A DNA stretch of 64,000 bases from NCBI RefSeq assembly GCF_024521635.1, contig NW_026250421.1:372001-436000 (forward strand), in the 5' to 3' direction. Of this stretch, positions 1 through 64,000 are shown in pieces. Within the stretch, counting starts at the first letter, position 1. Every line of letters begins with the position of its first letter. The translations under genes and the position numbers were made by a program. Origin of the DNA: Tricharina praecox. Taxonomy: Eukaryota. The notes under the pieces are model-generated. The model was not told the DNA's origin. It saw only the letters and a program-made list of their open reading frames with translations, and ran no database searches.

Positions 1-3000
1 CTATTTGGCTGTGAAAGGCTGTGAAAAGAAATCGGAGAGAGCACGGATTTTGGAACGCCTGCGTACATTCCAATTACGAACCGAACAGCGACACAAACGG
101 TTGAAGATGCAAGTCCAGAGACACCAAGTGGTTGCTACCAACGACGCCCGACTCCGACTGCGACTCCGACTCGCTAGGAGCCGTGACATGACCTATCACT
201 CGTGCCAGTGTTCGGATAAACTCTTGAGTTTTTTTTCCTTTGGTCCGGTGGAGGGTGTAGGAGCTGCCTACGTTGTACCCAGCCAGCCAACCAGTAGTCG
301 GAACTGTAGATGGGATGTGTAGGACGATAAGCTCCATAGGTAGAGGTTAAATCCGATTATGATAGAGCAAACGCCAATTGGGTACCACCATCCCTGGCGC
401 ATCTTGAAAGTCAATCCCGCCTCACTCGCGGCGACCGCATGTACACACTCTATGATGCGTATCCACGATTCGCCCGCTCCCGTACCGCAGTTGCGTATTC
501 GAAGTTCGAACTTTGGAGCTCCCAGTGACACGCCAGGCCCTTGCGTCGGACTAACTATTATCCGGGATATCCGGGAACCGGGAGGATACAGTGAGTCAGT
601 GACTCGTCCGTCGAGCTCGAGCCTTGTCCGCAATGTGCAGTGGGCTGTCAGAGTGCCCTGTGCACGCGAGTCTCGCAAACCGCAGCTTATACATCACACA
701 TCATGCTGGCCACGAATCATTGCTCACTCAGCAACAATGGCCGGTACAATGGCCGGTACATACAACTGCAAGTGACGACCTGGCCGGCCATACTGATACC
801 TAACCTTGGAGTTCCATGCTGTATGACTTACCAAGCAAGCAAGCACCGACCGGCAGCGTAGCCATGGCCGCAGCGTAGCCATGGCCGCAGCAAAGCAAGG
901 CAACGCCCGTCGCCTCGTCGCCTCCAAAACTCCAAGGCTCCACCAAACACCAAATCCCAAACCCCAAACACCAGAGTTGAGGCAAATACAGGAGGCGCAA
1001 GCCCGTCCCATGATCTATGATTCTGTGCATATCATTTCTCAAATTCTCAGCTGTGCTCGCCTCAACTCAACTCTGGAGTGCGCTGCCTTGTAACCAGGCG
1101 CAGTACCACCGGTACCGGTATCTATCCAGTGGAGGATCAACTCCCAGAGCCCAGACGAATGCGTCGCACAGGGGTTTCAGGTTCAGCCAGAGCAGAGCAG
1201 AACAGAGCAGACACATAGGGGGCTGTGGGTTTCCGATGTGCTGGATTGTTTGGAGGATTGGAATTTGGGGGAATACATATTGGTCCGTTAGAGAGGTTGT
1301 GTGACGAGAAACACTCAGTTGGTATGTATCACACTGCTGAGGTGCGAAGGGCAGATGGGCAGAAGGGAAGAAAGGAAGAAGGGGGGTGGGAGGGAAATCC
1401 ACCCACCTCAGCTCGTGGCCTCACCCACTCCCGGAGATCAGCCAGCCTCGGGGTGGTGGTAGTGGTGGTGGCGGAGACGAACAACTGACAGGACCCTGAG
1501 CCTGAGCCTGAGGGGCTCCCGGCTCCGTAGGGAAGATCATAGCAAGTAACCGGAAAAACATACCCGAACTCCCGCAAAGCGACGCAGGGCCCTCCCTCAT
1601 CCTTCCTCACCCGTTAGCCCTGCCCAGCTATGTACACTACATACAACATCCGAAACTCGACTTTCTGGGGCCCCATGAAATGTATCCGCAGGGCCGCGAT
1701 CGAATTGAGCCAGGGTCCAACACCGCACCGCACCATGCCATCATACCGTAGTTACCGAACGCAATCTTCACATCTCAGCCTCCGGCTGAATACATACAAA
1801 GAAAAAGACGTCAAAATGGGGTGAGTTCTTTTTCCTTTTTTTTAAAAAAGGTATTTGATTTCCTTTTTACCGCTGGGGGCGTTTATGTTTGCAAGGGTGG
1901 TGAGTGGTAGTGGTGAAGGATGCCCAGCAGCTCCGGTAAGAAACGCGTGTGTGGTAGGTATGTAGGTGTAAACAAGTACCCCGCATTCACTCCATTTTGC
2001 TTTTGGCGGTGAGCGATCAAACCATGGGCTGGCTGGCTGGCATCTGCAACCGTTTGTGGGGGGGGGGCAACAATTGCCGTTGAATAGGCGGCAATGTGTC
2101 GATGTTTTGTGAAGGGAGGAAGGAGGGAGTGAGCACTGAGGGCTGCAGGTGGAGAATGTGTGTCACTTTTCTTTTCCCTCACGAGGAAACGGATTGCTAC
2201 CCTTTTCCTTCCGAGGATCCTTTCTTCATACGGCCATGCTTCAGCCAGCTACGCTGACTAGCGACCTGCCTATATTGTTCGGCGAATTCATTTCGAACAC
2301 ATAGCAGCGGTTGCCAGTTGCCAGTTGCCAGTTGCCGTCGCCGTCGAAAATCTCACGATGTCTAGTACCTAGGTGGAGTACTATAGGCAGTCGTCAAGCG
2401 TATCGGATGGGGGTTGTCGGGGTGGACGGTCCGCGAGTCGAGCGAGTCGAACAGACAGGCTCCCGCAGCGGGAGGCGTTTTGGAGGCGGCAACCAACGAG
2501 ACGCTACGCACGAGTTTCTGATGATGGAAAGGAAAAGAAAAGAAAAGAAAAAAAACAATCCGTGCAAGAAGATGGTGCGCGTGATGTCTTTTGTGGGTTT
2601 TCCGTTTCGCGGTGTGTGCCCGGTTAGCAGGGTCCGCCGCTAAACAGGCCATCCATAGGCCTTGGCCCTTCCCTGTACCGTATGTGTGCGAGGAAATCCC
2701 AACGAACCCGCAGTGCGGAACCTAGAAGCGGTGGACTTCTCCACAGAAGCCCGCCGCCGCCGTTGGAGGCAATTCGAGGCGGTGCCGTCTGTATCGTGGG
2801 AAAAAATAGCACGCACATTTAGCGTCCAGACTCCAGACTCCAGAGCTTTCCGGAGCCCAGGGAAAGAGGAATGCACTCCACTTTCATCGTACATGCCTAC
2901 GGAGGGCAATTTGTTCACCGGCAAAGTCATATCAGGCAGAATATTCCATCGTCACGCCCATGCTGCTGTAGCCACGGTTAGAGTAGAGTATGTAAAGTAG

Positions 3001-4010
3001 TACCGTAGAGTAGGTGGTACCATAGAGTACGTACCGTGGAGCACATACACACATACGTGATGGCGGAGGGCAGGTAGGTAGGTCGGGAATAAAAACCCCG
3101 CCCATCTCCCATCCGTTCCCTTGCCCATCTGCTAGTATTTAGAGTGGTTTCAGCTGCAGGGTCCTCATTAGTGGGGCAGGGAGGGAGAGAGGGAGGAGGG
3201 GAGGTCATCAGCATAAGCATCATCATCTTTGGCGTCTTCTCTTGTCGGTCTGCGCTGCGCTGTACTGTGCTGTGTTGTGCTGTACTGCGCTGTGCTGTTT
3301 CTGCGGGATACCGTGCGTGTTGATCGGGAGAGAAGCACGATCGGATGCAGAGGAACAGCGGGCACGAGACGAATGGAAGGCTGGGACCGGGAAGAAAAGG
3401 GGGGGTGGGGAAGAAGAAGAAGGACAAGACGACGAAGCAGAAGAGCCCCCCCCACTTGACTAACTACTCTGGTTCTCGTGTCCCTGTTAAGCTCTAACTC
3501 TGTACGCACAAGTGCAAAGGAGGCCGACGCTAGCCGCTACCGGTCGGTCCGTCAACGACGGCGACGGCGGGTGTGGTGCAAGATTCACTTCTCGTTTCTG
3601 CACTGCTGCTGCTGCGCTGCTGCATCCTCTGCGCCCGAGCAGCACAGAGTCGAAGTCACACATGGCGGTGCGCACGCCCCCGACGGCTCAGCTGCGGAGG
3701 GAGCGGTCGGCGGGCAAGCACAGGAAGGATACGAGCACGTAGATACTGTACGCACATACCTGCTCCCCAGATGCTGGCGAATGCGATGGATGGATGGATG
3801 GATGGATGGATGGAAGGCTGGATGGAGGGATGGATTGATGGGTGGATGCACATTATTCGAATGGATTCGATTCCACGGCGGGTTCGTTCCACGGCAGATG
3901 GCCCGGCCCTTCTGTGCTTGCATGTGTATTGCGGGGTTCTAACCACATACCTTTCCGCGAAAGGCAAGACAACTGTCAGCTGCCACCGAGCCCGGAGAAG
4001 TGAGCACTGG

Positions 4011-4091
4011 GCAGAAGAAGCAGAAGAAGCAGAAGAAGCAGAAGAAGCAGAAGAAGCAGAAGAAGCAGAAGAAGCAGAAGAAGCAGAAGAA
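4011..4091. repeat. Perfect 9-bp tandem repeat (GCAGAAGAA)x9
   Basis: Directly visible. It generates spurious poly-EEA, KKQ, poly-L and SSA ORFs in several frames. Confidence 0.95.
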
Positions 4092-6792
4092 GACGACGAA
4101 GACGAAGAATAAGCAAACATTGGGGGACCAGGATAGCCAGCCGCTGTCGGTTGAAGCAGTGCACCCTCGCAGCTTCACGATGTGCCGAACCAATTGCTGA
4201 GACGGCCGGCCAGAAGTACCGATTCACCATCCAACATCTCGATCTCGGTTCTCGTGAGCGTTTGCACTGTGTACATGGAGACGATGGGGGTCGCCAGCCG
4301 AATAGCCCGAGGAGCGTCCTTTCAGATGCGCCCATTGGGACTAATAATGGCTGGCCAATTCGCGAGAGGGATGGCTGATGAGGTTGATGCCAGAAGAAGA
4401 GTTAGGGGAAGAGCTAGTGTTTTTTCTTTCTTTCTTTCTTTCTTCTTTTTCCTTATGATTTTTATTTGCATTGTAGAGTGTTCTATGGGCTCCAACTGAC
4501 TCTGACTCTGACTCCATAGTCTACGCGTTTTCGCTGTGGTGTCAACGTACTGCCAAAGGAATTCGTTAGTTTTTCGGGGAAGCACAGCGTGGAGGAGCAC
4601 AGCGTATGTCGAGCTGAATACAGCTGGTTCCCAGTCGATGCGGCGGTCGTGGTGGCGGTGATTGCTGTTCCCGTGGGGGATGGTCTTCTCTGGATTTGTT
4701 CCCACTACCGAATGGCGATATGTTGCAACTCGCGCCAACCTCCAAACTCACGAATTTTATGCCGAAACGGTTCAAGGGCCACCGGCGGCACCTAGAACCC
4801 AGATCGGTTCGAGTGAACGGGCGGGCCAGAGCAAAAACTCCGAGAGTAAATCTCGTATAAGGCAATAGATAAATATCTCGTATCCCCCCACTCTCTGGGC
4901 CTTTTGATATTTTTTCCCTTTCCTGCTTACAGTACCTATTCCCATCCACACTCACTCACTCCCTCGGATCCGTATTCAAGGTGCCACACAGTCGGACAGA
5001 CTCACCTCCATTCCACCACCACCACCACCCGTCCACTACTACCACTACCACCACCACCACCGCCTTCAGCACATCCACCACTCGTCTGTTGGCCTGTCAT
5101 TCGGAACCTGCGTCTAACGAGATAACCTTCCTCAAATCAGTCACTCACCAAACACCGCAGTGCGGCCGCCACCACTACCACCACCATCACACGGCCCGTC
5201 CCATATCATACATACCGATCATTTACGTGCCGCACCAATTATATATATAAACCTGCCCTTATATAGGAAACTTGCGGTTTATACATCGATACATCTGAGC
5301 AAGCATTTGAACTCGACTCGACCGAATCTTCTGGCCTTCATCCGACCCTGCAACTGAGTCGCTCGCTCGCAATCGCCTCCCGCACATTCCTTGCCTTGTG
5401 GCAACCATCAGGAAAGAGGAAAACCAGCCAATCACCGATAGGAGCCCAAGCGTCCTTTCTCTTTTTCTTTTTCTTTGCTTTTTTTTGCGACACGTCTCAT
5501 CAAACTGCGGCCATTCTCGACGGCGAACATCTCTCGAAACAGACGACGAACGAGCAGCTTCTCTCATTGGATTGATTGCTCTACTCCGCTCGAAGGCAAC
5601 AATATAATCGGGCTGTGAGGGCTGTTGCCAGGGTCATCTCAAGCGGAAACGCAGGGCACAGGGCACAGGGAAGCGAAACAGGAAATCCACTGGGGTCCTC
5701 CCCATACTGTCCATCATCCATATATTTACCCCCCATCACTTTCTTTCCGCTCTGGGAAACGGACCGACGGACAAGACAGACCGCAACAACGTCAACGTCG
5801 TAGATCCGCCTACCTGCCATTTCCCCCCCCAGACACTCGACTTCCTCAGGCTCCGCCGAGAGAAACCTACAAAAAGGTGACCGAGGTACTCGAAATCAGT
5901 TCGGTCTTGTTTCTCCGTTCCTTTTATTCTACTCCAAGCCGCATCCGCTGGTCACCCATCTCACAACCGACGCACTTGCTACCATCACTTCCACTCGCAC
6001 TCCACTCCCACTACTCTACCCTTACCGACATCGACCCACTCTCCCGGGCCCCCCCGCGTTTGAAGCAGTGCCGAAGCAAAGCATACATAGAGTGCCTGCA
6101 CGCCTTTCGCATTAAATAAATACTGCCTAGGACCGTCCTACAGACCTCCCCATTCCTCCTACCGGCTAGGGCTTGCATTGCTCCATCTATCCGGCCTACA
6201 TCGCCGCCTCGTCTCCGCCCCGCCACGCAGTTCAAAGACCGCGTCTGCGCTCACTGCAGCCCGATTTGAGCTCCCCACGCAGTCAATAAGAGATCCCTTT
6301 GAGCCCGCCTCAACTCCTGTGTCGCACAGAGCCTTCAACTTACGGCGCTCCCCACGCCGCATTTCGCTTCGCCCACATCCACTCATCCACTCGCATATTC
6401 TCTCTCACACACACCAAACTCACACAAAAAATAAATAAAATCTAACCCCCATTATACCCTCTCATTAGGCAATCCCACCGCTTCGAATTTCACCCGTAAC
6501 ACCTTAAAAAAAAAAAAACAGCTGCTCCGAAATCTTCGCTAGCCCCCCCCGTTGATCGCTGCGGTGTATGTCGCTCGGGTCTCGATCACGCAGACCGCTA
6601 CAGCCGCCACCATTTCGCTCCTACCCCCTTCCTACTTGTGCGCAACTTCTAGCTCCCTAGAAGGGAAACCGGACGCAATTTTTGCCCCCGTGGACGAGTT
6701 TGTTCGTGACCCGTTCCTTCGGCGGCATCAATTGCACCAACCCCCTCACCCCACCTCCCTCGTGGCTACCACAGACTACCTCCTCTCCCGAC

Positions 6793-6927
6793 ATGCAAAC
6801 CATGCGGAGGCATTACTGTCGAAGCTCCGCATCTCTCCGCTCTCTTTGTCAGGAACCACCATCAGCACGTCGTTTCCGATCTTCGACCACTCCGCTGTCG
6901 CTCAAGACGACGATACCTACCGTATGA
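6793..6927 (+). promoter_or_regulatory. Upstream ORF (44 aa) whose TGA stop overlaps the cyclin ATG (ATGA)
   Basis: ATGs at 6793 and 6802 are out of frame with the cyclin. That frame closes at TGA 6925-6927, overlapping ATG 6924. It matters only if the transcript starts upstream of 6793. Confidence 0.45.
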
Positions 6928-8079
6928 CGAGCCCTTTCGCATCACCTCCACCCCCTTACTCACCGGAACACCCGCACGTTATCCTCGATCACGAGAAACT
7001 GCCTTCCGTCATGGCCGACCTTCCTCCACAGTTGCCCAGCGACTCGCCCAAACCCAGAGGCATGCGAGGAAAAGACGGCGATATCTTCCACCTCGCGCCG
7101 TCCGCCGCGTTGACTCTGCTCGCACGATACACCGAACTGCTGGTCAGCATGACTGGTGATGTCCCACCGACGCCGCCGCCGAGCAACCCTACTACCCCTG
7201 GAAGCACAAGTCAGGAGCGACGCCATTCCGAGGGCGGATACTACTTTGGCTCCTCCGCCAGCAGTATCGTCGACGGCATTCGGATTAAATCGGTTTCTCC
7301 ATCGGAGACCGAAGGCGATGATATCCTAGGGGAGGGAAAAAGCATCATTCACCATGGAGGTGTGGATGACATGATGCACTATGGGACGATCGCACGGAAA
7401 TTTTGGTGCAAGACCGCGCCTCAGGTTCCCATCGAGGAATATCTCTTCAGGTATGTCACATCTCATCACATCATGATGCGTCTTCTCGCACAGCACTGCA
7501 ACCAAACCCCTCCAGGCCTTCCCCAGATTTTCTCTTTCTGGGTTTCCCATGTTTCTTTTGTTTTTTCTCCTAGTGGTGGTGTGGTGTCCCAACACAAATC
7601 TCCCCACCGCGCATATGCCGCCAAGCCCTCCTAGAAGCAACCCCCCCTTCGTTTTTTCGACTGGCCTCCAACTGACATGTGATGTTTCGTCCTGCAGGAT
7701 CCACCGCTTCTGTCCTCTCTCCACTGCCGTGTACCTCGCCGCGTCGTATTACCTGCACCGTCTCTCCGTTACCGACCGCATAATACCCCTAACGCGATTA
7801 AACGCCCATAGGCTAGTGCTGGCCGCGCTGCGAATAGCGGCAAAGACACTGGAGGATCTCAGCTACCCCCACAGTCGATTCGCCAAGGTTGGCGGTCTGA
7901 CGGATCTCGATCTCTCGCGGCTGGAAGTCAGCTTTTGCTTCCTGATGGACTTTGAGCTCAAGGTCGACCGTGCCATGTTGGAGAGCCATGTCGAAATATT
8001 GAGGAACAGTGTGGAGGCACAGGTGATGCTGGGGAAGGACGCACTGGTGCCTTCGCGGAGACATTCGGATCCTGCATGA
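6924..8079 (+). CDS. Pho85-associated cyclin, PHO80/PCL6-7-like (cyclin PHO80-like family), about 302 aa, 2 exons (6924-7450, 7698-8079)
   Basis: The intron has a GTATGT donor at 7451, a CTGAC branch site at 7672 and a CAG acceptor at 7697. Splicing gives KFWCKTAPQVPIEEYLFRIHRFCPLSTAVYLAASYYLHRL...NAHRLVLAALRIAAKTLEDLSYPHSRFAKVGGLTDLDLSRLEVSFCFLMDFEL, the typical PCL/PHO80 cyclin box. Confidence 0.92.
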
Positions 8080-10690
8080 TTTTTCGGCAGTTATTTCTTC
8101 GGCGATCATTTCATTTGTTGCTACCTACCACCCCCCTCCCGCAGTGTGCCTCCACCGCTAAACACCAACAGCGATATATCCATCCGCGGTGTCCATCCCA
8201 AGGCAGTGGATCCGTGTTGATCCCAGGATCGTTTTTGTTTCTATGTTACCGGGCCGGTCAGTCAGGCTCGGAGACATCATTTTCAAATATTGGCTGTTTT
8301 TTTCTTTCTCTTTTCTCTTCCACTCATCTCGGTTTAATGTGGGCGTTTTTTTCTCTCTTCTTTCTATTCGACATTTCTCTTCCGGTGCATCATGCATGTA
8401 TTGGGGGAATGGGTATTCATTTCCTTTTCGGTAAGATTTCCTTTGGGGTAGCGACTGCTGCATTCTGGGGCTGGGGGTTTTTTCACGTTGATTTTTTTAT
8501 TTTCATCATTTTTTCAACATTCTGCATGTATTGGACTTGGGGACTCTGGGAACTCGGGGAACTCTGGGCCTCGGAACCAATTCGATATCCCAGACAGACG
8601 GATGGGATGGGACGGGATGGATGATACCAATTGGGAATGTGAGTTGGAGGGTGAGGTGTATTATAGTTTCTCTTGTTTTTTTTTCTCCTGTGGGGACGCG
8701 GGGAAGGGGGAGAGAGATCGGCTTCATACATAGCGTACTCACCTACTTATCTAATGTGAGATGGCGGTGATGAGGCGATGGACTCGGAGCGATGGATTTC
8801 AATGGATTGGATATGCATTGGAACATTCAAATTGAACCCGCACTCGATTGATCCCGCACTCGATTGACTCGTCTCGACTGTTCATGTGACCACCCGCTGA
8901 TTGATTGTACCATACATAGGAGTGGGGTTGCTGCTGCTGCAGGTGAATGCAAATGCAGATGCTGGCGAACTGCTCTGCTCCATGTAGAGTACTCTATGGA
9001 CGGGGATGCTTTTCCGCCTGCTGTGCGGGCTTGTCTTGCTTGCTTGTCGTGCTTGTCTTGCTTGTATTGCTTGCGCCGTTCCTGCAGCCCGGATGGGATG
9101 AGGTTGGTGGGCGCACGGCGTACGGCGTACATACCGGTGGATGGTGGTTGGGCGGGTATAAGCGGGGGGGGGGACGTGGGGGTGAGTCAGCCGACCTACT
9201 CTACAGACCTACCTACAAACCTACAGACCTACCTACAGCGCGGCGGGCACGCAGACGAAAGGGGGGGGGGGGGGGAGGGAGGTGTGCATTGTGCAAACGA
9301 ATCTCATGATTCACAGTGCTGCTTTTGCTTTTGATTTTGCTATGTTTTCCTTTCCCTCCCTCCATCTCTCTTGCAGGCTTGCAGCTGCTGCGTTACTCTA
9401 GATACTCTACTAGTATCTAGTCGATGGGGATGTGGATGTAGATGTGGGGTGCATATGGCTTGGGGTTTGAGGCTTGGGACTTGAGGCTTGCCGCCGGCTC
9501 GAGGAGCTCTTTACGGACTCTTTGCTGACTTGGATGGGATGGGGATGGGGGGAAGGTGGATGCATGGATGTGGAGGTGGATGGACATGGATCGTGGGGAT
9601 TCCGTTTGTTTTTCGGGTTTTATTTCGGGGTGGGAACTGGGTGGGCACCGGGGAAGTCACCGTGGAAGACACCGGGAGTGTACATACATAGATGCGGTTC
9701 TGGGTGAGATTGTGTTTTGTGGGGTTTGTGCTCTGCTCTGTTCTGTGGGGTTAATGTTTGGTTGGATTGAGTTGGGCAGGTCTTGGCTTCTGGTGGATGG
9801 GGGCTTCCCGTTTCAGCTCGGGAGTGTCGAACGGCGGCGGCGACGGCGGCGGCGCGGGAGGATCTAGGCAGAGTACCGGTGGTTAGGGGCGACACACGGA
9901 CGGATATCTCAATCTCATTCACATCTGTGGGGGGTTGGGCAACTCAAGTGTGGGGTTAGCTTTCCGTCGCTGTTGCTGTTGCGATTGCGGTTGCGGTTGT
10001 GGTTGCGGTGGAGCAGATCGGAGATCGGGATCGGGCGGCGAGGCTCGAGCGGGCCGCCGGCGGCGTGGCGTGGCGTGGCGGCGTGGCGGTTGTGGGGGGC
10101 GGGGGGATGGGGGGCCGGTTGGCGGTGCGGTGCGGTCCGGTCATGTGCTGCGTCGTGATTATGTGCGTGTGCGTATCGAACGGGGGAAGTTCTACCGTGG
10201 AAGCCTGGAAGGAGGTCCACAGGAGGAAAGTGCACATGTGCCTACGTTGCAGCTCGGGCTTTGTTTTCTCCGAACAAGTTATGTACAAGGGCGGGAATGT
10301 GCGGTTCTTCACCGGTGGCTCGGCAGAGCAGCAGCATCCTGGATAGAATGAAGTAGGTAACGTGTTCTGGCAAAGTCGGTAAGTATTACTAAGTCGCTGA
10401 AGGAAATGAGCAGCCATTCTCGAATCTCGAGTTTCGAGGAAGCTGCCGATTGCAGGTGGTGGTGGTGGGGTGGGGGGAGCTGTTTAGATAGATAGCGGAA
10501 CTTCCCGCCTACGGAGCTTCACTGTCCAGGGATGCGCACTAGCGCGGGTCACCGAGGTGAGGTCGGTCGCAGTCGCAGTCGCAGTCGCAGTCATCACTTG
10601 TCAACGCCGAATCCCCCGCTCCATACGGAACGCGACACCACTCTCCCGCCCACGCACCCACCACTCCCTCCCTCCCTACCAACGCACGCA

Positions 10691-11047
10691 ATGGTCAAGA
10701 AACACAAGCGCAAGACGTCGCGGTCGAAAGCGCACAAACACACGCCGTCGAGCAGCGGCAGCGGCGGCGCGGCGGCCGTGCACGAAGTCGAGCGGATAGT
10801 CGCCTCGCGCGTCGACGAGGCCGGCACCGAGATGTTCCGGCTGCGATGGAAGGGCTGCGAAGCTGCAGATGATAGCTGGAGGACGAGAGAACAGCTTGAT
10901 GTCGGCGACTGTAAAGAGGCGCTGCAGGAGTTCCTGGATACGGGCGTACACGTGCTCAAGAAGGTCGGCTTCAAGGAGACGGCTACACTCAAGAGGGTCA
11001 ATGCTGCTGGCAACTCGATTGTGGAGGAGGTGGGGCTCAAGGGGTAA
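10691..11047 (+). CDS. Small stand-alone chromodomain protein (118 aa) with basic N-terminus
   Basis: HEVERIVASRVDEAGTEMFRLRWKGCEAADDSWRTREQLDVGDCKEALQEF matches the chromodomain pattern (xEVEkI...WKG...D.sW....L...C.e.l.eF). KKHKRK is a likely NLS. An in-frame upstream ATG at 10532 is an alternative start. Confidence 0.8.
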   Translation: MVKKHKRKTSRSKAHKHTPSSSGSGGAAAVHEVERIVASRVDEAGTEMFRLRWKGCEAADDSWRTREQLDVGDCKEALQEFLDTGVHVLKKVGFKETATLKRVNAAGNSIVEEVGLKG

Positions 11048-12849
11048 CGACGGTGGCGGCGGTGGGGGGAGGATGGATGATGGATGATGGGTGATACGTT
11101 GGGTCAAGTGAGATCAGATGGGGTAATGCGTTTCTGCTTGCTTGCTTGCTACATACCTACCGCGGCTAGTTTTGGGTTTGGTTTGGGTCTGAGTTTTTTC
11201 TTTCTTCGAAGGTCTGGTTTGGTTTGGGGGTTAGCTATGGCGAATGGGGGTTCCTGGGTTTTCTTTCGTTTGATTGTCTACTGCTAGATAGATGAATACA
11301 TAGACGGCGCGTGGCGTCGCTGCGTTGTGGGGTTCTGGCAATGCCCATTTTTACTCTAAGTGCTCGGATGCCCACCTTCTAAGGCCTTTTGGTGATGCAT
11401 GAGATAGACTGGATTGATGCAGGTACATTGTACAAGCTGAAGCTTGATGCGTCATCGACGCGGGGTGGTTCATTGAATCTCACTCGGTATTCCGTCCGGC
11501 TGTGCAATTAGGGTGCAATTGATAGCTACAAGCGGGTTGCTGCATCGAGCCGGTTATACAAGAAAACAGCTGCGATGGAGTGTGCAAATCATCCGCGTGA
11601 TAACTTCTGTACTCAAACTTCATTTCCGGAAGTCGTGCCTCGGATCTCTGTGGTCTTTCAGCCGCCGCTCTATCTGCAACTTGCTTGGATGGGGCCTGGA
11701 TCATTCTTCAACTCCGGCCAGGCCCAGAACTGTAAAAGGAGGGCCGGAACTCCGCAGTGTTCTCAGTACATAGTCCGACCAAAGATGGGCTGGCTGGGCT
11801 GGCGCGGCGCCCAAAGGCGCTTGGGCGGGAGGGCCAGGCGCTTCTGGGCTCGTGCCTACAATGGTTAGCCTTAGTAGCCTGCAAACAGTTGAGGATACAC
11901 AATATACAGTAGCAAAAAGTAGGGTGCGATTGATACGGGGTGAATACCGCAGTCATTTGAATACCGAAGAACCACCAGGTTTTTACTGACCAGGCAAAAT
12001 GTAGGCGGAGCCTTTGGCATGGGAATCCTCGGCAAACATACCTGGGAAACATTGGCCGCCATCAGGAATACCATGTGAACAAAGATAGGCTAGAAAAGCC
12101 ACGTTGTTGGTCTGTCAGTCAGGAACGCGGGCTAGGGAAGCGCAAGCGGCCGAAAAGCGGCCGCGGAGAACTTTTGACGATAGTTAGAGTGTAGGCGTAA
12201 GCTAGAGTAATGGAAAACCGGTGTTAAAAGCATTGGCGTCCTAACAAAAGGGTGTCAAGAACGTTGACGGCTCGATAGAATTGAACTGCGAAGTTGATGG
12301 GCTTGGATGGCTTGCACGGAGTCACTAGACCGCTGGTGGATGGATTTGACGGGGGACTGAATGAGCAGAGCTCTGGAGGATAGTCGGTTGTTCCGAAGGA
12401 CTCGATCAAGGTGTCCGACACAGCAGCGTCCTCTATGTGAATGTTCGAACGTTTGATCGCCGCCGCCGTTGTCTCGTGGTCGTCTTCGTGGTCGTCTTCG
12501 TGGTCGTCTTCGAGAATACAGCCCGCACTGGCTACAGATCGTTGTCCGGCTTGAGGGTGGGAAATTCTCTGCGGTGAATGTGGTGGGAGATGTCACCTTT
12601 CAGAAAAAAGGGGCTATGATTTGCTTGGAGAAAGTACAACCCAGGAGCTGCGCTGGAGTTTTCGATCGTAGGAGGCGCGGCATCCAAAGAAGTGACCGGA
12701 GGACAACGAGTTCGTTGGATGGTTCCGATCGGATTCCACCTCCGTAACGCGGTAACCAGTAACTACCGCCAGCTGACACTTCCCCCTCGGCCCAACTATC
12801 CTCTAACCGTACTGCCGTGGAACCAACTAGCAGCCGCCCCGTATGCACA

Positions 12850-13850
12850 AAGGCTTAAGGGCGGAACCAGTAGGTCAATCCTTTTGTTGTTTTTTTCTTT
12901 TCACGACAGCTGGCAAGAAATCTTGCAAACGCACATTATTAATATCGGCCCCGAGGGGGGCTGGGGTTCAGGAAAGAAGCAAAAGTTGAATGAGGGCTTT
13001 GGGAGAGTTATCGAGGGTGATGGTGATGATCATTTGTTGGCAGTTGGCTCTGGTGTCAGCTGCCATCACTCCCAGGACGAAAAGAAAGACGTGGAGGCCG
13101 TTCCTGCCCTGATTTATCGTTGTGCACAAGCGGCGTGATGCGATGCGCATGCAATAGGATAAAGTTTTGGGATCAATCAGTATCTGCCGTGGTGAAAAGC
13201 TCTGCGACCATGTGAAGCCGGATGGAATGGCCCCCCCTCCCCGTCCAAATCCTTTTACTTCAATCTTGCGGGGAATACGTTTCCATTACCCATCACCAAA
13301 TGATTGGAATGACGACATCTGTTTTCACTTAGGCGCCTGAGGGTTGACATGCGGGGAATCCACGACATTCGACAGTGACAGTTATTTTTACACATCGTAG
13401 AGCTGTGTACGTCGGAGGAGTCCCACGAAGTCTCTCCGTGCACCTTGTTGGCCGCGCGGTGTCGGCATCAGTGAAGCACCGACGAGCTTAGTTTTTGTTT
13501 TCAGAGTCCGCAAAAAGAACATGCGTGTTCGGAGGGGGTAGATGCCTGTCCGCTTGCCTTCGGTGGCGGGTGACACTGGATGTAGAGCATGCATCAACCA
13601 GAGTACTTCGGCGGCCGCAAAGCCTTCGGACCTACTCTACATGACTGGATGGGAGATCTACCCACGAAAAAACTCTTGTTTGACCACAGACTACAGTTCT
13701 CTGATCGTATTACATCTGATCACGAGGGTCCAAAGACCTTTTTGGCCGCCCGAGTGGATGGAAGTGGGGCACCACGACGAGGAGCTGGCCCGTGGGGCAC
13801 GCAGTGAGATTAGACTTCGGAGTACGATTCAGCATACGAGCTAAAGGACA
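12850..13850 (+). pseudogene. Possible decayed protein-coding gene
   Basis: Protein-like fragments (VPALIYRCAQ; K*LE*RHLFSLRRLRVDMRGIHDIRQ*QLFLHIVELC; RPFWPPEWMEV) are broken by TGA stops at positions where Trp (TGG) would fit. Family not identified. Confidence 0.25.
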
Positions 13851-14833
13851 GACGACAGCTGTACTATAGTTAGTAGATACCGCTCACGGCAGATGTGGGG
13901 ATGTGTCAAAATAGATGAAGAAATAAAGGCTCCAACTTCCGCATGATGTGCTAATCGGAAGATTGTGGATCATGTTTGCCTCGTGGGTCCGTTCAAAGTC
14001 TCCGTTGTCCATGTTTTCCTGTTTGCGTGTTTCTCTGCCTTTCCGAACTTTGGGGGTTTGGTGCGGTGGTTCCGGTTCAGCTTCTCTGTTTCGACAGCTG
14101 AGACTGGTGGTTTCACGTGTGTATTGTACCGCGGCTGAGTGGTCGGGGAGATTGTGAGCCCCGACGTCTTTGCACCTCGCCAATGCAGATGTGAGCGTGG
14201 CTAAGAAGTGCGGTTCCAGGCCCGCGTGTAACGGCCTCAGCACACCAAGTACTAGTTAGTGTAGTTATTGTGTGGATCAGTCCACTTTCTACCCGTTGCA
14301 CTAGGCTTCTTTCACTCTCACGGCCTCGTGCTTCGTCGTTCCACGCCCAGCAAGAATTCGGCTACATCGCATACGATATCCGCCTCGCACATGATGACGT
14401 AGGGGGAATTGGTCGAGCGCTTTCAGTTGGGGATCCGATCCAGCCAGTGTTCGTGATCGTGCTGCGAGGGGAGCATATCAGTCTCCCGGCCGATCTCAGC
14501 TGTGAGGGTGGGTGCTAGGTATGGACATACCATGGTTGCCTATCCAGTAGCACGGACACCCGATTATTGGGGTCCCAGCAATCTCGCCAACAGCCAACGG
14601 CCACGGATTTCAGGAGACGAGAAAAAACTTTCATGCTGCCAAAACGCTGTTGGGTAAGTATGGGTGAAAAGCAGTTGGTGTTTTCACGGATCCGTTCGCG
14701 CCAGTGATGACCTCACATGCATTGCACGCATTGCATGAGGCTTGCCCACCCTAGTCCGCCCAGGATTGCGTTTGTGGAGTGTGATGTGAGTGGTTATGGC
14801 GAGGGTATGGTGAAAAGGATTGATCCGGCGTAG

Positions 14834-14964
14834 AGAGGTGGGATGGCTGTCGAACTGGCCTACCTGTCGAACCCACTCAGACGCCAACCAACCATCCATA
14901 AACTCCTCTCCTAGCGACTGAGCGGGTTCGACAGGTAGGCCAGTTCGACAGCCATCCCACCTCT
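14834..14964. mobile_element. 131-bp foldback/MITE-like element with 47-bp inverted arms
   Basis: AGAGGTGGGATGGCTGTCGAACTGGCCTACCTGTCGAACCCACTCAG (14834-14880) pairs with 14918-14964 with one mismatch. No clear TSD. Confidence 0.7.
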
Positions 14965-16656
14965 TTGTTGAAAGTCACTGGCCCTCATCTACGAGTGTAG
15001 TCGTTGACTGTGCACACACCAAACGTCGTCAACACAGTCATTCGCCAGCCCCGTATGCAAGAGAATCTTGGCCGCCCAGATCTAGGTAAGCTTCATGCGA
15101 GCTCATCCAACGAGGCCAGGGCAACTATGGATGGCTGTGTCGATGTTCGGTGCGGCAATGCGGCGCCGTGTGCTTGATTTTTCCTCCGAACCAATCTCCA
15201 CGGTCAGCTCGCTGTGCAAGGATGAAGATATGAAAATGCAATGGAATGGAATCGTCTGTAGGCTCCATCTGGCGCTCAAATCGGCGATTGATTGCTGGCG
15301 ATGTGGACGTGGGAAGCTATAGGGTTGGTACACTACACAAATATGCAGTGGGGCCTGTGTCCTTCATCGATCGTCGATATCAAACACCGAAGCATCGGAA
15401 ACTCCCGTATGCATCATATCCATCTAGCAGTGTCCACTATCCTCCTATAGACGCTATGTGCGGTAGGAGCCGGCGCAATTAACGCCACTTTCCCCGCGTA
15501 CTAGCTCCGTTAGGCCGCGGAGATATGTATGGTGTGTACTGAGTATCACCGCTGTTGGTTGGAGGCACACTTCCGATGGCTACTGGGAAAGTAGACCAAC
15601 GAGACTGCGTGTACTCTATAGTAGAGCATGGTGGCTTGAGGGACGCCGGACGGCGGATCTGCTATAGGGGGCCGTTTGCTTGCTACCCCGTTCGATACCC
15701 ATTCCTGCCAACGATTACCCGCGCTGTCGGTAAGCGTGTTTTCGGCGCTTAACATCCGGGGTTCTTCGAAGCGGGCAACAACGATCGGCTTGAACGGCTT
15801 AAACGGCTCCATAGATACGTCAATAAAATGATTCCCCCACCCAACGGCTTGAACGGCTCGAGCGGCTCGGGGGTCGACTCAGTCGAGAGAGATTATGTAG
15901 GCCACTTCTCAATAATGCTCCTGAGACGGGGCTAACATGTGCACCTAGCGGAGGCAGAAGCTTCGTGTCATCCACATGATCGCCTGGGTAGTTGATGCGA
16001 ATGCGCAAATCTCTGCAGCTGCAAAAAAAATTACGGCGTCGCGGACGGAGTGAGGGGTAGAGTAGGAATGCCCCCAAGTGGGTAGGTATTTCGGAATAGA
16101 TGCGGCGCGATTCGTCAAGCGGATAGATTGAGTTGCGGCCGGATGCGTTTATCCCCTAGGGTACAAGCAATGCGTTAATCACGCATTTATTGCATCCGGA
16201 TTGTCGCAGAATGCGTTGCACATCGGTTTTTGACAGATACGCACTGTGATAATTGCGTTGTTGCTAGTAAATGTGTGAATTCTGCCCAAAGCTTTACTCG
16301 CAGGTGACACGTTGTCTGGTCTAAGGTAGATGGGGAGTAGCGTTGAGAAGGAAAGTTGTTGTATTGGTTTTTGTTACGTGCAAGTGTCATCCGGAAGAGT
16401 CAATCAACCCACACAGTTCGAGTCATTGCTGGGATGATTCTAGTAAATTAGTAGGAATGACTCCAGTCACCGAGTAGGAATGACTGAGTAAACCTGACTC
16501 GACTGCCAACCACAAAACCTTATTTATACCAACATCTCCAGACGTTCAAAGTTTAACACCTCCTCTCTCTCTCATCATCATCATCATCATCATCATCTAC
16601 AGGATAGACAATCATCAACCCCTCCCTCCTCTCTCTCTCGTGATCACCATTATCTA

Positions 16657-16888
16657 CTCACACGGCCGGAAATTTAGGTCCCCCCCCCACCCCCCCCCCA
16701 CCCCCCCTCCTCCACCTTCATCTCTACTCTACTGCAGGTTATTATCTGAGGTTGGATCTGTAGATGAGAATGAGCAGTTATCCTATGTGACGACGTTGAG
16801 CAAGCCTCGTTCATGAGTGACTATTTAAAGGGCAAGGAGGTGGTGGTGGTGGGGGAAGGGGGGGGCCCTAAATTTCCGGCCGTGTGAG
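16657..16888. mobile_element. 232-bp TA-flanked Tc1/mariner-type MITE
   Basis: TA|CTCACACGGCCGGAAATTTAGG ... CCTAAATTTCCGGCCGTGTGAG|TA is a perfect inverted repeat, extended inward by poly-C and poly-G tracts. Confidence 0.8.
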
Positions 16889-17094
16889 TAGTGTGTAGGT
16901 TATGATGTCGGCCGATGTCAAGTGGTATGGTAAGGCGACTGTGTGGCCAACTAAGGGATACCTCTACTGCCCGCCGCGCAACCATATACACGTCCACAGA
17001 ACCTTATTTGTGCCAAAATCTCCGGGCGTCCAAAGTTTGACCCCTCCTCTCTCTCTCAGCATCATGATCGTCTACAGAATAGACGATCAACCTC

Positions 17095-17236
17095 TACCTC
17101 ATCCCTCTCTAGAGTACCTCATCCCTCTCTAGAGTACCTCATCCCTCTCTAGAGTACCTCATCCCTCTCTAGAGTACCTCATCCCTCTCTACCTCATCCT
17201 CTCTACCTCATCCCTCTCTACCTCATCCCTCTCTAC
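17095..17236. repeat. Minisatellite: 20-bp unit (ATCCCTCTCTAGAGTACCTC)x4 followed by about 3 shortened 14-15-bp units
   Basis: Directly visible. Confidence 0.9.
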
Positions 17237-17798
17237 GTAGTACCACTGCAACGAGAGTACCAGATCCACGGCGAGGATATTCGATTATTTAGTCTTGCGA
17301 GGGCTCTTTTGTTGAAGCACCGGCGGCGGTAGGCCGCATTTCCTCTCGCTGACAGCTCCTCCATCACTCCGCCACAACGCCAGCGGGCTATTCGCCGCGA
17401 GGACAGTGTAGGAAGACCAACTTAGCTGACATAGGACAGCAAGGACAGCGGGGGCAGCGGGGGCAGCGGGAGAGTGTGTCATCTACGGTGATGGAACCGT
17501 GGTATCTGGGGAGGGAAGAGTGTGGGAAGACCAAAGGCTGACAGCCAGCACAGGACAGCAAGGGCAGCGAGGGCACCAGCGACGAGACTGTGGTATTCGC
17601 GGCGATGGGAATTTGGTATCCATGGCGGGGAGAGTCTGCTATCAGCGGTGGGGAGAGTCTGCTATCAGCGGTATGCAGCGAGGCAACTGTAGGAAGGCAT
17701 AGGAGGACAAGGCACATATGTATCTAGTACTATCATAGATTAATGCAACGCATTTGATAAGATTGTAAATTACCTAAAAGAACGCATTATACACCAGC

Positions 17799-17969
17799 CC
17801 ATTTTGCGACATTGTGGACTCCATTTTCCGACACCGTGGACTGCATTTTCCGACACCGTGGACTCCATTTTGCGACACCGTGAACTTCATTTTCCGACAC
17901 CGTGGACTCCATTTTCCGACATCGTGAAAACAGATTTTGCGACATTGTAGAATCACATTTTGCGACATC
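17799..17969. repeat. 22-bp tandem array (consensus CCATTTTSCGACACCGTGGACT), about 8 units
   Basis: Units start at 17799, 17821, 17843, 17865, 17887 and 17909, followed by two degenerate units. There are no spacers. Confidence 0.9.
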
Positions 17970-19124
17970 AACGTACATCTCGGCGACAACGCATTCCTTG
18001 TACCCTAGGGATCGTCCCCGAACTGGCTGCATCCAACACCAGCAGCAAATCCGAATCTGTCAGAATAGTTAGATCAGCTACCGATTCGACGATCCCCAGC
18101 GACACTATTCTAAGCGGAACTTTCACCGTATAACCTGGGATAGGACGTACGATAGTACAATAGGTATAACCCCCAAAAAGATCAGCCTGACTCTGGGTCG
18201 AGTGACAGCTGGAGACAAGGGACCATAGCTTCGACCACTAGCACGGTGGGGGGAGAGCCGAAGTTTGCGTGGTGTCCTCCGCGGTGTCCATTATTGCGTG
18301 TGTAGGTTAGGTAGGTATAGGGAAGTTGTATGTCCGCTCTCCATTGAAAATGTGCATCGTGTCAGCTGTTGTGCTCCTCACGTGATCCCAGGTGCCAAGA
18401 CTGCACTTTACCCCCGGGGCTGTTCGTGGGGCCACCAAACGGGGGATCACCTTGTATGTATGTACGAGGAGAACCTCTTATCTACATACATAGGTACCTA
18501 CTTGGATTGTAAGGTACTTAGGTTCTCTCCAGAGACCGCTTCCGTCCTGCGTTTCTCCCTGTGGTACAAGGAATCGGACAAGTCGCAATTATAGTAAAAG
18601 AGCACGGTGTTAGAACGGCTATTTTCCGGACGCTCTTCCGGCTCGCTTTAGGTTTAATCCGGCGCTCTTCCGGCGCTTTGACGGCGCAGTTGATAAACCG
18701 GCGTGTGTAATAATTTGACTGGGACGGTTATTATGTCCCACGCCGCTGAAATGGACGATTGGGTTATTATATATGGCTTGCACTGCTGATGTGGCTATAT
18801 GCTACTAATATGGCGTGCCCAATTGGTTCTAGCTACTGCTGCTCGCCCCATAGATATATACACATATATATACTCTACCTTCCCCCCGCGCCTAAGCAAG
18901 CTTTCCACAGCTTTCCCCGCTCCCCAGCCTTCACCCCGCTCTCCAGCCTCCACCCTGATCGTCGGCATTCACTCTGGCATCTTAGCACACATTCATCATG
19001 ATCGACGTTCTAGAAAGTCTACTAGATAGTTGTAGTTGTATCTAGTGCGCGGAATCTGCAGAACCTCCCTATGATCGTCCCATTCCTTGTACCCTAGGGT
19101 CTTGGCGTAACTGCCGGGAGAGTG

Positions 19125-19262
19125 GAGAGGTTGTATGGCAACGGAACCTGTATGCCATGAGAATTTCCGGACACTAAGAGATCAGCCTAGGTCAAATTGA
19201 GTTAGTTAGAGTCCGGAAATTCTCATGGCATATATACAGGTTCCGTTGCCATACAACCTCTC
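19125..19262. mobile_element. 138-bp foldback/MITE-like element with about 48-bp inverted arms
   Basis: GAGAGGTTGTATGGCAACGGAACCTGTATGCCATGAGAATTTCCGGAC (19125-19172) pairs with 19211-19262 apart from a 4-nt indel. Confidence 0.75.
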
Positions 19263-19966
19263 TATATAGGTGGCGGGATTTTGTCCGCATGAATGGTGCT
19301 GTGAGTGACTTTACTCTAAAATGGTGGGTGTGTGGAGTGGTAGTTATGCAGGACTTCGGTTGGGTGGTGCGAGGAGAGCATCCACCAATCTGCGGCCCTA
19401 CAACCAATGAAGTCGGAGAAGTGTGTGCATAGCTTGGGTTGGTACCAGGAGCTGCCGATAAGTGGTGCCTCACCACCATTACGAGTTATAAGCGCAAATA
19501 AGCACTAGTCAATATTAGGAGCACACTAAGCCAGATACAATTAAATGAGTGAGTGGTTGTGACTAAGTTGTATGGGGGAAAACTGGTGAGGCAGCACTTA
19601 CCCTTACACCCGAGTACTCTACCCGGCACTTCTTAGACATCCCATCTTGGAGGACGGTATCTATTTAATAGGCACCTGGCTCCCTTCTGCTCCCAGCTCC
19701 CAGCTCAGAGGCTCGAGCCTTCCACTTCTCGCAGCCTCCCCCCCTTCGCCGAACAAACCTTTCACAAACTGTCCAGAGCATCCAAGGGCTCACAGACCTT
19801 CTTCGCGAGCTGCCCTTTACAAGGCTCATCAGCAAAACCAACCGTTACAACCAACCCATTCGGGAATCCCCCTCGCCGCCCCGCCCCGTCCCGTCCGCCC
19901 CGCTTCCGGGCGCTAGCCGTCCGACAGACAAATTTAGCTTGACAGGTACAGCTCAACATCAATACA

Positions 19967-20010
19967 TACAGTAGCAAAAAGTAGGGCGCACCCTACTTTT
20001 TGCTACTGTA
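19967..20010. mobile_element. 44-bp hairpin: two fused Tc1/mariner-like TIRs between TA dinucleotides
   Basis: TACAGTAGCAAAAAGTAGGG-CGCA-CCCTACTTTTTGCTACTGTA, with perfect 20-bp arms and a 4-nt loop. Confidence 0.75.
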
Positions 20011-20548
20011 TCCAACGGATTTTAGTATATGACTAACACTTTACAGACTGTTCGAAACGGTCACTGTCAGCCGTTTCCGGAGGCTCATACGCACCGACAC
20101 CTCTCGCGGCACCCCCATCAGTCTTTCTGCTACACGGCTTTCGACACCATCACGAACAGTTTCTGCAAACATCTCCTTCGACGAGCTTCACAGTGGGAAG
20201 TTACTCGATCGTGAAATAAAACAGACAAGCAGAGTAAGTGCTTCAACTCCCTTTATTTCAAATCAGTCGTACATGCGCTAACACCTATCCAGAAGTCTGA
20301 CAGATTGGCGAGGCCGCTGCCCCACGTTCGTCCTCGCGATTGTAGGGCCGGATGAACTTTGTTTTACCGCTCTGGCAGACATTTGTTTGACCAATGGACT
20401 GAGATCAACTTCGTTTTATCTCTTCTCTTGGAGGGGCCCCTCCTGATCGACGACTTGGATGAAGTCTTGATTGACCGGATTTCTGGAGCGTTTTGAACCG
20501 AAAAAGGGGGATCGAGCATGATAAACCTTGGCTCGGTTGTGGTTTTTA

Positions 20549-20660
20549 CAAAACCACCATCTCTTCCACCGAGTGGCGGACTTGATGGCTTCTTTTCAAA
20601 ACCACCATCTCTTCCACCGAGTGACGGACTTGGTGGCTTCTTTTCAAAACCACCATCTCT
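20549..20660. repeat. 48-bp tandem repeat, about 2.3 copies
   Basis: CAAAACCACCATCTCT starts at 20549, 20597 and 20645. Confidence 0.85.
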
Positions 20661-20823
20661 CTCACCCATGGGACGGGTTTACGTCTAGAACCGCCGTCCT
20701 CTTCCTACCATGGGGCGGCATCTTTCTCCCTCTAGGGCCGTGATTGACATCGATATCGAGGATGACGATGCTGAGGCAACCCAACCGACCAACCAACTCC
20801 GTGCGCTGGCCGTTGCTATTTCT

Positions 20824-20972
20824 CACAGCTCGAGCAAACCCCCCGGTTGTCGGCCGGTGCCATTTCCCACGGCTCGAGCGAACCCCCCGGGGTTCTGGCG
20901 GTTGCCGTTTATCACGGCTCGAGCGAACCCCCCGGGGTTCTGGCCGTCGCGGTTTTTTACGGCTCGAGCGAA
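20824..20972. repeat. About 45-bp tandem repeat, about 3.3 copies (core ACGGCTCGAGCGAACCCCCCGGGGTTCTGGC)
   Basis: Directly visible. Confidence 0.8.
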
Positions 20973-21642
20973 ATCTGTCTCTACGGAATATCGCCTGGAT
21001 CGTTATGGCGTACACACCAAAAGGAATTTCCATCTGCATCTTTTCACGCTTCCACCGCCTCCTACACTGAGATGGATATACGTTTTTCCGAAGTTTAACG
21101 ACTGTATTTTTATGACCTCGGAACTTAATTTAACGTGGCCAGTGAGTTCTACGTTCGAAACGCTGGCCCAACCAGTGAGTTCTACGTTCGAATCGCTGCC
21201 CGATTTGTTCCAACCCCAATGTCGCACTCGAGCTATGAATTAGTCTGGGAGCCTGGATCCTGATGTGAGAATATGCGGCGGCGGATGAATACTGGGGTTT
21301 TTGTTTTCGAACGCGGAGTCGTCTACTTTCTTGTCTGGTTGGATGGAGTTCATTTCCTGCCGATCCCCCCGTTCCTCCTTCCCCGCCCACCCGTTTCAAG
21401 AATTATATTATCCGTTCTGTACCGCAAGGTATGGCTCAGTTGGGGAGCCAGATCACAGTTGATCGAACAGAACGGACGGCGGTTGTCATTACCGAAGTTA
21501 CCAAAATTAAGAGGAAGGAGACTGGGATACTTCACTTTGTAACCGGAGTCCGGGTGAGCCTAAATATGCAGGCCCTGGACTGCGGCTCTATAGAACAGTC
21601 ATCATATAGTACCTACCGCATATATATTAGCGTTTATTCATC

Positions 21643-22530
21643 GGCTTTTATCCCCCATGTACCCCTCCAGCGCTGAAATATCGCCCATGTACCCCTCTAT
21701 CCTCGATGTACCCCATACAAAATTTCATAATTAAAGCACATAGGAGAATTCTCCTCCACAACAAAACAGATTTTAGTTCTACCTACTGTAATGTACATAG
21801 TGACCGGGGGGAGGGGGGGGGAAAGGAGGTAAAAGCGTATTTTTTTTACCCTCCCCTTCACTTTACAGTACCTAGACAGTACATATGTGGCTGCCTTTTT
21901 TTTGGAGAAAGGTATAGAATGCCCGCGGTGGAGCTAAAAAGATACCTGATTCCCTCGTCGGTACGAGATACCCTCACCAGCCAGCCACAGCAATGCTGCT
22001 GAAAGTGGGGTAGAAAAAGAATGCACCCCGAGATATTGTAGCATTATCATCGAAATAATTATATTGAGAATTTCCTTGCATAACTGTCTAATGGCCAATT
22101 TGTCTCCAGTCGCGCGTTGTAAACAGCATAGACTAGATGAGTGGAATTTGCGCTTGAGTCATAAAAGTTACTGACTCGCTATGCGCACATTTAGTGACTT
22201 GTCATTAAGATGGATTGACTCGCCACTAAAATAAACTGACTCCCCGCTTAATTGGATTGACTCGTCACTGAAATACCAACCAAAATCTTACTTCTCAACC
22301 GATGGAACACATAACCCACGAAAAAATCGTTATAAAATTTGGAAAAGCAGCACCATAGCGAGCTTCAGTGCTTCAATAAAATAGAAAATATGGTGGAGAA
22401 ATAAAATCTGTTTTGTTGTGGTGAAGAATCACCCTACTTTAATTATGAAATTTTGTGTGGGGTACATCGGGGATAGAGGGGTACATGGGCGATATTTCGG
22501 CGCCGGAGGGGTACATGGGGGATAAAAGCC
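21643..22530. mobile_element. 888-bp non-autonomous Mutator-like (MULE) element with about 140-bp TIRs
   Basis: GGCTTTTATCCCCCATGTACCCCTCC... at 21643 mirrors ...GGAGGGGTACATGGGGGATAAAAGCC at 22530 over about 140 bp, with internal ATGTACCCC repeats. The flanks GTTTATTCATC and ATTTGCTCATT differ only by transitions, consistent with a degenerate 11-bp TSD. The interior is AT-rich with no transposase. Confidence 0.75.
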
Positions 22531-24316
22531 ATTTGCTCATTCCTTTTTTTTTTTGGTGCATGAGTGATTACGTTGTGTCATGGTGATCTTCACCGGGGAT
22601 CATTCTGCTGGGTTTCGTCGACGTATGTACCTATCTGTAGGAAGCTGAGCGTACTTTCTTGACCATGAAATATCACCAAATTGGTACATGTGAATTCATC
22701 AGAGTAAACCGAAAGCGAGAGTATGTAGAGGTATTCGACTAGAAGCAAGCGGGATTCGCCTAGTCGGCGGGAGCGGCATGGCGGAAACAAGCCGGGACGG
22801 ACGGGAGCGCATGCTCCTCGGGGCAGCCTCCCCAGGGGTGCCAACCACGTGGCTCGCTTCATCCGAGCCAGGCGGCGGGGGGCAGAGAGAGATCTTCCTG
22901 TTTTATTTCGCATGCAGCCTATCTAGACTATGGCGAACCAACGACCTCCTTTTCCTGCCCGCCCTGGCCGGTACCGGCCCTTGGGCGTAAGGGAACTAGG
23001 GTGGCACGCCGAACTAGGCATTTGGACTGTGGAGAGGAACGAGGATGGAATGTGCATACGCCGCCATAGTCTTATGTACTTAGATTGAATAAAGAGAGTA
23101 GAGTTGTTGCTCTCCTACAATCATCGTCTTCTCCAGATCAATTCCCGAATTCTGCACGTGGAGTTTTGAGCCTTGGTGGGAGTGATATTTGGCGCTGTCA
23201 GTGTTTGCGGCCTTGAGCTAGGTACCTACTCGAGTCACTAGACATATGATGCGTTGAGTGAAAGAATACTCTCGCCTGTCGAGTCAGATTTAGACTGACT
23301 GGCCAACGCCAATGAAGCTCTCCGCTCTATGGTTTTTGGGCAGAGGACTTTTGATGTGAACTTTCTTGCCCGCTGAAATCAGTACCTGAGGATGCATGTG
23401 CCGAAGAGCAAATCCCACAAATTGATCTGGGCATTTTTGACCAACCATGATTGTCGGATGAATCTTACGGCTCCGGCGTCTCGCGGCTTGTTCGCTTCAC
23501 CATCTGCTAGCCCAGTAACCAGCGACGCGGTGAACTTGTCCAGTATCTACCGTTAACTGACTAAACACTATGTCGGACTCATGACAACGCACTTGTTTCG
23601 TATCGGTTTGCGCTAGGTATTCTGTGTGGGTGGAATCTGCAATGTTAACTACGGCGAGCGGAGTAGAAAGTACATTCGGTGACAGGAGGTCGGATGCGTG
23701 ATCGAAGACGCACCGCAGGAGAATCGGAGCCCTCTTCGCAGATCTTACTGGACTTCCTGCAAAACACCGATTTTGACAGGCTAGTTAGTACCCGCAGAGG
23801 ATGATAAGAAGGAGAACATAGTCCTGCGGTACGCGCTGGTCTGGGATATCGGTGGGATCCTGAGCCGGCTGGATACGGAGGTGGAGGAGGAAGCGGAGAG
23901 TCTGGCCGACCAGTGGCGGGCGGGGGGCGGGTGGATTTCACCAAGTCTGTCGCTGTCAGGTAGTTGGTGCGCTCTACCTATATAGTTGCGGTGACCAGGC
24001 GGATGACGAGGGAGGCGGGGGTGCTACATCGAGCCAATTATGTACACATCTAGACTGTAGGCGGGATTATGATGGGTGCATATCTTACCATAGTTTTGCT
24101 GAGCTACAGGTAATAAAAGATTAAGAATCGACGATGTTACCAGACCTGCAAACGCCTTGCCATCTACACAGGCACTAGGTCTACGATCACATTATGATGG
24201 GCCACCACAAAGAACATGCTGCGTAACAGGAAAAAACTTTTGTATGCCATTATCAAGGACAAACGTCCCTCTCCCCCTCTCCCGCCCTCTACCCCCGCCC
24301 CCTCATTGGACTGGCC

Positions 24317-26865
24317 TCAAATGAGGCCAGCCCAATGAGCCGCAAGCGACAAACCGGCCCCGGCCCACAAACACAAATCTACCGACAGGCTCACCTCCCC
24401 CACCTTGAGTCTCTTGGTGGACGATTGCTCGTCCACCTCAACTCCCCCTGCAGGCTCTTCCTCCCGTCCTCTCTTACCCCTAGTCGCCACCATACCCTCA
24501 CCACGACTCTCCCAGCGGGGATGCCGCTCTCGAAAGTTCTTCAAGAGGGCATCCCCACCCTCGCCAACGAAAAAAGGAGGCGGAGGACGAGAGAGCCTTG
24601 GGCGGGCATTCTGGGGACGAGGGAGAGAGGGAGGGCGTTGGACCGGCTGAGCCGTCCCCTTCACGGGAGTCGGTCCGCCAGCCTGGCTCAAGTACCGCTT
24701 GTGTACTTCAGCCAGCGAAAGGCATTTGGCTTCGGCAAATGCCCCCGCTCTGGCCTGGCGGACCTCCTCGGCACGTATCTGCCGCTCCAACGCCCTAGCC
24801 TGCGCCTTCGCACGGCCAAACTCCTGTGCATGGCGATCCTCGAGCAATTGCTGCTCTCGGGCGAACAAGAATTGCTGCTCTTGCTCGCGGATCACCTGCT
24901 GCTGGTGTTTCATGGCCGTGCGAAGCGCTTCGACCTCTTGTTGCGCGGCAACAAGAGTTTCCTGATCAGCGAGCTCCACCTGCCTCTGCTCGGCAGTGGC
25001 TCGCATCTCCAGCTGCTGCTGCTGCACAAATTTAAGCCTCTGCTGCTCCTGGCGCGCCAGCTCCGCCAACATCTGCTGGTAGTGTATTTGCTGCTGCTGC
25101 TGTGATTGCTGCTGCTGGAGTTGTTGCTGCTGCTGAAGTTGCCACTGGACTTGCTCCTGGAGTTGCTGCTGCTGGGATTGCTGCTGCAGCCGCTGCAGTT
25201 GCTGCTGGAATTGCTTCTGCGGCTAGAGTTGCTGCTGCTCGAGTTCCTGCTGGACGTACTGCTGCTGCTGCTGTAGTTGCTGCTGGACTTTCCCCTGCTG
25301 CTGTAGTTGCCGCTCGACTTCCTGCAGCACCTGGAATTGCTGCTGCGGCTCGAGTTGCTGCTGCTCGAGATGCTGTATGGCGTACTGCAGCAGCAGCTGT
25401 AGTTGCTGCTGGACTTTCCACTGCTGCTGTAGTTGTCGCTGGATTTCCTGCAGCACCTGGAATGGCTGCTGCTCGTGGAATGGCTGATGCTCCTGGAATT
25501 GCTGCTGGATGTGGTGCTGCTGCTGCTGTAGTTGCTGCTGGAGTTTCCGCTGGTCTTCCTGCATCTCCCAGATCTGCTGCTGCTGCTGCTGCTGCTGCTG
25601 GAATTGCTAGTGAGGATTGGTACGACACCAATCTCATGACTGGGGCGACTGGGTACGAACCTGCGTGGCCTGGGGCGCACGTTGAAGAGGAGGCGTTGGC
25701 TGAGCCTTGAGGGGTCCTTGATGCTGCTGATGCTGTGGTTGCTGCTGCTGTGATTGCGGCTGGAGTCTCTGCTGCTGCTGGATTCGCTGCTGCTCCTGGT
25801 GTTGTCGATGCTGTCCGACTTGCTCCTGGACTAGCTGCCGTTGCTGCTCGAGTTCCTAACGAGGGTTAGTAAGATGTCAATCTCCTGACTGAGGCGACTG
25901 GGTACGAACCTGCGTGGCCTGGGGCGCACGTTTACGTGGAGACTTTGGCGGAGCCTTGATGGGTCCTTGATGCTGCCGCCGCTGTGGTTGCTGCTGCTGT
26001 GATTGCTGCTGCTGGAGTCTCTGCTGCTGCTGGAGGCGCTGCTGCTCCTGGAGTTGTCGCTGCATCAGAAGCTCCAGCTCGACTTGCTGACGGACTTGCT
26101 CCTGCTGCTTCTGGAGCTACGGAAAAGAGTTAGCAAGAAGTCAATCTCATGATTGAGGTTGCTGGGTACGAACCTTCATCCAACGTGGCGATTGTTGCTG
26201 AGGAGACTTTGGCTGAGCCTTGATGGGTCCTTGATGCTGCTGAATCTGTGATTCCTGCTGGGGTCGCTGATGCTCCTGGAGTTTTCGCTGCTCCTGGAGT
26301 TTTCGCTGCTCCTGGAGTTGCTGGACTTGCTGCTGCTGCTGCTGCTGCTGCTGACGAGTATTAGCAAGAAGCCAATCTCATGACTGAGGTTACTGGGTAC
26401 GAACCTGCGTGGCCTGTGGCGCACGTTGACGAGGAGGCTTTGGCTGAGTCATGACTCTGGGTCCAGGTCCTTGAGGCGGCCACCGCTGTGTTTGCTGGAG
26501 CTGCTTGAGTTGCTGCTGCTCGCGTTGATACTGCTCGAGTTGCTGCTCCTCGATTTCATCCTGCAGCTTTAGTAGCATCTCCACTTTTTGCTGCATCTTT
26601 GATATCAGCTTGGGTGTCAGCAGATATTGCTGCTGCTCGAATTGCTGGACTTGCTCCCGCAGTTGCAGGAGATACTTGAGATGCTGCTGCTCTGGTGTTT
26701 GCGGCTGGACTTGCTCCTGCTGCTGCTCGAGTGGCTTATGAGTGTTAGTAAGAGAAGGCAATCTCATGACTGAGGCGGCTAGATACGAACCTGCGTTGCA
26801 AAAGGCCTACGTTGAGGAGGACGTTTTGGCTGAACCTTGAGGAGTTTATTGACGCAAGAAGTCAT
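24317..26865 (-). CDS. Glutamine-rich low-complexity/coiled-coil protein, 6 exons (26865-26791, 26734-26405, 26350-26174, 26116-25910, 25855-25661, 25606-24317), interrupted by one in-frame TAG at 25225-25223
   Basis: Five 54-57-nt phase-0 introns all begin GTTCGTA and end in AG. Exons 1-5 are 75, 330, 177, 207 and 195 nt and join into one Q-rich frame starting MTSCVNKLLKVQPKRPP. The same frame continues past the TAG to TGA at 24317. It may be a truncated allele or a pseudogene. Confidence 0.65.
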
Positions 26866-28183
26866 GGTTAAGAGCGGTCGAAGTGTGTTGTACTAAGACG
26901 TGAAGGGTCGAAGTTGTGGGATGTCTGAACCGGAGAAATTAGAGTCGGTTGTGTGGTGGAGAGTGAAGAGGAGAAGAAGAAGGAGGAGGAGGAGGAGGGG
27001 GAGAGGTAGAAGAAGATGAGTGCACATCTTGGCTAGTTGTGCGGCGAAGCTCAACACGCTAGCGTTTTTATCATTATTCACTCCAACGGCCGCCCAATTA
27101 AGACGGAGGCCATGCATAGACTGTCACTCGAGAGTCGGTGCGTTCGTGTAACTTCAAGCTATTTTCTTCGACACTCAACGACAGGAAAATAAGCTATGTA
27201 GCCGATTGCTTTGTTAAAGCCTCGGGCTGATGTGATAATAGTAATACATATGAGAGCAAAATGTAATTATTTAGGACATAACCGGCTCGTTCATTTGGTT
27301 TCACGATTCGGCGATTGAGGAAATGCCCACGAACCAGCATGCCCTTATCCCAGGAAATTGCGGCACATATTTCATAATCTTAGGCTGCCAGGTGATCCTT
27401 ATTCAGGTGTTAGTTCGATGTTTTCCGCAACCTGAATGTTTTGTCGTTCAAAGAACCAGATGGTTGCGGTTGGCCATGGTACCGTGAATTGTGAAGTGTC
27501 GAACAAAATATATTCATAATACTCTGTTGTGTCAAGCTTATACTGTGACAGTCGGCTTCGCTACGCGGCTGTCTTTTAGCCCACAGCACAAGTACCGCTA
27601 TATCACTTTGCCTCGAGTTCTAGATTCAACTCCCAAGGATCGACCACCAGAGCGAATCGAGAGCTGGAACAGTCAATTTTGGCATCATTTCAGAAACGTC
27701 GCTTCTTGCTGCTGAGCGGGTTATTGGTGGTTGAAATTCAGTTGTTTGGTTGCAGAATTGGGCGGATATAAGTAAATACGTTAAAGATTAGGTGCCAGCA
27801 GCAATCGCTGGCAACTTTATGTGCACGGGCTAAACATCGGAGGGAAGTATGGTAAAGTATACAGAATTATCTTTCAATGTTCTTGAATGACAGCCAAAAG
27901 TGATACCGAGCCGTGCATACCGTGCGACTGCCGGCCGCTGCTCCGATATGCTCGAATGAAAATTGCGCCACACTGTATGTGTGACTACGCTAGTGTCATC
28001 ACCAGCCACAGCCACTGCTGGCGTCACTGCCCCACCTAACCAACCGACAAGAACAAGCTCAGCTCAGCACCATTCCCACCACACCCCCTCGCAAGCCGAC
28101 TCGTCACAGCCGCCTCACCTCATCGAATTACCCCCTAATTCTTTTTTCGTGAACTACATACTTCCTAGTAGTTGCCAATCGTC

Positions 28184-30156
28184 ATGTGGGAAGACAACAA
28201 CCCTCTCTCATATGATGAGTCGCCTACGGAGTCGCACTTCCCGGCGTACGATGAAGATCCATCTCCCCCGGCTTCCCGCGACTCCAACGACGACCATGGA
28301 CCGCACAACTTCATTACTCGCGCCAACCGCACTCCTTCCGAGCATTCTCGGAAGCCTGCCGACGACTCTGACGACGAGGAGGATGAGGAGTACCGACGGA
28401 TGAGGAAGGAGAAGGGTTACAGCTCTCGCGTTGAGCAGATGCTACTCGAGGACAAGAACGTGCCGATTGTCATCGCCGACGCGGGGAAAAATCACGAGGG
28501 CAGTGGAGGGTTCATCGTCTATACTATCTGCACAGGGGTGAGGATCTGCAATGCTTTCGCGATAGCTTCCCGAAGCTCTGAACGAGCTTGACTATAGACG
28601 CTGATGGGACATAGGACCTTGAAGTTCGCCGGCGATACTCAGAGTTCGAGTCTCTGCGAAAAAACCTGTCGCTTCTACATCCTTGCCTTATTGTCCCGCC
28701 AATTCCGGAGAAGCATCAGGTTTCGGATTACGTCGCGGCGCCTACCAGCGCGAAGGAGAACGTCAACATCATCGATCATCGCAAACGGATGCTGGGGGTT
28801 TTCCTGCAGCGATGCGCTCGGATGAAAGAGATTCGATATGATAGTGTATTTCAACGCTTCTTGGACCCTAATGCGAGCTGGGTATGTACTGCTTTTCCCG
28901 CTTGAATGGTACGAAGAGCGCTAAGAGTATTGCAGAGTGAAGTGATTATGTCGCCGCCGATTTCAACACTCCCCAAGCACCACCTCCGTGCTCCACCTCT
29001 TAACCCCTCGGAACCATCGCATGCGCATCAGTTTCTCCCCATACCATCCGCCTCAGCCAAACTCAAGCCCAACAATAGTCCTCCGTCGACTTCTCACGGC
29101 AACCCTCCTGGAAACTTTGGCCGCTTCCCACCGCTGAATCATAATCTCGCGGAATCCGAGCTCGACCCGTACTTTAACAACTACGAGGCCTCTACCAGGG
29201 CTTATGAAGCCCTGCTTACTGGATCAATCGAGCGTGTGAACCGTCGCATCCTGAAGCGACTGCAAGAATTGTCCTTGGATTACAATGAGCTTGGCGCGAG
29301 ATATAACGCGTGGTCACTCTCGGAATCTGGAGACCTAGTAACTGCCATCGAGAAGGTTGGACAGGCGGTGGATAGCACGTACATTGCGACCGAACAGCTC
29401 TCGACTGTTCTCGGAAGTAGCTTCGCCGAGCCTCTGCGCGAGAGTGCACAGTTTGCCGGTGTTGTCCAGAAGGTGCTGAGGTACCGAGTTCTGAAGCGTA
29501 TACAGGAAGATATGACGCGAGACACGCTTTCGCAGAAACGGTCACTGCTTGAGAGTCTGGAGAAATCTGAGAAAGAGGCCAAGAGAATCGAGCAATATCT
29601 TCACGGTGGTAGCTCTCACGGCTCTCCTAGGACATCTAGTGATCGGGATAGCAGCGGTGGGAGAGATCCCGAAATCGAGTCGCTCGATTCCGCTGATGAA
29701 TCTTCCGAATTCCCGCCGACGCACGAGAATACCCGGCCACGCAGAAAGTCCACTGCTGGACGCTCTCCGACTTCAGCAGCTGGTCATAAGAAGAGCAACT
29801 CGTACTCGGCGGCGCCCAGCACCTCCTCTAATATCTTTGCTAAAGGTTTCGGGAAGCTGAACTATGCCATTCACGGGATTGTCGATGTCGATCCGGAACG
29901 GACTCGGCGAGACAATATCGGCAAAACACGCGAGTTAATAGTGCAGCTGGAAGGGGCAGAGAAAGCGGTGGAGAAGGATGTGGAGGAGGCCGGTAGAGCG
30001 GTATTAAAGGACCTCAGGCGGTTTCAATCGGAAAAGGTCAAGGATATGAAGCATGTCATGAGGGAATACGCAAAGGTGCAGATCGAGTGGGCGAAGCGCT
30101 GTCAGGAATCGTGGGAGGATGCAGAAGCCGAAGTGGTGAAGATCCAGCCCAGATAG
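28184..30156 (+). CDS. SNX41: Sorting nexin-41 / Atg20-like PX-BAR protein, about 613 aa, 3 exons (28184-28537, 28615-28881, 28936-30156)
   Basis: Splicing gives a PX domain (FIVYTICTG-DLEVRRRYSEFESLRKNLSLLHPCLIVPPIPEKH...IIDHRKRMLGVFL...RFLDPNASW-SEV), followed by a BAR-type helical region and the IHGIVDVDPERTRRDNIGKTRE motif typical of Snx41/Atg20. Splice sites are canonical GT-AG. Confidence 0.92.
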
Positions 30157-30602
30157 GATTGGGCGGATCAGGGTTTTGCTACTTCGAGCATTATTCTGGT
30201 TCCTGATGCTTCGAAATCTATGGAAGTTTTTGCTGCTTCGATGCCTATACTAGTTCCTACTCCACGGCATGTGGGAGTAGATCTTTTAGACTCGGATTGG
30301 GATATTTGTAGCAGCCCGTCATTGTAGTGGATTGATTGGGTTTTGTCTTGCGTTTTGTGCTTGCTTTGCGACGGTTTCTAGGGCGTGGGATGGAGGGCGG
30401 GAGAAATGTTTTGATATGGCTGGATGCCGTTTGGTCTTTGTACTTTGGGCAGTTTGGGGAATTGTATGTACATGGGTCGTAGTTTGTTTGCTTCGTTCGT
30501 GCTGCATCTCTGGTAGCACCTATGGTTCGGTGAATCGACATTTTTAGTGTAAAGTACGCATAATATACACGCGCCTTTCTCCCCATGTTTTGCCCTCCCA
30601 CT

Positions 30603-31046
30603 CTAGAAACCCGGGGGATTGACCCGCTGGCTGACCCTCGTCCATTTTGGTACCTCTGTTCACATCATTAGCCTCCACACTTCTACCAACATCCCAAGAG
30701 GAGAACCCACTGTGCAACCCCTTCCGGTACCCTCGCTCATTGCGCGCAAAGATTGTGTACTTGTCCTTGGGCTCCATCTCGGCCTCGGTCGGCATCTCAG
30801 CCTTCCATCGTTCCACCGCCTCAATGGTGACACCCTGCTTCTTCAGTGCGTTGTCGACACAATCCACGATCCGGTCGACTCGTCGCATGCGTTGCCGGTG
30901 GCGATATTTCTGCGGGGCTGACATGCGCCATGGGATTTTCCTGCGGCACATGTTAGCTACGGACCGAGGACACCGAGGCGATATGGAAAGTAGTACCAGA
31001 GGAGACCGCCGAGGAGGGGCTGTGAAGGTTTGAATGCGCCGAACAT
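30603..31046 (-). CDS. MRPL31: Mitochondrial 54S ribosomal protein L31 (mL60), 110 aa, 3 exons (31046-30997, 30940-30711, 30655-30603)
   Basis: The spliced product [39 protein letters not shown]...MPTEAEMEPKDKYTIFARNERGYRKGLHKVPKWTRVSQRVNPPGF is the characteristic fungal YmL31 sequence. Confidence 0.95.
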
Positions 31047-31460
31047 GGTGGTGCGCTGTGGGCGAAGTGCGGGCTGTCTCGCGTCGTGAGGGCGGAGGTG
31101 TTTGTTGGTCGGCAAGCAAAGTTGGCGGCTCAAGGATGAGTCAGCGGATTGGCCCGTTTCAGCCAGAACTAAATTTCTGTGTAGCACACCGAGCCGTTAG
31201 TTTAGTGGGGCAAGGGAAGGAAAAGAAGAACACCCAACTCCGTCCCCGACCGGCCTGCTCAAACCAACCACGTCGACTGTATCGTCTAGGATGAATTGAT
31301 GTATTCTTGCAGAGAGATTGACGATAATGCCCTCCCGCCGTTACTTCTAGAATACTAAGGAAACCGGAATCCACGAATCGATCCCCTCAGAAGCAAAAAA
31401 AGGGCACCACATGAATCCAACGATCCGCAGTCCTCCGGAGCACTTTCTGTTATCCCGTTT

Positions 31461-33737
31461 ATGCGTCGCACCGTGCAGAGCCTTGTCGCTGCCCGGCATC
31501 TCCTGCTGCCGCCCCCGTCGTCCCCTGTCGCCGTCTCGAACTCTGTCGCCGTCCGCTACCACCGCAGCCCTACGATGACATTGGCCCTGATGGGGTGGGG
31601 GAGTGGCTGGGTATGTGCCGACTGCCGCCGGCATATCTCCACCGAATCATCCACCTCTACTCATCTGTCGACGACACAGCAGCAGCGAAGGAAACCCGGA
31701 CGGAGGGGTACGCACACGCTTTCCCACGAGTTTGAGGAGCTGGGGGTTGTTTGGGACGGTGCGACGCAGAGACCGAAGAAGCGGCCACATCAAGGGCAGA
31801 CTGAGGATGCGAAGCCAACTAGAGCCCGGCTGGGGTTGCGGCCACTCTCGGAGTTTGTGGAGGACACGATGCGGTTATCGCCCGAGCTGCCAGGGAAGCT
31901 ACGGGAGAGGGTGCAGGATAGCTTTGAATGGCTACGGCGGGAATCCGATGTAACGGCGCCCAGTACCCATCTCCTCGTCGACCAACCCGATTACAGGAGG
32001 AATTGGGAGCTGTGGGAGAGTCTACTTGTGTTTAGAAAGCGGGTGTATCGGGAGCGTGGCGTGATGGATATGTGGAAGGGGATGCGGATGCGGGAGGTTG
32101 ATCTACCAACGCTGGGAAGAGATTCCGATATTTTGTGGGGAATATTCTTGGAAACGGCGTTGAAGGATGACGCGTTTTTGGAGGAGCTGATTGATTACGC
32201 GCATGACCTCTCGGAGCGGACGAACGGGTTAAGACAGTGGTCACGGCTGTACGATCAGATTATCCTGCATCATCTCGTCAATCTGTCACCGAGAACACTG
32301 GCCTGGCATTGGCGACTGTTTCCCACATTCACATCACGGTCGTGGGCCAGACTTTTTGCGAGGGCGACTGAAATGCAGCCGGATAAACTGGGACAGGATT
32401 GTGGGCGAAAGATTCATGCGACGGTATCGAACCCGAGGGCATATGAGGGAGTGATCCGGTACCTGTGCAGTAATGAGCAGTTCCTCGAAGCATTACATTG
32501 GCATCGACATTTCCTTTTGTTCTACGACCTACCGCCAGACTCTTCGGCGGCTGATGAGTTAGTGGCATGGACGGCGAGCACAGGCTCAATACGCGAACTG
32601 CAGTCATTGCTCTGGAGTTTACATTCCGCGGGAATAAAGATGGTCGAGTCCACTTTTGTGGCTGCAATCACTCAGAGGCGAGCACCAGCCGAGGCAATCG
32701 ATATGTTGCTCGGGCCCGAGTGCGGTATCTCCATCGAAGCCATGGGAGACACATTCTGGAGTGCCCTGTTCGAGACGTCACTCTCGCCTACCGAGGTATT
32801 TGAGTACGCGCTGCTGCACGGTAAAGGGTGCGTCGTAGGCGTGGCGACACTGTGGAAAGCGATGGGAGCGCTTGACCGTGGTATGAAAGATACAACGCGT
32901 ATGCTGGAGCTCGCTGGGCTCGTTGTACAGCTGGAGGTCGCCGACCTTGAGACGTTATCTTCTAACGCATCGGTCCAAAAACCGAACCCCCACTTTAAAC
33001 CAAACGAGACGTTACAAATCCTCCTCCGAACCCACCAAATCCGCGCTGCCTTAAGCTTTGTTCAAATCTTACAAGACAGGGGAATCCCGCTCTCCTCGGG
33101 CTCCATCACCCTAATGGTGGAAACACTACTTCGGCCTCGACGTCCCGGAAAGAACCCCTTCAGCGGACCACACATATTTCCGCCGGGTAAAGACATCGAC
33201 ACAGTGATAATGCTTCTCCTCTCACTCCATCGTTCTGGAACCAACATCCCACCACATACCTGGAGCGAACTATTCCGACGCTTAGGCAAGACGCAACGCC
33301 TCCACGAACTTGAAAGACTAATCTTCGCGCTCATCGGTATCTACCGCCGCCCGAATATCCCGGTCACGAGCAAGGCCAATCCCCTCCGCCGAGTGTTTGG
33401 CCCTAAGCTTTTGAGGGCCCTGGTCGAATGGGGTTTCCTCCACCAAAGGAAGCGCACATGGGGCGTCACTCTTGTGCGGAAGATGCGCGATTCGGGTGTG
33501 CACGTCGATAATAAGAGTGTCGCCCGTGCGGTTAGGGTTCGAGCTAGGGCATTAGATCTAGAAGTGCAGAAGGCGGGGGAGTTGCTGAAAGAGGTTGTGG
33601 AGGAGTGGGGGGAGGGGCTAGGGAGCGTTGAGATTCTCATGAAGGATATAGAGGAGTGGGAGAGGTTGGAGTGGGAGAGGGAGGATGCGGAATGGGTAGG
33701 ACGGGAGTCGAGGGTGTATAATTGTCGGTCTAGATAA
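31461..33737 (+). CDS. 758-aa intronless alpha-helical protein, probable mitochondrial pentatricopeptide-repeat-like RNA-binding protein
   Basis: Long uninterrupted ORF with an Arg/Ser-rich, acid-poor N-terminus resembling a mitochondrial presequence. It contains PPR-like helical segments (AYEGVIRYLCSNEQFLEALHW; PHTWSELFRRLGKTQRLHELERL; LVRKMRDSGVHVD). The family assignment is inferred from pattern. Confidence 0.7.
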   Translation: MRRTVQSLVAARHLLLPPPSSPVAVSNSVAVRYHRSPTMTLALMGWGSGWVCADCRRHISTESSTSTHLSTTQQQRRKPGRRGTHTLSHEFEELGVVWDGATQRPKKRPHQGQTEDAKPTRARLGLRPLSEFVEDTMRLSPELPGKLRERVQDSFEWLRRESDVTAPSTHLLVDQPDYRRNWELWESLLVFRKRVYRERGVMDMWKGMRMREVDLPTLGRDSDILWGIFLETALKDDAFLEELIDYAHDLSERTNGLRQWSRLYDQIILHHLVNLSPRTLAWHWRLFPTFTSRSWARLFARATEMQPDKLGQDCGRKIHATVSNPRAYEGVIRYLCSNEQFLEALHWHRHFLLFYDLPPDSSAADELVAWTASTGSIRELQSLLWSLHSAGIKMVESTFVAAITQRRAPAEAIDMLLGPECGISIEAMGDTFWSALFETSLSPTEVFEYALLHGKGCVVGVATLWKAMGALDRGMKDTTRMLELAGLVVQLEVADLETLSSNASVQKPNPHFKPNETLQILLRTHQIRAALSFVQILQDRGIPLSSGSITLMVETLLRPRRPGKNPFSGPHIFPPGKDIDTVIMLLLSLHRSGTNIPPHTWSELFRRLGKTQRLHELERLIFALIGIYRRPNIPVTSKANPLRRVFGPKLLRALVEWGFLHQRKRTWGVTLVRKMRDSGVHVDNKSVARAVRVRARALDLEVQKAGELLKEVVEEWGEGLGSVEILMKDIEEWERLEWEREDAEWVGRESRVYNCRSR

Positions 33738-34801
33738 CATCTGTTGGCATTCAGGTTAGATTGAAGATGTATCATGTACATATGTATGGCTAAAATACTA
33801 GGTTTTGGCCCGACCGTTCGTAATACCAGCACTGGGCGCCTTACCTGTCTCCTATGCACTGGAGATGGTGGCTGGTGAGGGCACGTTCGATTCTAAGCTG
33901 GGAGAACCTGGCGACAGTCTTCCTTCCCCCGCCTCTTTTCCGCCTGCCTTTCTTCCCGTTTCTTGAGCTCTCACTCGGAGACCTCAGTTGCTGTGTTGTC
34001 CTTAGTGATCTCGGAGATCTGCCTGCCCACAGCAGTGGTCGCGAGAGCGCCCAAGATGGCCTGGCTGCACCGCTCGTCTGCGGAGAGTTTTCGAATCTTG
34101 AAGCGATACTTGCCCCTCCCGCCTCCTTCCGAATCGGTATGTGACAGTCTCCGGTTTGTTTTTTGTTTAATCATCATTGAATTCGACCTTAGTAGATCAT
34201 GGTAGATTACATATTCTTTCCACCTAGCTGTCCCGGACCGCTGGCCGGCCTCGAGCTCAATACCGGTTCCCCATTGCTCTCCGCCCAGCCCTCCCGCCCA
34301 ATCCCAACGCAACACCAGCAGGAAAGATAGAAAGAAGGAAGTTGAAAGAAAGAAAGAAAGTATTCGAAGTCAGTCTAGTTTTCGTCCCATCTAACCACCT
34401 GTAAGCTCAACAAAGAAATCTAGTTCCTCGTCCCTGCCACTCGTACCGTTATCTATGTACTCCGCCAGTCGTCCATCTGCTCGCTCATCCAGAATCCTCT
34501 TTCTCACCCTGGCTCTTACTGTGTCCCAGTCTATCAAGCTGCTAACAGTCTTTGGTATTCAGTCTGTACATTCAACGTTACCGTTGAGCCGAGTGATAAT
34601 TAATGATATTCCTTCTATGATCTACCTATATGGATCGCGACGGCTTCGCAGTGCCCCATTGGAGAGCCGGCACCCTCCCACTCCTTATTTAACCAGCTCT
34701 AGCCCCAGTTCGACCTCCCCTCCCCATATCTTACTTTCACCAACTAAACCTCAGACCCAACTTCACTCCTTGTCAAAAAACTAGTCTAGTTACACACCAC
34801 A

Positions 34802-35131
34802 ATGTCCGAACCCGAGCGCCTCGTCTGTTGCGTCTGCAAGCGCCGCTACAGCGTGGCCGTCACCTACTTGTCCACAAGCGCCTGCCGCTACTGCCGCCAC
34901 AAGGCTAAGAACGATGGTGGCGGGGGCGGGAAGTGCTGCCATGCGCCTATCCCAACCCTTACCACGACGCCAGAGCCACAGCGCCTCGTCTGTTGCCTTT
35001 GCGAGTGGCGCTACGGCGTGACCTCTATATACTTGTCCACAAGCGCCTGTCTGTACTGTCACCATAAGCCCGGCGAGGGCAGAAACTGTTGCCGTCCGGC
35101 TGATGGGCCGTCTACCGTGACGGATACCTAG
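34802..35131 (+). CDS. 109-aa Cys/His-rich protein made of two tandem putative metal-binding repeats
   Basis: Good start context (CACAATG) after a pyrimidine-rich leader. EPxRLVCCxCxxRYxVxxxYLSTSACxYCxHK...CC occurs twice with all Cys/His conserved while the intervening residues vary. Confidence 0.7.
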   Translation: MSEPERLVCCVCKRRYSVAVTYLSTSACRYCRHKAKNDGGGGGKCCHAPIPTLTTTPEPQRLVCCLCEWRYGVTSIYLSTSACLYCHHKPGEGRNCCRPADGPSTVTDT

Positions 35132-36163
35132 GTAGGAGCTGTGCGATTGCATCAAATGGGAATTGAAAATTAAAATTGAAATATTTGGCCCCGGAAACGT
35201 TTAGAAGTGTACAAACAAAGTCCTGTCGTCTCCCAGGAATAGATACAAAATTATATAAAAGCCGTAGTAAGCCCTAGGGGTCCAAGTTCATAGAAAGCCA
35301 CTCAAGCACCGCGCATCAATGTATGGAAGCTTGCGTGTGTGTAGATGATCTCACACTTCCGCTTCGTCTATTCAACGGGAAAATCGCTAGATGTATAGGG
35401 ATTATTGGGCGGAATGTTGGATGCGGAAAGGGAGGATGGTCCGGTGTCGGGCCACCGCCTGCATTACATTGCATTTCAACACGTATTTTACCTACATACT
35501 ACATAGAAGGTATGTACCGGGCTTCCTTGAATCCTTCCAGACTGAATGCATGTCACCACCACCACCACCTCTATCCTACGACTACAGGACCCGAGGCGAG
35601 CATCTACATACCTGGCCTACCATCATACACACCATCCCCCATCGACCAGTGAAATCGAAGCTCGAGCTACTAGTAGCCAAAAGTATCACGTGTGGAGGCC
35701 CGTCACTTTCAACATTCAAGTCTGTTCCACAGTCCAGAGTCTGCAGTCCACAGTCCACAGTCCACACCTTCTAATACCTATTCCCCCGCCCAAACCAGCT
35801 CCTCGAAACCGAACGCCGGTAAATTTTTCTTAGCCGGAGTGAGGCCCAATCTCCAGGATGCTCGAGCCTCGGCTGCCGTAAAACTCAAAAGTGCACAGGT
35901 AAGGATCATGACCTGTCCGGTTGCATATATGAAGAGTGATATACTATGATTCTTGTTCGGTAGGTAGTATAAACCTCGGATGCGCCTGCGCGTCTCGGTG
36001 TCTCCCTTGCGTGTCTCCATTGCGTCTGTGTGTATGGGGGCGGCGGAGGCCGAGGTAGCAGTGAGTGGCCTGCATGCCCAGATCAATTATCGTTCGCGCA
36101 CGTACCTATGCATACCCGGCCGTGCATGATAGGGCTGAAGACTGTGCCGCACAACGGGATACA

Positions 36164-37125
36164 TATGGTTGGGGACATCTAGTGCCGGAGTAAGTGGACA
36201 TTCGGATCAGGGGAATTAAAATCTAAATGCGGTAATATATTAGCATTTATTAAATTTATTTAATCTTTTTTTTTCTCCAGGCGTCCGCAGCCAACTGGCC
36301 CCGCCGGGAACGAAAATCACAATATCGCGGCTAGTTATTGCCCGTTTTCTTCAATAAAACACTCCTCTGGACTGAACTGTTGCTCTCGTTCCATCAGTTC
36401 GACTGTTGCACCGGTCTGTCGCCGTTGACCGGGCGTCCGCAGCCAACTCCACAGGTCCATGGCCCCGCCGGGACCGAAAATCACAATATCTCCGCTAGTT
36501 CTTGCGCGTTTTCTTCGATAAAACACTCCCCTGGATCGCACGAGCACGCTCATTCCATCGGTTCCAATCTTCCACAGGTCTGTCACCATTGACCGCGCTT
36601 CCGCAGCCCGCCCCAGAGCTCAGAGCTTCAGCGCTCCATAGCCCCACCGGGACCGAAAATCATAATTTCTCGGCCAGTTCTTGCCCATTTTCCAAGGCGT
36701 AGATATACAAAGCTCATCAATAGGTTAGTGAGAAGTGAGTAGAAACTGTAGCAAATTTGTAGGTAATTGTTTTCCATTTATGTACATAATATTCTTTATC
36801 ACAGCAATTAGCCACCATACTGTAATGCCAAGACGTCCGATGGGGTAATCAGGCATGCCAAGACTGTTCAATCGGGCATTGTGGCTGTCCAGCCGCTGAT
36901 TCCCGGGGCCTCCCCATACTAAATTATTTTTCGTCTACCTATTTATTTTGGATTTTGGTTGCCACTCAACCACAAAGTTTAAAAAACATCGGGCTCTTTG
37001 AAAATTATCTGCCTCCTCTTCTCTATCGCTGTAAAGAGCTATTTTTTTTAATTAGGTTGTTGTGAACTAACCGAACGTCAAAAGTGGGGATGCTTTCACT
37101 CCGGGACTAGATGTCCCCAACCATA
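36164..37125. mobile_element. About 960-bp non-autonomous TIR element with three internal 150-165-bp subrepeats
   Basis: TATGGTTGGGGACATCTAGTGCCGGAGT (36164) and ACTCCGGGACTAGATGTCCCCAACCATA (ending 37125) match at 27/28 as inverted repeats. Subrepeats start near 36280, 36432 and 36597. Confidence 0.7.
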
Positions 37126-38686
37126 CTCTCTTGCGTTGCAAACGCTAGTGCACACTAACCACTTAAAGGAATTAGCACTGCCACACCTTCACTCCCACCG
37201 TACAATTTATGGCATCACTTGGAACGCTGATTGACTCGGCGCGCTCACTGGACCGGAAACATACAGGCTGCGTCATCACCATCACTCGGTTTTCTCAATG
37301 AACTGGAAAATGAAGTATTTAGACAACCACATCGCTCAGCGGGCTCAGTGAACTGGAATAAAAGTATAGGCATCATCACCCGGGCGCGATCAGTGAAATG
37401 TCGCGACAGGAAATCAAGAGACAAAACACTCGGCAAATAAAACTATTACAATTCTTCCACTTGTTCATTTTGTGGGTGGAGTCAGTTGTGTCAAGTGTCC
37501 TTATTTCTGTAGAATCTCAACCCGCGATGGCAACACAAAATCTATTCTCCAACGGAGTACTTTCTTTGAATCGAGGATAGAGAAATCTTTCTGAACAATG
37601 GTATTCGCGGTGAGCCGGCAAAGACACTGTGGTACCTATCCGCTGCGACAAAACTGGTATCCGCGACGCGAAACTGTGGTATCCACGGCGAGGAAATTGC
37701 CAAAGAGCAGGAGCTGTCAGTCAGACAGCGAAGGACAGTGAGCTTACCAGCGGATGATTCGTTGCGGAAACAATGTGCTGTCCGTCGTGGAAGGTGTGCA
37801 CGTGGTGAATGTTTGGTGATGGTAACGCGTCTGCAGAAGGATGCCCCCCCTGAGCGGATATCCCCTGAGCACTGTGGCGCTGTAGTTTTTTTTTTTTTTT
37901 TTTTTTATTTACTGTGCCCAAAAGACTTTAGCGCTGTAACGCAGGACCTACCCCCCGCACAACGCATCGATGGTGGTGGCGCGGCACCAATACTATCATA
38001 TGTAGCAATGGGACCCAATGATCATGGGCGGGTGACCATGCGGATCGAACGGTTTGGAACTTGTTAGGGCTGTACCGACGTACCGTATGTAGATGGTGGC
38101 GAGTGCCTAGAGGTGGGGACAGCGAGCGAATTAGGGGCTGGGGCTAACGTTAGGGGAAGGAGGAGGTGCAGATGTTGTTGCCTAAGAAATGGCTTGAGGT
38201 TGGATATGCTGCTTTGTGGTTCCCAGCACGCTGGTACTGGTACTGGGACCGAGACGACTACTTACCATGCTGCTGGTCTTGTAGCCGCCAGTGCTTCTGG
38301 CTACCTGTCACCGCCTAGGTAGGTCAAAGCCATGGACCGCCGACCACCTGTGTGATGCAATGACAACTTAAGGCAAGAGCAACTCCTTGGCTGTTTTGCT
38401 TTGGAGAGTTCTTCGCTGTCGGTTTTCCGTGAAGATGGGAACACTGGACAGGACATGTAGAATCCACACGCAAAATGTATCGCTCATGGCTATTATATTG
38501 TAGTGAGTCAGATTTTCATGACTGACATATTCTAAATAAAAGAAAGATAAAAACAAGTTCTGAAAACGAGATATCTATGACTATGAGAGCAAACCGGAAT
38601 TACACCCTATATGCCTAGTACCTAAGTACCCGTCCATCATGTTCCAATTTCCCTCACCCCGCTGAAAAGCAAAGCCACCATGGCGT

Positions 38687-40697
38687 TCATGCATCAACCA
38701 CAGTCACTGGCTTTTTCTTGTTCCGAATGCCTTGGTCCGACGTCAGCACACGGTCCAAGCTCAGCCCCTCCGTGGCGACACTGGCAATCAATCCCGCTGC
38801 GGAAAACACCGCCATAGCCAGCCACACCATCTTGAGCGAGTCTGCATACGACTGCATCAAGGCTTGCCGGGTCGGAGAATCCGGCATCCTCTTGATCAGC
38901 TGAACGAGGGCCACCGCATCCTTTGCGTAATCGCCGGCCACGGCGTCCAGGCCCGGGTACTTGCTGAACTCGTCGATCAGGGCGTTCTGGAAAATCACGC
39001 CACCAATCGCCACACCGAAAGATTGGCCGAAGGTCCGAAGGAAGGAGAAAACCGCCACAGCGATGGCCATGTTTTCATTCGAAGCTGAGGCCTGTGGAGG
39101 AGAAGGAGGAGTTGTTAGTCCATTGGATATCGATTTATGTACTAGCGGGATAATATGTACGTACCTGGACTGCCGACGCCATGCTGGGAAAGAGCATACC
39201 CGCGCCGAGACCAGCAACTAGGTTGAGGAACACCCACTTGACGGTCGACGTGTCGACATCAAGCAAGTACATCAGGCCCATCCCGGTGGTCATTAGGACC
39301 CAGCCAGTCCAGACTGCCCAGCGGAACCGTCCAGTTACCGTGGTGAGGATACCGACGACGATAGATGCCGGTGCGACCGTAAATGTTTGTGGGAAGATGG
39401 CAACACCGGCCATAATCGGGCCCATTTCCTTGACGGCTTCGAAGTAGAGGGGAAGATAGTAAAGCATCGACCAAAGCTATGTTTCTAGTTAGGTATAGCT
39501 GAGGAAGGGGGAAGTTTTTTTGATTTCATGAAACGTACCACGATACCGTGCATTACTGTACCGAAGAAGGTTACTGTCCGAATTGTCAGCGCCTCAATGT
39601 CCGAGTCGGATGAAGAAAGCAGAGGAAAATCTAACCGGCTGCAGTGCGGTTCATGAAGATGTCCAGCGCGATCAGCGGCTCCTGCGCTCCATAGATCTCC
39701 CACAGCACGAAGCCAGTCAGGCTGGCAAATCCGACCACTAGCGGTACCAAGACCCTCCAGTGATCCCACGGATACATGACACCTCCCCACGAGATGGGAA
39801 TGAGAATGGCCGTGACACTAGCAATGAACATGACCGTGCCGATCCAATCCACACGCGCAAGCTTGACCCACACCGTGTCGATTTTCTGGTTCAGTTTCAA
39901 GAAGATCGGCACGAAGACGAAGGCGATGACACAGAAGGGTAGGTTGATGTAGAGGATCCATCGCCAACTGACGTTTTGCGCGAAGCCGCCGCCAAGGATG
40001 GGCCCGCACACGCTGCCGAGTGCCCACATGCTCGAATAGATCCCGAAATATTGTCCGCGAAGGCGAAGAGGTATCTGTTCGGGTCGGGTCTTAACGGTGG
40101 ACCACAAAAAAACAGAGACAGGAACAACATACTATGTCAGTCAATATGATCTCCGTGAGAGCAATGATTCCTCCAGCGCCAACTCCTTGTAGCGATCGAC
40201 CGATCAAGAGGACCGTGAAGTTGTTGGCCAGGGCGCCAGCCAGCGATCCAGCAGTGAAAATCACAATTGCGACTAGGAGTAAAGGTTTCCGTCCAAATAT
40301 GTTTGAAAAGCTTCCGTATGCGGGCTGGAACACGGTCGAACAGAGAAGGAACGATGTTCCAGCCCAAAAGGCTTCGACGGCGGAGCCATGCAGCTTCTCG
40401 GCAATGATGGGAAGGGCGACCGAAATCGAAGTGGCATCAAGAGCAGCAGCGAGTGTTATCTAACTCCAGGAAAATATGGTCAGGTCCGAAGGAATCGAGC
40501 CATCCGAACATCTCCATCCACCGCGGTTGGGGGAAGGTTGCACTCACGATACATAATGTCAGGAATATGACATATAGCTCTTTTGTGGGCTTCCATTCTT
40601 CGATGGGGAGGTCTTCGGTGGAACCGGCGGATCTAGAAGTTGTAGTGTTTGTCGAATCGATGCTCGGTTTCTCCTTGGGTTCTTTAATTGAAGCCAT
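38687..40697 (-). CDS. Major facilitator superfamily drug:H+ antiporter (DHA2, 14-TMS type), about 555 aa, 6 exons (40697-40548, 40459-40133, 40074-39636, 39573-39539, 39476-39165, 39091-38687)
   Basis: Motifs LAAALDATSISVALP, SNIFGRKP, GRSLQGVGAGG, IPLRLRG, GPILGGGF, WRWILYINLP, RVDWIG and FLRTFGQSFGVAIGG. Five canonical introns join to 1668 nt in frame. Confidence 0.92.
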
Positions 40698-43689
40698 TGC
40701 GTTGTCTGATGGTCTGCCGCTTCGATCCGTGACGGGAGGGCAGATATTTAAGTGTTTAGACTTAGTTGGAGGGAAAGGCTGCGCCTTCTAGGCTCTGGCT
40801 GAACTTCATATTTGGCTTTCTTTTTTTTTCCTTCCAAGATTTCTGCTGTGCTGTCCCGAGTGGAAGGGACATCCATACGTGGAGTCGTTATCGTCCATCC
40901 ACATGTGTGTCCTGGGCATCGAACAGGCGTTAATTCACCCGTCCGGGACGATATTCAGCCCTACAGTCCGTGGAAGTCCTTGGAGCCAGTCACAATGGAT
41001 TCCGGCGGTCCAACTTGAAAGCCGATACATCGGCACGCTCGCCGCCCACACGAAAGCGCCACGAGTAGAAGTACTAAAAACTGAGCTCAGCTGAAACCAC
41101 GTCACGGGATTTCGTCCACTGATTGGCCGACGCTTCTAGCGGGAGAAGTTATCACCAATTATCTGTGACTCCCCCACGAATCGGGCCGTTCGACTGGCCG
41201 TCAAGCGGCGTCTAAGTCCTAAAAAAAAGTAAAAATAGGATGAATTCTGGACGGAACTCCGGTGTAAAATGTGTGGCATCGATAGGTATTAGAACGCAGG
41301 CTGGACATACCCGGAGATACCTAGGCGGTGCCCAAGGAATTCGCGTTACCCCGCTCTCTGTCCAGAAAGCCGGTCGGAAATAGCCGAGCAAGTGAGAACC
41401 CGTCTTTTCGTCTGGACAGCGGATGAATGAACCCCCCGATCGCTTAAACTCGCCAAACAACAACCTCCGACAACGTTGATCAAGCGTGTTCTGTCGGCGC
41501 CGCTGGAACATATAATCCGCCGCGTCGCTTAAATTTGGTTCTTAGCCTAGTTACCGATACTGAGCATCTCCGAACGTCCGAAACAACAAATAATTGAGAT
41601 ATGAAGTAAGTACTCTACATCCGACAAGTAAGTTCGTCGGTGTCCTCGATCTGTGGCTGGGGCTACGCTTGCAGCCGCTGAGCTTCGCCGTGCTCTATTT
41701 AGCATCAACAAATACCCAAGCAACCAGGTACCTAAATGGAAGAATTGCATGACAAACTCAAGGCACCTGAAATCTAGACGCAATAGAATCGAGGTAGTGA
41801 CGGATACCCAGGTACCAAGAACGAACAAGCTTCGTTGGTAAATACCGCGGTGACGACACTAACTACACGCACGGCGGTCGAAAGTGATCGAGTACCCAGC
41901 CAAACATAAGTCAAAGGGCGGAAATCAAAAAGCAAAAAACAAAAAGCAAAACATCGAAAGTGAAGCTACCATAGTTGCCGCAACACTCTAACTCAACCAT
42001 CTAGGCAGCAACGCCAACCACAACGTTCCTGATTGCATTTCCGAAAAACGGGTCTTCCTTGGCGGCCCGTGAGCAGCAATCAGTCGACTAGTGGGTACAT
42101 TTCCCATCGCTTTGGTAGACACGTTGCGGGATACACGGATACAGCCACAGGCGTATCCTTGCAGTATCTCAGCTCTTCTTCAAGGCTAGATACCTATGAC
42201 CGGATGCTTGAAAATTCCCCAGACGCACCGCTGGAGCCGCATGGCGATACACAGTTCTCACAGCGTCTCCGGCGATAGCGACATAAAAACAGCAGCGGAA
42301 ACAGATCCGACTACACCAACTCCCCAGGCCTCGCCGGCTAAAGCCTAAATGTTCCGTGAGCGGGCTCAGTAACGAGCATTTTAGAAGAAGAACAGCGTAG
42401 GCACAGGTTCCGCCGATATGGGTAGGCGGTGCCCTACGAATACCACCCGCTTCACCTCGAGAAACAGACATCAATCCTGCACCCGGCCTCCCTTTGCCCT
42501 ACCGCCAAGAACTCCATGCTTATGGCGTTTGCCTAGTACTATCGGCACATATCCAATGACCTTGTGCTTTCGAGTTATCTGGACGGAAGGGAGACGACCG
42601 CCGACCGTCCACCATCACCTGGATGTCGGCCGGGGATGAGGCCTTGCGCTTCGCAACAGGAAACCGGCCCTATCACGTTCCAAAGACATTAGCGCCGCAT
42701 CCTCACCACATGTGCATTCAGAGATGGCAATCATTGTGCTGTTCTCACGTTCCTCTTCTACATAGGTATGTACCATTAGTCCCGAGTCTCGCCCACCCAC
42801 CTGTCAAGCTTTAACACGTCGGGAGAGAATAATTCCTGCTCTGGCCCAAAAGAAACATCGGGTGGTCTCCACGGCTCGTCCAACTCATCCTGATTCGGTC
42901 ACTTCATGCGGGTGTTCCTTACTGGCTCTTGATTTCTGGGGTGTATGCCTTGTCTGTTCAGCTTGACTCGCAGCCGCCACAAAGTCACAGACAGCCGGCC
43001 AGGGGTCTCGACTTTGTGGCGCTATTCCCCGTCCGGTTTCGGTGGGAGGCTGAGGAGTATTAGATGTATGCAGTAACTCATGTGCACGGGCAGGAGGCTG
43101 ATGCCAGAGAAAGACGTGCCACTCAATCACAGAAAATCAGTCATTCTCAACGTGTCGACCTAAGAGAACACATGCACAAAAGCAAGCCAACGACACCCAG
43201 GGAGGGCTAGGTGGAAAGCAATAGGGAACCGGTATCGAGCTCGCAGCCAGCGGTCCGGGAAAGCAGGGTGGAAAAGGATATATAACCTGCCATGTCCTAC
43301 TATGTAAGATCTAATGCAATGATGAATAAACAAAACAATTTCCAACGACACACAAGGGTAGGGGCAGAAATTGCGGCGGCGGAAAGCGTGGCGAGGGCGG
43401 AAGAAGAAAAGAAAAAGAAAAGCAAGAGCTGAGAGAGAAATACCCTACCCCTCGTCCTCCCCGAATCCACTCGGCCTGCTTCCTGCTCGCCCAGACATCG
43501 GACCCATCGGCAATGGACCGGGAGAGCGGGAGAACCACGGCGAGGAAGAAGATAAAGGACGAAAGGGGGAAGCGGGTCAGGTTGACCTGGAAAAACACAG
43601 GCGGCAGGAACGAGGAACTGGTTTTTCGAGGGCTCTTTCGCCAATGCCTCTCCAGGCCGGAAAGCGGCGGGCCGAGAGAAGGAGAACAG

Positions 43690-43900
43690 ACGAGGAGAAA
43701 GAGAAGGTAGAGGTTGGTCGTCTATTCTGTAGATGATGATGAGAGAGAGATAGTGTGAGTGAGAGCGAGATAGTGTGAGTGAGAGCGAGAAGACCTCTCA
43801 AGTTCGCTCCCTCCCCGCTGGCTGCCCATGGCATGATCCACACTAACTACATTCGTTTCCTCTCACTGCCGACAGCTCCTCCATCACTTCCTTCTCTCGC
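43690..43900 (+). repeat. Copy of dispersed repeat family carrying a branch point and 3' splice-site motif
   Basis: Shares GAGGTTG..CTATTCTGTA.ATGAT and CACTAAC.ACATTCGTTTCCTC...GACAGCTC with the copies at 50264, 52191 (minus strand) and 62950. Confidence 0.6.
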
Positions 43901-43970
43901 CACCGAAACCTCTATCACTTCACCACACTGAATTTCTAGGTCGAGTCCACAGGATATTGGACTGGACTAA

Positions 43971-44790
43971 AGCTGGATTGACGAATACCTTCCCTCATTC
44001 ATTCTTTCTTCCGTTCTCTCTTTCTTGCCGGTGTTGAGTGGGGAGGGCTGAAGGCGAGCAATAAAAAACCCGTATCAAGCCCATATCAAGCTCGTGACCA
44101 GCGGGCTGGAAACGGATATGTATCTGGCATGATCTCTGCATACCAAGGTCAAATGCGATGATGACCGAACAGAAAAAAAAGCTAACGACATGCATCTTCT
44201 CCAGGCCGCAAGTCGAATATCCCAAGCGAAAAGGGCGCGGATCTAGTTCCCTTGGGTGCCCAGCCACGCGGAGATCGCCAGCAAGATGGTCAGTGGCTTC
44301 CCTCAGCACAACTAGCCAGTGTTCGACATAGTCTGACCCGTCCGTCGTGAACCTTGAACTGGACTGGACTGGACTGTATCTTGGCAGTCCGTCCGATCCG
44401 GACTATGTCGAACACTGAGCTGTATTAACGAGTACCTTCACTCATTCACTAATTCATCTTTTCTTTCTCTCTTTCCTGCCGGCGTTGAGTGGGAAAGGCT
44501 GAACGGAGCGCAATAAAACAACCCTATCCAGCTCGTGGCCAGCAGTCCGCGTGACAGCGGGGTGGAAACGGATAGGCACCTTTTATCTGGCATGATCTAT
44601 GCATACCAAGGTCGAACGCACTGATGACCGAACAAAAAACAAAAAAGCCAACCACACTCATCTCCTGCAGGCCGCAGGTCGCAGGTTGAATATCGCACGC
44701 GAAAAGACGCGGATCTAGATCCACTGGGAATGCCTAGCCACGTGGAGATCGCTAGCAAGATGGCCGGCGGCATCTCTCAGCACGTCTAGG
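43971..44790. repeat. Two diverged direct repeats of about 350 bp (43971-44316 and 44418-44790), with a more diverged third copy near 43215-43355
   Basis: Colinear matches include TATCTGGCATGATCT.TGCATACCAAGGTC and GCCACG.GGAGATCGC.AGCAAGATGG. Confidence 0.8.
44317..44417. mobile_element. 101-bp miniature element with perfect 17-bp hAT-like TIRs
   Basis: CAGTGTTCGACATAGTC ... GACTATGTCGAACACTG. CAGTGTT is a typical hAT terminus. No 8-bp TSD. Confidence 0.6.
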
Positions 44791-44927
44791 CTACAACCGA
44801 AGACCGGACACACCCTTAGCGGATGTCACTGAAACAGTTGCCGATCTCCTTGGGGTGAAGGCCGATCAAGACGTGCCAGGGTCCTGAGCTGTTACATAGC
44901 CGTGTGAGACCACTTCCCAGTGATATC

Positions 44928-44983
44928 GCGCCTCAGGTGCGCATGCGCCTCAGGTGCGCATGCGCCTCAGGTGCGCATGCGCC
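44928..44983. repeat. 17-bp tandem repeat (GCGCCTCAGGTGCGCAT)x3.3
   Basis: Perfect copies. Each junction forms the palindrome GCGCATGCGC. Confidence 0.9.
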
Positions 44984-45997
44984 AGTGACCGGAATACCCC
45001 CTTCGATCGCGCTTGGCAAATCGAGTACCGAGTGATATGCTATGCGAGGTGCAACCACGACACTCCGGGAATAGTCGATTGCTGGCTCCCTCGACTTTCG
45101 GCCCGACTCGACTTCGGCGGCAATTCGAAGCCGACCTACTCGAATTGAACGTACTCAGGTGGTATTCAGAATGTCGCTGGGGCCACACAGATGATCCAGA
45201 TAAGATGAAGATATGAAGATCCAGAGTTTAGGCCCAACAGAGGGTCCCGGGAAAACGGCGGCCATCATAACTACTATCATACCTAGTAGTTCCGGGTGCG
45301 AGTTCTGTTCTGTTCGACTCGACATGGAAACCCGCCCATGCACGCACCCGCCGAGCCACAACCAAGTCTGCACAGCTTCATCGTTCATCATGGGACCCCG
45401 ACGACGCGGCCGCTGAGTGCTTGGTAAATCGTGAGTGCGCACTTTGCATTCTCTCATACGCTAAAGTTGAACCTCTAGGCAGAAGCCAATGCGGTAGTTA
45501 CATCAACCTGCATATGCAGCTGCAGCCTGCAGCAGTGCTGGGCGTGGACACCAACCAACGAATGCGTACCACCACCTCATCGTATCGATCATCTGTACAG
45601 AGCTGTTCGCCTTGCGAATCATACGGTAGTGGTTGTATGATAGCAGTATCAATTCAGCAGTGGTGGTGGTGATGGTGGTGGTGGTGGAGAGGATGTACGT
45701 ACTCGTGTCTGCGTAGGTACTCCCTCCCTTCCCTCCCCTCCCCATGCGAGTATGCGCGCAATCCTCAGCGAAAAGCTCGCGGGTATTTATCTCTGCCCAC
45801 CCGCCCCTCCCCCTTCCGTCGTACATTCCCACTGCCATTTTATGCTCACGCACACGCACACTTACGCACACACGCACACACACGGCTCGAGAACGAATTG
45901 TCAAAAAACAAACCACAGACCAGACATCTTCCTCCCACCTCCACCACCTCCTCCACATCTGCCTCCAGCTCCTTCTCTCCCAGCGGCCAGCTTAAAT

Positions 45998-46216
45998 ATG
46001 GGATCCTCCACCGCCCAGTACCCCCCACCGCTCCGGGGTGCCACCTTCTCGGACCGCGACCCTACCCCCGGCATCAAGCATTACGACACGGGCGCAACAC
46101 AGTCGTCGCAGGCGACACGAGTCGGCCGGCATAGCGGACAGTGGCTGTTCAAGGGATGGCGGCAGCTCCTGAGCCGCAGCGATCGGAGGCTTCACGCTCA
46201 CAGCGAGGAGAAGTGA
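45998..46216 (+). CDS. 72-aa hypothetical microprotein with GRHSxxWLF motif
   Basis: AAATATGG start context after a CA/CT-rich leader, followed by a long T-rich 3'UTR-like tract. The C-terminal GRHSGQWLFKGW resembles a motif I recall in small uncharacterised ascomycete proteins (unverified). Confidence 0.6.
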   Translation: MGSSTAQYPPPLRGATFSDRDPTPGIKHYDTGATQSSQATRVGRHSGQWLFKGWRQLLSRSDRRLHAHSEEK

Positions 46217-49200
46217 TCACGGCACCGGTTACGCACTTGCGATACGATCATGGACTGCGAGAACGGGGGTGGTTGACGGGGCTTCGACTCTTCGAGGCCG
46301 TGGACGGTACATAGGACTTATATTCTACCGGTAGTACTCACGGTTGGGGGGTTAACTACTGCGGTCTTTCTTTTTCTTTTCTTTTCTATTCTTTTCTTTT
46401 CTTTTCTTGTTATTATTCCTGGGTTTGGTCTGGGGGAGGACTCGTCACTCGCTCCTTACGTTCCTTATCGTTTCTTTTCTATGTATCATGGGCTTTTTCT
46501 TTGCGAGGTGTTTGGGTTTTGGGGGGGTTTGTTTTTTGCTTCCACTAGTCGTTAGCTAAGTGTCTAATTCCTTTCCTTTCCTTTCCTTACGATGTATGTA
46601 CCCAGGTGTATTTCTGGTGGCGTGAGCTTCGCTATGTACCGACCGGCGGCGAGGCGGGGGTGGTGGAGGGGGAGGGCTGGTAAGATTCTGGAAAGAATAA
46701 TGTACGTAAGAAACGGGCACATTACTCTAGTTTCGTCGATCTCCCACTCTATCTAAAGCATGTACCGGTATCCATGCTTACTGTGGAGTCTGCACTCAGC
46801 ACTCTACTTCACCGGTACCTACATGCGTGATTAAATCGCTTGATATGTAGACTACATACCATCTCCGGGTTCACGAATCCTACCCTACGCTACTAGTTAG
46901 TAAGTATTTAGTAGGTACTCTACTTTATTCAAACCGTATCCCGACGACGCCCGCCCTGTTTCCTGTAACCCGTTTCGTGTTTCCCAGGCCCGCCCGCCGT
47001 TGAGCTCTTGGGACCATGGTCCGTCACCGCTTCGATCGAGTCCACGTCCACGTCGGCGAATTCTCGCACACATGCAAATTGCGGGGGGGGGGGGGGGGGG
47101 GTGAGCAGTTAGCACTGAGTCATGCCCCTCGTGCGGACCAGGGGACCAGGGATTTCTGGGGTACTAACTAATGACTGCGCATTCGGCTCGGCGTAAGGCT
47201 GATAGGTGAAATCGATCAGCGGTAGCAAGGGTGCGTTAGTCAGTGGTTGGTAGGTAGGGATGCTTGGCATGGCATCCGCCGACGACGCGGGCTTGGAGGG
47301 GGAAGGAGGGGGGAGGGGATGGGGCATGGCAGCTTAGAATGATGGCCGATAACACGAGGTCCGGCGGGGGAATACTGTACTCTCGGTATCTCGTCGTCGA
47401 CTCGTCGGGTGAACTTACCCAAACCAACGACGTCGCCAACGATTCCGTCGACGAAAAACCGGGAGCCCCGTGCTACCCAAGAGACAACTCTATCGTGCAT
47501 ACGAAGGGAAAAAAGAAAGTGAACCATACGAGCGCGGGGATATACATATGTGAGTACATACATACATACCTACACACGCACCCACAGGCTCGAGCGAGCG
47601 AGCGAGCTGCATCGATTTCGAATACGTGGCACCAATAGAAGGAACGCATAAGTCGCGCGGCGTCATCTCCTATCGATCACGGGGGTTCAACATCGATAGC
47701 ATCAGAAGGGAGTTTCTGATGGTGTAGTGGCCCTGATGTTTTCGTGGGTGAATATCGACAAGAATCGATGTGTTGTGGGTGTCTGTCTGTCTGTCTGTGT
47801 GGAGTGAAAATCACGACAGGCATGCACAACATGTTGGTTCCTAGAGCAGAGCAGATTAGAGTAGAGAAGGGCAAAGTAGAGAAGAGCAGAGCGGACTAAC
47901 CATCGATATCAGCCTGTACCAACCAGCTGTTCGTGATGCCGAATGGCCTTTCCCCTCTGTCCATTGGCAATCGGTGGCTCAGCCGCTGTCCCGGCCAATA
48001 GAACGGCAGCTGAGCTACAAACGGCAGCTGAGCTACGGATTGCAGCGGAGAGGGAGTGGATGGACTTTCGACGCCGCGAGTACTGCATATAGCCCCCGTG
48101 GGCGTGTGGGCACCAATACAAAGGATTTCCGAATCATCGCATCCCCGCTCCGTTTGCAGAATTCATGTCAGGAAAACATCCCAAATTCAATGCGGAAACA
48201 AAACTCGAAACAGCGATCCCGTCGTTAAAATCCCCCCTCCCCATCGGTTGCATCCAGGTGGGAAGAGGCTGGTGTGCGCACGCCAAGCAGCACCGAACGC
48301 ACGTATCGCATCATGCCGATTTTGGTGCCGAAGGTGTGATGCGTGATGTCTGCGTATACAAGTTATCATTCGGCTCAACCGATGCAGGTGGGATTACATA
48401 AGGGAGGCGTGGTAACGTACCGAGAGAATCGTTGGTTATAGAGATGCATACGATGGACAGGCGTCCATTGCAGTACTGTGACAACCGATCGAGAGCGATA
48501 CCGGCGCTCTTTAAGGTACCTGTACATATGTGAGTATGGATGTACGTATGCACCTGCATGGAGTCTGAATGACACCGATCTGGACGGGAGGGCTGAAAGT
48601 CGCAGCTGCAGTCGAGAGCTCGGGAACGTTGCCATCCCACTCTGTATGTACTCTACATACCTTTCCATCAGCAGTGAGCTTCCAGACGATCCAATCCGAT
48701 CCCATCACCTTATGTACTTGGCTCCTTCCGTCGGTCGGCCATTCTCAGATCCTCAATGGCCCCCTGAGGCTCTGACCGCTTGCTCGGTGACACAGTTCTC
48801 CAGTACAAAGGAGCTCAAAGGGGGATTCTGATTGAGTGCACTGGCGACCAATCTGTACTGACTAGGATTGCAGCACGCCCCCCGCCCGCTATGGAGGTGC
48901 GGGCTTGAAGGAGTGGCGGCGGCCGCCGAACGTTCGTTGCGACGTATCCGAAATACATATCATAAGTAGCACCCATGGAGCTGGGATGGCAAAGAAAAGA
49001 AAAGAAAGATGGTGCATAATCTCCCCCTTCTCCTTCTGTTCATCGAGGAGCAGACGTTCACGGAGAATGGGAAAGGGGACATGTCGAAACTGCAAAGGGA
49101 AAATGCGATCGGTGTGCATTCTCCAACCCAGTTTGATTTGAAATACGACCGCTGTTGATTGCTGTTTAGGCGTCCCGATACGAGTCAACCCTCATGAGCA

Positions 49201-50018
49201 TTCAGCTTGCAGCATGTATGGATGACAAACGCCCGCCTAGGCGAACCAACGACTCCTCACCAGTCTCCAGAGGAGCTGTTGTCTTTTGTCTGCGGGGGTT
49301 TCAAGGGGGTCTGGAGAATTCCTTTTCCACAGAGATATTTGCACGGATGTGTTGAGACGACAGTGGCAGTTACCGGTGGCCAACCAACATCGACAGCGTT
49401 GCGACAGAAGACACGATGGTCGGAAAGCTGAGGAATCCGTGAAACGGTGACCCCGCTACGTACCTATAGGTAGTAGTGCCTCGAGGATTCGAAAACTCGA
49501 TCGGCTGTCTCACTTGGCTGGATGTTGGTAGCCTCATTCAGGATACTCGCATGCGACGCCGGCGGAATACCTCTCTATTAAACACTGCGGGCCCTTGGTC
49601 TCGAAGTGGAGAACCGGCGAGAGCGTTGGAACGGTGTCTCGGACGATCCAGGGGATACGTTTTCGCCGGCCGGCAGCTAACTATAGTAAGGGTGTGTGTT
49701 TCTTCGCGGATGCGTAGGTACGTACTAGACATGGATCACCCACTTCCCGTGTCTTTCTCTCTCCCGCAACCGGGTCTATTTAGTTCCCGGGTCACCTGCC
49801 ATGCTGGATGTATGTACATACCCGGTAACATGCTTGACGGCAGAGCTTGGCAGTGGTTCCGACGGGTGAACCGATGCTGATCAGAGCGTGGTTATCGCTC
49901 GATATTCGACGTTGGCTCGTATGTACGCCTAGATCGCGGCCGTGCATGCTGACTTTCCGGCTCTTGGTTCCGGCGGGGCGCTTGATGGCTCTGTCCGTTC
50001 GTCCGAAGCCATGGACGG

Positions 50019-50147
50019 ACTGGTACCAGCGTGTTCATCCGTCCAGTGGCGGGGACAGTACTGGTATCAGCATTTTCGTCCGTCCAGTGGCGTGGACAGG
50101 ACTGGTACCAGCAAGTTAATTCGTCCAGTGGCGTGGGCACGACTGGT
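50019..50147. repeat. 41-bp tandem repeat x3 (ACTGGTACCAGC...CGTCCAGTGGCG..)
   Basis: Units start at 50019, 50060 and 50101. Confidence 0.85.
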
Positions 50148-50263
50148 CTGTCCTGCGGAGGGCTTGGGCCGTCGGGCGGACTGCAGTCGACTGCATGGAC
50201 TAGTACCTGTGGGAAGGGGATCGGAGACAAGGCGGCGAGAATTGAAGGGCACGGCGACGAGTC

Positions 50264-50437
50264 GAGAGGAGACCACACACAGAAGAAAGAGGAGGTGGAG
50301 GTTGATGGACTATTCTGTAAAGGATGATCAAGAAAGAAGAAGAAGAAGACGACCAAGCCATGCCCGCCAACGTTGAAGCCCACTACTAACCGCATTCGCT
50401 TCCTCCCGCCGGCAGCTCGTTCATCGCTCCGCCACAC
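50264..50437 (+). repeat. Copy of dispersed splice-acceptor-bearing repeat family
   Basis: Inverted match to 52191-52439. CTAAC at 50386 and CAG at 50413-50415. Confidence 0.7.
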
Positions 50438-52190
50438 GCGGACTCTAGAGCGCCGCTTGCAAAGCTCCACTCTACTAGTAATCATCTCCACAGCGGGGCA
50501 GCGAGCATTTGTTCCATCTCCTGATCAATACCATCCCTCGCTGCATTCCACCAAACTAATTAGCCCCATCGCAGCGGTGTGTTACTGACGGCGGCACTGC
50601 GGCATCTTCAAGGGCTGGAGACATCTAGCCCTGGCCGCCGTCCGGACTGAACCCACACCGAGCACTGTGTTTAGCTGTATCTCCGTACGTGCAGCTGGGC
50701 TATCGCGGGCGGGCGCGGGCGGATTTGGTGTGCCCCCTCCTCCCCGCCCCAATTTTGTGCCCCACTGTTCGCTGCTCAGAATGTGATTGGAAAAATTGCG
50801 TGCGAATGTCTCAAAAATGCACCTCCGGTTACAAGACACAGCCGACCAGGTAATCATCAGAATGTCTCGATATGTATCACCAACCACCAGGTGTGGGGCC
50901 GGGCCGGCGGTCATGCAAGCCTCTCATTGAAGCTATGTACCCGTCGCATCATCGAGCTGACGTGCCGCCTTCATTTTCATTGACGTGCAGCTGAATAGTA
51001 AAGGGCCGTAATCCTGTTTCTTTATTTTTTTATTTCATTTTTTTTGGCCATGGGCACTCGTATTCGTGATTCATCGGGTTCCATTCGGGGGGCGTGGATA
51101 AGGTCACGAGTGACTGGTGATGATGCGATCCTGTTGGTCGGATCACTTACCAGTCGGAAGCCGGCCAGCCAGAGGCTGCGATAGTTAGCGCCCATTTTTT
51201 TTTCTCTTTCGCATGTCCTGCCCTTGAAGATAAAAGGTGACTCCCCACTCCCCCCTCCCCCTTCTGCCGAAAAGATCGCCCTTTCAGCCTCACCTGGTAC
51301 TCCATGGGCGGGGTGCCCTGATCCAGATATCGGATAAATCTCAGAGGGTTAATTGGTTAGTTAGGCAGTCATAGTACGAGCTCGTTATAGTACGCACCTT
51401 CGGAAAATGAGCTTAAGCGGCGGGGGATGATTCGAGGAACTGTTTGTTGGGTCGATTCTTATCTTCCAACTTTCGCCACACTAGTGTAGTTAGTTAAGAA
51501 GTTATAGTACTATAGTAGACACTTCATCAGCCGATGATCATGGCTTTAATCGTCGGGGCGAGAACCCCACGCAGCCACCAATCAGAGCGAAAACTCGGCA
51601 GGCAGGCAAGCTCACATTTTGTTGGGGCGGTGGTACATAAACATGCATGGTAGTAGGTACAGTACATACCAGTATGATCATCCTCCCTGGTGGTTGCTGG
51701 AACAGTTTTAATCTCTGATCCGAACTCATCACACCTCACATCTCCCCCCGGAGGGCTTTCCTAGGTGGAGATATCCTATGCGTAAATCCTATATGCGTAC
51801 CGTATGTGCCCACAAAATGGTCACTTTTTGGGCTCAACCGTGGAAGCGATAACCTGGGGCCCCCGGGAATCCCTGAGGTTCAGGAATCGGGACTGGCTGC
51901 GGTCAGCAGCATTCATGCGTTCCCCACAGCTCACCGCAGCCGAATAATCTGCTGCGAGTGCGAGTACATACATACATACCTAGTTCGTTGCGGATGGAAA
52001 TGTAGGGCTGTTGTGGGTTAGGTATCGGTATCGGACGCCGGTAGCCCGGCGGAAGTGAAATGCTTCGCACAGTGGGCTAGAAGATGCCAATAGCCTATAT
52101 AGACCAATTCGCGGTCTTTCGTGGATGTTCCGAGTGCTGGTATGTATGTGCATACTATGGGGAGGCGAGTACCTAAGAAAGTTCGAAGTG

Positions 52191-52439
52191 GTGTGGCGGA
52201 ACGAGAGGAGGAGCTCTCGGTGAGAGAGGAAGTGAAGGGGGACTCCTGTCGGCGGGAGGAACCGAATGTGGTTAGTAGTGGGCATGAACGTTGGCAGGAA
52301 TCACCGTTGGCGGCCATGGCGGGATCGACCGAGTGGGCCCGGCGGGGTCGTCTACTTCTTCTTCTTCTTTCTTGATCATCCTTTCCAGAATAGACAATCA
52401 ACCTCTATCTCCTCTTTCTTCTGTGTGTGCTCTCCTCTC
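52191..52439 (-). repeat. Copy of dispersed splice-acceptor-bearing repeat family (inverted)
   Basis: The reverse complement contains CACACACAGAAGAAAGAGGAG, GATGATCAAGAAAGAAGAAG and CACTACTAACCACATTCGGTTCCTCCCGCCGACAG. Confidence 0.7.
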
Positions 52440-55400
52440 AATCCCACCTCCGGCCTGGAGGGGTGTTGGCACGAGAGCCGTCGACAGAACACCTCCTCCT
52501 CCGGAAGGACCCTGCAGATCTGCGCACTTTTGAGTGAAATATCTCAAGTCCCTGGGTTCATCACGGTGCCGGCATACCTAGTTCTGCTTGGGCGGTTTGT
52601 TGCGGGTATGTACCCTCGCTAGATAGCCCCAAAATAAAAGCAGCCCGGAACCAGCAAGTTGTTTTAGCCCGTGCTGACTCCTGAGCAGTGAGATGAACTG
52701 ATATCATATACTGGAGCTCTTGGGACCTTCCGTTAGCAACGGGGGAAGGTGGGGGGCTGCAATGATATGCACCAGTGGAACTATACGTTTCGGAGGTCTC
52801 CCCTCTTTTCGCCGCCTAGAGTACGTATGTGCTTGGTGTTCGCCGTTCACCGTTCACCGTTCAGTCACCTCCGGCCTTGCTATTTCCCACCACCAGCATC
52901 CTATGGCACGAGAAAGCTGCAAATGGTCTCAGTCATGGATTCGGAAGACGGCCAACATATGTACCATCATCCGGTGTGCACCATATACACGCTGCGGAAT
53001 AACTAGCCTTAGTCAAATCCCTATGCGTGCAGTGTGCATGCAAGATATGGGTTGGAACCCTCGCAGAAACACCAAGCAATATCTGCTGGTGAATGATCCG
53101 GCCGGCCGGCTTGCGACCAGTACTGTACAGAGGCAGCACCGTTAGCTGCCGTCCAGCGTGACACTGCAAGGTGGAGGTGGAGATGGTGTCGTACCATCCG
53201 GGTCACGCAACACACTCCTCCTACATACATACAACGTTGGTTAATAGTACAGACATTCCCGCTAAGCACTCAGCACTCAGTGCTGCAGTGTCAAAAAGCT
53301 CCTACTTGCCTACCTAGACCACATACACTGCGATCTGCTCGTGCATGCTGATGGAGTATGTAGTCAGCAAAGGTGAGGCTAACCCCCACCAACGCTTAAT
53401 GCCTGTGGGGCTTCCTCGTATATTAATGGGTGCAGAAAATCATGTCAACGTTGTCATTCGTTACGCCGCCGCCCCAGACACCTCAGTGCGGTTTGAATAC
53501 GACGATGGATCATGAGGAATCCACTGAGACATTTCCTAGCTGGCTGGAGTCGTCGCTTGCCTCGTGGCACGGCTACTATGTGCTCACGGCGCCCTAACTA
53601 CTTGGTCGGGACAAACACTCTGCGGGTCCTTCGAGCCTGCCGCTAGTTTGTCGGAGCAAATGCGAGTGTTTCTCACCGATCTCTGGACGTGGAGACGGAC
53701 GAGGAGGATCTTATTTCCGGCCACCTCTGAGGATATGTACGGTATGCAGCCATCGTTGATGTTCATATGTATGTACTAGCTCTGGGCTCTTCAGCATCGA
53801 CTCCACATCTCCCAGGAATTGTAACATGGGTACCGGTAGCAGAGCTCCCTGGGACATCGGTGGGATTGGCTGGCTGCGGCCACGCGTCTGGGTAAGGGAT
53901 CCCTCTCGCATATCAGTATGTACATATAATCGATACCCGGTGTGTAGCCTGCCTCTGAGTCGGATGGGTGGGCAGCACTGGCCAGCACCTCGAAGCTTCA
54001 CTGACCTCTGAGGCTGCAAGGCTTACCTAGCATGGAATCTCCCGAGCGGGATCGGTGGCGGCGATCCGGGCAGGGCTTGGGGAGATGGGTGAAATTGGCG
54101 ACCCTTTTTCTCGTGGGGAGTATGTACATCCCTAAGTACATGGAACGACTGGATTCCCAGGCACTGGTTTCCGGGAGATAAGATTCAATAATATCTATGT
54201 AAGTACGTTTGAGATCGATCTGCTCTGGAGGTCCGGGTATCTTTCAGTCAGGTCCCTCTGCTGGATGCAATTCGCCCCCCCATTCATCCTCCCTGATCGG
54301 ATCAGATATAGCAGCGAATCTGTGCTCTTCGACGGGACTGGCACCACTCACAACCGCTTCAATCTCGCCGTCCAGTCACACCAGCGTATTGCCTGCCGCC
54401 AATCCTAGCTGGACTGGACTAACCAACAAGCCGCCCTTTTTTTTACTTGTTTGCTGGTTCCGCTGCATCGTCCAGGTGTGGATCGAGTGAACCCGCCCCC
54501 ACTCGAGTCACCCCTATCGTTTGGGCTGGATCTCCGGAAGAGCATCTTCGAGGCAGCCATTGGGCGCCAAATATTCTGCATGGTCTATAGGATCCCAACA
54601 GAGAGGTAATCTAGGTACCAGCCTAGCCCCCTTGCCCCCCCTACGTTTTTCGGTTGCAATGCAGCGATCCTTCAAATTGCCAATGGCCAATGGAGCACCA
54701 GAACGGACCGGAGAACCTTCTGTCACAAAGGGGCCTGTGGCGCCCTGGGTTGGCTCCTCTGATTTCGGTAACTCATGTTGCACTGGAGCCTGGGATCGAG
54801 ATCCGCGATGCATGATGACCGCATCTAGGGCTATTGCAAGTATCCACCCCACCTCTTGAATGGTTCCGACTAGTGAGCCCCTCCCCTCCTCCTCCCCCGG
54901 CGTGTCCAGACTCCAGAATGCCATAGTTTCAACATTTTCCGGGCTAGGATATTTCCTCAGGCTCTCAGAGCCCGTATGTATGTCTTCCGAGAAACCCACC
55001 ATACACGCCACGGAAGGCGAGATCGAAGTCGCGACGTTAGGATATGGGTATGTACACAACACGATATGACCCGTCAACAGTAGCAGCAGCAGCAGCAGCT
55101 ATGCAAATATGACAGGTTTTTTTCTTCTTTTTTCCCCACCAGCCAGAATGAACGGTCCAGATGGTATGTTCACTATCCCTTGCCACAATCGACACGGATT
55201 CCAAGACTAATACCCAGCTAGTATGTACTGAGGCCTTTTCTCATCCCGAGACACCCCCCGCCCTCCCCCTCCCATAGCGTCACTGTCTTACACTCCGTTG
55301 CGAGACAAGCTGAATCTTAAGGCGCACTTGCCTACTAGCTACCAGCAGTGTCCCTTTTCTGCGCTTCTCATTGCACTGGCAGACGAGAAATAAACTTTCG

Positions 55401-58400
55401 GTACCTAGCTTCGGCTCCTCCAACCGCTAGGGGCGTTCCACATTCAGTAAAGTTCGGATGCCAGCTTGCTAATATTTTCACCATCGGGTATCGCGAGAAG
55501 AGCGGTGTCTGCGTCTGGGGCGGGGCGAACCCGGTTCGGTGCGAAAAGCGTGGAGGCTAGAAAGCCCACATATGGGCCTGCTAACTATCCCGTGATCGAC
55601 TGCGAAAAGCCTCGGGAATCGGCATGGCTCGCTAGGCGCAACTCAATCGCCTGGATGTGAGACAGTAGACCCGACAGCATCAGCCAATCGAAGTTTCGGT
55701 CGACCGTGGTTGGTGGCGGTGATGCCAGTCGCCATATCATAATCGTGTCGTTCGGATTCGGTTGCCGGTCACGGTTGCTGCCGAACCCTTCACACCATGT
55801 GTAATTGTAGCTATGCGTGGCTGGCTTTTTACATACATGCATACATGATATCGTCAGGGACATTGACTTGCACCCCACCGACGACGACGACCACAGGCAC
55901 CGCTCAGCGGCGAAAGCAAGTTCATACCGCCCATCGAGTCCCCTCTGCCGTGATGTGCTTCTGTGTGGAAGTGAGTGAAGAGGGGGGCGGGGGGCGGGGG
56001 GGGGCTTTGGCCATGGAGAAAGGAAGGAGGAATATGACGTCTCAACTCAATGACCGTTGGGTGATGGTTCCGAGCCAATCGCCCCCTCATACCTGCCATT
56101 TCGAACCTTGTTCACGCATTTCCATTGAAACCCGGACCGGAACCTGAATGTCTTTGCTCTGGAAATTCAAAAAAAAGAGAAGAGTCACGGACGGGGCGGA
56201 CTGCGTATCGGGACCTTGCATAAGATATGCAGGCACTGACTCTGAGTGAGATCCCAGATTCATGGCCCATGACAATATTTTTTGGTAGGACCTTGGCAGA
56301 GTAGAGTGCATTCTGTTTCAAATCACTCTAGGCGTGCCGGTAGCCCATGGATCTGGAGCACGGATCTAATCTCTGGCAATGCGTTTGCTCGAATCTGCCT
56401 GGAAGGTTCTCCATATATGAGCCGCTTCGATTCCGTCATGCCTACACACACCCCCCCGCCCGCCCCCCTACCCCCACCAAGCTCGCCCAACTTCATCCTG
56501 CTACTTTCTACTTCGACATTGACTGCATTCGCTCTCCAATACACCAATCCGAAAGTACGTTGATCATCAAGGGCACGCAGGAACTCGACATTGACTGTAT
56601 ATAGGAACACGCATCAGTTCGAAGCGTTACATATCGGCTCGTACGTCACAGCACCCCCCCTTCAACAAGCACAAGGCGACTACAATTGCAATCATAACCA
56701 CCATCAGACTGCCGGTGAGTTTGAGAGGATGCTCCGCAAAGCGACCTTCGGGATTCCCCCAGAGAAGTGGACCACACTGACCCCGGCAACTAGGCTTTTG
56801 GCATCGCGCATCGAACAATACCGACATTACCAACGCCCCTCCTACAGTCTAGAGCTACTGGACTCGATATTGACGTAGTGCCCTACGTGGGACGGCATCA
56901 TTTCCTGAATTTCCGGCCATACCTGGTACGAAAGAGCGAGAGCGAGCGCGAAAAAAGGTTTGAAGACTTTCCTTCCATTTTCTGGAGCTTTGCGTGGCTT
57001 TCGGTCCGGTTCTTTGTCCGTTTCTCTTTTTTTTTCGTTTGGGTTCCTTCTAGTTGGAGCTGCCGTTCATTCGGCTCCCGGATATCAATCCCCCCCCCTC
57101 CTCCCCTCCAAGTCTGCATTTCCGCAAACGTTGTTCCGACCCGGCTGCCGGGGTTCCATAGATGGAGAAGACTATCGATATCGATATCGATTCATCCGGA
57201 TAGTCATTCACGGAAAGCCGAACCAATGGTATCGCACCCCGGTCGGATCAACCCCCTCGCATTAACGAGCCCTCCATGCAATCGTGGTGGATACAGTTGG
57301 CGGATGTTTGAGTGGCGTCTCCAATCCAATTCGTTCGGTTTTGCTACCGATAAACGAACGAGATACAGGGTTATATGCACCCGATGTTCGGTACTATGCA
57401 CCGACCGAGGGGGCTACACAGTTCCACGTTTCTTGTATATTGCCTGCACTGCTGCACATGGCGGCCCGGTGCAGTTCTCGTCAGGTGGTTCCCACCCCCA
57501 CCACTACCGTTGTTTTTCTTTGCAGGTTCTAATGCATCTCCCCAGTGGCCGGGGGAATGTTCTCGGGAATTCAGCCTCGAAGGCAACGCTGCAGGGTCCT
57601 GTATTACCGATGCGCGCCCCCAATTTATTAAAGGACATGGGTGCCCTCAACGTGCAACGCTCGACACTGGCGATATCACACAGCATGCAACGTCTCTCGT
57701 TTCTTTTTTTTTCTTCCTTTGATGCGAAATACGATGCAGAAGCACATCTCTCACCGTAACCTCGTTTCGGCGTCAACGTCAGCGCCGCCGCCATCGTCCA
57801 CCGGAGTGTCTCACCATATTTTTCCGCACATACGGTCGGACGGCAGAGCCATGAGGGGCGGATTGGTCCTATCCGTTTCCGTACGGGAACATGCGGGAAT
57901 AGGAATGGTCCTCTACGCCCGCAGGACCCTCTCTCTCTAGCTTTATTTGCTCCGGCTTCTTCGTTCCAGTCATTCGTCGTTCACTTTGTTTGCATCTTCC
58001 GGCCTCTCCCCTTCAAGATACCTGGCCATTTGCCCCCACTGTTTTTTTTCTTAGTCTTTTTGGAGTGGTGTTCGTGCGCTAGGTGATGGACAAGTAGGGC
58101 ATCGCTAACGGGGGACTACGGAGAATCTAGATTTAAAACTTCCGGACACTACCCAATATCCGATCTTTCCCCAATATATAAAAATAAAACTCGACCGGTG
58201 GGCCGGACAGCGGAAATCCAGATATCGCCTTTTTTCGCTATAGCAAACGGGCAATTTCCCTTGGGACGATACCCGTCGACTACGTCAGACACGAACGAGA
58301 AGGCGCAGAGTCACCCAGCTGGACATCAGATTTATCCGAACACGGACGCCACCGCTGCCAACTTGACGGAATAGATTGATACCAAGGTATCAGTTCTATA

Positions 58401-58464
58401 TACGGATCATCCCACCATCACGTCTACGAGAGTATAAGAAGAGGAAGAAGATCAAGAAGAAGGC

Positions 58465-59236
58465 ATGAGTTCCGATCGGTCGTACGCTTTAGAGGTGGCC
58501 GTCCAACCACCAACCGTGGCGCAGGTAGGCGTCCCGCTCTATCCACCATTGGTCATCAGGATGCACGTTCGTGACGGCGACGGAAATGAGACCTCGGGAG
58601 AAGACGAGCTGGGGGGATTGTTCGCCCACGCTGCGCTCTACAACGAAAGCGGAAACCCGCCATCATTGGCACCGCCAGATATGTTTCTTCTGTCGGGCCG
58701 TCTGTCGCAATCTCTCGATCTCCTCAACGAATCGGGTTCGTCCTCCTCGTCAGGCGATTACTCGCTGAGCCAGCAGCAAGGCAGCTACGCCATTTTCCCT
58801 GACCTCACCATCAATCGTCCCGGGAGATATGTCTTGGGCGTCAGTCTGTTCAAGGTTGACGGTGGAAGAACCATATGGTCTGCATCTGCAGTCGCTAACG
58901 GTGGGGGCGGCGGAGGAACGAACCTGGAAGAGGCTAAAACGGATATGATAGTTGTCCAGGAAGGCGCGGTAGCCACCCACATCGGTAAGTGCTAAAGATT
59001 GCTGTCATGTACAGTACATATGACATGTGCATCTGCCGTCTTCAAGAAGATGAAGATGAAGATGAAGAGGAGATTGGTTTATGAAGAGGAGATTGGTTTA
59101 TGAAGAGGAGATTGGTTTATGGAGAGGAGACCTGACTGACGATTATTGAAAAACAATTTCAGATGACGCGTCACAGAGTATGCTGGACCACATACAGGCC
59201 AGAGGCGCGTTTGTTCCCTTGCCTTCCCATCGTTAA
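58465..59236 (+). CDS. Short velvet-domain-like protein, 197 aa, 2 exons (58465-58984, 59163-59236)
   Basis: YALEVAVQPP...PLYPPLVIRM...LSGRLSQS...SYAIFPDLTINRPGRYVLGVSLFKV follows the velvet (Rel-homology-like) pattern Y.L.v.QqP...P.dPPp...L.G....S...F.F.DLsvr..G.yrL.f.L. The intron is GTAAGT...CTGAC...CAG. Exon 2 adds a helix ending QARGAFVP. Confidence 0.8.
59062..59130. repeat. Intronic 19-bp minisatellite (ATGAAGAGGAGATTGGTTT)x3.5
   Basis: Directly visible inside the velvet-like gene intron. Confidence 0.9.
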
Positions 59237-59973
59237 ACGCACGATATGGCGATGAACGGTGGCGCTCTCTAGCCTCTCGACCCCGCGCAGGGGAAAAATC
59301 TCACTTTTTCTTTCCGGCCTTCCGATCCTCCGTCTCGTGTTGCGCACATTTATTTGCTTTTGCCTTCATGTGGTTGAGCTTATTTTGTTTTTGTTGTGTT
59401 TCAAGCCGGGCGGAACGGAAAGCAACCTACATCAGGGGGAGAAGGGTTGTCGTTGCTTTTTTCCTTTTCTTTCTTTTTTTTCTTCTTTTTTACTTGGTCC
59501 TGAGTTTTTGCCTCCTTTTCTTTCTTTTCCTTGGACCTTCTAGAATCATAATGCCCGTTAACAAAACAATGTTATTTGCTTTTTTCCCTTCTTTTTTTTG
59601 CTGGTTTTCTTTTCCGTGTCTCATCTTAAATTTTTATCCACGCACTCTACTCAATTCTGCACAATTCTATACATGTAAAGTAATTAGTTGGACCCTATAG
59701 TTAGTTAGTAACGTCTCTGTCCAGCGTCACGTCCAGTTCGTTGCGTTCATCCGGCCGTTCGTCCTGCCGCCGAGATGCCTACCGGTACCGTACTCTACCT
59801 ACTGGGTATCTGTAGGGAACGGGAAGTACAAACCGGTAGATACTCGACGAGGGCTAGATGCCGGCCCTACTTCCTAAGTAAATCTCCAACACCGGAATCC
59901 GGGGAGACGTACCCAAGTACCTACCCAAGTACATACCCAAGTATTTACTTGGATATAGTTACACTGTAACTAA

Positions 59974-60300
59974 GGGCCTGTTCGGTTGCCAGCTGGATTT
60001 TGAATCTACCACACAAAATTTAAATGCGGTTTGAAACCCTCAGTTTCTGAGCGACGGGTGAGCGTTCGGCCCACCACCTCAAGTTGACAATTTGAGAAAC
60101 TGCATATCTGTTGTCGACTGAGCCACAATACTGATAAAAAGGTGTGGCGTGCTGTTGACTACCCGGGTTGCCGAACGGGTCGTCGGCGGGGGGGAGATGA
60201 GAGTTTGCAGCTGCAGCTTTGGTAGGCAACCTTCAACTTTCAACTCGTTACTCGTCAGAAACCCATGGTTGGAAAATGCAGCTGGCAACCGAGCTGGCCC
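59974..60300. mobile_element. 327-bp PIF/Harbinger (Tourist-like) MITE
   Basis: TAA|GGGCCTGTTCGGTTGCCAGCTGGATTTT ... AAAATGCAGCTGGCAACCGAGCTGGCCC|CAA gives about 28-bp TIRs with 3 mismatches, a Tourist-type terminus and TAA/CAA flanks (TSD with one transition). Confidence 0.75.
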
Positions 60301-60883
60301 CAAGTACCATTTCGCGTGCGTGGCAGCAAGGATTAGGGTATTTCCCCGCTTTCGTCCCCCACACGCTCATCATCATACATATGTAGTAGCCTTGGGCCCT
60401 TAGGTAGTAGGGGATCCCCAATTCCCCGTCCTTTCCGGAATTCATAAGCTCCCCGCATACTGCTTCTCACATGCGCTGCAGTGTGCACGCATACATATGG
60501 AAGTACATCAGTATGTATGTGCGTTACTGTTACTATAGATGGCCTCGCTCGCTTCGATATATCTACGTATCTCCGTACTGTACTACATACGCACTCCACT
60601 ACTGTATCTACCCTACTATCGTACTCCGCATATCAACAGACGACTTTACCGGCCAGGGTTAAGCTACTCTATCTACTACTCTAGTAGTTAGCAGCCACTT
60701 GCAGGAGCCACTAGTTACTACAACCACCGGAACACTAAGCGAAAGATGGAGAGCGGGGTTCGAGGGCCCGTGAACCTATGTATCTACCTGCTTAGCTACT
60801 TAGCTATGTATCTAGCTAGCATGTTATCTAGCGGGCCATCGTCGGCATCAGCTGGAGCTGGAGCCCGAAGCCTAGCTAGTTAA

Positions 60884-60930
<47 letters not shown>
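60884..60930. repeat. (CTGG)n microsatellite, about 12 units
   Basis: Directly visible. Confidence 0.9.
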
Positions 60931-62949
60931 TCTATCTGTCTCTCGAGCAATTGATGGGATCTACGGATCAAGCAACACAGTGCACACTGATCAGTGATCG
61001 TGCAAGGCAGAATTTCCGCCAACCGGGAATGGGGGAATACCGGCCGCTACCCGGCGAGCAACCACCCACCAACCTGTAGCGGCCCCGGCGGCGGTCAAAT
61101 AAGGTGATCGACATACCTAATACTCTACGGACTCCCACTCCCATCAGCACTGCCGTGCCGTGCCATGCCCGGCGCCGAGTCGTTGCGGCGCTGTTGCTGC
61201 CGGTGTCAGAGCTCGAGGCGGACTCATCCCCATCCCTACACCTACAATTAACTAAGTAGCTAGCTAGTCGTCCAGAAACTCCTCCAATCTCCGTGCTCGC
61301 CTGCCTGCCTGCCTGCCTGCCTGTCCTCTCCCCGCCGCCCCCGCATGCGCGTGTAGGGGCCTATCCTGGCTGTCCCCGGTGAAGTAGCATACATAAGCTT
61401 CGTTGTGGAGGTTTCTATGTAGTACACACTTCATGTCGATTCCCAGCCCCCCCCTCAGCCAGGTTTCTCCGGATCAGACGTGGGGGTTAACTGGCGTTGG
61501 CGTTAGTTAGCGAGAGGAAAGCGTGAGAGGAGTGAGGGGTAATGGCGCAGGTGGTTCTAGGAGACTTCCGGAGACACGACGGTCCGGGGAAGGGAAGGGA
61601 AGGGAAGGGAAGCGGAGGGAAGGGGAGGAACGCGTGGGGCTGGGGGCGGAGAAGGTGAGACTCTGTGCTTACTACTAGGTATACAGTGTGGGGGCCGTGG
61701 CTTGGGGCAAGGTATGCAGACTCGCAGAGTACTCTACTCTATGAGTATAGGCGAGGATCACATGCGGAGGGCGAGAGGCGAGTAGTAAGTAATCATCTGT
61801 AGACCGTAACTACATACGGTCCGGACCGAGGTCCTGGATTGGTTTGTGTGGAGAGGGTTTGAATTCCCTTGAATTGGGGGTGGTTTTTGTTTAATCGTCG
61901 ATTGCATGCGGGCTGTCTATTACTAGTAACTAGAGTGGATTCGCTTAAATTCGTCCATTCGGGAATAACTAATCGAAAACTCAGGGTAGACGAGTGATAT
62001 CAAAAGTACACCAGCGGCCAGTGGCCAGCCAATCTCGGTCATCAGTGTTCAGTGCTCACGCCAGAAAACGCCGCCTCAGTCATAGTTAATTACGTATCAT
62101 ACATTCATCATTCCCCGCTCCCTCTCGAGTCTTTCTAGAGGTACCGGTTTTATTCTTACACACCATCGGCTGTCCAGTGCCCGAGGATAGGAAATGCCAT
62201 GGCTAAATAGCTCTAAAAGCTCACAGTTGTTCAACTGGCGTTGATAATATATGGTTTTTAGGAGCTCATACGGCTGACCGGAGTACTCAAAAGGCAATAT
62301 GCTAGTTGGTATCCGCGGCGGCGAGCCAGGCCTGGTACTGTAGGGCGGCATAGTCGGAGGACAAGGCGTGCCGGCTGTAGGAAGACCAGGGGCTGTTAAA
62401 CATCGAAGAACGGCGAAGGACAACGTACGATTCTTTCTAGATGTGTGATGACGAATAAGTAGGTAGTCCGCTGATCTCGCCGTGGTTACCGCGCTGTCTT
62501 TATCGTTGGTTCAAACGCAGAAAGACGTCACATCAGATCCATCCAAAGCACACGGCATGTTGTTCGCTCGTTCGACGCAGACAGCTTTGCGGCGGAATTT
62601 ATCTGTCACGGGGGTGGCACTCACCACTTTATAGGGTTTGAATTCATGTTTCTAGCACGGAAAAAACCCTGCGTGGTCTAGTGGTTTAGGCCATGCAATC
62701 GGCGAGGGAAGTTAAGGGAATATCCCCGGTTCAAAACCGGGTGAAAACCTTATCAGCTCTTGGGGTTTCCAAGCCACTCACCGGGGGTGGTGAAGGTTTT
62801 TGTTTTTGTTTTTGGGTGACGGGGGGAGCACTAGTTGGATATCACTCGGTAGTATCACGTGACACTGCGCCCTTACGCTGCCGTCTGTGGAGGCGAGAAT
62901 TATCCCTATGATGGACTTTATCATCGAGGGAAGGGAGGAAGCAAAACAC

Positions 62950-63090
62950 CCCCTCGGTCAAAGAAGAAGAAGAAGAAAAGAAAAAGAAGAAGAAGGAACC
63001 CCGCCATGCCCACCAATGTTGATGTGCACCACTAACCACATTCGTTTTCTCCCGCCGAGTAGCCGATAGCTCCTTTATCGCTCGCCACAA
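62950..63090 (+). repeat. Copy of dispersed splice-acceptor-bearing repeat family
   Basis: A GAA-rich tract, then GCCATGCCCACCAATGTTGA..CACCACTAACCACATTCGTTTTCTCCCGCCG..AGCTCC...CGCCACA, matching 50340-50437. Confidence 0.65.
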
Positions 63091-64000
63091 TGTCGTCGTC
63101 GTCGTCTTGAAAAGGATTTAGCTCGTAGAAGGTGATTCGAGGTGTGAACGATAAAGTCTTTAGCCCGGTTTTTAGTATTCCTCCTGTGCCAGTTCGCTTG
63201 CATCTCGATACTCGTGGCCATGCTGCTGGGATGCCAAATCTGGCGATTGTGGACTTCAGGCTTATTGGCGGAAACTGTGGCCTATCGCACGCCTTGCTGG
63301 CCCCTGGGTAGAAACGTGCTCTGTGCTCACCCCGACCAGCCGATTCCGCAAAAGGAGCTATTAAAACTAGATGCATACCATGCCGCTTACCTAACTGTAT
63401 AGATGCAAATATGTAATTCGAATTCTATCAATACTTATGCGGAGTACTATCCCACGAAACCACTCACCTAAATGTATGATATACCCATACTGTGGTGCGA
63501 AATTTGCTGGCCACCCAAACTCGCACCGACACTTGATGCTAGAAAAGAACATGGACTTACATGGCCCTGTATACACTTCGGCTCACAGACTAAAACGAAA
63601 GGTCTGCGCATTCCTAACTTTTGCAGAGATTGTTCGGATGTCTTGTAGCGTTAGTTGTTGAGATCGTCGCTGTTGCATTGACTCATATATCATCATTCGC
63701 ACGTATGACTGTGCTCCTTCTTGGCGGGGCTGAACAAGGTTAGTCCGTGTAACAGCCCCACCATTGGTTTCATTTTACCCCACGCTGCTTTTCTCTCCTC
63801 CAAAACCCGTTTTAATGACCGCCGAAACCACCCTCCATGGGCTCCAGCAGCAGCTTTCAAGCATTGCCACGCCATTCAGCCAAGACTATTTGAAGACAAT
63901 TCGCACCGTCTTGATCCAAAAGACTCTCGGCCCACCGTCGAACCTCGCACTGCCAGCGTCAGTCGCCCACGTCCGGGAGGGAGGGAAAGCTCGTACTGAC

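Follow-up and report, generated by a model that had tools for sequence, protein, structure and literature searches.

The 64,000-nt stretch of DNA analysed here (the window) carries on its minus strand a glutamine-rich gene with five homologous introns. The explanation that accounts best for the observations as a whole, and that we consider very likely, is tandem duplication of an intron-containing segment within a Gln-rich family of three paralogues, of which the window copy is probably truncated. The gene is one of three dispersed members of this family, which is restricted to the lineage of a Pezizales fungus. In a DNA search the other two were located at C17:~666.4-668.3 kb (C17), where the shared intron occurs twice (54 and 53 nt), and at C16:~476.8-477.7 kb (C16b), where it occurs once (57 nt). 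Such a route of intron gain is already described in fungi, and the window gene is best filed with repeat expansions of the type seen in the Cryptococcus neoformans gene CNN00420 (Sharpton et al. 2008, PMC2395259).

The five introns that a first-pass annotation had proposed from the sequence were all recovered on the minus strand, with the same coordinates, GT..AG boundaries and phase 0 (Table 1). Each starts with GTTCGTA and ends in AG, and each is preceded by a Pro/basic linker and followed by Gln-rich sequence. The lengths of exons 1 to 5 are all multiples of 3, so that the four internal exons are frame-preserving, as had also been noted. Introns 1 to 4 carry a CTAAC or CTAAT branch site; the absence of such a site from intron 5 was rightly pointed out in the annotation, the sequence at that position being TACCAAT. 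Spliced from the ATG at 26865, the frame reaches a TAG after 455 codons, 40% of them Gln.

Table 1. Features of the Gln-rich gene and its upstream block (window coordinates)
Feature	Positions	Strand	Remarks
Upstream block	26866..27131	-	Probable promoter and 5' leader with CT-rich tract; common to both paralogues
Exon 1	26791..26865	-	75 nt, 25 codons from ATG; homologous start in both paralogues
Exon 1, 3' ~60 nt	within 26791..26865	-	Source of the repeated Pro/basic linker
Intron 1	26735..26790	-	56 nt, phase 0, CTAAC branch; frame shifts if unspliced
Exon 2	26405..26734	-	330 nt, poly-Q and diverged linker
Intron 2	26351..26404	-	54 nt, phase 0, CTAAT branch; tandem in-frame CAG acceptors next
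Exon 3	26174..26350	-	177 nt, poly-Q and linker
Intron 3	26117..26173	-	57 nt, phase 0, CTAAC branch
Exon 4	25910..26116	-	207 nt, poly-Q and linker
Intron 4	25856..25909	-	54 nt, phase 0, CTAAC branch
Exon 5	25661..25855	-	195 nt, poly-Q and linker
Intron 5	25607..25660	-	54 nt, phase 0, CTRAY branch motif absent
Exon 6, first part	25226..25606	-	127 codons, poly-Q
Premature in-frame TAG	25223..25225	-	
Exon 6, remainder	24317..25222	-	301 open codons, ends at shared TGA; conserved in both paralogues; poly-Q, predicted helix, Pro-rich stretch, basic clusters, hydrophobic end

Pairwise identity among the five introns averages 0.78 (10 pairs, range 0.68-0.83). The control, 20 intron-like strings picked by regular expression from the window and other loci and unverified as introns, gave a mean of 0.51 and a maximum of 0.66 (189 of 190 pairs, one pair at >=0.9 having been dropped), and the window introns matched these strings at <=0.58. 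Since an identity of 68-83% contrasts with 51% for unrelated intron-like strings, the five introns are truly homologous. The term near-identical, used for them in the annotation, is nevertheless too strong, as about 22% of their non-signal sites differ. Differences of ~20% between modules also make an assembly artefact unlikely. A 17-nt block in the middle of the intron (e.g., window 26759-26775) is less variable than other non-signal sites by permutation (p = 0.009 over 17 columns, 0.026 over 15 and 0.06 over 13, the span having been chosen after the data were seen). This block is almost unique to the three-gene family within the genome, and in most copies it includes the TGA that is in frame. 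The possibility of a conserved hairpin in the introns was considered and found to be unsupported, with fold z-scores from -0.04 to -2.06 and structures that differ between copies.

The homology extends into the flanking exons. The 63 nt upstream of each intron are 57-89% identical among the five copies, and alignment of the internal exons covers most of their length, exons 4 and 5 being the top-scoring pair (83% identity). Homology to the final ~60 nt of exon 1 is seen in every linker that precedes an internal intron and fades ~4-7 codons past the ATG; the internal exons are hence chimeras of a poly-Q head and an exon 1 tail. The annotation had described the repeated module as poly-Q, linker and intron. 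A linker does stand before and Gln-rich sequence after each intron, but the first linker, which is the N-terminal exon, has no poly-Q in front of it, and the unit is better read as exon 1 tail, intron and poly-Q head, i.e., linker-intron-poly-Q.

The window gene and both paralogues have in common the 25-codon exon 1, ~270 nt of upstream sequence (85-93% pairwise identity over the first ~110 columns), the C-terminus and the stop. The family thus comprises eight homologous introns (five, two and one), with a homologous exon-1-type linker upstream of each. C16b is without much of the middle of the protein. Protein and upstream-DNA searches of the genome (38.4 Mb, 104 contigs) returned no fourth member, and no outgroup locus emerged from metagenomes, in which near relatives may be lacking, either with a peptide pattern (0 of 596 confirmed) or with an intron pattern (0). 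In C17, intron 1 (L013:5147-5200, minus strand) lacks CTRAY and has a GTTCAT donor, and its spliced frame is nonetheless intact. The 5' leader of the same paralogue (L013:5300-5500, minus strand) carries local tandem duplications, which indicates that loci of this family are prone to duplication beyond the coding region.

Several lines of evidence bear on splicing and coding. The eight family introns measure 53, 54, 56 or 57 nt, two of them not multiples of 3, and all eight restore the poly-Q frame when removed from GT to AG and contain two or three in-frame stops each. GT and AG are kept in all eight, and CTRAY in six. Across the three spliced genes we counted 458 Gln codons and a single TAR stop, together with 52 CGR, 124 GAR and 67 AAR codons (codon counts in repeats being non-independent events); TAR is rare in the spliced frames even though the introns change most often by C>T (12 of 56 changes). 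At the C-terminus dN/dS is 0.37 (bootstrap 0.23-0.57) between the window gene and C16b and 0.49 (0.33-0.81) between C16b and C17, and 0.64 between the window gene and C17, where the interval reaches 1.06 and the value is indistinguishable from 1. Private changes in C17 number 7 synonymous and 13 non-synonymous. The repeated linker is free of amino-acid constraint (dN/dS 1.3 against the consensus). Three soil metatranscriptome runs gave short matches to the CAG tracts, mostly at <90%, and zero junctions at the five introns, a result that is uninformative either way.

From these sequence features, the family introns are probably removed singly, as ordinary short fungal introns, and a retained intron would stop translation. 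Retention is to be expected, most likely at window intron 5. The end of intron 2 (window 26345-26353) presents tandem CAG CAG CAG acceptors, all in frame; their alternative use would alter the Gln count by one or two, and such shifts may be expected.

The TAG that interrupts the spliced window frame is followed by 301 more open codons, which match the two paralogue loci at 73% and 71%. The first part of exon 6 overlaps an intron-free 126-nt tandem duplication (25331-25456 and 25205-25330, 88% identity), and the sister repeat has a Glu codon at the position of the TAG. Comparison with the sister repeat suggests that the stop arose by a G-to-T change, for which reason repeat-induced point mutation (RIP) was set aside as its source. 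A search for an in-frame intron that contains a CTRAY motif and would span the TAG was negative. Private changes in the window C-terminus amount to 11 synonymous and 9 non-synonymous, with no further stops downstream, so that the TAG looks recent. It removes the conserved C-terminus, and neither the stop nor the two paralogues had figured in the first-pass annotation. Barring a sequence error or a rare allele at the TAG, the window copy is probably truncated or decaying.

The annotation had also supposed that the duplication was recent, which the divergence of the copies does not support. Mean intron identity is 0.78 within the window gene and 0.76 to the paralogues (Mann-Whitney p = 0.27, pairs non-independent), Jukes-Cantor (JC) distances at non-signal intron sites are 0.27 and 0.28, respectively, and the three paralogues are equidistant (dS 0.36-0.37). 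Since divergence within the gene matches that between paralogues, the intron copies do not postdate the family; the modules are of roughly its age, and homogenisation is not detectable. The junction tree separates the five internal-type junctions, of which C17 junction 2 is one, from the three first-exon junctions with an ultrafast bootstrap of 99, which places the first duplication before the split from the C17 paralogue. Other branches are poorly supported (31-71). Unit number differs among the paralogues, and because these are equidistant, the series of one, two and five introns cannot be read as growth: the one- and two-intron genes could instead have arisen by contraction from a longer array.

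A simple sequence of events would account for this structure. The ancestor would have had a single intron after a first exon of 25 codons, and an in-frame internal duplication reaching from ~4-7 codons into exon 1 to the poly-Q of exon 2 would have copied the intron together with working splice signals. A short likeness of exon 1 to Gln/His codons in that place may have served as the seed, although this is suggestive only. Slippage or unequal crossing-over could later have changed the unit number, around the time of gene duplication. Phase 0 needs no separate cause, since an in-frame duplication over one intron automatically yields a symmetric exon.

Other explanations of the five introns differ widely in how well they agree with these data. 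Introner families are recognised by related short introns within one genome (PMC3488318, on fungal intron transposition), and the genome has other mobile elements, such as a multi-copy inverted-repeat element ~1.8 kb past the end of the gene, so that a mobile intron might have inserted five times into one gene. However, the genome-wide check that the annotation had proposed for dispersed copies led, by pattern and BLAST-type searches, to family genes only. A long intron pattern gave 7 matches, all in the family, and 0 in the control (the C16b copy was missed for a 3-nt insertion). The 17-nt core with <=2 mismatches gave 13 matches against 7 in the control, of which 8 lie in the family and 5 are without donor and branch context. 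A 12-nt donor pattern gave 19 against 14, with 6 in the family and 13 followed by unrelated downstream sequence. Exon flanks are homologous at all eight sites, and a stable fold shared by the copies is absent. As these searches found no intron copy in any unrelated gene, the array is not an introner, and repeated intron transposition seems to us exceedingly improbable; tandem co-duplication of the intron with its exon flanks, which the annotation had preferred, is what flank homology and the lack of dispersed copies favour. There is also very little likelihood that the introns are unspliced and the region a non-coding or long-dead tandem repeat. This would suit the premature stop, the degenerate branch site of intron 5 and the lack of a known family, but it would leave unexplained a frame that is restored across different intron length classes, stops that (but for one) are limited to introns while TAR is avoided, a C-terminal dN/dS below 1, the conservation of the block upstream, and the spliced frames of C17 and C16b, which run uninterrupted for 571 and 283 codons.

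Closer to tandem duplication, and in fact a variant of it, is an ancestral array of at least three modules from which the paralogues lost units by recombination, the introns themselves having still been made by duplication. We regard this as possible, at appreciably less than an even chance. The star-like divergence of the eight junctions and the equidistance of the paralogues agree with it, and so does the middle of the protein that C16b largely lacks. The same can be said of particular resemblances: window intron 1 has its nearest counterpart in C16b intron 1 (87%), the 3' end of window intron 4 and the codons after it recur at C17 intron 1 (4 shared non-consensus sites, a weak signal), and C17 junction 2 is the partner of window junction 5 (linker 89%). 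However, the shared sites are few and possibly ancestral states, and tree support is low. Even with later losses, the origin of the linker in the unique first exon requires that the first duplication was a gain. It is unlikely, to a marked degree, that the array is a functional generator of isoforms, in which poly-Q length would be tuned by combinatorial skipping of the symmetric exons. Four internal exons in phase 0-0, all multiples of 3, would permit it; exon deletion variants are described for the schistosome SmPoMuc genes, which also have exon-intron repeats (PMC2576457); and the 17-nt mid-intron block stands out among non-signal sites by its lower variation (p from 0.009 to 0.06, post hoc). 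In-frame duplication, however, makes exons symmetric by itself, a consistent fold is missing from the mid-intron block, and every isoform with exon 6 meets the premature TAG. Moreover, skipped exons make up 3% and intron retention 61% of alternative-splicing events in 23 fungi, for which the authors propose intron definition (PMC3925392). A fuller version, in which the array would act as a dial of poly-Q length with up to 16 in-frame forms, the 17-nt block would be a splicing-regulator site multiplied along with the module and the TAG an error or minor allele, is conceivable from the sequence and has, in our estimate, slight probability.

Tandem duplication of an intron with its flanks has several known counterparts, which we compare here. 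CNN00420 of C. neoformans has six related introns in a repeat of ~107 nt made of exon ends and intron, with EST support and polymorphism among strains, for which slippage, unequal crossing-over or conversion has been proposed (PMC2395259). Like the window gene, it is fungal and combines several homologous short introns with short exonic repeats, the repeat consists of exon ends and a whole intron, and unit number differs between homologues. However, its introns are identical or one base apart, whereas those of the window gene are ~78% identical and known from genome sequence alone; its unit number varies among strains and that of our family among paralogues (one, two and five); and only the window repeat has poly-Q and a linker traced to the first exon.

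The Coccidioides SOWgp is likewise an ascomycete repeat protein in which the repeats are exons with introns, their number being altered by unequal crossing-over, but its repeats are kept nearly identical by concerted evolution (PMC2576457, PMC9779670), whereas within-gene homogenisation is undetectable in the window gene. The Argiope spidroin MaSp2 resembles the latter as a low-complexity protein with a higher-order repeat bounded by related introns; these average 97.6% identity within the gene and group by gene (PMC9779670), in contrast to 78% and no grouping by gene in the window family. The identity typical of concerted evolution within a gene, >93% in SOWgp, MaSp2 and SmPoMuc, is thus far above our 0.78, which is not significantly different from the 0.76 between genes. 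The 90-bp-exon LRR arrays of Tetrahymena are also clonal exon/intron units in one phase, vary in unit number among in-paralogues as our family does, and have been attributed, as a proposal, to unequal crossing-over (PMC6564038). They differ in comprising thousands of genes, with a fixed exon length and a folded domain, compared with three genes, exons of 177-330 nt and a low-complexity product here. Fungal introner-like elements share with the window introns that they are a family of related short introns in one genome, but they transpose among unrelated genes (PMC3488318), where no window intron was found, and the flanks of the latter were co-duplicated.

Little can be matched to the protein. 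A word-indexed search with the C-terminal region found zero homologues at E<=0.001 among 1416 candidates of 165-527 aa, and the full HMMER library gave one match, a metagenome fragment of 92 aa with 56% identity. This fragment retains the Pro-rich motif, the two basic clusters and the last residues, and as it keeps these C-terminal motifs the Gln-rich family extends beyond this genome. In the Atlas, scores of 0.77 for the metagenome homologue are at chance level. No Pfam family was assigned to any of the three family proteins tested, no PDB sequence match was obtained for the family protein, and literature searches, in which the family could not be named, gave nothing on it. An AlphaFold model from a four-sequence alignment shows a long helix and then mostly coil, at low confidence (pLDDT 56.7, pTM 0.22). 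A C-terminal membrane anchor was rejected, the hydropathy peak (0.8-1.6 over 19 aa) being too variable. The predicted product is a poly-Q protein, mostly of low complexity, in which a small C-terminal part is constrained; the basic clusters of this part, in our own reading, resemble a nuclear localisation signal. As a guess, it may be a nuclear Q-rich low-complexity scaffold or co-regulator in which Gln content is free to vary.

Upstream of the gene, at ~1.3 kb and in divergent orientation, lies an SNX41/Atg20-like sorting nexin gene (window 28172-30156, plus strand; also delimited as 28906-30156). Among named organisms it matches best in Sphaerosporella brunnea (81%), Trichophaea hybrida (78%) and Geopyxis carbonaria (72%), which places the source of the window in the Pezizales; the family would be Pyronemataceae. 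An element of ~890 nt at window 21643-22530 has 94-nt inverted ends that are 96% complementary, with 94 matches across the genome, several of them as paired ends, and is MITE-like, i.e., of the non-autonomous transposon type. Inverted repeat arms ~2 kb apart (50264-50415 and 52246-52439; 90 and 56 nt, 88-91%), with a related copy at 63006-63058, probably mark another mobile element. Short inverted-repeat elements are found at 14834-14964 (51-nt arms, 96%, 29-nt spacer) and 16654-16891 (53-nt arms, 85%).

The interest of this family is that of a teaching case and not of a new mechanism: one gene is present in a single genome in versions with one, two and five introns. The first breakpoint can be placed within exon 1, so that symmetric phase-0 exons appear as a by-product of in-frame internal duplication, and the intron copies diverge without homogenisation, unlike those of SOWgp or the spidroins. 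The array would matter more only if exon skipping or a function of the mid-intron block held true; a poly-Q dial, if real, would mean combinatorial splicing resembling exon definition in an organism of intron definition, and in a young orphan family.
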